A stretch of 64,000 nucleotides of DNA from positions 179,167-243,166 of IMG/VR virus record IMGVR_UViG_3300042560_001323. One strand, 5' to 3'. Positions 1 through 64,000 of the stretch are shown here, one piece after another. The notes beneath the pieces were generated by a model, which was not told where the DNA came from, did not search any database, and saw only the letters and a program-made list of their open reading frames with translations. The position numbers were made by a program, and so were the translations under genes. Every line of letters begins with the position of its first letter. Positions within the stretch are counted from its first letter, which is position 1.

Positions 1-426
1 GACATTACTAATGAAAGAACCATTAACTACTAGATTATTGTTGACTAGAACATTATTAGGAAATGTTACATCAGATCCACCGAAACCAACTGCGGTCTGT
101 CCCGTTGATGAAAGAATTTCATCACCGCTTACCCTAATCTTGCCTAGAAATGATGTAATACCTGGGGTTGAAGTATTACCAATAGTGAGTGTTGTTGTTG
201 CATAAGAAATTATGCTTCTATAAGGATTAAAACTTAGCCCCGAACTTGTAAAAACCTGACTAGTTGAAGGTGTCGTTGAATTAACTCCAACGAAAGTCAG
301 ATAATAAAGAGCATCATTCTCTTTCTTTTGTGTGTAAATCCTAAAGGCGGAATCTGCAATCGGGTCTTGAATCGTGCTTACTTTATAGACTCCCGCCCCT
401 AGTCTTACCGAATACTGGTCACTCAT
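1..426 (-). CDS. Partial (runs off window) tail fibre/structural-like protein, MSDQYSVRLGAG...
   Basis: Manually translated open frame from ATG at 426 (ATGA overlap with upstream stop) to window edge; G/S/T/N-rich. Confidence 0.6.
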   Translation of the reverse strand, partial: MSDQYSVRLGAGVYKVSTIQDPIADSAFRIYTQKKENDALYYLTFVGVNSTTPSTSQVFTSSGLSFNPYRSIISYATTTLTIGNTSTPGITSFLGKIRVSGDEILSSTGQTAVGFGGSDVTFPNNVLVNNNLVVNGSFISNV

Positions 427-755
427 CGTGCTGCGGTCTCCTCTACCATAATTGTACCTCTAACTGCCTTGATTGTCTCAAACTCATTTATAAGAAGAAC
501 ATCAAAGTAGTTTCTTCCGGTTTTCAGGTTTTGGGTGTCGGCTTTACCCATTTGGAGTGAAATATACCCGATTGCTCCTAGAGTTGCTGCGATAAACGTT
601 GCATAAGAAGGAGAACTGGGATACTTTCTTATTTTAGCAATAGGTGTATAACTTGATAAATCAAGGGGATTACCATCAAATGCGCTAATTAAAAAGGACA
701 CGGAAAAATCCGTTCCCTTATCAATTATAATACTAGTAATCTCTTGAACGGCCAT
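423..755 (-). CDS. Conserved cyanophage small virion protein (BppU N-terminal-like fold)
   Basis: IDKGTDFS...AKIRK...GRNYFDVLL...GTIMV pattern typical of these beta-sandwich virion proteins. Confidence 0.6.
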   Translation of the reverse strand: MAVQEITSIIIDKGTDFSVSFLISAFDGNPLDLSSYTPIAKIRKYPSSPSYATFIAATLGAIGYISLQMGKADTQNLKTGRNYFDVLLINEFETIKAVRGTIMVEETAAR

Positions 756-1021
756 TAGTTAGTAAATCCTACTTTATTTGCTTTAATTGCTGAATTGGTG
801 AAAATAACATCCGTTGGATTTTTTTGTAAAAATTCAACAGAATTTGCAGGAATTGTAAATACAAATGTTGCGGATGCACCAACAGAAGTTGAAATGCTGA
901 CTTGAATCGCTCCAGCGGTACTGTTACAGAGCCTAACGCAGGTTGCAGAGTTAAGGCTAGTAGCAGCCCCGGCAGATGTGGCGGTTGTAATTTCAGTCTC
1001 AATGAGTTTAGTGATTTGCAT
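755..1021 (-). CDS. Conserved cyanophage hypothetical protein
   Basis: ATCVRL.N...EFLQK.PTD.I...KVGFTN motif; late promoter directly upstream. Confidence 0.7.
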   Translation of the reverse strand: MQITKLIETEITTATSAGAATSLNSATCVRLCNSTAGAIQVSISTSVGASATFVFTIPANSVEFLQKNPTDVIFTNSAIKANKVGFTN

Positions 1022-1044
1022 TAGTAAAAATAGTCCATAATTAT

Positions 1045-1052
1045 TATTTATA
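1045..1052 (-). promoter_or_regulatory. T4-type late promoter TATAAATA
   Basis: Exact consensus about 24 nt upstream of the ATG at 1021. Confidence 0.7.
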
Positions 1053-1055
1053 TTC

Positions 1056-2300
1056 TTAACGACTAATCTCTTCCCAATCTATGGAAGCGTGAATTTTGGA
1101 GTCATTGGAATTAGCTGCAGCCGCCAGGGTTATTTCAAACGGTGTTTTAGTCAGACTATTTCTTTCTAATTGGAATTTGAAAAGGGCTTCTTTCAAAATG
1201 TCTACGTTTGAATTATTCTGATTGGATGCACTAAAATACCCAGATGCGAGTGTTTTACCGCCGGTAATAGAACCGCCATTAATTTTATACTCAACTGCGG
1301 AATCTATTCCAGCGTCAATCCAAGTGCCGCCAGCCGTAGTTCCACTTGCAATAACTTTCCAATTATAGTTTGAGTTATTAGTAGTGCCCATCATAGAGAT
1401 AGCGGTCAAAATAACAATGGCATCCAATCTATCTGGAATAGTTTTTAATCTAAGTGACAATACGGGATACATCATTCCCGCTGTTGGCAGATTAACAGGA
1501 ACAGTAATTGGAGTTCCAATGGCTTGCTGTAAACCTCTTAATTCGTAACCACCTTCTGAGATAACGGTTGAACAAACCTGTTTTAATGTGCTTGAACTTG
1601 TAGTTACACCAGTATTGGTAATTTCATATCTAAGAGGGAGAGATGCTGTTGTCATATAAGTTGCTTCAATCGCATTTGCATGATGAAACGAATGTGCGTG
1701 TATTGTTTTTCCGTCTATAATAAATCCTGCTCTAACAGTTCCTTCACCTAACCATTCAATGTCGGTCCAGAAAATTTGGGCTTTAGTAATGTCTAACTTT
1801 ATTCCAGTTGGATTAGATGAACCTACACCAGTTAAGGTATCAACATTCCAAGCAGATTGTGGAACTCTATTTTCTGAGAGAATTCCAGTAACGATACTGC
1901 GTTCTACAATGTTTACTATATCTCCATTCAATTCAAAGTAAATTCCATTATCTACCCCAAAATAACCAATTCTTTGCCTAAGATTTTCCTTTGGATGATT
2001 CATAACGCCAGTATTGTCTATAGTCAAACCTTTTCCGGGTTGATACGAAAATACTTTCGTTGTTTCTCGGATAATCTGACAGGTAGAGCCGACACCAACT
2101 GTAAGCTCAATTAAACCCTGATTTTGATTAAATGAGTATGTGGTTCCTGCTCCAGTTGCAAGAGTTGACCAGAGATTATTGTCTCTATAACGATAGCTAG
2201 AATCAAATAAAGTTAAAGGATTAGAAACTTTTAGTCGTCCAAAAGCATCGTATAAATTTTGACTAGGAGTAAATAAATATGACATTAAACTATTCTCCAA
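1056..2300 (-). CDS. Virion structural protein (conserved cyanophage hypothetical)
   Basis: 414-aa ORF, DAFGRL.VS.P.TLFDS N-terminal motif, in structural cluster. Confidence 0.6.
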   Translation of the reverse strand: MENSLMSYLFTPSQNLYDAFGRLKVSNPLTLFDSSYRYRDNNLWSTLATGAGTTYSFNQNQGLIELTVGVGSTCQIIRETTKVFSYQPGKGLTIDNTGVMNHPKENLRQRIGYFGVDNGIYFELNGDIVNIVERSIVTGILSENRVPQSAWNVDTLTGVGSSNPTGIKLDITKAQIFWTDIEWLGEGTVRAGFIIDGKTIHAHSFHHANAIEATYMTTASLPLRYEITNTGVTTSSSTLKQVCSTVISEGGYELRGLQQAIGTPITVPVNLPTAGMMYPVLSLRLKTIPDRLDAIVILTAISMMGTTNNSNYNWKVIASGTTAGGTWIDAGIDSAVEYKINGGSITGGKTLASGYFSASNQNNSNVDILKEALFKFQLERNSLTKTPFEITLAAAANSNDSKIHASIDWEEISR

Positions 2301-3061
2301 CCATTATTGTAAATAAATGTAAGCGAACCATAGTCAAAACCGATAACCGCTTTATCTTTTCCATCAACTGTATCTGCGCTTGTGGGAATTACTGTAATGT
2401 AACGATTTGCTCCTTTAGATGCTTGGCCTAGCTCATCCTTGACAACATAACAAGTTCCATTTTCAACATTACCCGGAAGCGTTATCGTTACCGCTCCGGG
2501 ATAGTTTACTCCAATATAGTAATCAGTTAACTGAACCACGTGTGCTGCAGATGTTACAGAAACGGTTGCATAACGAATTCCACTGCTTCCTGGATCGGCA
2601 CCCTCCCATTTTTTTGTTGTATCGTTGTAACGAAGAAACTTATTATTGACTTTAACTGAGTTTCTATCAACATCATCTAAAAATTCTAGGCGAGTTTCCC
2701 CGCCGCCACCTATAGTTGAAAGTTGCTGTTGTATTCTTGCCAAAAATGACTGATAATGCTTTTGAAAAGCCTCAACAGTCATAAAGTTCTGATTAAGAGG
2801 AGTTAAAGGATCCTCATTTTTTGTATTAGTTGGCTCAGCGAGAAGTCCTAATGATTTCTCTATTAAAGATACTTCTTCTTTAATTGGCTCAATCTTTGGT
2901 TTCGATTTTATTGTTTTAGTCTTTCTTTTTGGTTTGGCTTCCTCCAGTAAAGGCTTAACAAAAAAATCATCAAAAGAAGTGGAAACTAATTCTTCTACTT
3001 CTTTTTGTTGTATTTTTTTTTCTTTACTTACAGCCTCAAAGAAATCTTTGAGTTCGCTCAT
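2285..3061 (-). CDS. Hypothetical protein with C-terminal tail-fibre-like domain
   Basis: Charged N-terminus, GGGGETRLEFLDDV linker, DYYIGVN..AVTITLP...YGSLTFIYNNGWRIV C-terminal domain. Confidence 0.6.
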   Translation of the reverse strand: MSELKDFFEAVSKEKKIQQKEVEELVSTSFDDFFVKPLLEEAKPKRKTKTIKSKPKIEPIKEEVSLIEKSLGLLAEPTNTKNEDPLTPLNQNFMTVEAFQKHYQSFLARIQQQLSTIGGGGETRLEFLDDVDRNSVKVNNKFLRYNDTTKKWEGADPGSSGIRYATVSVTSAAHVVQLTDYYIGVNYPGAVTITLPGNVENGTCYVVKDELGQASKGANRYITVIPTSADTVDGKDKAVIGFDYGSLTFIYNNGWRIV

Positions 3062-3219
3062 TCATCCTCTGAACCATTAAAGAGTGAAGTAGAAACTTCG
3101 GGAACTAGTGCATCAACTTTTTCCATTGCCTTATCCTTAATGATATCCTTGATAAGGTCACTAATTTGTGCCGGTGATTCGTCTGCTGCAATCAAATCAA
3201 GTAGGTCTTGGTCTTCCAT
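3058..3219 (-). CDS. Small acidic protein following gp20 (gp67-like position), MEDQDLLDLIAADESPAQISD...
   Basis: 53-aa ORF translated manually; resembles the conserved small gene downstream of cyanophage g20. Confidence 0.65.
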   Translation of the reverse strand: MEDQDLLDLIAADESPAQISDLIKDIIKDKAMEKVDALVPEVSTSLFNGSEDE

Positions 3220-3244
3220 TTTGTTATAAATTAACTAAGTCTAT

Positions 3245-6200
3245 TTAGATTTCCCCGCCCTTAGGCATTTTGGGTTCTTTGGGTTTAATATCCGGTTCTA
3301 CGGGAACTTTACCAGATTGACCTTTTATGTTGTTACCCGCGCTAGAGGCTGCTGTGGGGCTCTGTGGGGTGGCTGCAGTGCCTTCTGGTGGGACCATACC
3401 CACTTCTATGGGTAAACCAGTTCGTGGGTCAACTGGTGCATTTGGGTCGGGAATAATACCGTCTTCAATCTCCTTTGCCATAATTTCATCTTGCTCAATA
3501 ATCTCCTCATCAGTCTGACGAAGAATCTTGCGGCGCAAATAATCTTGTGAGAAATATCTTCCAACATAAGGCTCTGCCATAGATGCCATATTGAGCCTTT
3601 CGGTGAAGAGTTCAGATTCCTTAAGTTCAGCAAAGTGATTATCATATAGAAAGTCAAACTGAATATGTTCAGCCATTTTTTTCCAGTCTTCTGGCGTTAC
3701 GATATTCTTCAGTAAAAGTTGGGTTCTTAGGAGATCAATAAAAAGTTGAGAGAAGCGTTTGCGGAGTCTTCCCACAAATTTTGTGAACTTAACTTCATCT
3801 CTGAGGATTTCAGTTGAACGGCCAAGGTTAAATCCACTATCTCCGCCGATGCGAGTCTCTGGCACATTTAGTGCCTTATATAGATTACGTTTGAAGTAAT
3901 CTAAATCGGACAATTCGCCAAGACTGCTATTTTTAGTATAAATGCCACAGGAAAGAGCAAAGGTGTGATAGTTATGAATAGACTCGTCTGAATCAATAGT
4001 TAATGTTCCAACTTCAATTTCATCAGTTAGATATTCAATATTTGTAATAGTATGGTTATAAAATTTAGTTTCCATTCTAAAATGATGCCAGTTTTTGTAA
4101 CCAAAATCTTTAACCATATTCCTAACAATATTTACTGTAAACCCATTGGAGACGTTTACATTTGGGATAGACTTGTTAGCATTAAGTTCGCTGAAAAGAT
4201 TCCGCATTGAAATATTTTCATTGAGCATATTGCATACGTCAATTGCCTTAACTTGATGTGTGGTTTTTCCAATAACTATATTTTTTACGAACTCGAAATG
4301 TGAACGGGAAACTGCAACTTTTTGTCGCTCTTGATGATTCTCTTTATATTGTCTTGCATAAACTGGGTCACTAAAGCGCATCTGCGAAGACTCTCTACTT
4401 CTGTTTGCAGCTTCTTCCTTCATTTCTTCAGTCCAACTATTTCGTATTTGTTGTCTGAACCATTCATTGTAATCTGGGTCTTTTAATTTCTCCTGAAGGG
4501 ATTCTGATGCACCCTCAAGATTTTTTATAGAGGTTTCAATCTTCTTCTCTTTTTCATCCTCTGTGAGATTTTTAAAATGATTAATCTGACTGTTTTTTAT
4601 GTTTAAACACCATTCTTCTCGTTTTTCGGGAGTAATTGTTTCCCAGGTTCTTTTTCTTGCTTCAGAAGCCCGCTTCTTATATTCAAGGTAGAGTTCTGGA
4701 TTAGTTTCTTTTAAGGATTCAAGAAACAGTTTCTTGATTTTATTGATTTCTTTTGAATGATAATGAATATGGTCAAAATGACCCATAAAGCATAGATTAT
4801 CTGGGTTATTATTAAAACGGTTTAAATCAATGTGATGAATGGTTTGTTTTGGTTCATTTTTGTCCTCATAGATGAAATCATTACAGTAAGAGCCTTTACA
4901 GCGATTTGCAATTAATCTATGGGTGAATTTCCAAGTTTTATCAACATTATCATAAATCATTTCATAATCTGAAGAACTCTTGCTGATTTTTTCCTTCTTC
5001 CTATGAAGAGGGATCATACTTTGTCCTACAGTCAAATCCTTTGCCTCAACAAAACCCAGGTCATAAATTGGGAACTTGTGGTCGTAAGTGCATACAAAGC
5101 TCTCATCGTTATCAAGAGTAATCTTTATAACCTTTGCACTCTTTTGTGTTACTCCGGCCCAAGAAATCAAACCCGGCGCAAACTCACCAGTTGAAGGATG
5201 ACAAGAGTAAGTCCAAAGTTGCTCACCATTTTTCATTTCGGACTCAATCTCTGAAATTGTCAATTCTCTTCCATCTAGTAGAGACACTTTTGTATCCATT
5301 GATAGACAGCCCGCCGGTAAGGTGGTAACCTCAGTTCCGCGACCACCTTCTCTACGGGGGAACCAAAAGTCTTCCATAAGACTCATAAACTTACGAGAAG
5401 TATCTACCTCACCGGTAAGGCTATTGTAGTTCATCTTATTACGATACTTCATCATCTGCTCACGAAGGAACTGCTCAGCCTTGGGTTTTGGTAGATTACC
5501 TACGTCAATATAGAAAATTCTTTTTTCTGAACTTCTACTGAGACGATAAATGACTACACTATCTTCAATCATTCTAAGTTGATTGAGAACTTTGATTGCT
5601 TTATTAAGATATGAAAGGGATGTCCCCTTATTTCTATCAACCAAGCCCGAGGTACAATATGCGATGGATTCTTTTGTAAATTTGATTCCCTTTTCCGCAC
5701 CAGCGGTCATACCTGCTGCACCTACTGGATATGTTTGTTTGGGACTATAAACAAAATATTCCTCAAGTTCTGGGAAAACTTGTTCATTTGGCCCTTGATC
5801 TCCATACATTTTTGGACCAAGAATATCTTTCTTTTGCTTTTTCGCTTGACGAACATAGCGAATTTTCATTGCATCCACATACCGAATATCTTGAATTCCA
5901 GCGTGTGGGTCTTTAATGTCAATTAGTTTATGATAATAAAGCCGCCCATCAATATACCAGTTCCTAAAAATTTCGTGAGACTTTTTATCAAAATCGAGCA
6001 TTTCAAGAATTGCTTTAAATTCCTGACGAATCGCATTTTTAATTCCATCACTTGCATTAAGATTAGAAAGTTCAATCTCAATTGGAGAATCGTTTGTATC
6101 CGATACAATTGCCTCGTTTACAATATCTTCAATGGCGCTATCAACTTCGTGATGAAGCGCCATTTCCCGATAACGTTTGATTAAATCAAACTCTGTTCTA

Positions 6201-6352
6201 TAAACACCTTCAACATCAACATAAGAACCAAAAAAGCCGGTTGTCAAATAATGATCGGAACCATCATCATTATTAGGGGGGACCGGCGAAATTATATTTT
6301 TAGATAATTTTTTATCGTTATCTTCAATAGAAAATCCAAATAATCTAGCCAT
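3245..6352 (-). CDS. gp20: Portal vertex protein gp20 containing an intein
   Basis: MARLFGFSI, YREMALHHEVDSAIEDIVNEA, RIFYIDVGNLPK, EDFWFPRREGGRGTEVTTLP motifs; 1035 aa = about 575 aa extein + 460 aa insert. Confidence 0.97.
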   Translation of the reverse strand: MARLFGFSIEDNDKKLSKNIISPVPPNNDDGSDHYLTTGFFGSYVDVEGVYRTEFDLIKRYREMALHHEVDSAIEDIVNEAIVSDTNDSPIEIELSNLNASDGIKNAIRQEFKAILEMLDFDKKSHEIFRNWYIDGRLYYHKLIDIKDPHAGIQDIRYVDAMKIRYVRQAKKQKKDILGPKMYGDQGPNEQVFPELEEYFVYSPKQTYPVGAAGMTAGAEKGIKFTKESIAYCTSGLVDRNKGTSLSYLNKAIKVLNQLRMIEDSVVIYRLSRSSEKRIFYIDVGNLPKPKAEQFLREQMMKYRNKMNYNSLTGEVDTSRKFMSLMEDFWFPRREGGRGTEVTTLPAGCLSMDTKVSLLDGRELTISEIESEMKNGEQLWTYSCHPSTGEFAPGLISWAGVTQKSAKVIKITLDNDESFVCTYDHKFPIYDLGFVEAKDLTVGQSMIPLHRKKEKISKSSSDYEMIYDNVDKTWKFTHRLIANRCKGSYCNDFIYEDKNEPKQTIHHIDLNRFNNNPDNLCFMGHFDHIHYHSKEINKIKKLFLESLKETNPELYLEYKKRASEARKRTWETITPEKREEWCLNIKNSQINHFKNLTEDEKEKKIETSIKNLEGASESLQEKLKDPDYNEWFRQQIRNSWTEEMKEEAANRSRESSQMRFSDPVYARQYKENHQERQKVAVSRSHFEFVKNIVIGKTTHQVKAIDVCNMLNENISMRNLFSELNANKSIPNVNVSNGFTVNIVRNMVKDFGYKNWHHFRMETKFYNHTITNIEYLTDEIEVGTLTIDSDESIHNYHTFALSCGIYTKNSSLGELSDLDYFKRNLYKALNVPETRIGGDSGFNLGRSTEILRDEVKFTKFVGRLRKRFSQLFIDLLRTQLLLKNIVTPEDWKKMAEHIQFDFLYDNHFAELKESELFTERLNMASMAEPYVGRYFSQDYLRRKILRQTDEEIIEQDEIMAKEIEDGIIPDPNAPVDPRTGLPIEVGMVPPEGTAATPQSPTAASSAGNNIKGQSGKVPVEPDIKPKEPKMPKGGEI
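3929..5308 (-). mobile_element. Intein in gp20 (aa 349-808) with HNH endonuclease domain
   Basis: Starts CLSMDTKVSLLDG, block B FVCTYDHKF, ends HNYHTFALSCGIYTKN followed by Ser +1; internal TIHHIDLNRFNNNPDNL HNH motif; removal gives TLPAG-SSLGELSD matching gp20 TLPGGQNLGEL. Confidence 0.92.
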
Positions 6353-6385
6353 TAATAAAGTTTACCTTTGTTTGACTTATTTAGA

Positions 6386-7012
6386 TTAGAAAATTGGGGC
6401 GTTTACTTGGTCAGTAATACCGTTAGCGTTACCAGCAGTCCAATGTGTCATTTGGAACTCTACAGTAAAGGTCTGAATTTGGTCAGTTGAATCCCAGTTG
6501 AGGTCAATAGAGCTGACATTGGTTGGCCAGATATTATGAATAATATAAGTGCGAATTGGGTTTACAGTGGTGCCATTTGTTGCATTTGAAACTTGAGTAG
6601 ATTCAATTCCACTATCATAACCTCGGCCGAGTTGGTGAACATATGCAAGGTTCGCCATAACAGATTCTGGCCTTGTCACACCAGTACCAGTCTCCATACG
6701 ATTAATGGAATTTGACCACGATTCAAAAGCGGTACGGATCTTAAAGTTTTCATCATTAATAACGGTAATAGACCAAGGATCATAAGTTCTATCTCCAGGA
6801 ACTCTTAGAATACGACCTCTGAAACTTACGTCTACTGGGTTAATATTAGATGCGGGAATTGGGGCACCTTTACACATAAATGTAAATGTATCGTTATCCC
6901 AGCCGGGAACAATATTAGGAAATGCTGGAATACTTACCTCAAATAGATTAGAGCGAGCGCCGCCGCCTGCTAGTCTAGATTTAAAGCCGGTGATTGTTTT
7001 TAATGATGCCAT
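6386..7012 (-). CDS. gp19: Tail tube protein gp19
   Basis: GGARSNLFEV, GDRTYDPWSITVINDENFKIR motifs; follows gp18. Confidence 0.95.
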   Translation of the reverse strand: MASLKTITGFKSRLAGGGARSNLFEVSIPAFPNIVPGWDNDTFTFMCKGAPIPASNINPVDVSFRGRILRVPGDRTYDPWSITVINDENFKIRTAFESWSNSINRMETGTGVTRPESVMANLAYVHQLGRGYDSGIESTQVSNATNGTTVNPIRTYIIHNIWPTNVSSIDLNWDSTDQIQTFTVEFQMTHWTAGNANGITDQVNAPIF

Positions 7013-7052
7013 TTTAGTTTTGAGACCTCCGTTTTTATTAGTTAGTTATAAA

Positions 7053-9218
7053 TCAAGCGCGACCAGTTACTTCTTCAAAACTTACACCCGTGCGGGTAGC
7101 AACGAAAGTAAGAGTTACAAAGTTAATTGCCTTAACTGGCTTGAGATAAATGTCGGCTCTAAACTCATTGTTATCAACAACATCATCTGTGTTATTTGAT
7201 TTATCACAAATAACTCGGAAATCGTAAATGCCACCCTTTGCTTGAATATCCCGAAGATACGGCTCAACAATGTTAATAAAGTTAGAGCGAGTTTGTTCGG
7301 TGTTGTTTTCAAATAATGTTGAATTTGCAGTTGAACTAATAGCCTGCTCTACAGTTAGGAACAACCTACGAACGTTAATCCGGTCAAATGCTGATGCATA
7401 ACCCAGAGCAGTTTTATCACCCCAAAGGGTTGGACCAAATCCCGGAACATTTACAATGGCATTAATGCGAGAAGGATATAGACGATCTCTCTGGCTCTTA
7501 TCCGGGCTATATGCAAGATTAATTGCACCATTGAGAACACCTCTTTGTTGGCCAGCAGGAGAATTCCAGGGATATGCAACAATATTAGTGCGAATCATTA
7601 GGCCGGCAATATCGGGGTTACAAGGAATGTAGCGGTAACTATTATTAAATCTATCAAACGTATATTTATAACCGGTATCAAATACTGCGTATGAACTACT
7701 AGAGAGACTGGTATAGAACTCAATAACGTTATTTGTCTGGGTTTCAGTATTTGTTAAACCTACAACATCAGGGCGATGTGGTGAAATGGTTGCGATACAA
7801 TCTTTTCTTTGGTTTGCGATAGAAATAAGTTGATTTGCTTTTGCCTGTGAATCAATCTTATTGGTATAACCTGGACCCATAATAAGGTAATCTAGGGGAT
7901 AATTATCCGCATCGGCAAAAAATTGATAAGAGGTAATAATATCGGCAAGAGTTGGCAGCATTCCACCATTATTGCCGTAATCTTTACCGCCTCTAAGTGA
8001 AAATACCGAATTGCCGATTGCACCAAATGTTACGCTTTGAGTGGGATTATTCCATAGACCTTGACCCAGCGTGAACGGGGTGAAACCACTACTAAATCCG
8101 GTTGAATAAACAACTTCATTGTTACTATTATCTGATGGATTATCTCCAACGTAAATATAATTAGAATACTCTGCAATATAACTTTTCCAGAAAATATTTT
8201 GAGGAACATTTACGGTTGAGCGGGCATCTGTCGCTTTAGAAAGATTAACAAACTTCTCAAGAAGATTTCCTTGAATGCCGGTAATAGTTCCGGTATCATC
8301 AATTACAACAATGTGAATTGCATCAGTTTTGCTATTGCGCTCCAGTGAATATTGATTAGATACGGGTTTAGGTGCGATTGATTTCCAATAAATGTTGCTA
8401 TTAGTAAGAGGAATTACTTGCTCGTTATACCAATCTTTTACTACTGAAGCAGTTGTAGTAGCAATACCGACACCATTATTATTGATTATAGAAATATTAT
8501 TGCTCGTTAGGAATGAACTAAGCTGTGAACGCTCAGCATAGGTTACGTCAGTTTCAACTCTATTTGAATCTACAACTGAAGTAATCTTTACATCAATGGT
8601 GCTATTGCCAACACCAGTGATAATTGCTTTTAGGTAACCATTGAAAAGAGATGTGGCACCGATACCAGCAGCGGGCTGATTGACTAATGGAGTAGTAACA
8701 GCAAAACCAACAATGCCTGAGGTTGCAGCGGCTCCTACGGTAAGAATTTGGTCTGCTTTGTCATCAATGATGGCGACTTTTAGATTATTTGCCCACTCAC
8801 CTGGAGTTTTGGCTGCGAAGATATAAGTTTGAGTATCGCTAGAATGATTAAGATTATAATCGTCAAAGTTTTTAATTTTTAAGTTGGCTTGCCCAACAGT
8901 TGAAACCCCAACCGCATCGTGTTTTGCATTAGCATTAACTAGATTGCTACCATCGCAACGGATAGTCTTAAGAACTCCACCATAAGTTAGAAAAGATGAG
9001 GCGGATAGCCAATACTCATACTGTGCATCATTATTTTGAGGCTTACCAAAAACGGTAAGCAGTTCCTGCTCGTTTCTAATATTTACAGCCTGTTCAACCG
9101 GCCCAATACTAAAAGGACCGGCAATCGCTCCAATATTATCAATAATGTTATCTACGCGACCAACCGTTTGGTCAACTTCTCTAATGATATATCCAGGAGA
9201 TAATTGGGGTGTCGCCAT
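7053..9218 (-). CDS. gp18: Tail sheath protein gp18
   Basis: LSPGYIIRE N-terminus, SPAGQQRG, FDRINVRRLF, YLKPVKAINFVTLTFVATRTGVSFEE. Confidence 0.97.
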   Translation of the reverse strand: MATPQLSPGYIIREVDQTVGRVDNIIDNIGAIAGPFSIGPVEQAVNIRNEQELLTVFGKPQNNDAQYEYWLSASSFLTYGGVLKTIRCDGSNLVNANAKHDAVGVSTVGQANLKIKNFDDYNLNHSSDTQTYIFAAKTPGEWANNLKVAIIDDKADQILTVGAAATSGIVGFAVTTPLVNQPAAGIGATSLFNGYLKAIITGVGNSTIDVKITSVVDSNRVETDVTYAERSQLSSFLTSNNISIINNNGVGIATTTASVVKDWYNEQVIPLTNSNIYWKSIAPKPVSNQYSLERNSKTDAIHIVVIDDTGTITGIQGNLLEKFVNLSKATDARSTVNVPQNIFWKSYIAEYSNYIYVGDNPSDNSNNEVVYSTGFSSGFTPFTLGQGLWNNPTQSVTFGAIGNSVFSLRGGKDYGNNGGMLPTLADIITSYQFFADADNYPLDYLIMGPGYTNKIDSQAKANQLISIANQRKDCIATISPHRPDVVGLTNTETQTNNVIEFYTSLSSSSYAVFDTGYKYTFDRFNNSYRYIPCNPDIAGLMIRTNIVAYPWNSPAGQQRGVLNGAINLAYSPDKSQRDRLYPSRINAIVNVPGFGPTLWGDKTALGYASAFDRINVRRLFLTVEQAISSTANSTLFENNTEQTRSNFINIVEPYLRDIQAKGGIYDFRVICDKSNNTDDVVDNNEFRADIYLKPVKAINFVTLTFVATRTGVSFEEVTGRA

Positions 9219-9279
9219 TTTTATGCCTAATTTCAGTAAGTCTTAATAGTATTTATGAATCTAAGCATTTAAACTACAA

Positions 9280-11046
9280 TTAATAATTGTAATTCCAGAA
9301 ATAAGAATAGTCGTCATCTGCTGTGTGCCAAAGATTACCCTCGCTGTCTCTCTCTGCTTCCAGATAATTATCATATAATTCTGCAATTTCATTTGGGAGG
9401 GAATCTGCTGAAGATACAAATCCAAATGGAGTTGAATCATTTTCTTCTAGTTCTTTTTCGTGCTCTTCTCTTAGTTTTTTGCGGATATCGGTTTCAGTCA
9501 TTTCTTTGAAATATTCCTGAGTGCTTATCCAAGCAAATAATACAAGGCAGATTGTCAGGTCATCATTTTTACCTTCTTCTGCACTAAAACTATTATAACG
9601 AGAAACAAATGTTGTAAGTTCTCCAATAATATCCCTATCGTTAAAAATAAGTTTATCTTCTTCAATAAATGTCTTTAAGTTTAAGCAACCAGTTCTTTTT
9701 ACTGGTTTAGACATCTTAATGCCATATTTAACACCCTTACCTGCTAAATTTTGACCTGCGACTTGTCCACCTCTACCCAAAGTTTTAGTTTGAATAACAT
9801 TAGGGTAACCATATTCAGTGTGAAGAATATATGCAACCTGGGAATCATTATTCACCTCACATAAAATAAATGCATCATTATATGCACGTCCAACTGGTTC
9901 AATAACATCTGGATATCTTAAACTTGGAATATCGTTGTTTCTATATTTTGCAACTACTCTATACGGAATCTGCGTCGTGTCAAATACAACAAATGCGGAA
10001 TAATCTAATTCAACACCTTCAGCAACGTCTACGGTAATAACATAGATTTTACCTGGCATTGGTTCTTCATAAACGTCAAGAAGGTCTTGGGTTCTTATTG
10101 GCGCTTCAACTACTAAATTGGAAAGTTTAGAACCGCTAATAAGGGTATCAGATGAGCCTAAAAATTCACACTCATATTCAGCATCCCAACGGGACTGTCC
10201 AATATTGGCAATAGTCTCTTCTTTAAAGGCAACATCATACTTATCTTGCCAATAAACGCGCATAGGAACATACTTGTTTATTCGCTTCAGTGCATCATCC
10301 CACAGCTTATAGTAGTGGTTCATACCCGCCGGGGTTGAAACGATAATAACTTTAGATTCTTTACCGGAAGTAATAGTCGGATATACCGAACTCATAAATT
10401 CATCGGCAACTTGGTGAGGGACGAAAGCAAATTCGTCAAGAAAAATAATATTGTATGAGCCACCTCTGACTGATGATGCCGAAGTTGATGCGGAAAAGAT
10501 TTTAGAACCATTTTCTATTTCTAATGATGCCTTATTCCAAGAGATAACTCCCTGTTGAAGCCACTTTGGAAGATTTTCGTATCCCCTCTGTAATCTGCTA
10601 AGAAGTTCCTTTGCGGTGCTTGCCTTGTTTGCTAGAACTGCAATATTTACGTTATCATTAAAAATAGCATAATGTAGTAGAAATGCCACCACTGCGGTTG
10701 AATTATGTGAGACAATATTATTAGTATAATAAATATTTCCATTTTCAACATCAATCAAGTCATACATATTCGACTTAACAGATGTTCTTTCTACAGATAA
10801 TATTTTTTCTAAACCTTCTTTTGTTTGTATTAAATCTCCAACCTTTAAATTTTTACAATAAATTTCATTCCAATTTTCGTCATATAGTATATGATTATCC
10901 GCACAAACTAGGGATGTTTCGTTTTCTGTTACTAAAATCCATTCCTCATATTCTATAGTTTTCCCTATTCCTGAAAAAGATTGCCACCCAGATGGCGTTT
11001 CAACTTCCCATTCATCTGTTAATAGTTCTTCTATAAATTTAGCCAT
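9280..11046 (-). CDS. gp17: Terminase large subunit gp17, C-terminal part fused to split-intein IntC (first 115 aa)
   Basis: aa 1-115 end YYTNNIVSHN then STAVVAFLLH; Walker B IIFLDEFAFV, IIVSTPAGMNH, nuclease ITVDVAEG and DDLTICL. Confidence 0.95.
   Translation of the reverse strand: MAKFIEELLTDEWEVETPSGWQSFSGIGKTIEYEEWILVTENETSLVCADNHILYDENWNEIYCKNLKVGDLIQTKEGLEKILSVERTSVKSNMYDLIDVENGNIYYTNNIVSHNSTAVVAFLLHYAIFNDNVNIAVLANKASTAKELLSRLQRGYENLPKWLQQGVISWNKASLEIENGSKIFSASTSASSVRGGSYNIIFLDEFAFVPHQVADEFMSSVYPTITSGKESKVIIVSTPAGMNHYYKLWDDALKRINKYVPMRVYWQDKYDVAFKEETIANIGQSRWDAEYECEFLGSSDTLISGSKLSNLVVEAPIRTQDLLDVYEEPMPGKIYVITVDVAEGVELDYSAFVVFDTTQIPYRVVAKYRNNDIPSLRYPDVIEPVGRAYNDAFILCEVNNDSQVAYILHTEYGYPNVIQTKTLGRGGQVAGQNLAGKGVKYGIKMSKPVKRTGCLNLKTFIEEDKLIFNDRDIIGELTTFVSRYNSFSAEEGKNDDLTICLVLFAWISTQEYFKEMTETDIRKKLREEHEKELEENDSTPFGFVSSADSLPNEIAELYDNYLEAERDSEGNLWHTADDDYSYFWNYNY
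10702..11046 (-). mobile_element. C-terminal half (IntC, 115 aa) of atypically split TerL intein
   Basis: EVETPSGWQSFSGI...CADNH...LKVGD...MYDLIDV...YYTNNIVSHN|S resembles AceL/GOS-TerL and Cat IntC sequences. Confidence 0.9.
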
Positions 11047-11110
11047 TTAAAAACTCTAAGCAAGTGTTCACGATAAAATTTGGACTTTTTCTATATTCTT
11101 CTTCTTTTAT
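11039..11110 (-). pseudogene. Putative C-terminal remnant of a Vsr-like/EDxHD free-standing homing endonuclease (IKEEEYRKSPNFIVNTCLEFLNG*)
   Basis: Manual translation; resembles the C-terminal helix of Vsr-like phage endonucleases; overlaps IntC start (AATGGCTAA). Confidence 0.45.
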
Positions 11111-11290
11111 AGTAACAAAAACCAATAAAATTCAAAAACTCTATTGGGTTTCTAGACGCTTCATAGCAGATGCTAAATGATGTGAATCACCATTTAGTCT
11201 TAATTCCGCTCCACGCCAGTAATCGACGTACTCCGCCGATGAAATTTCTTTATCGGTTAGATTCCTCCAACCTTCCTTTAAAATATTAAT
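11110..11290 (-). ncRNA. Predicted omegaRNA/reRNA scaffold overlapping tnpB 3' end and right end (approximate limits)
   Basis: Known TnpB architecture; this segment is conserved in copy 2 and its distal part survives in the deleted copy at 20.9 kb. Confidence 0.5.
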
Positions 11291-12337
11291 AGAGGCATTC
11301 AAATCTCTATCGTGCTGACAACCACAAGAAAGACAAGTCCATTCCCTAACCGAAAGCTGCATCTTGTCTTCTTTATGACCACAGTTAGAACAAGTCTTAC
11401 TGGAAGGAAAGAATCGGTTAATTTTAACCAGGACTTTACCATACCAGTTGCACTTGTATTCCAACATAGAAACAAAAGTAGACCACGCCGCATCGCTAAT
11501 AGACTTCGCTAATTTATGGTTCTTCCGCATTCCAGAAACGTTCAAGTTTTCAAGAACTATCAAGTCAAAAGTGTTCACTAAAGCAGTAGACACATTATGA
11601 AGAAAGTAAGTTCTTGAATTAGTAATGAAATCGTGTACTTTAGCAACTTTAATTCGTTGCTTAATGTAGCGGTTACTACCTTTAGTTTTACGACTTAAAT
11701 GTTTCTGGGCTTTTTTTAGTTTCGCTTGGTTCTTGCGAAACCATTTAGGATTGTTAATGACTTGACCATTACTTAAAACCATCAGGTCTTTAATGCCCAA
11801 ATCAATACCTACTACCTTGCCGGTTGAGGGTATTGGATTGAGTTCTTGTTTTACCAGGATAGAAACAAAATACTTTCCTGTTGGTGTTTTAGAAACCGTG
11901 ATGATCCTGAAATCTGCATCCTCCGGGATTTCACGGTCAATAACAACTTTAATCCAACCAATTTTCTCAAGTCTTACCAGACCGTTTTCTTGGTCTAAAA
12001 CGAACTTTTGATTGGGTAATCTAAAAGACTGCCGATTAGATTTTTTCTTAAAAGAAGGTCTACCTAGTTTGATTTTACGTTTTTTATTGAAAAACTGTTT
12101 CTCAAATTCAATAAAGTCATTTCTTTTCTGTTGAAGGGTAGCGGCAGAAACTTCTTTAAGAAACTCAAATTCAGGAGTGTCTTTTAATGTCTTTTCTGTA
12201 ACTACTTCTTTTGTCTGACTATTGAAGTTCTCAACAAGTTTATTCCAAACAAACCTGCAACAGCCGAAAGTTTTCGCTAATATAACTTCTTGTTCTTTAT
12301 CTGGATAAATCCGAAACTTGTATGCTTTTAAGTGCAT
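11141..12337 (-). CDS. tnpB: RNA-guided endonuclease TnpB, copy 1
   Basis: KAYKFRIYP HTH start; RuvC VGIDLG, VLENL, DRDLNASINI all intact; CxxC...CxxC zinc finger. Confidence 0.95.
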   Translation of the reverse strand: MHLKAYKFRIYPDKEQEVILAKTFGCCRFVWNKLVENFNSQTKEVVTEKTLKDTPEFEFLKEVSAATLQQKRNDFIEFEKQFFNKKRKIKLGRPSFKKKSNRQSFRLPNQKFVLDQENGLVRLEKIGWIKVVIDREIPEDADFRIITVSKTPTGKYFVSILVKQELNPIPSTGKVVGIDLGIKDLMVLSNGQVINNPKWFRKNQAKLKKAQKHLSRKTKGSNRYIKQRIKVAKVHDFITNSRTYFLHNVSTALVNTFDLIVLENLNVSGMRKNHKLAKSISDAAWSTFVSMLEYKCNWYGKVLVKINRFFPSSKTCSNCGHKEDKMQLSVREWTCLSCGCQHDRDLNASINILKEGWRNLTDKEISSAEYVDYWRGAELRLNGDSHHLASAMKRLETQ

Positions 12338-12361
12338 TTGCTCTTTGGTTAGTCGTAATAC

Positions 12362-12369
12362 TATTTATA
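12362..12369 (-). promoter_or_regulatory. T4-type late promoter TATAAATA upstream of tnpB copy 1
   Basis: Exact consensus about 25 nt before ATG; copy 2 has CTAAATA at the equivalent position. Confidence 0.65.
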
Positions 12370-12477
12370 AAACTTAATAGTTTAAGAGGAGGAATAAATC
12401 CTCCTCAACCTGAAAAGCACGACCAACCCAGGCATCTTTATTTAGTGAAGTTTCATTTCACTTTCTCAAACTTTTTC

Positions 12478-12576
12478 TTAAGACTCGGTTTGAACGTGAA
12501 TTGAAAGAGCTTGACCACTCTTAAATTCTTTCCCACAATCAAGACACTTCGGAATCTTTCTCTCTAATTTTGCCAT
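12478..12576 (-). pseudogene. Truncated ORF with C2H2-like zinc finger start (MAKLERKIPKCLDCGKEFKSGQALSIHVQTES*), probable N-terminal remnant of homing endonuclease
   Basis: Manual translation; overlaps the end of IntN in another frame; C-x2-C-x3-F-x5-L-x2-H pattern. Confidence 0.5.
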
Positions 12577-12913
12577 AAAATTCACCCACAGTTATTTCAA
12601 GTATTTCGCCAGTTTTTTTATTTCTGACTCTTACAATTGTATTTATGTCAAAACACTTTCCAACTTGTCTAGGACATAAGACAATATTAAATCTATTTTC
12701 CTGGAACGAAGTCAACATCCTTTCTTGAAAAGGATACATATTAAAATTCTGTAACCCGTGATCGAGGGTTACAATTTTCATATATTTTTTAGAAAAATAA
12801 ACAGAATCTTCGGAACATTTGGCTAGTTCCAAGATTTGCTCTTCTGTCAAATCGACTTTAGTATTCGCTTTTTTTAGAAGCGGATTACCAAGATAGTGCT
12901 GTTCGGGCATCAA
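12539..12913 (-). CDS. gp17: Terminase large subunit gp17, N-terminal 86 aa fused to 38-aa split-intein IntN
   Basis: HYLGNPLLKKAN...MYPFQ...NRFNIVLCPRQVGK then CFDINTIVRVRNKKTGEILEITVGEFY (IntN at 12542-12655). Confidence 0.93.
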   Translation of the reverse strand: MMPEQHYLGNPLLKKANTKVDLTEEQILELAKCSEDSVYFSKKYMKIVTLDHGLQNFNMYPFQERMLTSFQENRFNIVLCPRQVGKCFDINTIVRVRNKKTGEILEITVGEFYGKIREKDSEVS

Positions 12914-12940
12914 ATGTTACAGATTAGTTCAGCATATTTA

Positions 12941-14314
12941 TTAACATTTCCATCTTCTACGGGCTGCTAGTCCTCTTGGTTTGTTCCAACTTCTTGAACG
13001 ACTGCAGAAATTTTTACGACGCTTCCAGGCTTTACTTCCCTTTTCAACATCTCCGGTTACTGGCGCCTTAAGGTTAGAACCAGTTGCACGATTGTATTTT
13101 TTTCTTCCTTTTGCTGTTAAACCGCCACCCGCTTCCACGGAAAGTTTTTCACCTCTGCCTACAGAAAGGCTAGGGCCAGCCTCTTCGAGATGATCAACTT
13201 CTTCTCCGATTGTTTTATTTTGAAGAAGATAGTTTTTTGACTTTGTATTGGGAAGCTGAATAATTGGCTGACCCACATTCTGGTTACCAACTTTATAACT
13301 TAAAACTCTTGCATCGGGATACACCTTAACAATGGCATCAGTTACTTCCTTCCTATTTGGAATCCGAACTTGGGGGAAGAAGAGTTGGCTGGTCATCATC
13401 TTTCCTCTCCAGGAGAAGAGGATCTGCATTACTTGACCATTCTGAACCGGTAGAGTTGCCTCCGATACTGGAACGCAGTTGGGGACTTCTTTCCCACCTT
13501 TTTTCTTAGTTCCAACCATCTCATAACCTTTCCAGCAGGGGTCTTTGCCTTTCATTTTTCTAGCCTCTTTAAGGCTAGCAGGAAGAACTAAATCAATAAA
13601 CTCAAATTTTGGGTTACCGAAAAGGTCAGTAACAATAGTTGATTCAGTTTGAACTTTCTCTACTTTTTTCAGTTCTGTGTAATAATTCGGTTTTTCTGCA
13701 AGATGTTGAAGTGCAATACCTTCTGCTTCTTCTTTATTGGTGGTATGCTCGCTTTCAACCTTAATGCCCATATTGAGTTGTTTTTGGATTCTCGCGGAAG
13801 ATACGCCGTGCTTGCCTGCAATATCCTCAACACTCATTACTGGCTTTGAGCCTTTTACATATCCTTTTTCCTTTTCTTTTTTATTTTCGGGACAGGGGCA
13901 TTCATCATCTTCGTTAAGTGAATTTAAAATTCTGTCTACGATTGTTGATTCCGTGCTAAATTTTGGTAATACCGATTCTTTTATTTTGTCAGTAATATCT
14001 TTTGTTAATTTACTGGTTGGAATTTTTGATTTTGCTTTGGTCCCAGCAGCAGGCCGTGAATGAGTTTCGGGGTTAATTTCAAACGATGATTCTTCTAACT
14101 CCTTACCAGTATTGAGATACTGTGCAGCATCTGTAGTAAAATCGGCTGCTCTCGTAATTTTAGATTGAATCCAGGCTGGAAGCTGTTGATTTTTACTTTT
14201 AATCTTTTTTCTTAAAATTGCAAGATTGGCTTCAATAGTATCTAATTCAACTGAAGACATATAACCTTCGGTATCATTCTTCATACCAGACTTAGCATTT
14301 TTACTTTTTGGCAT
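12941..14314 (-). CDS. Conserved cyanophage multi-motif protein between gp16 and gp17 (probable head-associated)
   Basis: MGIKVESEHT...ALQHLAEKPNYY, DPCWKGYEMVGTKKKGGKEVPNC and GGLTAKGRKKYN...RRWKC motifs. Confidence 0.7.
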   Translation of the reverse strand: MPKSKNAKSGMKNDTEGYMSSVELDTIEANLAILRKKIKSKNQQLPAWIQSKITRAADFTTDAAQYLNTGKELEESSFEINPETHSRPAAGTKAKSKIPTSKLTKDITDKIKESVLPKFSTESTIVDRILNSLNEDDECPCPENKKEKEKGYVKGSKPVMSVEDIAGKHGVSSARIQKQLNMGIKVESEHTTNKEEAEGIALQHLAEKPNYYTELKKVEKVQTESTIVTDLFGNPKFEFIDLVLPASLKEARKMKGKDPCWKGYEMVGTKKKGGKEVPNCVPVSEATLPVQNGQVMQILFSWRGKMMTSQLFFPQVRIPNRKEVTDAIVKVYPDARVLSYKVGNQNVGQPIIQLPNTKSKNYLLQNKTIGEEVDHLEEAGPSLSVGRGEKLSVEAGGGLTAKGRKKYNRATGSNLKAPVTGDVEKGSKAWKRRKNFCSRSRSWNKPRGLAARRRWKC

Positions 14315-14344
14315 TGAATTAGAAGCACAAGTTCATCTTATTAT

Positions 14345-14779
14345 TTATTCCACGACACCTTTTGGTTGTTGTCTTATAAGTTTTAATGCTTCTGCAGTTG
14401 TTCCAGTGAATACTACATTATTTGTAACAGTTGATGGACCTTTTTGAGATTTTTCTTCATTCATAACCTTCATTTTCTTCTGAAGGTCAATTAACTTGTC
14501 TGCTGCATCTGAAACGCTTTTGATAAGATGACTAACAACCTCATATCCTCTAGGTGTATCAAGTTCTTGGGCTAGGTCTAAGGCATTTGATATAGCCTCT
14601 TGACCCTTTTCAATAATCATATAGTAACTGTCTCTAGAGTATTTGTAATCTCCTTCAACATCTTCGGATACTTTTTGGATTGATTTTGGTTCTTCAACTA
14701 CTACTACTACATCCACATCAACAGGTTCTGCCAGATTGAAAGTTTCGTTTAGTTTACTGAACTTTTTAGGTCTTCCCAT
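14345..14779 (-). CDS. gp16: Terminase small subunit gp16
   Basis: DYKYSR...IEKGQEAI...PRGYEV...KLIDLQKKMK...VTNNVVFTGTT. Confidence 0.92.
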   Translation of the reverse strand: MGRPKKFSKLNETFNLAEPVDVDVVVVVEEPKSIQKVSEDVEGDYKYSRDSYYMIIEKGQEAISNALDLAQELDTPRGYEVVSHLIKSVSDAADKLIDLQKKMKVMNEEKSQKGPSTVTNNVVFTGTTAEALKLIRQQPKGVVE

Positions 14780-14790
14780 AATATCACCCC

Positions 14791-15795
14791 TTAATTTATA
14801 TCAGAATCAAAGCCAAAACTGTCGCCATAAGGAATCAGTGAATTATCAGCTATGGTAATTCGTTTAACATTTGAACCTGAAACGTGTACCATAGCTGTTG
14901 TCCCATCTTGACCTCGTTTGACTTTTAGTTTATTGTTGTCCTTGGAGTCAACTAACATTTCTTCACCATTAATATCTATGTATGAATTTACTGCAATATT
15001 AGTTGCATCTACAACTTCAATTTGTTTATCATTTGCTGAAACTTCTTTTGTTAGGGTAGTTTCAACAATTCCGGTATAATTTTGAATGGCCCTTGGTGTG
15101 CTGCTTGAAACGACATCCCTTATAGGTGAAGTAGAGAGTTCTCCTGCAACAAGACCGATAGAAACTTTTTTAATGATTTGTGAACCAAGTGAACCAGAAG
15201 AGATTGGTCCAAATATATAAGTTTTTACAGTAAACTTTAAAGTATAAATTAGTGCCCGCCTTTCTTTGAAATCTCCCTCAAAATTATCTGTCATAGTAAT
15301 GTTATCAAGAACAATATCAAGGTCCCTTTTTTCGGATATTGAATCTAAAAGTGTCGCACTAATTTTAAGATTGGGTTGAAAATATGGAATAATCTGTTCA
15401 ATAATCTGGAACATATCATCATTGTGTTTTGTCATAATGTTCAACTCAAAGTTGAGATTATAAGGTGCCGGCATACTTACCACCCTTAAGACATTGTTAT
15501 TAATGTCCTTGGCGCAAAAAGAAGTTGCCGTGGTTAATTTTCTTGTTGAATCATAAGATAAACCAATCATTTCAAAAGACATTCTCGGTAATGTAATTTG
15601 AACAGGTTTATTGAGATCGGGAACTTCTCTTAACCGAGCTAAAAATTTTTGGGTTGGAGCATATGCAAGAGGGACTTTACCCTGAAAGAAGACCTCTCCC
15701 TGATCGTTGACTTGCCTAATCATAATATTTTCAAAGAGGCTACCGAAAACTATAACAGCTTTGCGGATGGATTCGTTGTAAAAATATTCAAACAT
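14791..15795 (-). CDS. gp15: Tail terminator / sheath stabiliser gp15
   Basis: MFEYFYNESIRKAVIVFGSLF, VPLAYAPTQKFLARL, ITLPRMSFE. Confidence 0.95.
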   Translation of the reverse strand: MFEYFYNESIRKAVIVFGSLFENIMIRQVNDQGEVFFQGKVPLAYAPTQKFLARLREVPDLNKPVQITLPRMSFEMIGLSYDSTRKLTTATSFCAKDINNNVLRVVSMPAPYNLNFELNIMTKHNDDMFQIIEQIIPYFQPNLKISATLLDSISEKRDLDIVLDNITMTDNFEGDFKERRALIYTLKFTVKTYIFGPISSGSLGSQIIKKVSIGLVAGELSTSPIRDVVSSSTPRAIQNYTGIVETTLTKEVSANDKQIEVVDATNIAVNSYIDINGEEMLVDSKDNNKLKVKRGQDGTTAMVHVSGSNVKRITIADNSLIPYGDSFGFDSDIN

Positions 15796-15830
15796 AAGAA
15801 ATTGTTACCGTCCCATAGCTATTTAATGCT

Positions 15831-17210
15831 TCAGAATATTCCAAATGGATTTTTTTCTGAAAAATTAACAATCTTATCAGATTCTTCTCGAATGTCTATA
15901 TTACTAGCGTATTCATCTGTAATATTGTCACCATAACTTGAAATTGCTACTTTATATTGTGCCCCACTTTCGGTGCCCAATACGATCTCATCTTGTAAGA
16001 ATGTTCCAGTTGGATTTGCAACTTGAAGAAGTTTTGACGTGGCATCCCAGCTTCTTACTCTTGCGGTATAACCAGTTGCTGAACCTACAACAATCTCGTT
16101 ATACTTATAGGTTCCTATGCCAACAAAAATTGGACTTGAAATTAAAATGGATGGCGGTTGAGTGTAACCGTAGCCGGTATTTGATAATACAATTGTTTTA
16201 ATGCTTCCATTTTCAATAATTGCGCGTCCTTCGGCCGGAAGGGAAGCAATGCCTACAAATGATACGGTAACAATGCCAACATATCCACTTCCTCCATTAA
16301 CTATATTAATAGTCTGAATAACTCCATTTCCTATAGTTGCAATGGCACTTGCATCTTTTCCACCACCCCCATTAAAGATAACAGATGGGGCTACAGTATA
16401 ACCAAACCCCGAGTTGGTTATATTGACTGATTGAACCCTTAATTTATCTGGATTGGGTCCACAAAGATCAACAATACCTCCAATCATATCCGCAACACCT
16501 GTGGCAGTCTGCCCGATACTTGGAGCGGAGCTAAACTTTACACTAGGAGCTGAAGTGTAATCATACCCCCTATTCAACATAGTTACAAAACGCACGCCAC
16601 CATTTACAATATTTGCAGTTGCTGATGCAGATGAGCCTGCTCCAACCATAACATAAGTTTGAATAAATCCCTCATTAATAATAATATTATCAACGGTGTC
16701 AATACCAGTAGCAATAACTTCATTTTGATATCTAAATAACTCACAATTTAACTTATAAATATAAGTTTTTCCTAGTTGATAGAATGGCTGCTCGTGCTCT
16801 ACGAACTTTATCTCAAAAATTCTATCTCCAAGTGGAAAATATATTAAATCTCCTTCTTTCGGGCGAGTTGATAGCTCTACATTTGGTAATCTTTTAATGA
16901 GAGCTGAAATATAAGTTTCAAACCTATCTTTAGATATAGTCAAAGTCATATCATTCATAGGTTGAATGCCAAACTTTGTCAATAGTGTTCCCGCGCCCTC
17001 ATAACCTTCATAAGTTTCAAGATAAGCCTCTAATGGGAAGGCATTTGTAAATTCTGATTCAATAACTTCTCTGATGACTGTTTTCTTAGTCAAGTAGAAT
17101 CTGGGCAGATAAAAAACATCAATGCCGTGTATCTGAATTGCTTCATTGATTAAATCTTGAAGCAATCCTTGTTCAACTTTTGTCTCGTTATGAAAGAAGG
17201 GGTTTAACAT
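15831..17210 (-). CDS. gp14: Neck protein gp14
   Basis: MLNPFF..EQGLLQDLINE, RPKEGDLIYFPLG, FSEKNPFG. Confidence 0.95.
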   Translation of the reverse strand: MLNPFFHNETKVEQGLLQDLINEAIQIHGIDVFYLPRFYLTKKTVIREVIESEFTNAFPLEAYLETYEGYEGAGTLLTKFGIQPMNDMTLTISKDRFETYISALIKRLPNVELSTRPKEGDLIYFPLGDRIFEIKFVEHEQPFYQLGKTYIYKLNCELFRYQNEVIATGIDTVDNIIINEGFIQTYVMVGAGSSASATANIVNGGVRFVTMLNRGYDYTSAPSVKFSSAPSIGQTATGVADMIGGIVDLCGPNPDKLRVQSVNITNSGFGYTVAPSVIFNGGGGKDASAIATIGNGVIQTINIVNGGSGYVGIVTVSFVGIASLPAEGRAIIENGSIKTIVLSNTGYGYTQPPSILISSPIFVGIGTYKYNEIVVGSATGYTARVRSWDATSKLLQVANPTGTFLQDEIVLGTESGAQYKVAISSYGDNITDEYASNIDIREESDKIVNFSEKNPFGIF

Positions 17211-17213
17211 TTT

Positions 17214-18020
17214 TTACCCAATTAAATCAAATGCCGGCATTTCATAATCATAAGTCATCCTTTCCATAATAATGTCAATTTCTTTTTGGGCATCATCATA
17301 GATTTGGCGACCATTAAACTCGACTCCTCCTGGCAATTTTATTCCTTGATATTTTATCAAATTATTACCCCATTGCCGCTTAATAATGGCCGTGGCATAC
17401 CGTTTGATGAAAGAATCATTCCAAACTTTTGAAGATTCTGTTGGATCCATTGCCCGGTAACAATCAAGAACAATATAATTTCCAACTTGAACATCTGACC
17501 AATTAATATCAAGATAAAGTTTATCGCCTCTTTTATTAAACCGAACCATTTTTTCTGGTGTTAAAATCCAGTCAATATCCTCAAGATACCGCTGAACCAT
17601 TGTATAGGAGAGCAATTCCATTGACCCCCAATAATATAAATCATTGAGGAATAGTTGATATTTAATATTGAAAAGACCGCTGGATAGAGTGCTACCCATT
17701 GAGAAGTTAAAAATCTTATTGATTCCAATAATGTGTGGTGGAACCTTAATATAGTTTGCTGTTTCTGTAAAATTATAACCATCTATTGAAGTGGATGCAA
17801 ACCCAACTCCACCCTTCGCCCTATCAATATCTTCTTGTTTTATTTGATATTTAAGAAATGCTTGAATAGTTCCATCAAAATGCCGCTCATAAAATAGTTG
17901 CAGGGCATCATCAATTAAATCGTCAAGTTGCTCTTCAGCAATTTCAATGTTGATTACTGGTGCTCCAAGTTTGCGGAGGCAATAATCAATTAGTTCTTGG
18001 CGGGATGATGGTTGTGCCAT
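17214..18020 (-). CDS. gp13: Neck protein gp13
   Basis: SRQELIDYCLRKLGAPV, KRQWGNNLIKYQGIKLPGGVEFNG. Confidence 0.95.
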   Translation of the reverse strand: MAQPSSRQELIDYCLRKLGAPVINIEIAEEQLDDLIDDALQLFYERHFDGTIQAFLKYQIKQEDIDRAKGGVGFASTSIDGYNFTETANYIKVPPHIIGINKIFNFSMGSTLSSGLFNIKYQLFLNDLYYWGSMELLSYTMVQRYLEDIDWILTPEKMVRFNKRGDKLYLDINWSDVQVGNYIVLDCYRAMDPTESSKVWNDSFIKRYATAIIKRQWGNNLIKYQGIKLPGGVEFNGRQIYDDAQKEIDIIMERMTYDYEMPAFDLIG

Positions 18021-18170
18021 TAGATTTTAGAAAGAACTTCTTGTTGTTTTAAGTAAAGTTTAATATAAGATTTGGACATATTTTTCAATGTCTCAATATC
18101 ATTAATACTATCTATATCTCTAGAAAGTTTTTCATATTCAAAAAGTTTATTCACATCATTTAAAATAATT

Positions 18171-18398
18171 TTATCGGGTTGCATTAAGTAGCTCCAGTAG
18201 TAACGATTTAACTTGATTAATTTCTTCTTTTATTGTATCTAAATTCCTCTCTAAATCTTCAACTTTATTTTGTTCTTTTTGCTTTGCTAACGCCATTGTT
18301 AAATATTCTTCATAACCGCTTTTATTCGTATTTAGTATGGCATTTGTGTTCATATCCCTGATTAAATCTGGGTGACCTTCAATTTTAGATTGCTTCAA
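18171..18398 (-). CDS. Conserved cyanophage hypothetical protein
   Basis: IEGHPDLIRD..TNAILN motif; coiled-coil C-terminus. Confidence 0.75.
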   Translation of the reverse strand: MKQSKIEGHPDLIRDMNTNAILNTNKSGYEEYLTMALAKQKEQNKVEDLERNLDTIKEEINQVKSLLLELLNATR

Positions 18399-20905
18399 AC
18401 TGCTGCTCCCGCAAGTGCGATTACTCTTAGTTCTTTCACTCTTGGTGGATATGCCTGATTGATGGAAGTTCCAACAAGTTTAATACTATAATAACGGAAA
18501 GACGGTAGATTATCTACAGTGAATAAGTATTCCTTAAATTTAACACTATCACCTTCAAATCCGAGAGAATCTTCCTTAATTAATTTAGAATCGGAAAGAC
18601 CACTATTTTGAGAGGGGTCTATAGGTTTGTTGAAACTGTTTAGGTTAGTATAACCGGGAAATGGATAATAAACAAGCTCATCCCCTATTGTATTTGATAC
18701 TGAATAGAGACACTTTATTTCGTTGAAAATATTAACGTGTGCTGATATGTAAATTTTAATAGAATTTGCAGGAAGTTCAAGTTGAATTGGGACATTAGCA
18801 TAAACAAAGGCTGATGGATCGGTAGTTAATTTTGCAACCTTATCATCAATAATAAAATTGGTAATTAAATTGTCAACTCTATTGGTCGTAAAACTTATTG
18901 CAACTCTTTGTAAATCAATTGTTGGCGAGATATAAGAATTTGCTGTATTTAACTGCATATTAAGTGTAAAAGATTTTTTACCAGGAAGAGTAGTCAAGTT
19001 TTGAGTCTCATTAATTTTTGATGCAATAATTCTCGGTGAGTTTAAGTAATTATTTGAATTTAGATTTATTTCAGTAAATCCCGAATCAATATAAGAAAGT
19101 TCGCTTCCACTAATACTCGTTCCAGAGACTGTTCTTATTTTTGAGGAAATGCTCGTGCCCGGTAAAACCGTAGAGTCCACAATTGGTCGCACAATTTCAA
19201 ATGGAATATTTTGAGTTGCCTTAATATTCTCTCCCCCGGATGATTTAGTTTGTTTAAAGTATAATCTACCAAGTGGTGAACCTACGCCACGGCTAGTTTG
19301 TCCCTGAGGCAATGCTGTAATATTACCACCGTTTGTAAAATCAACCCTAACTTTGTAATAATCTAGGCCAATTGAATTATTCTCAGTTGAATCGCTAAGA
19401 GTAAATGTTTTGTTTATTCGTCTTAGTGATACACCATTTATCTCATACTTCATTACTGGAGTTAATGCAGAATAAGAACTCGCTAAAGTTTGGTCAATTT
19501 GCCTGGTGATTCCCGTTAATGTATTTCCCGAAACTCCATTATATGCAATAATTTCATTCCCTATCTTTACATAACCAGGATTTGTTATTGCAACACCGAT
19601 GTTTTCAAATGTTGAAAAATTAGTTGCATCTTGAATGCTAATGTTTCCAGTTGTGTTATTTGAATATGCAGTGGTTAGTTTGGATGGACTAATATCGCTA
19701 GAAGCATTATTTATAATAACTCTGTTTACATTAGAGTGCATTCCGTGGTTTCTGTGATTAATTTTGATGTGTTCTCCATTTTCATTTACAACTATGCTAC
19801 TTGGATATGCTTTTATGCCAGATGAAAAATAGATATCGCTAGTTATCCCAGAATTATTAACATAAGTTAAAGTTTTGGCAGAGAGGGCTTCTTCAAAATC
19901 TCCTTGAACGTTATCAACGATAAGCTCATTAATACCTGCAATATTTTGAACCGAAAGTTGCATATTTAATCCTAAATTCGAGGCCCCTATTTGAGTTGGA
20001 ACTAGGACATCACCAATAAGATAGCCGTTACCACCAGCCGTAATAGTAGCGCCAGCCGATGCTACTGAGCCATTAGTTATTGTAATGCTTGCCGTTGCAT
20101 TTCTGCCGCTTCCTGTCTTTGAGGTAAGTGCAATATTATTATAAGTGATTGAACCTGAAAATGGAGTATAACCTATACCAGCATTAACGATACCGAGAGT
20201 TCCAGTAGCAGAGCCAGCATAACCCACATAATTCCCGCTTCCCGATGCATTGAGTTGGGTAATATCGTTTCCAAATGTCAAATTTGAGGTTAAAATAGTA
20301 GCACCCAATCCAATTTTAATCTTTCTGGCGTTCATTTCAAGAGGATTGCTAATTAAATTTGCAACTTGATTATTGCCTTCTGTTAAATCTGGATTGTAAA
20401 AATTAATGTCTCCCTGAGAAGCCTTAAAGTTAGCGCGATAGAGAGTGAACTTTAAATCATCACTCTGCACTGGAGTCCAAGTTGAACCATTCTGTGATTT
20501 AAATACTGAACCAGATAATGGTTGTTTTGTTACAAAAACCCCGCTAGTTGAACTAGAGGTTAAATCCATTTCAGTTAATCTTGAAATGTGGACTAAATAT
20601 TGGTCTGAATTAGAAAGGATGCAAACGCAATGAAATGTATCACCCTTCAGAAAAACCGGAGATTCAAATGTAACCCTTGTTGCTAGAGTTCCATTATTTG
20701 ATGTTGAAATAATTTCTGGTCTTAAAACTACTTCAGAATGTCGGTAAACTGAATCTGTTGGCAATCCATATTCCATTGGGCGGAGTTGAACCGTTACCGG
20801 AAGCTCTGGATCTTTACTATAAAAGAATAAATCCAATGATGTTACAAAATAACCGCTAGTGGGTGCAACATAAAAAGACTGGGCAATTGGATCTACTAAC
20901 TTCAT
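18395..20905 (-). CDS. Virion structural protein, C-terminal part of the DUF4815-type giant protein
   Basis: DPIAQSF, SVFKSQNGSTWT..Q.DDLKFTLYRA.F, PPRVKELRVIALA motifs. Confidence 0.75.
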   Translation of the reverse strand: MKLVDPIAQSFYVAPTSGYFVTSLDLFFYSKDPELPVTVQLRPMEYGLPTDSVYRHSEVVLRPEIISTSNNGTLATRVTFESPVFLKGDTFHCVCILSNSDQYLVHISRLTEMDLTSSSTSGVFVTKQPLSGSVFKSQNGSTWTPVQSDDLKFTLYRANFKASQGDINFYNPDLTEGNNQVANLISNPLEMNARKIKIGLGATILTSNLTFGNDITQLNASGSGNYVGYAGSATGTLGIVNAGIGYTPFSGSITYNNIALTSKTGSGRNATASITITNGSVASAGATITAGGNGYLIGDVLVPTQIGASNLGLNMQLSVQNIAGINELIVDNVQGDFEEALSAKTLTYVNNSGITSDIYFSSGIKAYPSSIVVNENGEHIKINHRNHGMHSNVNRVIINNASSDISPSKLTTAYSNNTTGNISIQDATNFSTFENIGVAITNPGYVKIGNEIIAYNGVSGNTLTGITRQIDQTLASSYSALTPVMKYEINGVSLRRINKTFTLSDSTENNSIGLDYYKVRVDFTNGGNITALPQGQTSRGVGSPLGRLYFKQTKSSGGENIKATQNIPFEIVRPIVDSTVLPGTSISSKIRTVSGTSISGSELSYIDSGFTEINLNSNNYLNSPRIIASKINETQNLTTLPGKKSFTLNMQLNTANSYISPTIDLQRVAISFTTNRVDNLITNFIIDDKVAKLTTDPSAFVYANVPIQLELPANSIKIYISAHVNIFNEIKCLYSVSNTIGDELVYYPFPGYTNLNSFNKPIDPSQNSGLSDSKLIKEDSLGFEGDSVKFKEYLFTVDNLPSFRYYSIKLVGTSINQAYPPRVKELRVIALAGAAV

Positions 20906-20931
20906 CTATCTTATTATTCTAACGAACTATT

Positions 20932-21038
20932 TAGTAACAAAAACCAATAAAAATAAAACTCTATTGATTTTCTAGACGCTTCATAGAAGATGCTAAGTGG
21001 TGAAAGTCAATATTTTAAGAGAAATAATAAATCCTCTT
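20932..21038 (-). mobile_element. Internally deleted (MITE-like) derivative of the TnpB element
   Basis: GAGGATTTATT..CTCTTAAA.TATT (upstream leader piece) fused to CACCACTTAGCATCTTCTATGAAGCGTCTAGAAAATCAATAGAG...TTTTATTGGTTTTTGTTACTA (tnpB 3' end + right end). Confidence 0.8.
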
Positions 21039-24000
21039 AACTACTCCAATAGGTAGGATTCCCCTCGTAAAGTTTTTTAGCTATTGCATTTATTCTTTGA
21101 AGTTCAGAAACTGTATTTATTCTTCTAAGGCCAATGGCATCCATTAACACCCCAACTGTGAATGAAGTCCCATTTTTAGAATTTATACTGTTAACCAAAC
21201 TTTGTCCCTCGTCTGACGTAGTGACGCTTCTTCCATTAACTACAATATCACCATCTTGCCAGGGGCGAGAAACTTGAGTTTGCATGGGTTCTGGTGCCGG
21301 TGCAATTACGTCTGGTATAGCTACTTCGGGTGCTGGGGTAGATTGAACCTGTGTAGACACTTCGGGTGCTGGGGTAGATTGAACCGGTGTAGGTTCTGGC
21401 GGCGGGGGAGGAGTTTGTGGAGGCTCAACTCTAACGATATTCTCTTCAATAGAATTAAGTCTACCAGAAGAGTAATACTTTTCCTCTGCGAAGGATGTTG
21501 CAGCGCCTTCAACTAATGAATTTGTAGGACTATTAGTTAATCTAAAGACTCTAATTCCACTTTCAAAAGATGGATTCTGTTGAATATTACGGTTTGGAAT
21601 AAACAATGAACCTATAATATCGCCGGAATTGTCCGCTATCAGCTTAATATCCGAACTTATAGTGGCTTCCGCTCCGGTTGTTTGGCCCTTTATGGTCATA
21701 CCGCTTTCAATATAACCACTAAAACCACCTTGAACCATATTAGCTAAACTATAAGTGTCAACATTAATGATAGTAGATGTTGATGAATAATTTTCTGAAA
21801 TTATTGTATCTGGATAATATGGATTAGTGGAATACGTTACGGATGGAGAATCATATTGACCATATTTATGGTTACTTTTTGCAACTCTAAATTTAATTTC
21901 CGCACCGGTTGTGATGTTTGACCCAATTACTGTCTCGCCAATTTGGAACGTTCCGCTGGTCATTTGAATTTGAATAAGTTTAGGTACGATAAATTTATCC
22001 ATTGCTCTTCCATCAAAATAAGAATACAATCTAGAAAGAGGTTTCATTCTCTTAGCAGTAAATTCAATATTTCTGGAACGAAGATACGGAATAATTTCAC
22101 TTTTAATAAGTGTATTCCCCTTTTCCCAAATACTAGATACAGAATTCCATAAAACGGGATTAAATCCAAGTTGCTGGTCAAAACTAACTGCTGCAAGTTG
22201 AGAAATTGTAGGTGAATAGTTTGCAGCTGAAACTGTTTTAGTGGATACTGTTACTTGATCTGCCCACACATCCGAGGATGGGTAAACTATTATAGTTCCA
22301 CTAAATGTATTATTCCTATAAGAAGCAACATTATCAACTCTAGTTGAATACGGTTGGCTAAATGCAACAACTTCGTCATAATCTAATGTTAAAAGTTGAC
22401 CAGTTTTCTTGACATTAGAGCCAATTAAATCTGCGATATATCTTAGGTCAATACGACTATCTGCAACTGTTCCAATACCTGCAATAGAGTTTGTTGAAAT
22501 AACAAGATCGAGTGCGGTTGTGTAGTGGCTGGGCCGGAGTTCACCTGTATCTAAATCAACACTATTCTTAACTTCGGTAGTTTTAAGTTGGGATATAGTA
22601 TTAGAGAAATTGTCAACAAAGAAACCAGATTTAAAGCGGTTTAGACCGGAGCTATCTGGAATGAAAAGATTAGAGGTATGATTCTCTAGCAGTGTCAATG
22701 AGGTATAATATTCAAGATTTAAAATCCTATCTTCAAGATTTTTAATATCATTCATTCTATATCTTTTATTGGTTGCCAATTGAATGTCGGCATCTTCTGG
22801 AGCACAGAGATAGGCTGGGAGATAAATTGTAGCGATTTCCAAAGAATCTTCAATTTGATTGGGTGGCTGAGGTAACTCTGCTGGTGCCCCAGAAGAAAGT
22901 TGAAGTTGGCCGGTTTTAGATAAAAATATCTTATCAATTCTTGGTAAATAGAACGAGTAGTCTAAAATAATAGATTCATCTGATGCTAGAATGTTCTTAA
23001 TATTGGCAGAATTATTTGAAAAATCTCTACCTAAAAATTCAAAAGGAGACCTGGAGTTAACATTCACAACATTACGCGAAACTCTGGGGCGAGCATCAAT
23101 GATATCTGAGACAGAAATTCCATCAACTTTCGGTAAATCGCAGTAATCAAAGTTTGAATACGAGTTAACAGTTACAATATCTCCATCATCGGAAGTAAGA
23201 TAATCAGCCGATTCAAATACTACACTTAACTCTCTTGTCGGCTCTTTTGCATTTGTTTTTCTGACTAATTTTGAATAATCATAAATTGATGATTTTTGTC
23301 CAGGTTCAAATGTAAAGTTTGAAGTTATATTTGAATCGCCAAAATCCAAAGAAACAACATTTGCCGTAACACCAGTATCTTTAAATGTAAGGGTTTCGTT
23401 TACAGTAAAAGTAGAAGAATTTAGATAAACAAAGTTAATACTCAAATCGTTTACACTTTTAACATAAATTGCAACTGCCTTGGAATTTGAACCAATTATT
23501 GTTTCCCCGACTAACAAATCTCCTGTTTTGTTTGTTGGACCACTAATAGATGATAGAGTTAATCTAGGCAAAGATGGTGGAGTTACAGTAGATGACTCAA
23601 ATACTCCATAAATTTTTGTAACATCGGGCTCGAGAAGACAAATATCTATATCTTGAACTCTAGAACCATATGGGTAGTTTCCGTAAATTAGGCCATCGTT
23701 TAGTGTGGTATTTCCAATACCCGAGGCAATATATTTTGACTTGTCAATTGTAATTGTTTTTACTCTATTTTTATATTTAACTTTTTCCTTTACGTTAATT
23801 TTTCTAAGAGTTACAATAAGTTTTGCTTTAGAATTACTGCCGAGACCACTTATTGTAATAGTTGATGAACCACTTCCGTATGTAAATTTATCGGAAGTTA
23901 GAGTCTCGGTTATTCCATCTTCACGAATAAGGACATATCTTTCTTCATCAAATGGTAAGAAAGTTTCATTGGTATCTGATAAAATTGGGCCAACGGCATT

Positions 24001-26127
24001 TGATGAAATAATAACATCAAACTGCTTTCTTATGATAAGATTAGAACCCAATAGATTAACGTTATTTACATTCTCTTTTGGTAACTCCGTGTAAAGGGTA
24101 TTATCTTGTGATTTTGTTAATTGTGAAGACAGTAAAGTAAAATCTGAAGGATTAATCACAATAGAAGGCAATTTACCTTCACAAATACCGCTAACAGTTG
24201 TTACACCAGCTAATGTTAATGTTTTAGAACCAACGGTTTCAACCCTGGCATAATTGCTTGTTGAAATTCCTGGGGTAGTAAACGCGACCAGATTTCCAAC
24301 TTTAACGCTGCCAATAAATGAATTGTTTGTTCTAGTTACTGTTGATATGCCGGTTGATTGGTCAAATGCCGTGATATTTACTTGGCCAATTTGAGTTGAA
24401 GGGTACTGTTTAACATCTGCAGTAAAAGTATAAGCTGTACCTACTATTCCATATACAGCCTTTACATCATTTAAGGAATATGCTGTTACTGCCGTTGTTA
24501 CCCTTGTATTTTCAATACCGTTGAAAATAAGTTTTTCCCCGGTTGCAAATGTTCCACGAATATCGTATGCCGTAACAATGCCACTATTTCTTGAATCGTA
24601 ACGTATGAACCCAGATGCCCCACTAGATTTGCCGACAATTTGGCACGGAACATTATACTGAATGTCACTGTCTAGACTTTGATTTAATGTTAATTCTGTG
24701 TAGGATTGCACGTCAAAAAGCGAAATATCCCATTCATTTAGATTAGGATTATTCGTGGTATATGACCCAGATTCTAATGCAAAGTCATAAACCCTCGCCA
24801 GACCGATCTCTTTTCCTGGTGCAGATAGTTGAGAATTGCCTACTCTTGAATCTCTAAGACTTAAAGTATAATTTGTGCCAATTCCAATTACAGGCGTTCC
24901 ATAAACTCTGTTTAGGGTAAGAGTTGAACCGGTATAATAAATAATCTCTTGACCTTCAAGAAGTTTGGTGGTTCTAGGTTTTTTAAAATCAATAAATCTG
25001 GGGCTTGCGGTTTTCGCTTCGTAACCTTGAACGTATGCCTTTAGTGGGGAAACTTGATAAATGCCTAAACTATCACTTGGAGTATTGCCATCGTAAGTTA
25101 CTTCTCCTGCACCATAAACGCCATTATTACCAATAAGATTATTTAAAGATTCGCTAATTGATACAACTGGGGAATTGACGTAATAGTTTCCAGATTCATC
25201 AAATGTTCTTTTTGCAAACTCTTGCTCTAAAATATTGTAATTTACTACATCCTGATTTGAGATTAAAACCCCTTTTCTAATTTCTAAAAGTTGAACAAAG
25301 TTGCTAGGTTTCTCTTCTTCTGCAGCATATTTTGTTAGAATTAATTGAATGGAAAATCTATCAGCACCTGGAGCGGTATAGTTTGGGAAACCGCTAGCGT
25401 TATCAACAAGTTCAATCTTATCATCAGAAGTAACAATGGTTTCGGAAACAAAAAACCCCACCTTATAAGATGAAATATTCGAGTATTGGTCTAAGAGTAA
25501 TGTTTGTTTGTAAACGTTTACAAATGTTCCTCTAATAAAGTAAACTCCGTCAGAAATCGTTACAGATGATGCAACGGAATTACAATTGCTGGGAATAGTT
25601 ACAGCAATTGTTTCTCCAGCAGTAAAAACGACAATTTCACCTGTAGAGAGAGTTTCGGTTGAAGATGCCTCTAAGATGAGTTCTTCACCATCAGAAAATA
25701 ATTCTTCTAAACCGGTTGAAGTGTCTGAACTAATATATTTAATGTAAAGAGATGCATTACCTCTTTCTGACTCCTTTTGAGTTTGAAATAGAATTACGGT
25801 TGCCCTAATGTTGCTTCTTTTGCCTCTGATTGTTTTGCCAACTAATAGCGGAATATAAGTAGATACACTGGTTCCATTGTATGAGTTTTGTAGTTCTATT
25901 GCTTGAAGATCGTTATCATAATCAATATTGCCCGGAATTACTACTGACCCTTCTTTAAAAATATGATTACCAAATTGCTCAACTTGATTTTGAAGAATTG
26001 ATTGCAGGTTATTTAGTTCTCTACCTTGAACTGGATTTGATGGTTTAAATAATACGCGATAATAATTATCAACGGTATTAAAATCGTCATTATATGGAGT
26101 GATATTGAGATTTGTTTCCTGCGGCAT
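21037..26127 (-). CDS. Virion structural protein, DUF4815-type, N-terminal part
   Basis: MPQETNLNITPYNDDF..YYRVLFKP..VQGRELN.LQS.LQ.Q, RFKSGFFVDNF; Pro-rich tail with a 36-bp-period duplication at 21323-21385. Confidence 0.85.
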   Translation of the reverse strand: MPQETNLNITPYNDDFNTVDNYYRVLFKPSNPVQGRELNNLQSILQNQVEQFGNHIFKEGSVVIPGNIDYDNDLQAIELQNSYNGTSVSTYIPLLVGKTIRGKRSNIRATVILFQTQKESERGNASLYIKYISSDTSTGLEELFSDGEELILEASSTETLSTGEIVVFTAGETIAVTIPSNCNSVASSVTISDGVYFIRGTFVNVYKQTLLLDQYSNISSYKVGFFVSETIVTSDDKIELVDNASGFPNYTAPGADRFSIQLILTKYAAEEEKPSNFVQLLEIRKGVLISNQDVVNYNILEQEFAKRTFDESGNYYVNSPVVSISESLNNLIGNNGVYGAGEVTYDGNTPSDSLGIYQVSPLKAYVQGYEAKTASPRFIDFKKPRTTKLLEGQEIIYYTGSTLTLNRVYGTPVIGIGTNYTLSLRDSRVGNSQLSAPGKEIGLARVYDFALESGSYTTNNPNLNEWDISLFDVQSYTELTLNQSLDSDIQYNVPCQIVGKSSGASGFIRYDSRNSGIVTAYDIRGTFATGEKLIFNGIENTRVTTAVTAYSLNDVKAVYGIVGTAYTFTADVKQYPSTQIGQVNITAFDQSTGISTVTRTNNSFIGSVKVGNLVAFTTPGISTSNYARVETVGSKTLTLAGVTTVSGICEGKLPSIVINPSDFTLLSSQLTKSQDNTLYTELPKENVNNVNLLGSNLIIRKQFDVIISSNAVGPILSDTNETFLPFDEERYVLIREDGITETLTSDKFTYGSGSSTITISGLGSNSKAKLIVTLRKINVKEKVKYKNRVKTITIDKSKYIASGIGNTTLNDGLIYGNYPYGSRVQDIDICLLEPDVTKIYGVFESSTVTPPSLPRLTLSSISGPTNKTGDLLVGETIIGSNSKAVAIYVKSVNDLSINFVYLNSSTFTVNETLTFKDTGVTANVVSLDFGDSNITSNFTFEPGQKSSIYDYSKLVRKTNAKEPTRELSVVFESADYLTSDDGDIVTVNSYSNFDYCDLPKVDGISVSDIIDARPRVSRNVVNVNSRSPFEFLGRDFSNNSANIKNILASDESIILDYSFYLPRIDKIFLSKTGQLQLSSGAPAELPQPPNQIEDSLEIATIYLPAYLCAPEDADIQLATNKRYRMNDIKNLEDRILNLEYYTSLTLLENHTSNLFIPDSSGLNRFKSGFFVDNFSNTISQLKTTEVKNSVDLDTGELRPSHYTTALDLVISTNSIAGIGTVADSRIDLRYIADLIGSNVKKTGQLLTLDYDEVVAFSQPYSTRVDNVASYRNNTFSGTIIVYPSSDVWADQVTVSTKTVSAANYSPTISQLAAVSFDQQLGFNPVLWNSVSSIWEKGNTLIKSEIIPYLRSRNIEFTAKRMKPLSRLYSYFDGRAMDKFIVPKLIQIQMTSGTFQIGETVIGSNITTGAEIKFRVAKSNHKYGQYDSPSVTYSTNPYYPDTIISENYSSTSTIINVDTYSLANMVQGGFSGYIESGMTIKGQTTGAEATISSDIKLIADNSGDIIGSLFIPNRNIQQNPSFESGIRVFRLTNSPTNSLVEGAATSFAEEKYYSSGRLNSIEENIVRVEPPQTPPPPPEPTPVQSTPAPEVSTQVQSTPAPEVAIPDVIAPAPEPMQTQVSRPWQDGDIVVNGRSVTTSDEGQSLVNSINSKNGTSFTVGVLMDAIGLRRINTVSELQRINAIAKKLYEGNPTYWSS

Positions 26128-26133
26128 TGGAGA

Positions 26134-27681
26134 TTAGAACTGCAAAATTACCTTGATGTCTTCTTTTTGATTAGTAGACCTAGTGAAAGACGGTCTATTA
26201 TCAATATGAATAATGTCCCCGGAATATTTCTTTACTTCTGAATTGGATAGTCCATTTGTAAAATATTGACCTAGATAACTATTATTTATTGGGTTATAAT
26301 CTCCATTAAAAGACGAGTCAATTGGAACAGTGTTGCTACCACAAATTAGATTTAAAGAACCTCCTGTTGAAGGGGAGGAGGTAAAACGATTTAGTTTAAA
26401 CCCATAAGTGGGTGAACCATTTTGAGTTCCATTAGTATTAAACCCAACAAGTGAACGATCTTGCCAATATTTAAGCACATTATTCGTATAATCAAATGAT
26501 GCTACTCTACCAACTGCTGTAATACCTGCTCCTACTGTCTGGGTAAATCTAGAATCTGCTGGAAAAGACGCTGCGGTTAGATTAGTCCCCGTTACCTTAA
26601 TAGCATAAAGAGCACTGGCTTTATCTACATTCAATCTAGATGTTGAGCCATAAGTTTGTGGGTTCTTTACAATACCAACTCTTGCGGTTTGATTGCCGAC
26701 AATGAAATCTGGATTTAAGGTGTCATTTTCAAATCTGGAATATAAAATAGCCTTCGTTGCACCGAGTTCTCTATAAATGTCATAACCGTGCCCACCCTTC
26801 GGTGGAATTATTACATTAAAAATTGGAGTAGTAGAACCTGTTGGGACACCGCCTGCAACCAAATCGACAGTCCCGTATGTATAACCAGAACCACCTTTTG
26901 TTATAATAATAGAATCAACTTGTGCATCATTATTTACAACAATTGTTGCTTCTGCATCGCTCCCATCCCCATTAATCGGGACTTTAGTGTAAGTGGTATT
27001 TGGTGAACCTATTGAAAAGCCCCGATTTACTACAGTAATAATTTTTAATTGGCCGCTATTTGATGCATTATTGCGAATGGAAGTATATTCTGAATTTGTT
27101 TCCCAATCAGAAGGAACTGGAATATAATTTGTTGAGTCAAATTTAATAATATCACTCGGCTTGATGGTATAGAGATATTTCCAAATATAACCATCACCAC
27201 TCTCACCAGCTTTTCTCGGCTCCAAATCCGTAAAAGTTGGCTCATTTAAAGATGGCTGCCCTCTTGGATTTTCTGGGTCAGTGCCATTAAAAAGACAGAT
27301 ATAAACTTTATAATCTTGGTTTACGACAAAATAATTTGAGGAATATAGACTAGTTGCCCCGGAAGGTTTTGATGTATTACTTCTAGTAATATCGTGCCGG
27401 TACATATCATAAGTTGTACCCGAAGTCCAAGCTGTTTTTTTAATAATTTGTTTAGCATTGGCAATGGTTACCTTTTTCAGTGCAATCATTGTATCCCAAT
27501 AATCGTTTTCTTGGTCAAAACTATCCTTAGGTGCCGGCGGCGCGGTATCCCAATCTGTTTGATAATCTGAGGCGTTCGGTAGTCCAATAAAAGTATAATA
27601 GGTATCCGTGCCAGTCGTAACAGTTTCAACAAACTTTTTAGCCTGAAAAATTCTAATTTGGTCGGTAATTATGGCTGACAT
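26134..27681 (-). CDS. gp8: Baseplate wedge subunit gp8
   Basis: MSAIITDQIR, DGYIWKYLYTI, SGDIIHIDNR..TRS.NQKEDIKVILQF. Confidence 0.92.
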   Translation of the reverse strand: MSAIITDQIRIFQAKKFVETVTTGTDTYYTFIGLPNASDYQTDWDTAPPAPKDSFDQENDYWDTMIALKKVTIANAKQIIKKTAWTSGTTYDMYRHDITRSNTSKPSGATSLYSSNYFVVNQDYKVYICLFNGTDPENPRGQPSLNEPTFTDLEPRKAGESGDGYIWKYLYTIKPSDIIKFDSTNYIPVPSDWETNSEYTSIRNNASNSGQLKIITVVNRGFSIGSPNTTYTKVPINGDGSDAEATIVVNNDAQVDSIIITKGGSGYTYGTVDLVAGGVPTGSTTPIFNVIIPPKGGHGYDIYRELGATKAILYSRFENDTLNPDFIVGNQTARVGIVKNPQTYGSTSRLNVDKASALYAIKVTGTNLTAASFPADSRFTQTVGAGITAVGRVASFDYTNNVLKYWQDRSLVGFNTNGTQNGSPTYGFKLNRFTSSPSTGGSLNLICGSNTVPIDSSFNGDYNPINNSYLGQYFTNGLSNSEVKKYSGDIIHIDNRPSFTRSTNQKEDIKVILQF

Positions 27682-27699
27682 ATTAAACTTTTTAGCTAT

Positions 27700-30600
27700 T
27701 TAGGTGTAATTTTTATATTTGAGTGGATTTACTCTTTTTAGTATAGGAGATGTAGATATTCCAGATAACCCATTATTATAAACTGTAAACTCATTTGAGG
27801 ATGCTCTTTGGAGAACTGTGATTTTACCCCAACTATAAGTTCCGTAAATGCCAGTGAAACCGATACCGGTAATGCCGTTGTTGGTGATACTTACAGTAAC
27901 TTTAGAAACTGAAGTTGTACCAACGCCGGTCACAAATGTTTGAGTAATTGAAACATCTGCAACTCTATAAACATTATCTATGAAACTACTTCCAATTGAA
28001 ATAATAGAGCCGGATTCATCTAAAGATGTGATTCCATTTCCAACGAAAGAATTTTTTAGAACAAAATAGTAACCAGTTTGAATGCCACTAATTGTAACAG
28101 CAGCGCCAACAATACTGTTGTTTCTCATTGCAGATTCTTGTGGTATGTAAAGATTGAATACGAGACCAGTAGATGCAACTCCAACAGAAGTTGTTGCCAC
28201 TCCAGTAATGATTCCAAAATCACCTTCAATTGTGCTTGCAGTTATATCTTCAAAAACACTGGAAGGATTGCTGACCATTACTTGTGGTGGTAGTGATGAA
28301 GTATATCCCGTTCCTGGTGTTGTTATGGTTATTGAACTAATTGAACCGGAGGATACAGTTGCTGTTGCATAAGCCCTAGACGCAGTTGTTAGCCCAATTG
28401 GATTTGAGAAAGAAACCACTGGAGGACTTATATACCCCCAACCTCCATCTAAAATTGTAACACTTCTAATTGTACCCGCAATAGAAACGGTAGCAGTAGA
28501 AATAGCCGGACGAGTTTCGTCTTGTGTAATAATTTTAAATTTATTTCTATAATCTACTATAGCGTTCTCGCGTTGATCATCAAAGAATGTCCTAATGTTT
28601 TCAACAAAAATTGTGGTAGAGTTAATGCCAACAGTTTTAATAATATTAGTTGAAGGTTCAATAATTGGCTCATAAATTTCTCTAGTTTTTGGAACTTCTT
28701 TTTGGTCAATAAATAAGTCTTCAGTTTGTCTGCACCATTTTACCGGCCTTGTATATGTTTCGTCTTCTGAAATTCCTGGACCGCTATATGAAATTGTATT
28801 AATAGAATCTGAAGAATTTACGCTGGTAACGACTCTTTCATTTTCTGAATAACCCCGATCACCATTTAATTTAACTGTATCACCCCGTTTTATAGACTCT
28901 AAAACGTCAACATCCACTACATCAACAGAACCAGTACCGCGATAGAAAAGAACTACACAAGAATATCCTTCTTTTGGTGCCTCAGTAAATGTGATGAAAC
29001 TACTACCCGTAAAGTTATATCCATCACCTGGAATTTGAAGTATACCATTCACGAAGATAAGGAGAGTAGATTTGATATCAATAGGTGAACCATAACGAGC
29101 CCTAATGCTTCTAAGTTCGTTATCAATTTTGATTGGGAAAGATTTTCTTAATCCATTGAAAAGGTTTTCAATTGAGTCAATAATTTGAAGTTCACCGAAT
29201 GTCCAACCCGCAAATTTATTATTGTAAATCTCATCAACAGATAATCTAAAATTGCTATACGACGGCGAAGTAATAGTAGGAATACCAACTGTACCACCTA
29301 GACCTATAGTTAAAATGTCTCCTTTTTTATATCCAAATCCTCTATTTGTTAACTCGAGATTGACAACACTCATTCCAAGTCCAACATTAATTTTAACTTT
29401 TCCTCCGGTTCCAATACCAGAAGAGAGTGATTGATATTGAAGGGGCAGGTCTACATATGGAAGTGGGTCATCAAATTTAACAACTGGTGGATTGGTTGAA
29501 GTGTAGCTAAAACCTGGATTAGTTATTGCAACAGAAACAACATTACCATTTAAAATTGAGGCAATGCCGATATATCTCACTGTTGAAATGCCAGTAGTTG
29601 AAACATAAAGTCCAACATTTACAGTCTGAAGACCCGATCTATACCCGGAACCACTATTTCCAATACTAATTGATCTGATAGTTCCAGCAGTAGAAACAAC
29701 TGCAGTTCCCCCCGCCGCTACAAGTGGCTGAAGACCAAATCCCTGCGAATAGCCTACGGAAACAATAACTCCACCAATTGGTAGTCCTGTGCCATTTACA
29801 TCATAAGTCTGCGCTGCAGGGGCTCCTAGGAACCTTATAGATGTGATTCCAGAAGACTCCTCTAATGTGTAACTCCCGTAAGTTCTAAATGAACCGGCAA
29901 AATCTGATGGCGTTTGAAAGACCTCATTAATAAGTATTGCCCCATTGTTTGGAGAAAATTCTGCTATATTTTGATAATTAGATTTTAAAGTAAAAGATGA
30001 TGAGATTCCATTAAAATTATTTGAGATATCGTCAAATATAAAGTTTGTAGAATACGCATCAACCGTGGAATTCTTTGCACCACTCCTCATAAATACTCTA
30101 CCATTAAAATCTAATGTCGTTGTAACCCCAACATAGTCGACATCTTCGCCAGAACCTGTTGTGGTGCCAATTGGAGATGGACCTTTCGGCGGATCAACAA
30201 AATGAATAGTGTTATTGATGATATTATAATCGCCCAGAATTTTATATACGGTTGAATTTGTTGAATGGGTTTCAATTCCGGTGCCAACCCAGCCACGTTG
30301 AACTGAAACATCGTTTGTTGAGGCAATGCCAACAGCCACTACTTTTACAATTTCACTATTAATTTTTGCAAAATCGCCACTGCTGAAATTCTCAATACTC
30401 GAGAATAAAATAACTGTAGAACCTATTCCAACATAAGAAGTAGTTTTAGTGGAAGATGCAGATGAAACAACTGGTGACTGTATAGCCCCTCCCAATGAAA
30501 TAAGTGCTCTAGTATTTTGAGATGTTGCAGTTAAAGTATGTGTTAAACCTGCACCAACATTAGTTAAAATGATAGGAACTGGAATATCTCTAAGGGCAGA

Positions 30601-33600
30601 TTCTGCAGATGTTGAAAGACCAATAGCTGATTCACTGTATTTTATTACATATACCGTTGAAGGAAGTTTGTCAGTTGAACCAATTCCACTGATTGATGTA
30701 GTTTTAATACCAATTGGCGAAACATCATAAGAGTATGCAAGTTTTTCACCGTTTGTGAAAAAGTGATTCTCTAACTGTAAAACATTTGATGCTACATTCA
30801 CAACAGATGAATTACTGCCGACAAAACTCCTATTAAAAATTGGGTCGCTATTATATTTTAAGTCAAATTGTTTATTGAAACCATCAAAACCTAGACTAAT
30901 ATCGTCAATAGTTAGAACCCTATTGCCTACCGTTTCTGAATAATCTTGGAGTATTCTATTATTAAAATAAACTTGGTTTGAACCTAAATTTGAATCTATC
31001 AGATAATTATTTTCTGTAACAAGATCATAATCCTCAACACAATTTAAATTAACTTCCGAATCATTAAAAATTATAATGTTGGTTAATGACTCGGTTTCAG
31101 ATGAGCCGGTTCCGATTATATTTTCTGACTCAACTACGAGATCACTAAATTTCTTAAAACCGGAGATATGATTTAGACTGCTAACTGCATTGTTCCAAGT
31201 TTGATAATCAACTTTTGATTTTAATGAATATGCAAAAGAATTATAGTAATTATTGTCTTGAATTCTTTGGAACTCGTTATCAAGGAACCCCTTTTCGGTA
31301 TTCCAACCTTTTTTAACTATAGATGAAGATTTAATAATATAACGTGAATTGAAATCATATACTGTAGAAATTTTACCCCCGGAACGAGAATCTGAACCAA
31401 TAATTAATTGACCGGGTGTAAACTGATCTGTTGTGGATATTGTTAGGAGTTCATTATCACTATTCCAAAACTGAACAATTCCCTTTAAATTGTCTGCCGT
31501 TACAACTTCACCAATTAAGAATAAATTTTTAGAAAGTTCTGTGATAAATTGTGGGAAGAATTTTTCGGGAACTACAGAACCCGATGAAACGGTTGAATTG
31601 TATACGCCAGGATATTCGGTGTCACTTAATTTGTTGGCCAAATTATAAGTTATGGAGCCGTTTGAACCGCCAATATTCGGGCTAATACTAGTAATAGTAA
31701 ATCTGGAGTAGTCATAAGAAGATGAATTGTAGCCTTTGGCGGATGAGTCGGTTAAAATTGATACATTTTCAACCAAAACTTTGTCTCCGATAGCAAATGG
31801 AAAATCTTCAATATTGCTATAACTTGTAGTGAGGACTATGGCAACATCTTTAGTTGTTTCATTGAAAGAAATTGAGCTGATACCAATTGCATTTGAGTTA
31901 TTTGTTGGTATAATAATAGGTTGAGCATTATTAATACCTTTGCTATTTTTAATAATTTGAACTTCAGAATCACCAAGTTGATATCTTAAATCAACACCCG
32001 GAACCGGCTTTAAAGTTAAGCCATCCAATAGAACTAAAGTTGGAGCAAAAATATAATTTCTTCCAGTTGAAACAACAGATATTGTTTTTAATGAAGTCTG
32101 GGGGGCTACAATGATAACTACTGGAGTTTGGGTGGACGGTGTAAGAGTTAAATCTGCAGGATAATCAAAACCAATGTTATTAATATTAACTCGGTTGACT
32201 GAGCCAATGGACTTACTAACTACTTCAAAAATTGCATTCCTTCCTTGGTTGGTTATAACTGAACTAATTCCTGGTAAAAATTTATAGTTGCTACCACCAG
32301 AAGTAACTCGTATCGTATTAACGGGGCCGGTTGTAGTTTTAGATGTTGTTGTGTATGTTACATTATTTGTATAAACAGCAGCCTCCGGGGTTGCATCAAC
32401 GCTGTATGTGAATGACGTTGAACCAACCCCGCTAATTGCATACGTTCCTGAATAACCGCTATCAACATAATTAAGAGTATTATATTTTGATGTATTTTCT
32501 TCATCAATGATGACTTGTTTATTTTTTCTGGGGGTTAATTTATAGAATAACTGATTTGGTAGATTTTCATCATAGTTTAAAGTTACTGTTGCATCTAAAT
32601 CTACACCGATACGTCCAGATTTAATTACATTAAATGACGGCCCGCTGAAAGTAGTTTCAAATTTATTAATAAATTGCTTGTCTGTATAAAAATCAAAATC
32701 AAAAGCTGGAACCAATTGGAAACCATCATTGTCAGACAAACTTGAGTCCGAAAGATCAAAAATTGCGGAATTATTTTTTACGATATTTATACTAGGATTT
32801 ACTTCTGAAATTGTTCCATACGAAGCATTAGAAAGAGAAATTATATTTGGCTCGCTTAAAGATGCATTATAATATGAACTAGACAAACTTATTACATTTG
32901 AATTCAGTACAATGACATAATAACTCGTATTGCTAATTAACCCAGTAGTCGGAACTAATGAAGTATGAAGAATCTTTTGTCCAGTAAAATAATTATGGTT
33001 GGGGATTTTTATCGTTCCATATATTATATTAACATCTGTGGCCAAAAACTCTCTGGGATTTACAAGTAGCCGTTGGGTTGCCTGATTGTATATAATTTTA
33101 ATGTTTTTTGTTGAATTGGGTGTGGCCGAAACTGTAATTAAATCGCCAACATTAAGCTCCGAACTAGTTTTGGGGAAAACTGATACTAAATTTTTATCTA
33201 CTTGACCAATAGTTGAATCATACGAAGTTATGATGCTATGCTTTTTACCAGTTCCATTAACATTAAAATAAAGAATATTTGCCCCACTCGTTGTGTTATA
33301 ACCAACAAAGTTTCCAGTAGCACCAACTCCAACCTTTTCAGTGGATAAGCCAACAAAATCACTTGAATACCTAACTGCATAGACGGTAGTATTATCTTTC
33401 AATAGCGAAGTTGTAATACCATTAGTTGATATGGTAATTTCAGTGCCACCATTTATTTTATATGTTAACTTTTCACCAGTTTTCAGATTATGATCTGGAA
33501 TATAGATTGATCTTGACGGAACAAAAATATTAGTTAGACCAACACCTGGGGTAGAAAATGTTATCGTCTTGCCGAGGCCAATTCCTACACATTCCTCTGG

Positions 33601-36600
33601 ATTAAAGTAAATTTCTTTATTGATAAAAGAATTATTGAAGTCTTGAATCTCTGCACTAAAAGAGAACTTTCTTGGTACTTCTTTTATCGTGACTCCCACA
33701 GTATGATAAGTTCCAGCAGTGCCACCATAAGCTCGCTCCACGAAAAGTCTGGATGATTGTGTATCAATGTTTAGGACTTTTACATTTTCATTGTCAATTT
33801 GTAAAATATCATTTTCTCGGAGATATGGAAAATCTAAGTTTCCGTAAAGATTGATATATGTTACAATTCCGGTAATACCTGAGACATTAACATCGGTATT
33901 TAATGTGTACTTTTGGCTTGAAACCGATGCCCTAAAAGATTTTTGCAGATTTAATTTATTGTGACTTAGATTTTTAATAGAAACTATATCTCCATTAGAA
34001 ATATTGTGAGGTAAACTACTAAATCCAATTACATTATTTGATGAATTAGGTATAAACTCTACATTAAAAATTGTTGTTGAACCTACACTAATGATGTTAA
34101 CATCTTTCCCTTTAACGGAAGAAACTTCTGCTGATGCATTAATACCTCCCGAAGTTTCGCTATCAAAAATTAACTTATCTTTAACTTTATAACCATCTCC
34201 ACCATCGGTGACCAAAACCTCTTCAACCGAACCAGTTAAAGTGCTGGTTACAGTAGAGGAATGATCGTATGTGTTAAATGGAGATAGAAGATATTTATAG
34301 AAACTTTTTTCAGATTTAAGCCTAAATGGGGTTGTATTTCTAAGCCAACCGGTTTTGTTTAAATCTATTGTATCTTGATTTGAATAATAATCAAAATTAA
34401 AAGTAATTGGTTTAGATTTATAGGATTCACCGATAAGATAAGGAAATACCGGTCTAAAATAATCCTTAAATGGGCCAGAGTTTTCAACCCCTTGGTCAGA
34501 AACGGTTGCAAAATATGCATAGGTTCCGTTGGGGAAATCTGGAGTGATGCAATATCTGCCATTATGCTCATCTAAATCACCAGAATTATTAAATTCGTAA
34601 TCTTCAATAAAAATACCAGCAGAATAGAGAGTCGTATTTGGGCGGCCTTCTTTAAGGGATAATCCATAACTACTCTGTAGTAATTTTACCCTTCCCGAGG
34701 TTTTATGTTCATAACCATACGGGCCGTAAATGGGATTCCCATCATATGCCCAACCAATAATAGGAGAATGTGAATCTGAAATTGTTTCCCTATTATAAGA
34801 ATCTAGAGTTAAGTCTGGACGATAGGTTGGGTTATTTGATACATATTTTACACCTTGCAGCATTTGCCGCAATTTCCTAGGGGCATACCCGTGGACATAC
34901 TCTAAACCTAAATCTGAGCGAGTTCCTCTTGTTATAAGTCCATCATCAGCCGTAATTTGATTGGTTTGTATTAAACGTTCATTCCAATTAATACTCCACG
35001 ATTTTGTATTAGTTCTTATTTCAGCATTTGAACCAGCGGAAACTACGGTTAGAGATGTATTTTTTTGCTCATAACCGTATCCAGAATTGATAATATTAAC
35101 ACTTTTTAATTCGCCGTCAGCGATAATTGGTGTTAATACTGCACCATTGCCGTTACCGCTGATTATAATATCTGGTGGAGAATTGTAACCTGAACCAGAG
35201 TTTATAATAAGAACTTCAGTAATTTTTCCATTTGATATAATTACTTGAAGTGTGGCATCTTTTCCGCTATTAATGGATATATTTGGCTGGCGATTATAGT
35301 TAATGATATTCTCTTGGCCATAATTTTGCCCACCACCCTCTACAAAAACTCTATTAATCCTTCCTCTGAAGATAGGGTTGGCGGGCGGTAATTCTGGAGT
35401 CGGTGTTGAACATAAATCTATAACCCCTTCAATAGTAACTTTAATTGGCTCATAATTAAAGAAATGTTTACCAATGCCGGAGGATGAAAAGTTGATATAT
35501 TGCTGAGAAGTTAAGTAAAAATCTTTACTTGTTAAAATACCTACGCTTGCTACTTGAGATAGCTTAAAATTGTTTTCATCAACTTCAGTTGCATAATAAG
35601 AAGTATTAGTTTGTATGCCTACGATTGGACTTTGGCTATAAGACTCGTAATTTATAAGTTCTCCAGTTTTAAAACCGTGACCGGGAAAGTTTATTGTATC
35701 GGTTATAATATTAATAGCTGAGGAATCAACAGAAATTCTACGATTTGTGTAACCTTTTCCTGGATTTGTTACCACGATTGATGAAATCTTTAGTTTCGGA
35801 CTAAAAGAAACTAACCTGTGAATACCAAATCCGGTTACATTAAGATTTATTGTATTTAAATCAGAAACTGAATCATCATAAGTTTTATAAAGTTTAACTT
35901 CATTTGGACTTACCCGCGAGACGTAATATTCGGCATTTGTTGTGATTCCTGTTACATATGAATAACCATCTGGAACGAATAGCACTTTTTCGTAATTAAA
36001 AAAGTTATGGCAATCTGTAAACTTGATAATATTACCAAAAATATTTTTAGTATTGAAGGTAGCAAAGTGCTCAAAATTACCAATTTCGGGTTCTGCTTTT
36101 GCTCCAGTTCCGTTACCACCAGTTATCGTTATTGATGGTTCACCGATAACGATTAGATTTGAGTTATTTAAGCGAATTTCTTTAAGATCCCCGACAATTT
36201 CTGGGGTTAATTTTGCTCCAGAACCCCGTTCATCTATAATATTAATTGTCGGTGGATTGTTAATGTCGTATCCATCGCCGGATGAAACCACAACAGCAGA
36301 TACAATTGGTCCATAGTAAACAGAATTTTGGGACTTATAATTTAAAATTTCAACACCATTTAAAAGAATACCAATATTGCCAACTGGAGTTGTTTCAACG
36401 GTCTTTCTATTGATTGGCTGCGTAATTTTTCTAATTATCTTTTGATTGGTTAATGTTTTACCAGTAAAATCATTATATTCTAAAGTATTATTGTTTACGG
36501 TGCCAGAAACGGTTAAATAACTCTCAGCTTTAAGATTGGAGAGGCTTGTTGCCAAAGAGAAAAAATCATCATTTACTTTTTTAATATAATATGTTCCTTT

Positions 36601-38385
36601 GGGTATACCCAAATTATTAACTGATGGATAGTCATATAAAACAATATCTCCAGATAAGAAGCCGTGATTTGTATAATTTAAAATTTCCCCAGAAAAGGTT
36701 CCAGATAATACGATTTTACGATTGGATACTTCTAGGGGCTGCTGAAAATAAAAAGGTAGTGATGGAGATGCAACAAAAACACTTTCGTTTAAATCTTCAT
36801 AAACATTTTGGACATTAGCTGAATAGATTTCTACATTTTTAAAATTGCTTGCGGAAACATTTGAAATGTTCTTTTCAATATAATCAATCGAAGAAAGCGT
36901 TAGCACCCCCTGCCCCTGAACAATAAAATTTGTAACATTTAATTTTGAGTAAACGTCTGTGGTTATTATTGTTCCATTGGTTAGAATAATATTCAAAGAG
37001 TCGCCAACTGAAAAAATGTTATCGTCAAAAGTTTTAATTTGATATTTTGATGTTATTGCATCAATAAGAGTAATACTTTCAACATAGTATGAGATTGGGA
37101 TATTATAAATCCAATTTTTTGAACGAACAGAACTGCTGAGTTTACCTAAAGTTTTTGGCTTAATAGAATCTCCTACTATTAGATTATATGCAGAATCAAT
37201 TTCTTCAAATTCGCCGATAACACCAGTTACTCTAACCGCAACAATATTGTTTTTATCTGAACCGCTATAACCATAAGCAAATGCATCAACTCTAACCGAT
37301 TCACCTGCTTCTAAATCTGATAAAATTCCACTACAGTCAAAAAATTGGGTTAAAGATTTTGATTCGTATTGAATTAAAGAATAATCATCTAAAACCAAAA
37401 AACCACTATAGGGAAATCCGACTGTAGAATCCACACTAATTGCATTTGAGCCCGCAATAACTTTTTTGCTTATTCTAGTCTTAGGATGAATAGAAAATTC
37501 ACCAAAAACAGAACCAGCAACGTCAATATCTTTGTTAAAATCGTAATCAAGACTTATAATGTAATAGTCACTACCGTTGCGAGATATTTTTTCGACTTTA
37601 CTGATTGAACCACTTGCCTTAGGATACTGGTCGGTCCTATCTTGGAATAAAGTTCTGTTTTCCAATAATAGTGGATCACCTAAAATAGCTTCAACAAAAA
37701 TATCTTTTGTTACCCGATATTCTGCCGCAGATGGTGTAAATAGATAATCTCTTGGTTTAATTACCTCTACTTTTTCACCGTAAAGAGCGCCGAAAAGAAT
37801 TTCAAAAGATTTGTCTGTTCCTTTTACTGAATAGAAGTCTTTTGATTTCTCAATGAATAGTTTTTGATTTACATTAGAACCAAATTCACGTCCTTCAAAT
37901 CCCGGAATATATTGCTTTTTGAGTTTATCTAGAAATTTATTAAGAAAAAGTATGCTAAGATTTTCTACAACTTCACCACTTAGATGACTATCAGAGACAC
38001 TTGCAGAAAATTCTAATTGAGAATTGGAAATTCCACTAAATCCCCTAACGCAATCAACAAAAGAAGTTTCAGTTTTTGAAGTATATGTAATAATTTCAGA
38101 ACCAATCTTCAATAGACCATAAGAAATTGGAAAGCCATCTGTAGATTCAACAAGAATGTCAGTATCTGAAAATGAAATGTCTGCAGAAAGGGTCGTATTT
38201 TCTACAAGATTGGTTAGATTTTGAAGCTTTGTATGATTAGAAAGATTTGATATTAAGTCAAAAGAAGCTCCAGGATATTCTCCAGAAATGTAATACTGCT
38301 TGATAAACTCCACTAAAAGTGGAGACTCTTGCCGCATAAATTCGGGAAATTGATTCTCAATAATAGAACTTATTTTAACTGACAT
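27700..38385 (-). CDS. gp7: Baseplate wedge initiator gp7-like (3561 aa)
   Basis: Position between gp6 and gp8; FY.VKGT..SF.ILF.AL.G, HSPIIGWAYDGNPIYGPYG, RIQDNNYY..FAYSLKS motifs. Confidence 0.85.
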   Translation of the reverse strand: MSVKISSIIENQFPEFMRQESPLLVEFIKQYYISGEYPGASFDLISNLSNHTKLQNLTNLVENTTLSADISFSDTDILVESTDGFPISYGLLKIGSEIITYTSKTETSFVDCVRGFSGISNSQLEFSASVSDSHLSGEVVENLSILFLNKFLDKLKKQYIPGFEGREFGSNVNQKLFIEKSKDFYSVKGTDKSFEILFGALYGEKVEVIKPRDYLFTPSAAEYRVTKDIFVEAILGDPLLLENRTLFQDRTDQYPKASGSISKVEKISRNGSDYYIISLDYDFNKDIDVAGSVFGEFSIHPKTRISKKVIAGSNAISVDSTVGFPYSGFLVLDDYSLIQYESKSLTQFFDCSGILSDLEAGESVRVDAFAYGYSGSDKNNIVAVRVTGVIGEFEEIDSAYNLIVGDSIKPKTLGKLSSSVRSKNWIYNIPISYYVESITLIDAITSKYQIKTFDDNIFSVGDSLNIILTNGTIITTDVYSKLNVTNFIVQGQGVLTLSSIDYIEKNISNVSASNFKNVEIYSANVQNVYEDLNESVFVASPSLPFYFQQPLEVSNRKIVLSGTFSGEILNYTNHGFLSGDIVLYDYPSVNNLGIPKGTYYIKKVNDDFFSLATSLSNLKAESYLTVSGTVNNNTLEYNDFTGKTLTNQKIIRKITQPINRKTVETTPVGNIGILLNGVEILNYKSQNSVYYGPIVSAVVVSSGDGYDINNPPTINIIDERGSGAKLTPEIVGDLKEIRLNNSNLIVIGEPSITITGGNGTGAKAEPEIGNFEHFATFNTKNIFGNIIKFTDCHNFFNYEKVLFVPDGYSYVTGITTNAEYYVSRVSPNEVKLYKTYDDSVSDLNTINLNVTGFGIHRLVSFSPKLKISSIVVTNPGKGYTNRRISVDSSAINIITDTINFPGHGFKTGELINYESYSQSPIVGIQTNTSYYATEVDENNFKLSQVASVGILTSKDFYLTSQQYINFSSSGIGKHFFNYEPIKVTIEGVIDLCSTPTPELPPANPIFRGRINRVFVEGGGQNYGQENIINYNRQPNISINSGKDATLQVIISNGKITEVLIINSGSGYNSPPDIIISGNGNGAVLTPIIADGELKSVNIINSGYGYEQKNTSLTVVSAGSNAEIRTNTKSWSINWNERLIQTNQITADDGLITRGTRSDLGLEYVHGYAPRKLRQMLQGVKYVSNNPTYRPDLTLDSYNRETISDSHSPIIGWAYDGNPIYGPYGYEHKTSGRVKLLQSSYGLSLKEGRPNTTLYSAGIFIEDYEFNNSGDLDEHNGRYCITPDFPNGTYAYFATVSDQGVENSGPFKDYFRPVFPYLIGESYKSKPITFNFDYYSNQDTIDLNKTGWLRNTTPFRLKSEKSFYKYLLSPFNTYDHSSTVTSTLTGSVEEVLVTDGGDGYKVKDKLIFDSETSGGINASAEVSSVKGKDVNIISVGSTTIFNVEFIPNSSNNVIGFSSLPHNISNGDIVSIKNLSHNKLNLQKSFRASVSSQKYTLNTDVNVSGITGIVTYINLYGNLDFPYLRENDILQIDNENVKVLNIDTQSSRLFVERAYGGTAGTYHTVGVTIKEVPRKFSFSAEIQDFNNSFINKEIYFNPEECVGIGLGKTITFSTPGVGLTNIFVPSRSIYIPDHNLKTGEKLTYKINGGTEITISTNGITTSLLKDNTTVYAVRYSSDFVGLSTEKVGVGATGNFVGYNTTSGANILYFNVNGTGKKHSIITSYDSTIGQVDKNLVSVFPKTSSELNVGDLITVSATPNSTKNIKIIYNQATQRLLVNPREFLATDVNIIYGTIKIPNHNYFTGQKILHTSLVPTTGLISNTSYYVIVLNSNVISLSSSYYNASLSEPNIISLSNASYGTISEVNPSINIVKNNSAIFDLSDSSLSDNDGFQLVPAFDFDFYTDKQFINKFETTFSGPSFNVIKSGRIGVDLDATVTLNYDENLPNQLFYKLTPRKNKQVIIDEENTSKYNTLNYVDSGYSGTYAISGVGSTSFTYSVDATPEAAVYTNNVTYTTTSKTTTGPVNTIRVTSGGSNYKFLPGISSVITNQGRNAIFEVVSKSIGSVNRVNINNIGFDYPADLTLTPSTQTPVVIIVAPQTSLKTISVVSTGRNYIFAPTLVLLDGLTLKPVPGVDLRYQLGDSEVQIIKNSKGINNAQPIIIPTNNSNAIGISSISFNETTKDVAIVLTTSYSNIEDFPFAIGDKVLVENVSILTDSSAKGYNSSSYDYSRFTITSISPNIGGSNGSITYNLANKLSDTEYPGVYNSTVSSGSVVPEKFFPQFITELSKNLFLIGEVVTADNLKGIVQFWNSDNELLTISTTDQFTPGQLIIGSDSRSGGKISTVYDFNSRYIIKSSSIVKKGWNTEKGFLDNEFQRIQDNNYYNSFAYSLKSKVDYQTWNNAVSSLNHISGFKKFSDLVVESENIIGTGSSETESLTNIIIFNDSEVNLNCVEDYDLVTENNYLIDSNLGSNQVYFNNRILQDYSETVGNRVLTIDDISLGFDGFNKQFDLKYNSDPIFNRSFVGSNSSVVNVASNVLQLENHFFTNGEKLAYSYDVSPIGIKTTSISGIGSTDKLPSTVYVIKYSESAIGLSTSAESALRDIPVPIILTNVGAGLTHTLTATSQNTRALISLGGAIQSPVVSSASSTKTTSYVGIGSTVILFSSIENFSSGDFAKINSEIVKVVAVGIASTNDVSVQRGWVGTGIETHSTNSTVYKILGDYNIINNTIHFVDPPKGPSPIGTTTGSGEDVDYVGVTTTLDFNGRVFMRSGAKNSTVDAYSTNFIFDDISNNFNGISSSFTLKSNYQNIAEFSPNNGAILINEVFQTPSDFAGSFRTYGSYTLEESSGITSIRFLGAPAAQTYDVNGTGLPIGGVIVSVGYSQGFGLQPLVAAGGTAVVSTAGTIRSISIGNSGSGYRSGLQTVNVGLYVSTTGISTVRYIGIASILNGNVVSVAITNPGFSYTSTNPPVVKFDDPLPYVDLPLQYQSLSSGIGTGGKVKINVGLGMSVVNLELTNRGFGYKKGDILTIGLGGTVGIPTITSPSYSNFRLSVDEIYNNKFAGWTFGELQIIDSIENLFNGLRKSFPIKIDNELRSIRARYGSPIDIKSTLLIFVNGILQIPGDGYNFTGSSFITFTEAPKEGYSCVVLFYRGTGSVDVVDVDVLESIKRGDTVKLNGDRGYSENERVVTSVNSSDSINTISYSGPGISEDETYTRPVKWCRQTEDLFIDQKEVPKTREIYEPIIEPSTNIIKTVGINSTTIFVENIRTFFDDQRENAIVDYRNKFKIITQDETRPAISTATVSIAGTIRSVTILDGGWGYISPPVVSFSNPIGLTTASRAYATATVSSGSISSITITTPGTGYTSSLPPQVMVSNPSSVFEDITASTIEGDFGIITGVATTSVGVASTGLVFNLYIPQESAMRNNSIVGAAVTISGIQTGYYFVLKNSFVGNGITSLDESGSIISIGSSFIDNVYRVADVSITQTFVTGVGTTSVSKVTVSITNNGITGIGFTGIYGTYSWGKITVLQRASSNEFTVYNNGLSGISTSPILKRVNPLKYKNYT

Positions 38386-38387
38386 AT

Positions 38388-40298
38388 TTAACGTATTATA
38401 GTTTTATCTGAATAACTTGATGTAGTAATATATGTAGTACCGGAAATATCACCACCGGAAGAAATATCATCTGTAACCATATTAATGACTGATTTACTTA
38501 TATCCATTTGTAAATACAAATCCTGTAAACCAATAACATCATTAGATGTTGGAGAAGCAGAGATTTCAATAAAATTTTGACTATCTTTAACTATAGTTGT
38601 TGATAGAATATTGATTGAGCTTATTTTTATCTCACCTTTTGAATAATCAATGGTTCCAACATTGCTGCGAATTATGATTGGAGTTATAGTAATGGAAAAT
38701 AAAACTAATGTTCCAGTAAAATTATCGTTTGGAATATCAGCCAAATAAACAGTATCGGCTATACCACTTACTTTAAAACCTGAAGATTTTATATTGTAAC
38801 CCTTTGAATCTTTAATATGAAAAGGGTTACCGAAGCAAATTTCATAATTTGCGAATGTGTTTATTAGAGCCTTTAAATCACGACGAATCTGAATATTTGT
38901 TATATTTGATGTTATAGCTGATAGGCTGTCATCAATAAGTTTTTGGAATTTACTATATTTAAATCTAGCACCATATCTGTTTAGTTCGTGGGAATCTGCA
39001 TAAGCCTGTATATTTTTTGCAACAGTGCTCTTAACTTGTTCAACTGAAGAGGTAAGATTAGGATTATAGTAAACATTTGTTACATATTCAATGAAAAGAT
39101 ATTTTAAGTCAATAATTTCGGGAACAATCCCGGATACTGCATAACGTCTTAGTTTCTTTTTGAGATTATCTTTGATACTATTTGGAACAAAGTTACCGTA
39201 GAATGGTTTAATAGTAATGAATACTTTTCCATATTGTGGCGGAGTTAATGTCTCTCCTCCATATGCCGAAACGCTCTCTGCCTCTGGATATATTCTAGGA
39301 ATAACGGCCTCATAATCTTCCGGGGTCACACATCTGCCTTGAGCGGAATAGTTCTTCGGTGCCAGGGTTTTAATTGAACTAATACTCTCTATTTCTTTGC
39401 CACCACTAGAAGAGATATTGGTAGTTAATAATGAAATTCCAGAAGTAACTGAATTGTTGTTATTATCTACAATTCTACCAATAAAGGAAAAGGAAGAAAC
39501 GCCGTTGGCTTCCCTTTGGTTTGTTACAACGTATGACACTTCAATAAAATTTTGGTCTTGAAGTGCTACTCCAAAGATTCCGTCACCAAAAATTAACTCA
39601 TATCTTTGGTCTTCAACTTCTTGAACAAAGAAAATATTAGAGGTGGAGGTAACATTGAATAAATTATCCGCAAAAGTGAACTTATTACTCTTAGAAGAAA
39701 TTCTATTATCTCTTACTGTAACTGTTATGGTTGAGGTATCAATATTTGGGTTATCTAAAATGTATCTTTGCGGCGGGGCCGGGTTAGTTCCCGCGACTGT
39801 AAAATTATCAACTACAAATGAACCTTCAACAATCTCTATGCTCTCAAAATATGCAATATCGTTGACAACTGGAACTGTAATATCGCTAGAGACTGAAAAA
39901 GCATAAGACTCATTACCAAATGCTGAAGATGAACAAACAAGTCCTTTCTTTAATGTTAATGAAACAGGGCGATAGGAATAGGAAGAAGTATCAACAAAGA
40001 ATGAAATATTTGCCCGTGCTGCTGTTGCACTTCTAGGAAGATAACCGATTTCTCTGGCAGCAGAGACAACGTTTTCTCTTAGTGTTGCGCTGTCAAGAAA
40101 GACCTCATTAGAGAGCATATTGCCAATGAAGGCATTAGTATAGGTATTGTATGCAAGAACATCAAGAATAACTGAAAGGTTAGAGCCCTCAAAGTCATAA
40201 TCGGTAAAATTGGAGTTCGCTCTTAGATAATCCTGTAGTGAGGCTCTTATCTGGTCGTAATCTAAAGTGGTAAAATTAACAATTGGTGATGTTGCCAT
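38388..40298 (-). CDS. gp6: Baseplate wedge subunit gp6
   Basis: NFTDYDFEGSNLSVILDVLAYNTY, AQGRCVT.EDY, PPQYGKVFI. Confidence 0.95.
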   Translation of the reverse strand: MATSPIVNFTTLDYDQIRASLQDYLRANSNFTDYDFEGSNLSVILDVLAYNTYTNAFIGNMLSNEVFLDSATLRENVVSAAREIGYLPRSATAARANISFFVDTSSYSYRPVSLTLKKGLVCSSSAFGNESYAFSVSSDITVPVVNDIAYFESIEIVEGSFVVDNFTVAGTNPAPPQRYILDNPNIDTSTITVTVRDNRISSKSNKFTFADNLFNVTSTSNIFFVQEVEDQRYELIFGDGIFGVALQDQNFIEVSYVVTNQREANGVSSFSFIGRIVDNNNNSVTSGISLLTTNISSSGGKEIESISSIKTLAPKNYSAQGRCVTPEDYEAVIPRIYPEAESVSAYGGETLTPPQYGKVFITIKPFYGNFVPNSIKDNLKKKLRRYAVSGIVPEIIDLKYLFIEYVTNVYYNPNLTSSVEQVKSTVAKNIQAYADSHELNRYGARFKYSKFQKLIDDSLSAITSNITNIQIRRDLKALINTFANYEICFGNPFHIKDSKGYNIKSSGFKVSGIADTVYLADIPNDNFTGTLVLFSITITPIIIRSNVGTIDYSKGEIKISSINILSTTIVKDSQNFIEISASPTSNDVIGLQDLYLQMDISKSVINMVTDDISSGGDISGTTYITTSSYSDKTIIR

Positions 40299-40699
40299 TA
40301 TCGTGTGGGCTGAAGGGCAAAAGATAACTGTTGTGGTAGGGCTTCAATGCCAATTATATTGTAACGAATGACCACATCATAGGCATTTTCATCATAATTT
40401 GGAATAACTTCAACCGCGATTAGAGATATTCTTGGTTCGTAGTTATTAAGAGTATTTTCAATCTCGCTCTGTATTGACGAAGCCGTTGAGTCTGTAATAT
40501 TTTCAAAAAGACTTCTTGATACGCTACAGCCAAGATTGCTCTGAAAAAACCGTTCGCCTTGTATAGTCAGAACTAGATTGCGAACCGAGCGGGAAATAGC
40601 AGTTTCATTTTTGATTGCAATAATATCATAGGATAAGGGATTGACCTTAAACGATGAAGAAATGTCCTTAAATGATTGAGTAACCCTCTCTACCGGCAT
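40298..40699 (-). CDS. gp25: Baseplate wedge subunit gp25
   Basis: FKDIS.SF.VNP, GERFF..LG, NYEPRI. Confidence 0.93.
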   Translation of the reverse strand: MPVERVTQSFKDISSSFKVNPLSYDIIAIKNETAISRSVRNLVLTIQGERFFQSNLGCSVSRSLFENITDSTASSIQSEIENTLNNYEPRISLIAVEVIPNYDENAYDVVIRYNIIGIEALPQQLSFALQPTR

Positions 40700-40727
40700 T
40701 TAATTATAGAAATCTACTTCTTATTTA

Positions 40728-40847
40728 TCACTCGAGGATTACCTTATCTTTCTCCTTTTTTTCTTTCAGTTCAAAGATTTCAGTCTCTTCTAGTGTGGTC
40801 TCAAAGAACTCTTCGCTCTCTACTTCTCTGATTAGTCGTTGTTCCAT
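40728..40847 (-). CDS. Small acidic hypothetical protein (MEQRLIREVESEEF...)
   Basis: 39-aa ORF translated manually; ATAAATA late-promoter-like motif upstream. Confidence 0.45.
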   Translation of the reverse strand: MEQRLIREVESEEFFETTLEETEIFELKEKKEKDKVILE

Positions 40848-40915
40848 TGTGATTTAGAATGAGTTCCACTATTTATTGAAATTATAAATAGTTTCACCAT
40901 AGTTAGAAAACAGTA

Positions 40916-41491
40916 ATGGACAGACAGGAAATGCTTAGGTTATATGAGTCTTATGTGAACGTTTATGAAAAGAATGAGTCCTGTGATGAATACGAAGATG
41001 TAGAAAAGGGCGAAAAAGAAGAAAAAGGTGAAAAGGAGGAAAAAAAATCCAAATCTAAGGCTAAAAAAGATAAAGATGAAAAGGAAATGAAAGAGTCTAA
41101 TGACCTTTATGACATAGTTCTTGGGTATCTTCTTGATGAAGGTCTTTGCGAGTCAGTTGAAAATGCTGAGATTATGATGGCTCATATGAGCGAAGGTTGG
41201 GTTGAAAGTATTATTGAAGTAACTGGAGGCGGCAAGGTGGAGTATAAACCCGTCTTTAGGGGAACTTCTGAAAGACCAGGACATCGAATTCAACCAAAAC
41301 CAGGATGGGATCCAGAAAAAAGAGGGATGGGGAGTTACCCTGGCCATAAAACTGCCAATAAAATAGATCAATTAAACTACCAAAGATCAAATACACCAAA
41401 GAGCCAGAGAAGTAAATTAAATAAAAGAATTTCAAAATTACAAGCAAGATTCGATAAGGATGGCGGAGATGATCAAGCGTATTCGGGGTAA
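40916..41491 (+). CDS. Late-expressed hypothetical protein with acidic helical domain (internal-protein-like)
   Basis: TATAAATA at 40883-40890; DLYDIVLGYLLDEG...AEIMM..MSEGW domain shared with ORFs at 44034 and 45808. Confidence 0.7.
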   Translation: MDRQEMLRLYESYVNVYEKNESCDEYEDVEKGEKEEKGEKEEKKSKSKAKKDKDEKEMKESNDLYDIVLGYLLDEGLCESVENAEIMMAHMSEGWVESIIEVTGGGKVEYKPVFRGTSERPGHRIQPKPGWDPEKRGMGSYPGHKTANKIDQLNYQRSNTPKSQRSKLNKRISKLQARFDKDGGDDQAYSG

Positions 41492-41531
41492 GATTTCCCA
41501 CATTTAAAGGTAAAAATCTCGGTAAATTCTA

Positions 41532-41571
41532 ACAACAAAAAAGCCCTCGGTTAGGAGGGCTTTTTTGTTGT
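41532..41571. terminator. Bidirectional intrinsic terminator
   Basis: AACAACAAAAAAGCCCTC-GGTTA-GGAGGGCTTTTTTGTTGT between convergent genes. Confidence 0.8.
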
Positions 41572-41605
41572 CAAAAATCGTTATACGCCAACTATTTCCT
41601 TATAA

Positions 41606-42943
41606 TAGTAACAAAAACCAATAAAAGTAAACCTCTATTGATTTCCTAAACGCTTCACAGCAGATGCTAAAGGGTGAAAATCACCGCTCAGTCTTAATTC
41701 CGCTCCACGCCAGTAATCGACGTACTCCGCCGATGAAAGTTCTTTATCGGTTAGGCTGCGCCAACCTTCCTTTAAAATATTAATAGAGGCATTCAAGTCT
41801 CTATCGTGTTTTGAACCGCAAGACGGACAAGTCCATTCCCGAATTTTTAAAGGCATCTTGTCTTCCTTATGTCCACAAGAACTACAAGTCTTACTGGAAG
41901 GAAAGAATCGGTTAATTTTAACCAGGACTTTGCCATACCAATCACACTTATACTCTAACATAGTAACAAAAGTAGACCAAGAGGCATCCGAGATTGATTT
42001 GGACAACTTGTGATTCTTCAACATCCCAGAAACATTCAAGTCTTCAACCGAAATTACATCAAAAGTTCTAACCAGAGCTGTTGAGATGTTATGGAGAAAG
42101 TAAGTTCTGGAATTGGTAATGTATTCGTGTATTCTAGCAACTTTAATACGTTGCTTAATGTAACGATTACTGCCTTTAGTCTTGCGACTTAAATGCTTCT
42201 GGGCTCTTTTGAGTTTCGCTTGGTTCTTGCGAAACCATTTAGGATTGTTAATGGCTTGACCGTTTGAAAGAATGAACAAGTCTTTAATACCCAAATCAAT
42301 ACCTACTACCTTGCCGGTAGAGGGTATTGGATTGAGTTCTTGCTTAACCAGAATAGAAACGAAGTATTTACCGGTTGGAGTTTTAGAAACCGTGATGATC
42401 CTGAAATCTGCATCCTCCGGGATTTCACGGTCAATAACAACTTTAACCCAACCAATTTTCTCCAGTCTAACCACTGAATTTTCTTGGTCTAACTTGAACT
42501 TTTGATTGGGAAGTCTAAAAGACTGACGATTTGATTTCTTCTTAAAAGAAGGCCGTCCTAATTTGGCCTTTCTTTTCTTATTGAAAAACTGTTTCTTGAA
42601 CTCAATAAAGTCATTTCTTTTTTGTTGAAGTGTAGAAGCTGAAACTTCTTTAAGAAACTCAAATTCTGGAGTGTCTTTTAATGTCTTTTCGTTAATAAAT
42701 TCCTTAGAGTTACTGTTGAAGTTTTCAACGAGTTTATTCCAAACAAACCTGCAACAACCGAAAGTCTTCGCCAGTAAAACTTCTTGCTCTTTATCTGGAT
42801 AAATCCTGAACTTGTATGCTTTTAAGTGCATCTGCTCTGATTATTGGTTGGCAATACTATTTAGTAAAGTTTTATTTTATAAGGGGAGAAGAAATTCTCC
42901 CCACCTGAAAAGCGCCAACCAACCAGGCATCTTTATTTAGTGA
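41606..42943 (-). mobile_element. TnpB-only element, copy 2 (about 1.34 kb)
   Basis: Shares both end sequences with copy 1; no tnpA adjacent. Confidence 0.85.
41635..42831 (-). CDS. tnpB: RNA-guided endonuclease TnpB, copy 2
   Basis: Same length (398 aa) as copy 1, about 47 substitutions by hand count (about 88% identity); RuvC D/E/D intact. Confidence 0.95.
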   Translation of the reverse strand: MHLKAYKFRIYPDKEQEVLLAKTFGCCRFVWNKLVENFNSNSKEFINEKTLKDTPEFEFLKEVSASTLQQKRNDFIEFKKQFFNKKRKAKLGRPSFKKKSNRQSFRLPNQKFKLDQENSVVRLEKIGWVKVVIDREIPEDADFRIITVSKTPTGKYFVSILVKQELNPIPSTGKVVGIDLGIKDLFILSNGQAINNPKWFRKNQAKLKRAQKHLSRKTKGSNRYIKQRIKVARIHEYITNSRTYFLHNISTALVRTFDVISVEDLNVSGMLKNHKLSKSISDASWSTFVTMLEYKCDWYGKVLVKINRFFPSSKTCSSCGHKEDKMPLKIREWTCPSCGSKHDRDLNASINILKEGWRSLTDKELSSAEYVDYWRGAELRLSGDFHPLASAVKRLGNQ

Positions 42944-42968
42944 TGTTTTTACTGCCATTTTTTACTCC

Positions 42969-43109
42969 TTAGATATATTCAAAGTCAATTTTGTCTTCGT
43001 CAATTTCGCCTTTATAGGCTTGTTCTGCAAGTTCAAGAAGAATGGGCACGGCTTCTTCTTCTGTAATCTGGCGATGAATAATGCGCCCATCATAGAGAAT
43101 ATTAATCAT
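42969..43109 (-). CDS. Conserved small cyanophage hypothetical (MINILYDGRIIHRQITEEE...)
   Basis: 46-aa ORF translated manually, directly after the 43113 gene. Confidence 0.6.
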   Translation of the reverse strand: MINILYDGRIIHRQITEEEAVPILLELAEQAYKGEIDEDKIDFEYI

Positions 43110-43112
43110 TGC

Positions 43113-43952
43113 TCAAATAGGGAAGGTTTTTTCGTGACCAACGCGAATACGAGGGTCAACCCAGATTTTAAAGCCCTTTTCCTTGGCTTTCAGGCAGAAA
43201 CCAACGTCTTCACCACAGAAATCAACGATTGCGCCATCTTCAAATGACTGAAGAAGCGGCGGCCACCAGGGATAATCCATTCCTTCAAACACACCTTTTT
43301 GAATCATCAGCCAGCCGCCACCGACATAATCACAACTAAAGGGCTTCTTGCGATTCATCATCGTTTCAATCTTCTCCATATTCATCACACCACCGTTCTT
43401 GCGGAACTCTTCGGCTTCTAGCCAGAATGCACAGGCAGTATGAACACGGTCTTCAGTTGAATACCAGCCAGATGCAATTGCATTAGTCTTGGTTTCATCC
43501 ACTAGTTGCTTATAGCCAACAAGTTCACCTGCTTCATTCTTAACTTCTTCATATGATACTGCCTCATCGGGTAGGGCAAGGTCACAAAGTTGCCAGAAAT
43601 GCTCTGCGGTGAAGGCAATGTCGCTATCAATCCACATTTGATAATCGTATTCAATCTGTCCCTGCCAAGGCTTTTGTTTGGGGCCAGCAAGAACATTTGC
43701 CCCGAGAACTTTACAGCGGGCAAAGTTCACCATACTACTGTAATCTTGGCTGATATGAAATTGCATATTGTTGCCTGCAATTTCAAAGCAGAGTTGAACA
43801 AAGTTCTTTAGGAAATTATAGGAACAACCGCGACCGGGAAGACAGAGCATAATTGTTTTGCCCTGCATCTTCTGTTTAATTTTTGCATAATCCCAATTTG
43901 GTTGGGATTCTTGTTGTGGCTCTTTAGCCTTGATTTGAAAACCTTTTGCCAT
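43113..43952 (-). CDS. Conserved cyanomyophage glycosyltransferase-like (GT-A fold) protein
   Basis: MAKGF.IKAK, CLPGRG.S, YSSMVNFAR, WIDSDI (DxD), GEDVGFCL, RVGHEK. Confidence 0.8.
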   Translation of the reverse strand: MAKGFQIKAKEPQQESQPNWDYAKIKQKMQGKTIMLCLPGRGCSYNFLKNFVQLCFEIAGNNMQFHISQDYSSMVNFARCKVLGANVLAGPKQKPWQGQIEYDYQMWIDSDIAFTAEHFWQLCDLALPDEAVSYEEVKNEAGELVGYKQLVDETKTNAIASGWYSTEDRVHTACAFWLEAEEFRKNGGVMNMEKIETMMNRKKPFSCDYVGGGWLMIQKGVFEGMDYPWWPPLLQSFEDGAIVDFCGEDVGFCLKAKEKGFKIWVDPRIRVGHEKTFPI

Positions 43953-44033
43953 AATAATCGTGATAATTGTTTAAACGCGCACTATATAGGCATCCGAAAA
44001 TCAATAAATAATATGAACAGATATTGGTAAAAG

Positions 44034-44543
44034 ATGGATAGTAATAAGTTAAAAGCTGCAATTGCGCGAGGCGCGGAAAGTCTTAAAACGCCAGCCAAAG
44101 AAGGTCAAACCCATAGCAGACAAACCGATGATGCACATAAAAAGAGAAAGGAAATAACGGCAGAACTGGCCAAAGAATCTTATGAAGTGGTGGCGGATTA
44201 TCTCTTCTCTGAAGGATATGCTAATTCATTTGAGAGTGCTCTTATTGTTGCAGATGTTATTAGCGATGAGTGGTTTGATGATATTTTAGAGGCAACGGCT
44301 GCAACTAGGGCAACTGTAAGAGGCCGTGGCAGAGTTCCCGGTGCGGCTCAAAGGGCAACCGCGACAAATGATAGGAAAGCCGAAGCCAAAGCAAGAGCAG
44401 ATGACCGGCGGGCGCAGTTAGAGACTGAGAGAAAATATGCTGAAGAAAGACGGAATAATCCTGCGATTCTTACGAAGGAAGCCAGAAAAAGAACTCTTTC
44501 AACAAGAATGGAAAGAGCCGCCCAGAAGTTAGGACTACAATGA
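44034..44543 (+). CDS. Internal-protein-like hypothetical
   Basis: YEVVADYLFSEGYANSFESA...ISDEWF domain + basic tail; ATAAATA upstream. Confidence 0.65.
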   Translation: MDSNKLKAAIARGAESLKTPAKEGQTHSRQTDDAHKKRKEITAELAKESYEVVADYLFSEGYANSFESALIVADVISDEWFDDILEATAATRATVRGRGRVPGAAQRATATNDRKAEAKARADDRRAQLETERKYAEERRNNPAILTKEARKRTLSTRMERAAQKLGLQ

Positions 44544-44773
44544 AAACATTTGAACAGTTTATAGATGAGGCCAAAAAGCCTCTTCCTATTGAAAAAATGC
44601 TAAAACAGGCTGGAAGGCATAGAGAATATGCTGGTTGGGTTACCGGTGAGTTGGAAGGAAATAGATTCAATCAACATAAAAAGCGCAAGCCCGCACAAGA
44701 GATTATCCAAAGGGCAAATGATAAGGCTGATATGATTAATAGGGTTCTTCTTTCTAAAGTTCAAGAAAAATGA
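44540..44773 (+). CDS. Putative internal head protein with capsid-targeting sequence
   Basis: N-terminus MKTFEQFIDEA resembles T4 IP MKTYQEFIAE. Confidence 0.65.
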   Translation: MKTFEQFIDEAKKPLPIEKMLKQAGRHREYAGWVTGELEGNRFNQHKKRKPAQEIIQRANDKADMINRVLLSKVQEK

Positions 44774-45411
44774 AAACATTTGAAGAGTTTATAGCGGAAG
44801 TAAAACACGGCCCGCGCACCGGGAGAGCCGGTTTACGCCAAAGGGGGGAGAATCTTTCAAAAGCACTGCAAAGAAAAATGGGAACCAGAGCACCAATTAG
44901 AGGTGGAGTTGGAGAATATACGCATAGAACAACAGATCCTGACGATGTTTCAACTGAAGTAGAAGTTTACAAAAATCCTTCCCATTATGCTGCGGCACAT
45001 TCACCAAAGGTAACAACTAAAGACGGGAAGAAAAAAGTAATTTCTACCGGTGAACGAGCATTTAAGGCAAAGCAATTTCGCCAGCAGTTGACGAATAATC
45101 GTAAAACCCCAAAGGGAAGAGTTTATAATGTTGATATTGAGCCAAATCTCCAAAGAGACCACGGAGATACCGAGAATCTAAGAAAGAGAACGACAAACTT
45201 TAAAGGGGCTGTTGCAAATGTTCCAAAAGTTGTAAAAGATGCTGGAGCAAAAAGTGGCGATTATACGGTTGGTGCCCCCGGACAACCACAAAGAATAAAA
45301 GGAGTTCCCCATGGGGCAGGAACACGTTCTAGGGCTAGACTTTATACTCAACTACCGGGGGCTGGCAAACTTTCTAAAACAACTGGTCGTATTGTGGGTA
45401 AAGTAAAATGA
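44770..45411 (+). CDS. Putative internal head protein, basic
   Basis: N-terminus MKTFEEFIAE; paralogous to ORF 51665-52336. Confidence 0.7.
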   Translation: MKTFEEFIAEVKHGPRTGRAGLRQRGENLSKALQRKMGTRAPIRGGVGEYTHRTTDPDDVSTEVEVYKNPSHYAAAHSPKVTTKDGKKKVISTGERAFKAKQFRQQLTNNRKTPKGRVYNVDIEPNLQRDHGDTENLRKRTTNFKGAVANVPKVVKDAGAKSGDYTVGAPGQPQRIKGVPHGAGTRSRARLYTQLPGAGKLSKTTGRIVGKVK

Positions 45412-45787
45412 AAACCTTTGACGACTTCATCAATGAGGCAAAAGAAGCAAAACCCGATGCCCTGAGAACCATTGAAAGAAAATGGAAAAATAGACCCGGA
45501 CATAAAGGTTTAAATGTTTATGCATCTAAAAAGATAGTCACATAAAACTCCACGATTTATTTGTTCCTCCACATTTAAGAGGCAAAAAAGTCGGCAGTAG
45601 AATTATGAAAGGCTTAACTAAGTATGCCGACCGTCAAAATGCATCAATGTCTTTAAAACAAGCACCGGAAAAAGGATGCAAACGTAAACTTGGAGACTTC
45701 TACAAGAGATTTGGCTTTAAATCGAATAAGGGACGAAACAAAGACTTTACAACTAGAGATACACATATTAGGCAACCTAATAAATAG
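45408..45787 (+). pseudogene. Capsid-targeted GNAT acetyltransferase-like gene with single-base frameshift at about 45530
   Basis: MKTFDDFINEA... frame stops at 45546; -1 frame continues HIKLHDLFVPPHLRGKKVGSRIM...FYKRFGF (GNAT motifs A/B). Confidence 0.7.
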
Positions 45788-45807
45788 TTTTACTATAGTT
45801 AAATGTA

Positions 45808-46161
45808 ATGAATACCCCTAGCGAACTGTTTGATTTTTATGGAGCTTATTTGAATATTTACGAAGCTCAAAGTGATAATAACTCTAACATTCCGAATAGT
45901 CCTAATGATGTGTATAGAACCGCATTAGGTCGTTTAAGTGTTGAAAAACTTAGAAAACTTAAACTACTTGCAGATAAACAAAAGTTAGAGAGCTTATTTA
46001 GAAAAAAAAGTGCTACAGTGGAAGATTCTATTGAATACGTTCTAAATTATCTTATTGATGAAGGCTTTACTGATTCTTATGAGGGTGCAGAAGCCATTCT
46101 AGAAACAATGTCGGATAAATGGTTGAAGGAGATTATTGAAGGCGCAATTGATTTGTATTAA
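45808..46161 (+). CDS. Internal-protein-like hypothetical
   Basis: EYVLNYLIDEGFTDSYEGAEAIL..MSDKW domain. Confidence 0.65.
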   Translation: MNTPSELFDFYGAYLNIYEAQSDNNSNIPNSPNDVYRTALGRLSVEKLRKLKLLADKQKLESLFRKKSATVEDSIEYVLNYLIDEGFTDSYEGAEAILETMSDKWLKEIIEGAIDLY

Positions 46162-46188
46162 AAAAAGCCCCTTGCGAGGCTCTTTTAT
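46160..46188. terminator. Intrinsic terminator between convergent genes
   Basis: AAAAAAAGCCCCTTGCGAGGCTCTTTT. Confidence 0.6.
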
Positions 46189-46189
46189 T

Positions 46190-46348
46190 TCAACTATCTA
46201 CAAACTTACATTCAAATTCTTGGTTCCAGGCATCAATGCCAATATTAGCAATCATCTGTTCTTTCCATTCATTATTTCTTCCTGGAATCTCATCACATTT
46301 GATTAGGGTTCTTACGAACTGATTCTTACCGTCTTCGGAGTCTTTTAA
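46190..46348 (-). pseudogene. Stand-alone fragment homologous to the gp17 linker region
   Basis: Translation LKDSEDGKNQF...DEIPGRNNEWKEQMIANIGIDAWNQEFECKF resembles gp17 EVPGRD..WKE.TIAN....EFECEF. Confidence 0.55.
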
Positions 46349-46544
46349 CTAGATATCCATCTGAAAACATGGCTTTTTCCATATAATAAATATGTTTTTG
46401 ACTCCATTCAAGAGGTCCAGCATCAAGTTGTTGTTGAACTCCTTCCATAGATGCAAATTTGCAATAGAATTCTCTATCATTCTCTTTAATACCAACAAAA
46501 GCATCTTCAAGAGTTTTAATTTGTTCAGGTGTGAGTTGTTTCAT
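46326..46544 (-). CDS. Hypothetical protein
   Basis: ORF track; codirectional cluster. Confidence 0.55.
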   Translation of the reverse strand: MKQLTPEQIKTLEDAFVGIKENDREFYCKFASMEGVQQQLDAGPLEWSQKHIYYMEKAMFSDGYLVKRLRRR

Positions 46545-46570
46545 AATGTTTCAATTTATTGGCGTACTAT

Positions 46571-46924
46571 TTAGGAGTCCTCTTCTTTTAGAATATTCTT
46601 GGCGAATTCAATTACATCATCTTCCCACATATCAGAATCTTCTAATACGCCATTCGCCCATTTTGCATCTGGTATAGAAAATGGCTTTACGCCTCCATAA
46701 GATTCCCAGGCTCTAAGCATATCATATTTTTTAACTACCCAAGTACCTTCAAGGATATCATAACGATTTTCTCCAAATTTAGCATTTTCTAAAACGTAAT
46801 CTCTCTTGCATTTCTTACAAAATCCATAAGTTTTATCTGAAAGTCCTAGAGTAAACCCGCACCAAGGTTTTTCTTTAAAATTAAATTCACACGAATCGGG
46901 TTTTGTTCTTTGTTGAAGTTTCAT
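46571..46924 (-). CDS. Hypothetical protein (Cys-containing)
   Basis: ORF track; overlapping stop/start with neighbour. Confidence 0.55.
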   Translation of the reverse strand: MKLQQRTKPDSCEFNFKEKPWCGFTLGLSDKTYGFCKKCKRDYVLENAKFGENRYDILEGTWVVKKYDMLRAWESYGGVKPFSIPDAKWANGVLEDSDMWEDDVIEFAKNILKEEDS

Positions 46925-47148
46925 ATTGTTTGGTTGTCGTCAAGTTCTTGAAGCACCTCTCTAATTAATCTTTTAATTCTCAGATCCTCTTCTATTCTGG
47001 CAAGTTTTTCGTTTTGCTCTCTAAGTTTTTCAGTCTCCTCTCTGATTTTTTCAGTTTCTTGTCTTATTTTCTCAGTTCCTTCTCTCATTTTTACGTTTTC
47101 TTGTCTGATGCGTTCAGTATCTCGTCTGAAGGGTTCTAGCCAATCCAT
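46921..47148 (-). CDS. Small coiled-coil hypothetical protein
   Basis: Heptad repeats ETEKIRE. Confidence 0.6.
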   Translation of the reverse strand: MDWLEPFRRDTERIRQENVKMREGTEKIRQETEKIREETEKLREQNEKLARIEEDLRIKRLIREVLQELDDNQTI

Positions 47149-47155
47149 TTGTTTG

Positions 47156-47296
47156 TTAAATCTTTTCTATCTTATAGGTTTTCCCATTTACTGTAACCGT
47201 TCCATCACTCTCGCCCGTTAATGCTCTTCTTAATTGCTTACTGGCATCGGGGTCTCGGAGTATTTCTTCTAGCTTTTTACTTATTGGTAGTTTCAT
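47156..47296 (-). CDS. Small hypothetical (MKLPISKKLEEILRDPDA...)
   Basis: 46-aa ORF translated manually. Confidence 0.5.
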   Translation of the reverse strand: MKLPISKKLEEILRDPDASKQLRRALTGESDGTVTVNGKTYKIEKI

Positions 47297-47323
47297 TTTG
47301 TTTGTGCTGCTGTGGCGTCTTAT

Positions 47324-47716
47324 TTAAGATAATTTTGAGGTATCTTCATTTTTCAGGACTTCTTCTTGAAGTTTTAGAACTGGTTGCAAAATGAATTTTC
47401 TGAACTTGTTTATGATATTTTCACGAAGATAACGTTCCATTAGAACCGAATCCCACTTTGGCGGGCAAGATAAGACTTTTCCGTAATGATGGGCAAATAG
47501 TTCTCCCCAGAATGATTTATGGTCTTGTAGTGCTTCCCTATTTACGGTAATCTTAAATTCTACTACTGGAATTAGATTCTCATTAACATAGGTTTTTTCT
47601 TCAAATTGAAATGCATTCTCGTCTTCAAAAATATTGTATTCTGGAATATGAATACCTTGAGATTTTAGAGTCTTTTTAAGGTGTTCGTCAATTGTAAAGT
47701 TTGAAAATAATGTCAT
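47324..47716 (-). CDS. Hypothetical protein
   Basis: ORF track. Confidence 0.55.
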   Translation of the reverse strand: MTLFSNFTIDEHLKKTLKSQGIHIPEYNIFEDENAFQFEEKTYVNENLIPVVEFKITVNREALQDHKSFWGELFAHHYGKVLSCPPKWDSVLMERYLRENIINKFRKFILQPVLKLQEEVLKNEDTSKLS

Positions 47717-47746
47717 AATGTTTGGGTTTGGGAGTCTTATGTATGG

Positions 47747-47950
47747 TTATGGAATGGTGGCAATATTTTCTGGTTCTACGTAAGGTTCAAACTCTCTCAA
47801 AAAAACTCCAAGAGAGCATCTAAACTTATTACCATCTGGATTTGTTCCCAACACTCTTGAGTGATAAACTTCGGTGATAGTAAGAATGTAGTTTGGTTCA
47901 TCTGGTCTTATCCATTTGGTTCCTGGTATTAATTCTTCTACTTTAGCCAT
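47747..47950 (-). CDS. Hypothetical protein
   Basis: ORF track; same leader GGTTATG...ATAATG context as neighbours. Confidence 0.5.
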   Translation of the reverse strand: MAKVEELIPGTKWIRPDEPNYILTITEVYHSRVLGTNPDGNKFRCSLGVFLREFEPYVEPENIATIP

Positions 47951-48054
47951 AATGTTTGGTTCTTATGTATGGTTATGAAAACATTGATAGTATGAAGAGG
48001 AAGACTCCGAAGAGTTCAAAGAATAGGAGGATTTGGAGCATTTTGAACTTTAAT

Positions 48055-48081
48055 GAAAAAGGAACTCCGAAGAGTTCCCTT
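48055..48081 (-). terminator. psbA terminator with C(UUCG)G tetraloop
   Basis: GGGAACTCTTCGGAGTTCCTTTTTC on minus strand; related hairpin at about 48003-48017. Confidence 0.75.
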
Positions 48082-48086
48082 ATTTA

Positions 48087-48562
48087 TCAACCAATAGTTG
48101 GGGCTTTTAGAGCAATTTCTTGAGTAGAAACTGCAGCCAAATCTACACTTGACCCATAAGTTTACCATTCTTATGGAGTGGACTATATCATCACCCTTTA
48201 AGGTGTCGGACGCTTATTCCTGTTATTAAGGGAACTATATCCCCCAGGTAGTCTCTGAAGTTTCCTTGAGTGTACTCAAGGCTCACCTGCTGATTGCCCA
48301 TGTTTTTGGGGGGGGGGGTTCCAGCAATTCACCCAGTTTCGTCAATACTCTTACGAGTAAGGGACACCGATTAAAACTTAATGTCCACGGGAGGTGCTGC
48401 AATAAATGCTAAAATAAAGCAAATAGTAGCAGCAAGTAAACAGGGAATCATAAGAACCGAAAAATGCCCAAGATAGAGGCGATTATTCGTACTTGTTACC
48501 CAATTAAGATAACGTTCCCAGAGGTTGTCGCCAGAACGGCGTGTAGCAATTGTAGCAGTCAT
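48087..48562 (-). pseudogene. psbA: psbA remnant: exon 1 (48381-48562, D1 residues 1-60) + group I intron + extreme C-terminal exon (48087-48145); central about 280 codons missing
   Basis: [53 protein letters not shown]; DLAAVSTQEIALKAPTIG* matches the D1 C-terminus. Confidence 0.9.
48146..48380 (-). mobile_element. ORF-less group I intron (235 nt)
   Basis: P AATTGCTGGAA, Q AATCAGCAG, R TTCAGAGACTA, S GATATAGTCC; IGS GTGTCC pairs with exon GGACAT (U-G at splice site); P9 hairpin; P9.0 AC/GT and terminal G at 48146. Confidence 0.88.
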
Positions 48563-48631
48563 ATTTGAAAATAGGGTAGAAAAAGTTCGTAGGGACGAAC
48601 GTGTTTATTATTTCTTCTCACCCCTAGAGAA

Positions 48632-48684
48632 GATATGAGAGACGTATTTGACGTGCAAAGTCTCGGTAAGCACGAGCAGCAATG
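48632..48684 (-). repeat. psbA leader motif (PhotoRC-II-like), copy 1 of a 53-bp direct repeat
   Basis: CATTGCTGCTCGTGCTTACCGAGACTTTGCACGTCAAATACGTCTCTCATATC; 1 mismatch to 49200-49252. Confidence 0.75.
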
Positions 48685-48710
48685 AAGTTTATGTTATTAT
48701 TTTGTAATAA

Positions 48711-48878
48711 TCAAAAACTTAATCCTTTAAATCCATCAATAATATTTTGTAAATGTTTCTCGGCACTTTCTATATTAGAACCATTTTTCTTTATTAATTC
48801 CATCAATTCATCATAACTTCTTCCAGATATTTCTGGGTCAAGAGGAACAGATTTGATAAATTCTTCTTTAGTAATCAT
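48711..48878 (-). CDS. Small hypothetical (MITKEEFIKSVPLDPE...)
   Basis: 55-aa ORF translated manually. Confidence 0.5.
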   Translation of the reverse strand: MITKEEFIKSVPLDPEISGRSYDELMELIKKNGSNIESAEKHLQNIIDGFKGLSF

Positions 48879-48905
48879 AAGTATTAAAAAATTATTTTAG
48901 TAAAA

Positions 48906-49250
48906 TTAATGTTTCATCCATTCACCATTTTCAACATCCCAATGCCTCCTATCATAAACTTGGAAATTAACAGTTATGAAAAATAGTGAAATACTAGTCC
49001 AAAGTCCTGCGTGGTCTGTTTTGATAGTATATTTAAACTCAACTCCAAACAAAATATTATCTATATTTACTTCAAATTCCCAGAACTTATGTTTAAGTGG
49101 AGTTTTATCAGAAATAAAATAAATATTTTTAAAGTTGTCTATTGGCAGTTCAATTTTAAAATTTACCGTAATCATTATTTTTATAAAAATGGCGGTATGG
49201 ATATGAGAGACGTATTTAACGTGCAAAGTCTCGGTAAGCACGAGCAGCAA
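48906..49250 (-). CDS. Hypothetical protein; true start probably MITVNF at about 49175
   Basis: Annotated N-terminus is the repeat read in frame; C-terminal TDHAGL...YDRRHWD motif. Confidence 0.55.
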   Translation of the reverse strand: MLLVLTETLHVKYVSHIHTAIFIKIMITVNFKIELPIDNFKNIYFISDKTPLKHKFWEFEVNIDNILFGVEFKYTIKTDHAGLWTSISLFFITVNFQVYDRRHWDVENGEWMKH

Positions 49251-49252
49251 TG
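49200..49252 (-). repeat. Second copy of psbA leader motif
   Basis: 53-bp near-identical direct repeat. Confidence 0.8.
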
Positions 49253-49306
49253 TGAGGATTTCCTGACTTGCTGATGTATTTATAGTAACACCAGTTCACG
49301 TTTTTG

Positions 49307-49969
49307 TCAATGAGTATTTGTGCCGGTTAAAGGAGCGTCCAGGTTATCAAACATAAGAAAGAAAACTGGTTGCTGGCCCCGTTCTTCCAGAATGTGTCGT
49401 CCTATTAATTCACATGATGCTGCTAATACGGCAGAGGTGACTTGTAGGGTTAAAGCAGACCAGCAACCATTAGCTGGATTATAGCCGTAAGATGATTGTA
49501 ATAGTGCATCATACTGGTCCTTAACATTATTAATCGGGGAGGGTTTTACAGTTGAAGCCGGATACTCACTAAAGACAATATCTGCTACCTCTTTTGCAAT
49601 ATTTTCCGCTTCTTGTCTGGCGTCCCAAGAAACACTTTCAGCTGCTTTTCTAGAATTTAGCCAGGTTAAAAGTTTGGCTGCACTCAAGTTATTTGTTCCA
49701 ATAGCCTCATCTAAGGCTGCATCTGCGGCAGCCAAGCTATGACTAAGCTCGGGAAAATTATTGAACCGTATTTTTACTTCATTCCATTGTTTTTCCGTAA
49801 GAGTATCAATATATTTCCAAAAGTCAATAACGGCTTGATAGTTTGGTCCAAGGTAATATTGGGGATACCACAACATTTTGGGGTCATTTATTTTTTCGCT
49901 AAAATTACTGTGCGTTTTTGAAAATGGAAAATATTGTAGTAAATGAGATGGTAGTTTTAAGTCGTTCAT
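49307..49969 (-). CDS. Hypothetical, paralog of 63381-63995 family
   Basis: YLGPNYQAV.DFW.YID.LT..QW..V...ELIG...PVF..MF shared motifs. Confidence 0.7.
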   Translation of the reverse strand: MNDLKLPSHLLQYFPFSKTHSNFSEKINDPKMLWYPQYYLGPNYQAVIDFWKYIDTLTEKQWNEVKIRFNNFPELSHSLAAADAALDEAIGTNNLSAAKLLTWLNSRKAAESVSWDARQEAENIAKEVADIVFSEYPASTVKPSPINNVKDQYDALLQSSYGYNPANGCWSALTLQVTSAVLAASCELIGRHILEERGQQPVFFLMFDNLDAPLTGTNTH

Positions 49970-50078
49970 AATTTTCCTTGTAATTTGTTTATTCTATACT
50001 TATTTAGTAAAGTAATGCTTTTCAGCGTGATAAATGTTTATTTGTTGTCAGTTGAGGGAATGTCCTTCTTTAAGAATG

Positions 50079-50318
50079 TTAACTGGTGGCAAATTTATTA
50101 TATTTTTTGTTACACTGAATCGCTTCTTCTATAAGAGAATCATCATTTAACTCATATTCCTCAATAAAAACTTGAGGTTTTCTGGTAGCAACACGAACGA
50201 AAGACTCCTTTAATAATTCCATCTGCGCATTTGCCAGATGATAATCATCAAAGAGTCCACAAGTAACCTTCTCATCATATGGCCATTGATAGTTAACAGA
50301 ATAGATTGTCATAATCAA
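50079..50318 (-). CDS. Hypothetical protein
   Basis: ORF track, coupled to neighbour. Confidence 0.55.
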   Translation of the reverse strand: MIMTIYSVNYQWPYDEKVTCGLFDDYHLANAQMELLKESFVRVATRKPQVFIEEYELNDDSLIEEAIQCNKKYNKFATS

Positions 50319-50866
50319 TTGGTAATAGTAATCTTTTGAGTAAGAAAGTCGCCAATAATATGAATAATGTTATGCCATCTGAAGTATCTTTCCTTAGTGG
50401 TATAAAAGAGTTCAATATCTTCTGCACAAAGAAACTTCGAGTCATTCTTTAAAATGCTTTCTACAATATTAATATCCAAGTTCCACTGCTCGGCAATCTG
50501 TTGAGCAGTCAACCAGCCATATCTAGATTCCTTGATTGCAAAAACAATTGTAGAAGTTGTTTCTTCTAATGTATTAAAATGTTCAGCAACAAGAGCTTCA
50601 ACATCCACTGACTTGATGGCCGCTCTTACTTGTTCTAGAGGAATTGTTGGTTCACCAGAATTTCGATGGTCTTCCAGAGCAGTTGTGCCGGTTTTAACAT
50701 CTTCTGCATACTCTAAACCGATCATAATCCGATGAGCAACAATTTGTTCAAAGGCTTCTCCCAAACTATCTGCACAACCGTCATAATGGTCAATACCTTC
50801 GGGACCATCATATAATGACCACTCATAATGGTCATTTTCTACTCTATGCCATATTTCAATGTTCAT
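50315..50866 (-). CDS. Hypothetical protein
   Basis: ORF track, coupled. Confidence 0.6.
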   Translation of the reverse strand: MNIEIWHRVENDHYEWSLYDGPEGIDHYDGCADSLGEAFEQIVAHRIMIGLEYAEDVKTGTTALEDHRNSGEPTIPLEQVRAAIKSVDVEALVAEHFNTLEETTSTIVFAIKESRYGWLTAQQIAEQWNLDINIVESILKNDSKFLCAEDIELFYTTKERYFRWHNIIHIIGDFLTQKITITN

Positions 50867-51044
50867 TTCGTTCTCCTTTTGCTCTATCTTCAGAATAGAC
50901 TTTGGTTGCTATCTTGGCAAGTTCAAGGTAAGTTTTAAACATTTTTTCTTGATTTTCTGCTCCCCATTTACAAACAACTCTATAAGAAACTTTTTCCGTT
51001 ATAAGTCTAGTGTAAATGTTTGCTAAAAGTTCTTCGTCGCTCAT
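50856..51044 (-). CDS. Hypothetical protein
   Basis: ORF track, coupled. Confidence 0.5.
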   Translation of the reverse strand: MSDEELLANIYTRLITEKVSYRVVCKWGAENQEKMFKTYLELAKIATKVYSEDRAKGERNEH

Positions 51045-51614
51045 TTAAACTCCTCCAGATTCTTGAATTGTATTAAACCTAATTTTTCCATTACTAAAAA
51101 CTGTAATTGGAATATCCTCTTCACCTACGATTAATGTTTGGTTCCATTTCTTGCTATAGGGGTTTCCCCACCAATCTGTACGAGGTAAATATGCCCTGTA
51201 TCCTTCCACAGTCCTTTCAATTTTTACTATAACAGTTCCGAGTTTATTTCCATGAACAGGATAATTTCCATTGATATACCACTGAGATTTTTTATCTCTA
51301 AAAACTACTTTTAATGCCCAGGATACAGCATAGCCATATTCACCAATTTCCATTTCATTGATAGGCTTTTCTTTTCTCACTGCAGAAATCTTATAATTAT
51401 TCCCCTCAAGTATTTTAACTCTTTCTTCCAGAGACTCAATTCTATATGTCAATGAAAGGTTCTCGTCTTCCGGTTCCGGTTCACATAATCCGAGAGCGTT
51501 TATAATTTCATCCATATATTTTTCAATGGAAGTTAATCTTTTTCTTGTCTCATCAACGAAATCTTTAATCCACCAACGTTTTTTGATCATATTAGTGTTC
51601 TGCTTTTTGAACAC
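51045..51614 (-). CDS. Hypothetical protein (start may be a few codons downstream)
   Basis: ORF track; early-type palindrome at 51654-51677 upstream. Confidence 0.55.
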   Translation of the reverse strand: MFKKQNTNMIKKRWWIKDFVDETRKRLTSIEKYMDEIINALGLCEPEPEDENLSLTYRIESLEERVKILEGNNYKISAVRKEKPINEMEIGEYGYAVSWALKVVFRDKKSQWYINGNYPVHGNKLGTVIVKIERTVEGYRAYLPRTDWWGNPYSKKWNQTLIVGEEDIPITVFSNGKIRFNTIQESGGV

Positions 51615-51664
51615 TACCTATTATGGACCATTTTTGGCGAAATGGTTGATTGAGTGGACAGTTT

Positions 51665-52336
51665 TTAGGGTGTCCACTCTTCAATAAACTGAGAGAAGGT
51701 CTTATATTCTTTTACCTGGGCAACTTGTACTCGTGTTACAGGGTCCCATTTCGTTGCCCCAAGTGCCCTAGAATACAAACTTCTCCTAGACTTTCTCCCT
51801 TTTTCTGGGTCTTTTGAACCAACCATAACTTCAGCCGCTTTTCCTACAATCTTATCTCCTTTATTACCACCAGACTTTTTAACTTCCTTTGGAATTTCTC
51901 TTACTGCTTGATGATATTCCTTTCCCCTGGAAATTAATTCTTTTGAATCATTTTTTTTAAAATCACCTTTTGGTAAAACGTCTACATTATGAACGCCTCT
52001 TCTCGTTCTGGTGGTTCTTAATTGTCTACGCAGTCTTCTTAAATATAATGCCCTGTCTTGTGTTTTTCTTACTCCTCCTCCATACATACGTTCCTTCTCT
52101 TTACTAGGAAGCATATCCTTTGCATATGCTGATTGAGATGGATACGAAGTAATTGCGGTTTTACTATAATTGTTTTGGTCGTTTGTTGAAGTGAATCTTT
52201 GTCTCTTTCCCCCGGTATGGGTTCTTCTCATACCTGCCCGGCGAAATGCTGCTCTTTCCGATGCATCTTGCCTTTGCCTGGTTGAACCTGCTCGGCTACG
52301 ACTTGGACCAGTTGTGAGTTGTTTTAACTTACCCAT
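51665..52336 (-). CDS. Late basic protein, paralog of 44770-45411, with capsid-targeting-like motif at C-terminus
   Basis: TATAAATA at 52349-52356; ends KEYKTFSQFIEEWTP. Confidence 0.7.
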   Translation of the reverse strand: MGKLKQLTTGPSRSRAGSTRQRQDASERAAFRRAGMRRTHTGGKRQRFTSTNDQNNYSKTAITSYPSQSAYAKDMLPSKEKERMYGGGVRKTQDRALYLRRLRRQLRTTRTRRGVHNVDVLPKGDFKKNDSKELISRGKEYHQAVREIPKEVKKSGGNKGDKIVGKAAEVMVGSKDPEKGRKSRRSLYSRALGATKWDPVTRVQVAQVKEYKTFSQFIEEWTP

Positions 52337-52616
52337 TATTTTTAGTTCTATTTATATTGGGGATATTTGGGTGAATTTTTTGGGCGGGAAATTTTTTTGA
52401 GGACAAGGGGTGTCTTAAGCCATATGGGACCCAATGGTTTTTATTATAAAACGCACTTGGGGGTTAGTATCTTATCGCTAGGCCACGGGGCTAGGCGACG
52501 GGGACGGTAGTACAACTGTCCTATAAGAACTGCTAATAGTACACACATACCCTATACCGACTGCTAGGATCGGCCCCAATAAGATATACCAACCAGGGCC
52601 AACTGCTAATCATACT

Positions 52617-52898
52617 TTACACCCCCAACTCTCCAAGGCGGAGAGCTATCTTATGACGGGCAATCCTGGCCCCATTCAATGTAAACGTAAACCGACGATT
52701 GCCAGCTTGATTAACTTTAATCCGGCAGCCAATCACTACATCAGAAGGAGGATTGCCATGCCCAGTGTATCCCTGGCAGTGATACTCTGCCTCGGCGATC
52801 ATACCATCGCCGCGTAATCCGCCACGATCGAGAGAATCAATAGCAAACTGTTCTGTATCATTAACCTTTGAGATTAGCTCGTTCATTGTAGACAACAT
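52617..52898 (-). CDS. Early-region hypothetical
   Basis: ORF track; -10-like CATTCT just upstream. Confidence 0.55.
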   Translation of the reverse strand: MLSTMNELISKVNDTEQFAIDSLDRGGLRGDGMIAEAEYHCQGYTGHGNPPSDVVIGCRIKVNQAGNRRFTFTLNGARIARHKIALRLGELGV

Positions 52899-52945
52899 GG
52901 CTGAGAATGCGATGGGATTGTGTGAATGAAAGTGTCGCCGATTGT

Positions 52946-53221
52946 TTACATCCTCTCATTACAAACGATGCGGGAAGTATATTGCCGGCCGTCACGGTAG
53001 AATGTTTCAAGATCATCATCCAGTTCTTGAAGAGTATCATTCAAGGTTTCGTATTCTTCTCTTTCAATATAACCAGACTGCAGCATTCCAACATTGCACA
53101 TACCACCAAATACTAGGAACTTTGGTGTTGAAACTACTTCAAAGTATCCTCTTAGAGTCCCAATAATTCCGACATAATCTGCATTGGAGATGTCAACCGC
53201 AGACCATTGTGTGTTGGCCAT
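52946..53221 (-). CDS. Early-region hypothetical (conserved in cyanophages)
   Basis: GGMCNVGMLQSGY...LQEL..DLE.F..DG.QY.S.IVCNERM motif. Confidence 0.65.
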   Translation of the reverse strand: MANTQWSAVDISNADYVGIIGTLRGYFEVVSTPKFLVFGGMCNVGMLQSGYIEREEYETLNDTLQELDDDLETFYRDGRQYTSRIVCNERM

Positions 53222-53287
53222 TGTTCTAACGAAAGGGGAAAGGATTGGAGGTGCCGGGATTATGGCTCCCGGCTGGCCAGAGTGTAA

Positions 53288-53452
53288 CTAACCCTCAATA
53301 AAGTTGGTATGAAAATGCTCTGCAAAATCGCGGGCATCGTCTACATCCATCCGGTTAATCATCTCTCGTGCTACAGTTTCCCACGAGAAATCATCGGCAA
53401 AGCAGATAATGGCACTGCGGGCATCATTTGCATTGAGAGTAGAGAAATCCAT
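53288..53452 (-). CDS. Early-region small hypothetical (MDFSTLNANDAR..I..FAD.FSWETVAREMI.RM..D.ARDF)
   Basis: 54-aa ORF translated manually. Confidence 0.6.
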   Translation of the reverse strand: MDFSTLNANDARSAIICFADDFSWETVAREMINRMDVDDARDFAEHFHTNFIEG

Positions 53453-53556
53453 TGTTTGCACCGGCAACCTGCCGGGGCTGAACTACCCTGTAAGAATACA
53501 GCATCCACAACCGGAACGGTCGGAATAACCGATAAGCATTGCTAATGGTTGAGGAC

Positions 53557-53700
53557 TTGACAGGCTGGGCTGGTTCTGTTATTATAGTTTCATACAAGGA
53601 AACCAGCGCAAGAAGCGCATCATATAAGCGGCCACAATAAACCTGCTCGTTAATAACACTATAAAAAGTATAAAGAAAAGGCCCGCAATCGCGGGCCTGT
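53557..53700 (+). ncRNA. Repeat module A: sigma70 promoter + conserved structured segment + terminator
   Basis: TTGACA-17-TATTAT, GCGC-AAGAA-GCGC hairpin, GGCCACAATAAACCTG, AGGCCCGC-AATC-GCGGGCCT. Confidence 0.6.
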
Positions 53701-53716
53701 AGGGTATGCTGGCAGA

Positions 53717-53851
53717 TCAATCAATCCAGGCCAGCCACGCTGCCGCAACAGCATGGGGAACCATTAGCATCCCGCCCGCGATGGGGCCAGCCGGAACCGC
53801 CAGCACGGCCAGCACGGCGGCGGTGGCAAGCAGGCAATGGCGGCGATTCAT
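53717..53851 (-). CDS. 44-aa hydrophobic peptide (MNRRHCLLATAAVLAVLA...)
   Basis: Manual translation; early-type -10 (TAGGAT) upstream; GC-rich. Confidence 0.5.
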   Translation of the reverse strand: MNRRHCLLATAAVLAVLAVPAGPIAGGMLMVPHAVAAAWLAWID

Positions 53852-53941
53852 GGGAGGAATCCTAAACTGCTCCGCCATCCTACAACATCGGCGGCCAGAT
53901 CAGCCGGATTGAACGATCAGAATTGCTGATCGTTCCAGGGC

Positions 53942-54095
53942 TTGACGGATCGGCCATTCCATCCTATAGTATATTCAACAACGAAAGACGAGCGGGCGAA
54001 CCGCGATGATACAAACGGCCACGTTAATTCTGCCTTCTAATAATAAGAAATGAGGAGATCATCAAGATTCATCGGAGGAACTTTTAAGGTCTCCT
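53942..54095 (+). ncRNA. Repeat module B
   Basis: TTGACG-17-TATAGT, GCGG-GCGAA-CCGC, GGCCACGTTAATTCTG. Confidence 0.5.
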
Positions 54096-54182
54096 AATAA
54101 TAGTCTATTTTAGGCCAGCCGTAGTTAGTGTGTGTGCCAACTGTCAAACCGTCACCAGAGGCACCCAGAAGCCCCTAGAAGG

Positions 54183-54298
54183 TGCTACAATACAGTGAGA
54201 CAAGTAAAGACAGCAGGCGAACCGCATTTATATAAATTAGCACAATAAACCAGCCTTGAGATAATAAAATATAAAGAAAGGCCCGCGATTGCGAGCCC
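54183..54298 (+). ncRNA. Repeat module C
   Basis: Extended -10 TGCTACAAT downstream of palindrome at 54134-54155, GCAG-GCGAA-CCGC, GCACAATAAACCAG, terminator GGCCCGC..GCGAGCC. Confidence 0.5.
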
Positions 54299-54306
54299 AT
54301 TGGTTA

Positions 54307-54738
54307 TCAATAAACCACTTCAATGACGGCACATTGAAGTAAGCCACGGGGTTCAAGTCTGATAGAATCGCCATAATCGGACTTGATGCACGGAATGTTA
54401 TTCCAACCCAGTTCATATTTCACCGCCCGAATGATAGCAAGATCCGTTTTCTTGCCGAGAATTGGCACCTCAAACCTCCTATCGGTGGTGTTCACTTCAC
54501 CACCAAATAATCCGTAAACAGTAACCATAACCGATGGCACTTGTTCATAGCTGATACTATCAACACAATAATTGGCATAATCTGTTACTGCCTCCACTAT
54601 ATCATCCTCCCCATCAACAATGAATACCTTATTGCTAAACCTTTTATTGTAGTCTGTGGTTTTTTCTTGAGTGAGTTCTTCATCTTCACAGTCGGTGCTA
54701 AAGTCGAACTCAACTTTGGTGATTCTGTAAGCTGGCAT
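54307..54738 (-). CDS. Early-region hypothetical
   Basis: ORF track. Confidence 0.6.
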   Translation of the reverse strand: MPAYRITKVEFDFSTDCEDEELTQEKTTDYNKRFSNKVFIVDGEDDIVEAVTDYANYCVDSISYEQVPSVMVTVYGLFGGEVNTTDRRFEVPILGKKTDLAIIRAVKYELGWNNIPCIKSDYGDSIRLEPRGLLQCAVIEVVY

Positions 54739-54828
54739 TGATCCGAATCTGAATGTCCCACTAACAATAAACTGTTTTCGTCAGTGTGTCAATGGTTGTT
54801 TGATAAGCATTACTGATCATTCGGGGGC

Positions 54829-54975
54829 TTGACATACTGGATTGGTTCGGTTATTATAGTTTCATACAAAGAAAACCAGCGGAAGAACCGCTACAAATAA
54901 GAGGCCACGATAAACCTGTCTTTCATTATTAGAATATAAACAATACAAAAAGGCTTCCAGATTGGAAGCCTTTAT
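54829..54975 (+). ncRNA. Repeat module D
   Basis: TTGACA-17-TATTAT, GCGG-AAGAA-CCGC, GGCCACGATAAACCTG, AAGGCTTCC-AGATT-GGAAGCCTT. Confidence 0.6.
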
Positions 54976-55402
54976 TATATTTTAGGAGTTGACTAATTGT
55001 TATAGTCAACCCCACAGACTTACCGGCAGTCAGTGATAACGACGGTCATTGGGCGGGGGCGTGCCAATGCAGCCGGAACACCATTTGGGCGGTAAACCGG
55101 GCGGGGGGCAGGTTGACGGACAGGGCGGGGGGTGAGTGTGGCAGCCATGGGGGGTGATAGGCTTGGAACTCCATCATCCTACACCACAGACCGCCAAACC
55201 GTCAACCAATCGGGGGCCATTGGTCAGAAAATGCTCACACTAGGACGGTTTCATAGATTATCGGTGATTCTATCCGACTGACAGAACCATCCTACCTGGC
55301 TAGCCAGAACACCACAAAAACCAAAAGTATAATAAAACCCGCAGACAATAAAAAGGCCAGGGTTATTAACTCCCTGGCGCCGGTTATACTGGAGCCCGAA
55401 AA

Positions 55403-56059
55403 TCACTCCGGGAACTGCGAAGAATATGAAGGAAGTATGTTTACTTTCATACAATGTTCAAACGGAATATCACCTTCCATAGGATTGAACACATACCATT
55501 CGTGGTCCCTCTGGAATAACTGACAACCGCAATAACGCATCAGGATTCTATTCATTCGCTCTTTAGTTGAGCGGCTCCTTTTAATAGGATCATATAGTGT
55601 TACTCTTCCTAATACAGGAGCATAAAGGGCAATTAGCTTACCATGATGCATAAAATGAATCAGCTCAAAGATAGAGCCTACATCCGTAGCCTTAATTTCA
55701 TCGTTATTTTTCTTATAGTTGACACGATTCTCAGCATAGAATATCATCGTCTTGATACAATCTGCCCCGCCGCGATCGTTCATAAGATCCTGGCGTTGTT
55801 GCCAGTGTTTGATCTTAAGAACCGCCTCGTAATACTCTGTGAAGCATAGACGCTCGGCCCCATCTTTATTCAACCGAGTATAACCAGCCGTGCGGACTTT
55901 CTCTCCTTTAGTATAATGAAATGCCTTGTGGTGCGCTAGAAGAGTAGAACCCGTGAGGCGTTTCTGTGGAAACTCTATAGGCAGTTGCTCCATAGGAGCC
56001 TGGCGAAACATTACAGGCGGAAAGGTGCGGGTGATAAGATCCATCTGGGAAACCGGCAA
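55403..56059 (-). CDS. Early-region hypothetical
   Basis: ORF track; flanked by repeat modules. Confidence 0.6.
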   Translation of the reverse strand: MPVSQMDLITRTFPPVMFRQAPMEQLPIEFPQKRLTGSTLLAHHKAFHYTKGEKVRTAGYTRLNKDGAERLCFTEYYEAVLKIKHWQQRQDLMNDRGGADCIKTMIFYAENRVNYKKNNDEIKATDVGSIFELIHFMHHGKLIALYAPVLGRVTLYDPIKRSRSTKERMNRILMRYCGCQLFQRDHEWYVFNPMEGDIPFEHCMKVNILPSYSSQFPE

Positions 56060-56150
56060 CCTGCCGGTGCTTTGTTTGCCTGCTTATCCTACAGCATCGG
56101 CAAGCATTCCGGCCGTTTCCGTTGATAAGCACTACTAATGGTTCGGGGTC

Positions 56151-56295
56151 TTGACAGACAGTGTTGAATGGGTTATTATAGTTTCATACAAGGAAACCAG
56201 CGCAAGAAGCGCATCATATAAGCGGCCACAATAAACCTGCTTCTTAATAAGAAAATATAACATATAAAGAAAGGGGAAGGAATGCTCCCTCCCCG
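56151..56295 (+). ncRNA. Repeat module E
   Basis: TTGACA-17-TATTAT; 70 nt (56172-56241) identical to 53578-53647. Confidence 0.6.
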
Positions 56296-56302
56296 GTTAT
56301 AC

Positions 56303-56686
56303 TCAGTCTGCAATCGTCGGACATTTAATACCTTCCCACGCCCTTGAATAATTATCAATAACCTTGTCAATGAGTGATTCTAGCTTAGGGTGATAAGTGT
56401 AATCACAGACAATCTCTTCCGGTTCATGGTCGAGAACAATCCACAATCTAGCCCGCATTCCGTCTTTGTTAATGTAGACTGTGGCCGCATCTACTGAAAC
56501 TACAATATCTGTAGCAGCATGGCGGATTTTTGTATTAGATTGCTCTTGGTCAATCTTGATAGTCTCCTCGCCATCATTTACAGCAGTGATAGCGAATCCT
56601 TCCTGTTGAAACTTGGCAAGAAGAGACCTAACGGGAACCGACCAATTAAAAGCCGTTTGGAAAGGTTCCAATTTGTGGCTAGCCAT
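56303..56686 (-). CDS. Early-region hypothetical
   Basis: V.DGEE.......A...I.SVD...Y......WIVL....EEIVCDY pattern. Confidence 0.65.
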   Translation of the reverse strand: MASHKLEPFQTAFNWSVPVRSLLAKFQQEGFAITAVNDGEETIKIDQEQSNTKIRHAATDIVVSVDAATVYINKDGMRARLWIVLDHEPEEIVCDYTYHPKLESLIDKVIDNYSRAWEGIKCPTIAD

Positions 56687-56746
56687 GATGTAATTCCTGA
56701 AGACTCTTTAAGAATACCAGAATTGAGAGACCGGGGCTCTTAGTGT

Positions 56747-56768
56747 GTGCCAGTTCAACAACTGGCAC
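56747..56768. promoter_or_regulatory. Perfect copy of early-promoter palindrome GTGCCAGTT-N4-AACTGGCAC
   Basis: Degenerate copies at about 51654, 54134, 58752, 59128, 59554, 60269, 60769, 61783, 63370, each about 30-45 nt from a -10 box. Confidence 0.7.
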
Positions 56769-56813
56769 ACACAGCCTGCTTTTGCTGCTCACATAAATAA
56801 TACCAAAAAACCT

Positions 56814-56987
56814 TTAATTGTTCCAGGAATGAATACGCTTCCGGCGGCCGTCTTCCTGGATTTCCCATAGATTGCCGCGCCATACATTAAACCCGTAGGC
56901 ATAATGTAGGTTACCGGTAGTGATCTTAAACCTTTTTCCCTTCCGGTCGATTCCGGTGATAACGTAGCTGGTGGCGGGAGTTGCCAT
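56814..56987 (-). CDS. Conserved phage hypothetical (MATPATSYVITGIDRKGKRFKI...)
   Basis: 57-aa ORF translated manually with promoter leader TATTGTATGAAGGTCAACC. Confidence 0.65.
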   Translation of the reverse strand: MATPATSYVITGIDRKGKRFKITTGNLHYAYGFNVWRGNLWEIQEDGRRKRIHSWNN

Positions 56988-57241
56988 GGTCTGTGGTGCG
57001 GTTGACCTTCATACAATAGCACCGGGAAGCCCGACCCGTCAAGCATCTGTCAGCGATTGCCCACACTTGAGCGGAAACTCTTTTTATCGTAGATTCTGGC
57101 GGAACCGATGGGCTATCCTACCCTTGCCACCAGAATACGAAAAAACAGAAAGTATAGTAAACCATTGGCCATTCTTAATTACAATAAAAAGGGCCAGAGG
57201 GATTCTTATATCCCCCGGCCCGTTATACTATCGGTTAGGTA

Positions 57242-57931
57242 TCACCGTGCCCCACACAATGCACGGGTTTGGCTACCTGATGTTTGACGATGTAGACTTG
57301 CATTCGCTCCAGCACTGGAGCCTAATTGAGCGGCAATTCCACTAGCCCGAGATGTACGATGGGTCCGAAGTTTAAGACGAGCGATCACTACTGCAGTGTG
57401 TTCCTTATCGGGATGATCCGCACGATTGAGTTTCATTTCATACAACCGATCTCGCACCATGGCTGCGTATTGTTTACAGAAATTGGATCGGAATCCGTAG
57501 GCACTATAGGAATTGCCCTTCAATTCTGCTAATACCTTCTCACCAGCAATTGCAGTCTCACACTCCCGGATCATACAACCCTTCAGGAAATCGTAGTATA
57601 AACGAACCTGAATCTGTTGCGCCTCTGTGCCAATACACTTAAGAGTTGTAACCTTCCTTCCAGTTTGATGGCTAGGGCTGGACATACCGAGAGCATCATA
57701 AAACCGGGCGATTGCACAAAAAAGAATAAGATGCGATTCGTCAAGTTTCTTATAAGTCTCAAACGCTTCAGTAAGAACCTCAGGTGTATTGACATCATCA
57801 ATTGTTACACCGTGTTGTTTACACAGTTTATCAATAAGTGTGGCGGCAGCATTAGCCTCGCCATCAAAACCAGTTGATTCTTGCAGCCTGAGCATGGCTG
57901 AAATTTTCTTAAGAATGGCTTGACGATCCAT
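57242..57931 (-). CDS. DUF2786-domain protein
   Basis: MDRQAILKKISAMLRL..ST.F.GEA.AA...I.KL..QH N-terminal motif; start reassigned to ATG 57931 after the leader motif. Confidence 0.75.
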   Translation of the reverse strand: MDRQAILKKISAMLRLQESTGFDGEANAAATLIDKLCKQHGVTIDDVNTPEVLTEAFETYKKLDESHLILFCAIARFYDALGMSSPSHQTGRKVTTLKCIGTEAQQIQVRLYYDFLKGCMIRECETAIAGEKVLAELKGNSYSAYGFRSNFCKQYAAMVRDRLYEMKLNRADHPDKEHTAVVIARLKLRTHRTSRASGIAAQLGSSAGANASLHRQTSGSQTRALCGAR

Positions 57932-58022
57932 TGATCTGTGGTGCGGTTGACCTTCATACAATAACCGATTAGGAGCCCTTTGAAAGGGTTTCATTGATTA
58001 GCAATGCTTATTGTTCTAAGGC

Positions 58023-58155
58023 TTGACATACTGGCTGGAATCTGTCATACTGTATTCAACAGGCGGAAGAACCGCGACAGATAAAGTGACACAATAAGCC
58101 TGCTTCTTAATAAAATATACAGAATAAAGAAAGGGGAAGGATTATTCCCTCCCCG
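58023..58155 (+). ncRNA. Repeat module F
   Basis: TTGACA-17-CATACT, CAGGCGG-AAGAA-CCGC...GACACAATAAGCCTG, GGGGAAGG..CCCTCCCC terminator. Confidence 0.6.
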
Positions 58156-58183
58156 ATAAGTATGAGAATCGTTTTAGTATTGC

Positions 58184-58417
58184 TTATGCATACCAGTTTG
58201 CGGCAATTTCCTTTGCATTGTCTCCAAGAAAAATATGAAAAGCACGATTAGGTGATCTACCGAGAATTTGACAACAGCGTTTCAATTCGTCTCCATCCGC
58301 TTGCACTTGGACGTAGGCTTCATAAGCCATATTGACGGTTGATGCTAAACCATTGTCGCCAATGTGGCCGTTTACATTATAATTTGAATGGCTGGCACAT
58401 GTAGTGAAGAAAATCAT
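58184..58417 (-). CDS. Early-region hypothetical
   Basis: ORF track. Confidence 0.5.
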   Translation of the reverse strand: MIFFTTCASHSNYNVNGHIGDNGLASTVNMAYEAYVQVQADGDELKRCCQILGRSPNRAFHIFLGDNAKEIAANWYA

Positions 58418-58468
58418 TGAAGGGAAGCGATTGGGTTGGAAAGGAAACCGGGAAACTTCTTGTTGTAA

Positions 58469-58690
58469 TCAATAGGCGTGAAATACCTCTAGGATCTTAC
58501 CGTTTTGAACAATCTTGGCATGAGGATAGAATACCCATTTTGAACCAACATTGTTGATTGCATCATAAGCATCTTCTAATGTTTCGTAAACCCCATCTCT
58601 AACTTGTTCATCATCGTCATTGAAAAAGTAAACAATTAGATCATCTTCTGAAACCAAATTGGCGGGTCTTTTGTTGAAAAAGGTGAACAT
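58469..58690 (-). CDS. Early-region hypothetical
   Basis: ORF track; leader ATTCATAAGTCACC. Confidence 0.55.
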   Translation of the reverse strand: MFTFFNKRPANLVSEDDLIVYFFNDDDEQVRDGVYETLEDAYDAINNVGSKWVFYPHAKIVQNGKILEVFHAY

Positions 58691-58842
58691 TGGATGCCTG
58701 GGGGTGACTTATGAATAATAGGGCACCTAGAAGCCTCTCTAGGTGCCGCTGGTGACACTTATTAAGCTGGCACACTAGCCCTTGACTTCAGGACAGAATA
58801 GAGAAAGGGGAAGGATTGCTCCCTCCCCGATAAGTATGAGAT

Positions 58843-59051
58843 TCAATAACAACCATACCCCATTAGCATAATTTCCTGTCCGATTAACTGTTCACAATCT
58901 CCACTTTCTTTGGCATCATTGGTGGTAACGGTGTACCTAATTGGCCCGAGATTGATTTCCCTTGGATGACCGCCGCCGTTAAATCCATCCAAAATCATTA
59001 TTTCGTGATTCGGACCTTTGAGTAAACGTTGAGCGAGTTCGTGGGCTTTCA
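58843..59051 (-). CDS. Early-region hypothetical (probable start MKAHELAQRLL)
   Basis: Upstream part of the tracked ORF overlaps the promoter motif, so start reassigned (approximate). Confidence 0.55.
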
Positions 59052-59154
59052 TTTTCAGCTCAGAAAAGTGGGTGACTTGTATAGAATACCCGTTTATCGG
59101 GTTAAGTGTTGGAAGTGTTGGAAGTGTGCGCCAGTTGTTTAACCGGCACATTGT

Positions 59155-59493
59155 TCAGCTAATTGCAAACTCCATATTATCTTCAAACTCTCCTTTATCA
59201 CAATACCATACATAATCCTTCTGGAAGATTCCACCCAGGTTGTAATGATGCAGGATAGAATTCAACCGACTTTTGGTTGTTTTTGTCGCCCAACCACAAG
59301 AAGAAAGAATCATCTTATTGCCAGGGAAGATGCTGGCAATCTTATGGCCGTGAAGTTTAACTTGAATCTCCTTTTGATAAGAATGTGTCCCGTGAATGCC
59401 ATTGTGAACAACCTCTACTGATGTGTTATCTTTCCGCCAATCGGTCTCATTTGAGATGGCTCGGATCATCTGTTGCTCAATGATGCGAGACAT
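59155..59493 (-). CDS. Conserved cyanophage early hypothetical
   Basis: IEQQM..AI.....W...NT.V...LHGHKIA...GW.TKTTKSRLN motif. Confidence 0.75.
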   Translation of the reverse strand: MSRIIEQQMIRAISNETDWRKDNTSVEVVHNGIHGTHSYQKEIQVKLHGHKIASIFPGNKMILSSCGWATKTTKSRLNSILHHYNLGGIFQKDYVWYCDKGEFEDNMEFAIS

Positions 59494-59599
59494 TGCGGTT
59501 GGAGCTGCTTACTTGTATAGAATACCAGGATTGAAGCCTTGTGCTCCTATTGTGTGCCAGTTGTTGAACCGTCCACCTGGCCGGTTAAACCGTCTTAAT

Positions 59600-59713
59600 T
59601 CGTGCCATACTGTATTCATTGGGCGGAAGAACCGCGACAGATAAAGAGCCACAACAAACCTGCCGTTTTATAGTCATATAAATAATACCAAAAAGCCTCC
59701 AATAAGGAGGCTA
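59600..59713 (+). ncRNA. Repeat module G
   Basis: TG-C-CATACT extended -10, GGGCGG-AAGAA-CCGCGACAGATAAAGAGCCACAACAAACCTG, AGCCTCC..GGAGGCT terminator. Confidence 0.55.
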
Positions 59714-59740
59714 ATGGAGTTAAAATTCAAATAACAAAAT

Positions 59741-60207
59741 TCAATAAGAAACACACCGGACGGAACGCACACAGTAAGTGCTGCTCTTGTAGTTGGTGTA
59801 GTGGTAACCACTATTGGAGAAGCGGATGCCACAAGCGCAAGACGCATTGAACTCGCTAGAACTCCAATAGCTTGCCTTATTAAATTCATTAGGAATTACT
59901 TTATATGCAAGTTTCAGTTGTTCTACTGAAGGGATAAACCATTGAGACTTATTAAACCCTTCTTCCGCAAGTCTATCAAAGACTTCTGAGAACTCTTTGG
60001 ACCACTTACAATTAACTTCCGTCGATTTCGGTGCAACAAGAAGGGCAAGACCGTTTTCTTTCTTTAGAACAATTGAACCGTCTTCAAGGGTATCACCAAC
60101 GACGGCTTCTTGAATGGTTGGTGTTTTTTATTCAGTTGTTCCTTTAGTCTACTCAGTTGTTCTTCGGTTTCTTGAATAGACTTAAGGAGTTGTTGCTTGG
60201 TGTTCAT
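59741..60207 (-). pseudogene. DUF1566/C-type-lectin-like protein, copy 1, frameshifted in an A-run at about 60125
   Basis: MNTKQQLLKSIQETEEQLSRLKEQLNKK then -1 frame TPTIQEAVVGDTLEDG...WFIPSVEQL...YWSSSE...CVRSVRCVSY. Confidence 0.75.
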
Positions 60208-60488
60208 TTGAAAAACAGTGGTTGACTTGTATAGAATACCAGATTATCATTCCCCGTCTTGCTCTACTGTGCCAGTTCTTATTGTGACACAATAATCCAA
60301 ATAATCACTATTTGATTTTCTACCATCCCTCAAATAAGACGTAACAATGACGGGCACCATATCGGGCCACTTATATGCCCCAGTATCCTCTAGACCTTCG
60401 GATACGCCAGTAACTTCTACTTAACCGCCGTCTGGGGTTTTGTAGATCTTAGTGCCAAACTGTTTTGCTGCAGAAGGACTATAAAATG

Positions 60489-60707
60489 CTAGTCTTTGCA
60501 TGGTGAGCAAGAGTAAATAAACTTCAAAAATGCCGACACTTTACCATCATCGTAGAAACAATCTGCTTCTTTCGGGATAATAATAGACGGGTTCTCATCC
60601 ATAAATCGGCCACTAAGAAACTGTCCGTATCTTAGACCCCCTTTATGTGTATGTGTATGCCATGCAGAGTTTGCATCTCTCAAAAACAATTCGGGGCAGA
60701 ATTCCAT
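60489..60707 (-). CDS. Early-region hypothetical
   Basis: ORF track; palindrome + TATTCT promoter upstream. Confidence 0.6.
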   Translation of the reverse strand: MEFCPELFLRDANSAWHTHTHKGGLRYGQFLSGRFMDENPSIIIPKEADCFYDDGKVSAFLKFIYSCSPCKD

Positions 60708-60914
60708 CAGTGGTTGGAGCGGTTGACTCTTATAGAATACCAGAATCTGTGGCCTGGGGGGAGTCGGTGTGCCAGTTTGTTGGCCGGCTGGGGGTTCTTT
60801 ATACTTTGTGATTTTTCGGTGATTCTATTTGCGGGCGGGTGTTCGTGTGCATTTGGTGCAGGGTTGTTGATCGTTTTATATAAGGCGGGCCAAGTCCACT
60901 AAGACTGGCCACAC

Positions 60915-61154
60915 GAGAACTATTTTTAATAAGAGAGAACTATTTTTAATAAGAGAGAACTATTTTTAATAAGAGAGAACTATTTTTAATAAGAGAGAAC
61001 GGATTTTAATAAGAGAGAACGGATTTTAATAAGAGAGAACGGATTTTAATAAGAGAGAACTATTTTTAATAAGAGAGAACTATTTTTAATAAGAGAGAAC
61101 TATTTTTAATAAGAGAGAACTATTTTTAATAAGAGAGAACTATTTTTAATAAGA
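60915..61154. repeat. Tandem array of 20-bp units TATTTTTAATAAGAGAGAAC (11 full units, three with GGATTTT variant) plus degenerate flanks to about 61305
   Basis: Directly visible periodicity. Confidence 0.95.
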
Positions 61155-61800
61155 AGAAATGACTATAAACAGTTTACAATAAGACTAGCCAACATAAAAT
61201 GACTTTTAATAAGAAGGAATAGCTATAAACAGTTTACACTAAGACCGGCCACACAATAATGACTTTTAATAAGATATACCAACTAAGAATGGTTCTCAAT
61301 AAGATACTTTTGGATACTATCCAAAAACACCATAAAAAACAATAATAAACGATTAAACAATAAAAAATGACCATTTTTAGTGGTCATTTTAGATAAATTC
61401 AAAACGGCACACTGTTATACGCAACCTTAAACATCATACAGCATCCTGTGCAGATTGCTCACTATACATAACAGCTCGAGCTGATTGATTGGCTGGATTA
61501 TCCTGAACTAAAGGTTCGTGCCATTCACCAGCACAAGGAGTTTCGTCAGTGAAACTCAACACAAACTTATCTGGGTTCTTAAGATAAGATTACAGAACCC
61601 GTGCTTTCATCGTATCAGAATAGGCATGAAATGTTAGAGGGTGTTGAATTTTATCAAATCCAGATTCAACAATAGACTTAGTGGAAATACCACCAATGAT
61701 TTGCACCTTGATTGTTTTCATTGTCTTTGTGTGGTTGACTTCGTTAGTTTAGGCTATGTTCTGGTTGGTTTGGTGGTCGCTTGTGCCAGTTTATTGACTG

Positions 61801-62337
61801 TCACGGTACAAATTCTACCCTATTATTAATATGTTCTTGCAACAACAATCTCCAATTTGTGAGTCCTTGTTTTATCTTTTCATTATAGTCTTCAATAAGA
61901 TAAGAATCAATTACTGTAATCTTTTTCTCGAGATACCAGAAGTGTGCATCTGTTGGATTACGGAATTCTTTCTCTAATCTCTTTCCGTTTCTATTTTTAC
62001 ATCCTGCACGATAGCATTTGTTTGCAGTATGATAATGGACTCCTAACGGCAGTTCACCTCTATCATTATGACGAAGAGTAAACAATGAATTGAGTGCTAG
62101 TGGTAAGAATAAACAGGTTTCTGCTGAATAAATCTTATTTCTTGGAAATAGCAAATCTTTATCTAATTGCCACCCGTCAACATAATTCTCATCAAACCAT
62201 ACTTTATAGTTGGAGAGTGTATGCCATTCTTCACTGACAGTACAACCAATGTATGTTGGTCTTTTTATATGAAAGGAAGGTGAATAACACCTTATAAAAA
62301 TACTCTTCCAAGAATTATAAAGTTTTTTATCTGCCAT
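61801..62337 (-). CDS. Putative HNH-type phage endonuclease (start MADKKLYNSW)
   Basis: RPTYIGCTVSEEW...F.ENYV.GWQLDKDLL....KIYS.ETCLFLP..LNSLF...LP.GV motif; start reassigned from 62481. Confidence 0.65.
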   Translation of the reverse strand: MADKKLYNSWKSIFIRCYSPSFHIKRPTYIGCTVSEEWHTLSNYKVWFDENYVDGWQLDKDLLFPRNKIYSAETCLFLPLALNSLFTLRHNDRGELPLGVHYHTANKCYRAGCKNRNGKRLEKEFRNPTDAHFWYLEKKITVIDSYLIEDYNEKIKQGLTNWRLLLQEHINNRVEFVP

Positions 62338-62338
62338 T

Positions 62339-63031
62339 TCAATAAGAAACACACCTGAAAGCCCGCACACAGAGAGCGTTGCTCTTGGTGATGTTCTGGG
62401 TACGATTATTGAAGTAGACGTGACAAGAGAAAGGGGCAGTGTTCTCGCTAGAACTCCAATACCATACCCTATTAAATTCATCAGGAATTACTTTATGTGC
62501 AAGTTTCAGTTGTTCTACTGAAGGGATAAACCATTGAGAAGAAATAAACCCTTGTTCTGTAAGTTTATCGAAGACTTCTGAAAATTCCTTGGACCACTTA
62601 CAATTAACTTCCGTTGATTTGGGTGCAACCACCAGGGCAAGACCGTTTTCTTTTTTAATAACAATTGAACCGTCTTCAAGGGTATCACCTACTTCTGCAT
62701 TTTCAATTGTAGGTGCCTTTTTGGATTTAAGTTGTTCCTTTAGTCTACTCAGTTGTTGTTCAGTGTCCTTAATAGACTGGAGCAGTTGTAGTTTAGGCTG
62801 TGTTTTTACGATCATTACAATGTCCATTGGGTGTTCGTAATCGTAATTGTAATCGTAATTGTAGACATAATTTCCTTCTGCGGTCCAAGTTTCAGTCCCC
62901 CATAATACTTCCATTTTGAATGGATAGACACTTCCATTTGTGTGTGCCTTAATGATGCCCGTAAGAACTTCACCGTTGCGTAGAGTAATCCTTACTTCGG
63001 TGTTGAGGAATTTGGAGAGATTGATAGTCAT
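62339..63031 (-). CDS. DUF1566/C-type-lectin-like protein, copy 2, with extra N-terminal domain
   Basis: WFIPSVEQL...WYWSSSE...CVRAFRCVSY; start reassigned to MTINLSKF. Confidence 0.75.
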   Translation of the reverse strand: MTINLSKFLNTEVRITLRNGEVLTGIIKAHTNGSVYPFKMEVLWGTETWTAEGNYVYNYDYNYDYEHPMDIVMIVKTQPKLQLLQSIKDTEQQLSRLKEQLKSKKAPTIENAEVGDTLEDGSIVIKKENGLALVVAPKSTEVNCKWSKEFSEVFDKLTEQGFISSQWFIPSVEQLKLAHKVIPDEFNRVWYWSSSENTAPFSCHVYFNNRTQNITKSNALCVRAFRCVSY

Positions 63032-63380
63032 TTGGTGTTGTTGGGTGAACAGAGCAAGACCTAGCTCAAAATGAAACCAATCGGCTTCATAGGCCTCGTA
63101 AGTTTGGTAGGATGAGCGGTTTTTCTTGACATTTTCGATGCAAAATTCTAGGGAATCTTTTGTGTAGTAAGATGCACTAGCAAACGGTTTGGTACACATT
63201 GCCAGGCCGTCTTTAGTCAGTTGCCAATTGCCCAGTTGCCCAGTTGCATTAGAACCACTCGGAGGAATGTTTAGTATTACAGGTAAATCAATATTCTGCG
63301 GAAGTCATTGTTCGGTAGCAGTGAACGTTTGTATTCTACGGGTAACGGATGCCAGTCCTAGTTGCCATTGTGCCAGTTAA

Positions 63381-63995
63381 TCAACCGGCCGCAAAACCTT
63401 CAAACATCGGTAGAAAAACAGGTTTCTCAATACCTCCAATTAGTTCATAAGTGGCAGACCCGGCGGCAGACCCGGCGGCATCCCAGGCGGCATCCCCGGC
63501 GGCAGACCCGGCGGCATTCCTGGCGGCATACCAGGCGGCAGACCCGGCGGCATTCCTGGCGGCAGACCAGGCGGCATAGTCTAGGGCGCGGTAGCGGCGG
63601 GCAACTTCTTTCCATTGGTCGGCAGTAAGACTATCCATGAACCACCAGAAGTTAAGGACCGCCCGGTAGTTCTTGCCGATGTATTTCTTGGGATTGGTTA
63701 GAACATCAGACGGGGCTCCAGGTTCACCATCGTTAATTCTGCGAAGAAGAACCGAATGTGCAACTGAAATACCGAGCAGTCGGGCAACTTCTTGGTCGGC
63801 TTTAGATTGTTCGGTGTTGCGGAGCTGTTCCTCGCTATAACCGCCAATCTTGTATAGTACCTGACCTTGAGCACACATACAGGTTGTTGGTTCTTTACCA
63901 TCTTTAGGTGGTTCACTGGAGATAAGACTATTCTTAAAGGGGATGTTGCGGGGATCTTCCCAGAAAGCCAGAAGTGTTTCGGCTGCGGTGTTCAT
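63381..63995 (-). CDS. Hypothetical with AAxx tetrapeptide repeats
   Basis: 10 x GCCGCCNGGNNT units; paralog of 49307-49969. Confidence 0.75.
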
Positions 63996-64000
63996 TGGTG

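Follow-up and report, generated by a model that had tools for sequence, protein, structure and literature searches.

Two paralogous genes, copies 1 and 2, lie on the - strand toward the end of the window, the 64,000-nucleotide stretch analysed here, which belongs to a complete 243-kb viral genome (IMGVR_UViG_3300042560_001323). The phage is plausibly T4-like and probably a cyanophage. Both genes are where the earlier note had placed them, and their features are collected in Table 1. The two copies are members of a large phage family of small proteins in which a helix at the N-terminus is joined to an Lcl_C/C-type-lectin-like domain, and the last ~40 codons of the gene form its variable region (VR). 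Further copies stand outside the window at genome positions 170159-170665, 44785-45252 and 41885-42172.

Table 1. Features of copies 1 and 2 and of their surroundings, in window coordinates
Feature	Position	Strand	Description
Copy 1	59741..60207	-	Gene of the ~155-aa family; N-terminal helix and Lcl_C/C-type-lectin-like domain; frameshifted
A6 run (T6 on the + strand)	60124..60129	-	Frame-change site in copy 1, from translations and contigs
Copy 1 VR	59751..59869	-	119 nt, from TATTGG to CGGTGTGT; homologous to the template repeat of relatives; nhmmer VR profile E 1.6e-24
Short AT-rich direct repeats	59715..59740	-	Just past the copy 1 stop; resemble the repeats after cis and remote VRs of relatives; function inferred only
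Terminator-like hairpin, then T run	59694..59712	-	Downstream of copy 1; DNA fold z -3.1
Copy 2	62339..63199	-	Intact ORF of 286 aa; likely start M57 at 63031, giving 230 aa
Copy 2 VR	62349..62461	-	113 nt; diverged scaffold allele, 3' end CGG GCT TTC AGG
HNH-endonuclease-like gene	61801..62337	-	phrog_953 E 3.5e-57; begins 1 nt past the copy 2 stop

Copy 1 is 77% identical to the family member P0001, and its ORF is broken. The A6 run is 1 nt short, which shifts the frame; intact relatives have one A more at this site and read ...NKKTPTIQ. The same run length is found in independent Logan contigs (X1 rec 2, X2 rec 10 and X3 rec 18), and copy 1 is probably a pseudogene. A programmed frameshift was considered and is unsupported, as the run is out of register with a -1 slippery heptamer. 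In copy 2, an additional N-terminal domain precedes the helix and the Lcl_C-like domain. It has 293 homologues, and its orthologues, L003 and L009 among them, are 226-229 aa long, like the form that starts at M57. The 3' scaffold allele of its VR is also present in L009, L010, L001 and L014. A comparison of the sequences past the stop codons shows that copy 2 is without the post-VR repeats, and the HNH-like gene sits where they would be.

The C-type-lectin-like fold that the earlier note had proposed is supported by both profile and predicted structure. Pfam Lcl_C (PF07603, equivalent here to DUF1566) matches the C-terminal part of copy 1 at E 2.6e-6, with 28.1 bits against a gathering cut-off of 34.9. 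Copy 2 has no Pfam Lcl_C match, and many family members carry a precomputed match to PF07603. The AlphaFold model of copy 2 (pLDDT 86) has as its top match in the PDB the C-terminal domain of Lcl from Legionella pneumophila (8q4e; E 6e-6, TM 0.64/0.72, 24% identity), followed by other C-type-lectin domains, and the predicted fold places the VR at the C-terminus of a C-type-lectin-type domain. The phage proteins differ from Lcl in that a short N-terminal helix replaces the collagen-like region and the domain carries a retroelement cassette. A metagenome scan provided 78 homologous loci. In viral contigs, nothing was found by a single-protein scan and 2 loci only by an alignment scan, and a tblastn search of GenBank phages with copy 2 gave no match. 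Loci L068-L070, L072 and L076, rich in adenine and at first candidates for template repeats, are coding copies of a non-hypervariable subfamily. Within protein clusters of 90% identity, the VR is constant while the upstream part varies. Because of this invariance, diversification appears to be rare or episodic even where a diversity-generating retroelement (DGR) may exist.

A direct comparison of the two genes shows a sharp change in the mode of divergence. Upstream of the YWSSSE motif, they are 87.4% identical over 261 aligned nt, with differences at codon positions 1, 2 and 3 of 10, 6 and 17 and with 10 synonymous and 15 non-synonymous codon changes. From YWSSSE to the common end TGTGTTTCTTATTGA, identity drops to 71.6% over 34 aligned codons, the differences by codon position are 14, 11 and 4, and only 3 codons differ synonymously while 20 of the 34 differ non-synonymously. 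The earlier note was thus right about the sharp divergence, and its description of the upstream parts as near-identical was somewhat generous. What it had read as a 2-codon indel proves to be two separate length differences of one codon each, one of them inside an AAC-repeat tract.

The bias toward NNC codons that it had noticed in the VRs is real and far beyond chance in the family. At 15 hypervariable codons scored in 41 metagenomic homologues, position 3 is a pyrimidine in 95.4% of cases (C in 58%), compared with 59% (C in 16%) upstream. Positions 1 and 2 are nearly saturated at these codons, where mean entropy is 1.71, 1.83 and 0.79 bits for the three positions, as against 0.71, 0.45 and 1.04 bits upstream. 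Position 3 is fixed site by site, with C in 40/41 homologues at codon 50 and T in 40/41 at codon 44. The third base of four-fold boxes at hypervariable codons is C in 126 cases, T in 81, A in 8 and G in 1, and the residues K, E, Q, M and W make up just 2.3%. As read from the sequences, this C/T pattern is the signature of adenine mutagenesis of AAC and AAT codons in a template repeat (TR). The invariant lysine codon of the VR (AAG/AAA) must be kept by selection, since it contains adenines.

A search pattern derived from the family codon signature predicted the TR and led to intact DGRs in relatives. It matched at least 120 viral contigs with VR/TR pairs ~600 nt apart and with reverse transcriptases (RTs) of the RVT_1 family. 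The TR predicted from the VRs agreed almost exactly with the real TR of the relatives. A first, lineage-specific TR pattern gave no matches, because the real TR has an extra AAC codon and AAA in place of AAG. In L086, L212, L225 and L231, the gene order is fibre, target, bAvd, TR, RT and 2OG-Fe(II) oxygenase, and L093 also has a VR/TR pair and an RT. The VR of L212 differs from its own TR at 19/38 adenines and at 0/78 other sites. The TRs form three sublineages, and each of them agrees in its scaffold codons with a single sublineage of the small family. Beyond the VR, short tandem repeats are conserved (45 nt past the stop compared at 114 VR/TR sites), and DNA folding revealed no hairpin or cruciform after the VR of cis targets. 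In GenBank phages, the RT of the relatives has matches of at most 41%, in temperate phages, and a search of the accessible literature found no account of a DGR in either T4-like phages or cyanophages.

The small family is linked to these cassettes by a 169,681-bp scaffold on which the RT (P0121) and a 154-aa family member (P0011) are 44 kb apart. The VR of P0011 differs from the TR of the scaffold at 16/36 adenines and at 2/77 other sites (p 6.5e-8), and the two have a lineage-specific GGT scaffold codon in common. Beyond the VR, P0011 and the cis target are not similar in nucleotide sequence. Because its differences from a TR 44 kb away fall almost entirely on adenines, the small family is a set of remote DGR targets. 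Many large contigs that bear family genes show no RT on the same contig, as in this genome; for the other genomes this is a hint only.

The VRs of this genome carry the same adenine pattern. The reference for the comparison was the TR of the relative L212, which is 84% identical in flanking DNA and stands in for a TR of the phage's own lineage. Against it, copy 1 is changed at 16/38 adenines and at 3/78 other sites (p 6e-7), and copy 4, a third target that is adjacent to a fibre gene ~9 kb outside the window, at 16/38 adenines and 4/78 other sites. The pattern is weaker in copy 2, with changes at 12/36 adenines and 10/77 other sites (p 0.013). The 10 non-adenine differences of copy 2 may come from another TR allele, recombination or long drift. 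When copies 1 and 2 are compared with each other, 18/36 TR-adenine sites and 11/77 other sites are changed (p 9e-5). The differences that the earlier note could not derive from adenines are accounted for in part by the other scaffold allele of copy 2, which is shared with other family members, and in part by drift. The 23-nt 3' end of the TR of L212 and L225 is shared by copies 1 and 4, and copy 2 differs there at 5 sites.

The DGR itself is gone. The earlier note saw no RT or TR in the window, and there is none in the entire 243-kb genome either. RVT_1 has no match in it at E<=1, a tblastn search with the L086 RT recovered no RT (best E 0.02), and the same RT searches recover the RT in 5/5 relatives. 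An adenine-tolerant scan of the genome for a TR gave a best non-self site with at least 32 non-A mismatches, and a search with the nhmmer VR profile found no TR and matched only the four gene copies. The suggestion that a TR might reside in the host also came to nothing: a 42-nt pattern for an own-lineage TR had 0 matches in 185,579 prokaryote species genomes, and the single match of a 20-mer in the same set lies inside mreB and is due to chance (~1 expected by our own estimate). What is left is a bAvd stub at genome positions 169905-170101, outside the window, which covers model positions 5-60 of 107 and contains 3 TAA stops and a frameshift. It follows copy 4 and is fused to the gene that normally stands after the RT. 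Homology to L212 stops inside bAvd, and the gene past the junction is homologous to the post-RT gene of L086 (ORF 2367-2990), which in L225 bears the annotation 2OG-Fe(II) oxygenase. Since the stub is joined to the post-RT gene, a deletion of roughly 1.5 kb must have taken the DGR out.

These results make it very probable that copies 1 and 2 are past DGR targets whose DGR has since been deleted, leaving their VRs as frozen relics. We infer that the ancestor of this genome diversified them itself. In the relatives, an AAC/AAT-rich TR would be reverse-transcribed with errors at adenines, and the cDNA would overwrite the adjoining target and, in trans, homologous cassettes of small genes tens of kb away. 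The ancestor of this phage would have used such a DGR, with a TR of the L212/L225 type, until the deletion took away the TR and RT together with the 3' portion of bAvd. The VRs of copies 1, 2 and 4 would since have been frozen and decaying, copy 1 by its frameshift and copy 2 by loss of the post-VR repeats to the inserted HNH-like gene. An exchange of cassettes by recombination plays a part as well. The earlier note had spoken of current or past targets; the codon signature and the TR match uphold the past, and the deleted cassette and the invariant VRs speak against the present.

The VRs could nevertheless be active still, if they were rewritten in trans by the DGR of a co-infecting related phage or of the host. 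Remote action across 44 kb in a relative, the retention of the TR-identical 3' end and of the post-VR repeats in copies 1 and 4 and the presence of related strains in the same lake sample are all consistent with such rewriting. The VRs of copies 1, 2 and 4, the copy 1 frameshift and the deletion junction, however, recur with 0 differences in contigs assembled from independent 2020 and 2024 lake samples, which for the three VRs are runs X1-X4. Over copy 1, the contigs of runs X1, X2 and X3 differ at 0 positions, and the copy 2 VR is identical in runs X1, X3 and X4. The depth of one lake run, X1, is ~600-1800x (word depth); this is a weak test, as Logan contigs drop rare variants and low-frequency adenine-specific variation would stay hidden. 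Ongoing rewriting is further opposed by the frameshift in copy 1, the loss of post-VR repeats from copy 2 and the failure to find a TR of the lineage among the prokaryote genomes, and we consider it very unlikely.

There is little probability, too, that the DGR variants are old and came from other phages, so that the difference between copies 1 and 2 mainly reflects recombination of ready-made cassettes with paralogues or related phages. Apart from the 3' half of their VR, the orthologues L003 and L009 are nearly identical, and that half also differs at sites other than adenines, by a swap of the scaffold alleles RSVRC and RAFR. The same alleles separate copy 1 from copy 2, and mosaic upstream sequences carry identical VRs within protein clusters. 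DGR homing, however, likewise yields partial 3' replacement, and in copies 1 and 4 the scaffold is that of the TR type that adjoins the copy 4 orthologue in L212, which fits local templating. Homing and recombination are compatible, and neither excludes the other. It is extremely improbable that the copies diverged after duplication through ordinary diversifying selection on a loop that binds a ligand, with no retroelement ever involved: although Lcl_C domains are in general least conserved between YWSS and VRxxR and this region is of an ordinary, non-hypervariable kind in the subfamily of L068-L070, L072 and L076, selection on amino acids fixes no site-specific third bases at 38% GC and leaves unexplained the near-absence of A and G in four-fold boxes, the fall of differences on adenines of a relative's TR and the bAvd stub adjoining copy 4.

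Most known DGRs come from temperate phages and bacteria. The intact DGRs of the relatives resemble that of Bordetella phage BPP-1 (Mtd, bAvd, TR, Brt) in having these parts in this order beside a tail fibre, a C-terminal VR in a receptor-binding-type protein with a C-type-lectin fold, adenine-restricted differences and a 3' end common to VR and TR. BPP-1 is temperate and short-tailed, whereas the DGR carriers here are large T4-like myoviruses of about 170-250 kb. The target domain is Lcl_C/DUF1566-like rather than that of Mtd, short tandem direct repeats and no hairpin follow the VR, there are additional remote targets, and this genome has lost its TR and RT by deletion. The gp38-type fibre-tip adhesins of T-even phages may be functional analogues of copy 4 and its orthologues, which are small, lie directly downstream of a long fibre gene and are equipped with hypervariable binding loops; the analogy is one of function and claims no relation in sequence or fold. 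DGRs with several or remote targets have been described in Legionella, Treponema, cyanobacteria and Bacteroides, and contig-based surveys cannot detect them (PMC8144416). Here, similarly, one TR serves an adjoining VR together with a second VR at a distance of 44 kb, whose otherwise unrelated gene has only the cassette in common. Unlike other remote targets, these form a large, often tandemly duplicated family of ~155 aa in a small-gene region of a lytic-type phage.

A further-reaching proposal, which we regard as unlikely, is that the ~155-aa family consists of non-virion early binders, directed, for instance, at variable surface or defence components of the host, which are diversified in trans by the fibre-linked DGR of a T4-like lytic phage. 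The orphan VRs would remain competent for homing and could be rewritten by co-infecting relatives that carry a DGR, and the post-VR tandem repeats would be a new target-recognition element that replaces the BPP-1 hairpin. If co-infecting relatives do rewrite orphan VRs, the DGR would be a resource shared by the phage community.

In summary, large freshwater T4-like phages of one clade, which are probably cyanophages, bear classical DGRs beside the tail fibre, and a single TR serves a family of small lectin-like genes that has several copies at other places in the genome. The present genome very probably documents the death of a DGR, in which a clean deletion of TR and RT leaves orphan VRs that have been fixed for years in a lake population. 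Such orphans are recognisable from sequence alone by their columns of NNC and NNT codons. Orphan VRs could help to reveal where DGRs acted in the past, and TR sequences could be predicted from them.

The two paralogous lectin-like genes on the minus strand near the end of the window (copies 1 and 2) are very probably orphaned former targets of a diversity-generating retroelement (DGR). The IMG/VR virus record is 243,166 bp long, has a GC content of 37.9% and carries terminal repeats of 467 bp; the window makes up its last 64 kb, and genes around the two copies are on the minus strand. T4-type genes in it encode the portal (with an intein), sheath, large terminase, neck protein, gp8 and gp6. 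A fragment matching the photosystem II reaction-centre family (Photo_RC) resembles a broken psbA/psbD remnant and hints at a cyanobacterial host. On this gene set and fragment, the phage is a T4-like myovirus of large size, and the cyanophage of the earlier note is plausible. Further copies lie elsewhere in the genome.

Positions of the lectin-like copies and neighboring features (window or whole-genome coordinates)
Feature	Position	Strand	Remarks
Copy 1	window 59741-60207	-	lectin-like gene, ORF not intact
A6 run in copy 1	window 60124-60129	-	frameshift site
Copy 2	window 62339-63199	-	intact ORF; start at 63031 gives 230 aa
Copy 3	genome 44785-45252		outside window; intact; tblastn
Copy 4	genome 170159-170665		outside window; after tail-fibre-like ORF; tblastn
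Degenerate copy	genome 41885-42172		outside window; tblastn
Tandem repeats after copy 4	genome ~170120-170158		
HNH-endonuclease-like gene	window 61801-62337	-	phrog_953, E 3.5e-57, profile positions 222-397 of 420 only
Portal gp20, T4-type	window 3245-6352	-	1035 aa; intein-like insertion at residues ~356-786
TnpB/IS605 OrfB (Cas12f-like) gene	window 41635-42831	-	similar gene at 8516-9050 of relative L225, 3.5 kb downstream of its DGR cassette
Photo_RC match	window 48275-48478	-	first 62 positions, E 8e-7; two internal stops
20-bp unit x12.2 (96% match)	window 60915-61158		between copies 1 and 2
60-bp unit x2.2	window 61144-61274		follows the 20-bp array
ORF, phrog_8332	window 63381-63995	-	204 aa; 12/36-nt tandem repeat at 63453-63576 encodes alanine-rich AAGSAAW-type repeat
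GGTATTCTATA motif	window 58525, 59080, 59516, 60230, 60731	-	inside a longer conserved ~20-mer

The motif GGTATTCTATA has six matches where 1.7 are expected. It lies upstream of successive small minus-strand genes, copy 1 among them, and may be a candidate phage promoter of this block.

The C-terminal part of copy 1 matches the Pfam Lcl_C/DUF1566 model under the cut-off (E 2.6e-6). In an AlphaFold model from 34 homologues (pLDDT 86), an alpha/beta domain comes after an N-terminal helix. Among PDB structures the model best matches the C-terminal domain of Legionella Lcl (8q4e, E 6e-6, TM 0.64/0.72), after which come many C-type lectin-like domains. A large protein database holds 293 homologues, most of ~155 aa and from lake or other aquatic metagenomes, several of them on contigs of 113-284 kb. 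On several contigs (L034 of 1351 bp, L022, L036, L041, L046 and L047), two or three members of the family stand in tandem, with identical scaffold codons and different hypervariable codons, so the family grows by tandem duplication. Read from the start at 63031, copy 2 is as long as its orthologues, P0004 and P0005 for example. The frame of copy 1 that begins MNTKQQ... reaches a stop, and the lectin-like part resumes in another frame past the A6 run, where intact relatives read ...NKKTPTIQ. The run has the same length in contigs from three independent metagenome runs (X1, X2, X3), so the frameshift is no assembly error, and copy 1 is either a pseudogene or requires slippage to be read.

Copies 1 and 2 had been described as alike up to YWSSSE and sharply divergent thereafter. 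This pattern is real, as both identity and codon position shift at that point. The upstream 261 nt are 87.4% identical, and the third codon position takes most of the differences (10/6/17), whereas from YWSSSE to the shared end identity falls to 71.6%, differences are distributed 14/11/4, and 20 of 34 aligned codons are non-synonymous. In the protein alignment of the family, the C-terminus shows fixed scaffold residues interleaved with single hypervariable positions. We took 74 distinct C-termini from 78 metagenome loci and this genome, and built a codon table from 41 copies of equal length. Its 15 hypervariable codons have mean nucleotide entropies of 1.71/1.83/0.79 bits at positions 1/2/3, and of the 615 codons at these sites 95.4% end in C or T. 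The codons upstream in these genes are unremarkable (0.71/0.45/1.04; 59% pyrimidine at position 3). The third base is also site-specific: codon 50 has C and codon 44 has T, each in 40 of 41 copies. In four-fold degenerate boxes it is C 126, T 81, A 8 and G 1 times, and K, E, Q, M and W jointly account for 2.3% of residues. Amino-acid selection cannot produce such site-by-site fixation of third positions. An adenine-mutated template of AAC/AAT codons does account for the pattern, and an ACN template suits those codons that encode variously T, S, A or P.

The template repeat (TR) predicted from this codon table was written as an IUPAC pattern, and a scan of IMG/VR found it in at least 120 contigs. 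On matching contigs, a profile of the variable region (VR) finds a VR-like copy (~20% A) and a TR-like copy (~36% A) ~600 nt apart, and all five records tested carry a reverse transcriptase (RT) gene of the RVT_1 family. Contig L086 has the full classical DGR arrangement on one strand: fibre-like genes, a 170-aa target, a four-helix bAvd-like accessory gene, a TR, a 347-aa RT, and an ORF (2367-2990) whose counterpart behind the RT of L225 and L231 is annotated as 2OG-Fe(II) oxygenase. The same synteny occurs on L225 (a 169,681-bp ENA scaffold) and L231 (a 247,454-bp NCBI metagenome contig). When L086 and L093 are aligned, VR and TR differ at adenines of the TR. L212 came from a scan with an 18-mer of the scaffold typical of this genome's lineage; over the fibre and copy 4 region it has 84% identity to this genome, and its bAvd, TR and RT are intact. 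The predicted TR matches the real TRs of L212 and L225 almost base for base, with an extra AAC codon in L212. L212 itself (reverse strand, 2934 and 3592) has five AAC codons in the TR against four in its own VR. The tract thus changes length, which explains the codon-length differences among VRs, all in or beside it; the two-codon indel reported earlier is in fact two separate differences of one codon each, one of them in the tract. We found no RT of this kind in deposited phage genomes nor, in the searchable literature, any account of a DGR in a T4-like phage or a cyanophage.

Using the L212 TR as reference, changes in the VRs of this genome concentrate at adenine sites.

Changes in variable regions relative to the L212 template repeat
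Variable region	Adenine sites changed	Other sites changed	p
L212, own	19/38	0/78	1.2e-11
Copy 1	16/38	3/78	6e-7
Copy 4	16/38	4/78	2.4e-6
Copy 2	12/36	10/77	0.013

Compared directly, copies 1 and 2 differ at 18/36 TR-adenine sites and 11/77 other sites (p 9e-5). The few differences previously noted as not A-derived do exist, but they are concentrated in copy 2, and half of them make up a different 3' scaffold allele, with RAFR in place of RSVR. RAFR also occurs in other family members, and in the closely related pair of orthologues L003 and L009 it is exchanged along with the 3' half of the VR. These differences fit either a second TR allele or recombination of cassettes, with drift in addition.

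The small genes are remote targets of fibre-linked DGRs, judging from the adenine pattern of one member and the concordance of sublineages. The 169,681-bp scaffold encodes both the RT (P0121) and, 44 kb away in the same orientation, a family member of 154 aa (P0011). Relative to the resident TR, the P0011 VR is changed at 16/36 adenines and 2/77 other positions (p 6.5e-8), and the cis VR at 18/36 and 2/77. TR, cis VR and P0011 VR share a lineage-specific GGT scaffold codon, which is AGC in this genome and L212; beyond the VR, P0011 and the cis target have no detectable nucleotide similarity. Each of three TR sublineages (L086/L093, L231 and L212/L225) agrees in its scaffold codons, even at synonymous sites, with one sublineage of the small family.

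No RT or TR had been visible in the window, and the whole genome also lacks them: RVT_1 had no match at E<=1, tblastn found no RT, and neither an adenine-tolerant ungapped scan of both strands nor an nhmmer VR profile found a TR. The search of the full phage genome for an RT and an AAC-rich TR, which the earlier note proposed, thus came out negative, and a scan of 185,579 prokaryote species genomes did not find a TR of the lineage either. Directly after copy 4 is a stub, ~9 kb ahead of the window start, with 70% identity to the L086 Avd over 33 residues (E 2e-11) and with stops and a frameshift; the Pfam bAvd model matches it at positions 5-60 of 107, a stretch interrupted by three TAA stops. 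L212 shares nucleotide homology with this genome from the fibre through the target, up to a point inside bAvd at genome 169957. Next come a homologue of the post-RT ORF of L086 and a carbamoyltransferase-like gene as in L225. Since homology stops in bAvd and the post-RT gene comes next, comparison with intact cassettes indicates that a ~1.5-kb deletion took the TR and the RT along with the 3' end portion of bAvd.

The phage is present in public lake metagenomes, in one run at ~600-1800x word depth. Logan contigs from independent runs of 2020 and 2024 showed zero differences from the genome in the VRs of copy 1 (X1, X2, X3), copy 2 (X1, X3, X4) and copy 4 (X1, X2), at the A6 frameshift (X1, X2, X3) and at the bAvd deletion junction (X1, X3). 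The frameshift and deletion are therefore real, and the consensus VRs are unmoved across runs; as the contigs mask rare variants, zero differences describe the consensus and are no proof of zero variation. The adenine-specific polymorphism suggested as a check is likewise absent from these contigs. P0005, a copy 2 orthologue, is identical on 15 contigs from several samples, and in protein clusters at 90% identity an unvarying VR goes with a mosaic upstream part, so fixed VRs are common in the family. Copies 1 and 2 had been proposed as current or past DGR targets. The past is borne out by fold, codon signature and adenine specificity against relatives' TRs; the present is not, given no resident TR, RT or intact Avd and no VR variation in the contigs compared.

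Directly after the stop codon of cis and remote VRs there are 2-4 tandem direct repeats with a unit of ~8-9 nt (e.g., L016 at 944, L213, L225 at 3220), and no hairpin at the VRs examined. Analogous post-stop repeats occur in unrelated DGR phages from the same pattern search. These repeats may be a candidate target-recognition element. They are kept in copies 1 and 4; after copy 2, the HNH-like gene, which may be a homing-endonuclease insertion, begins 1 nt past the stop in their place.

The mechanism is the same as in the classical BPP-1-type DGR, and the relatives' system has additional remote targets; DGRs with remote targets are a known kind of system. The feature in the window is itself a relic. 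It opens up a clade of DGRs in T4-like phages, marked by a large family of remote targets, frequent element loss and a possible new recognition element.
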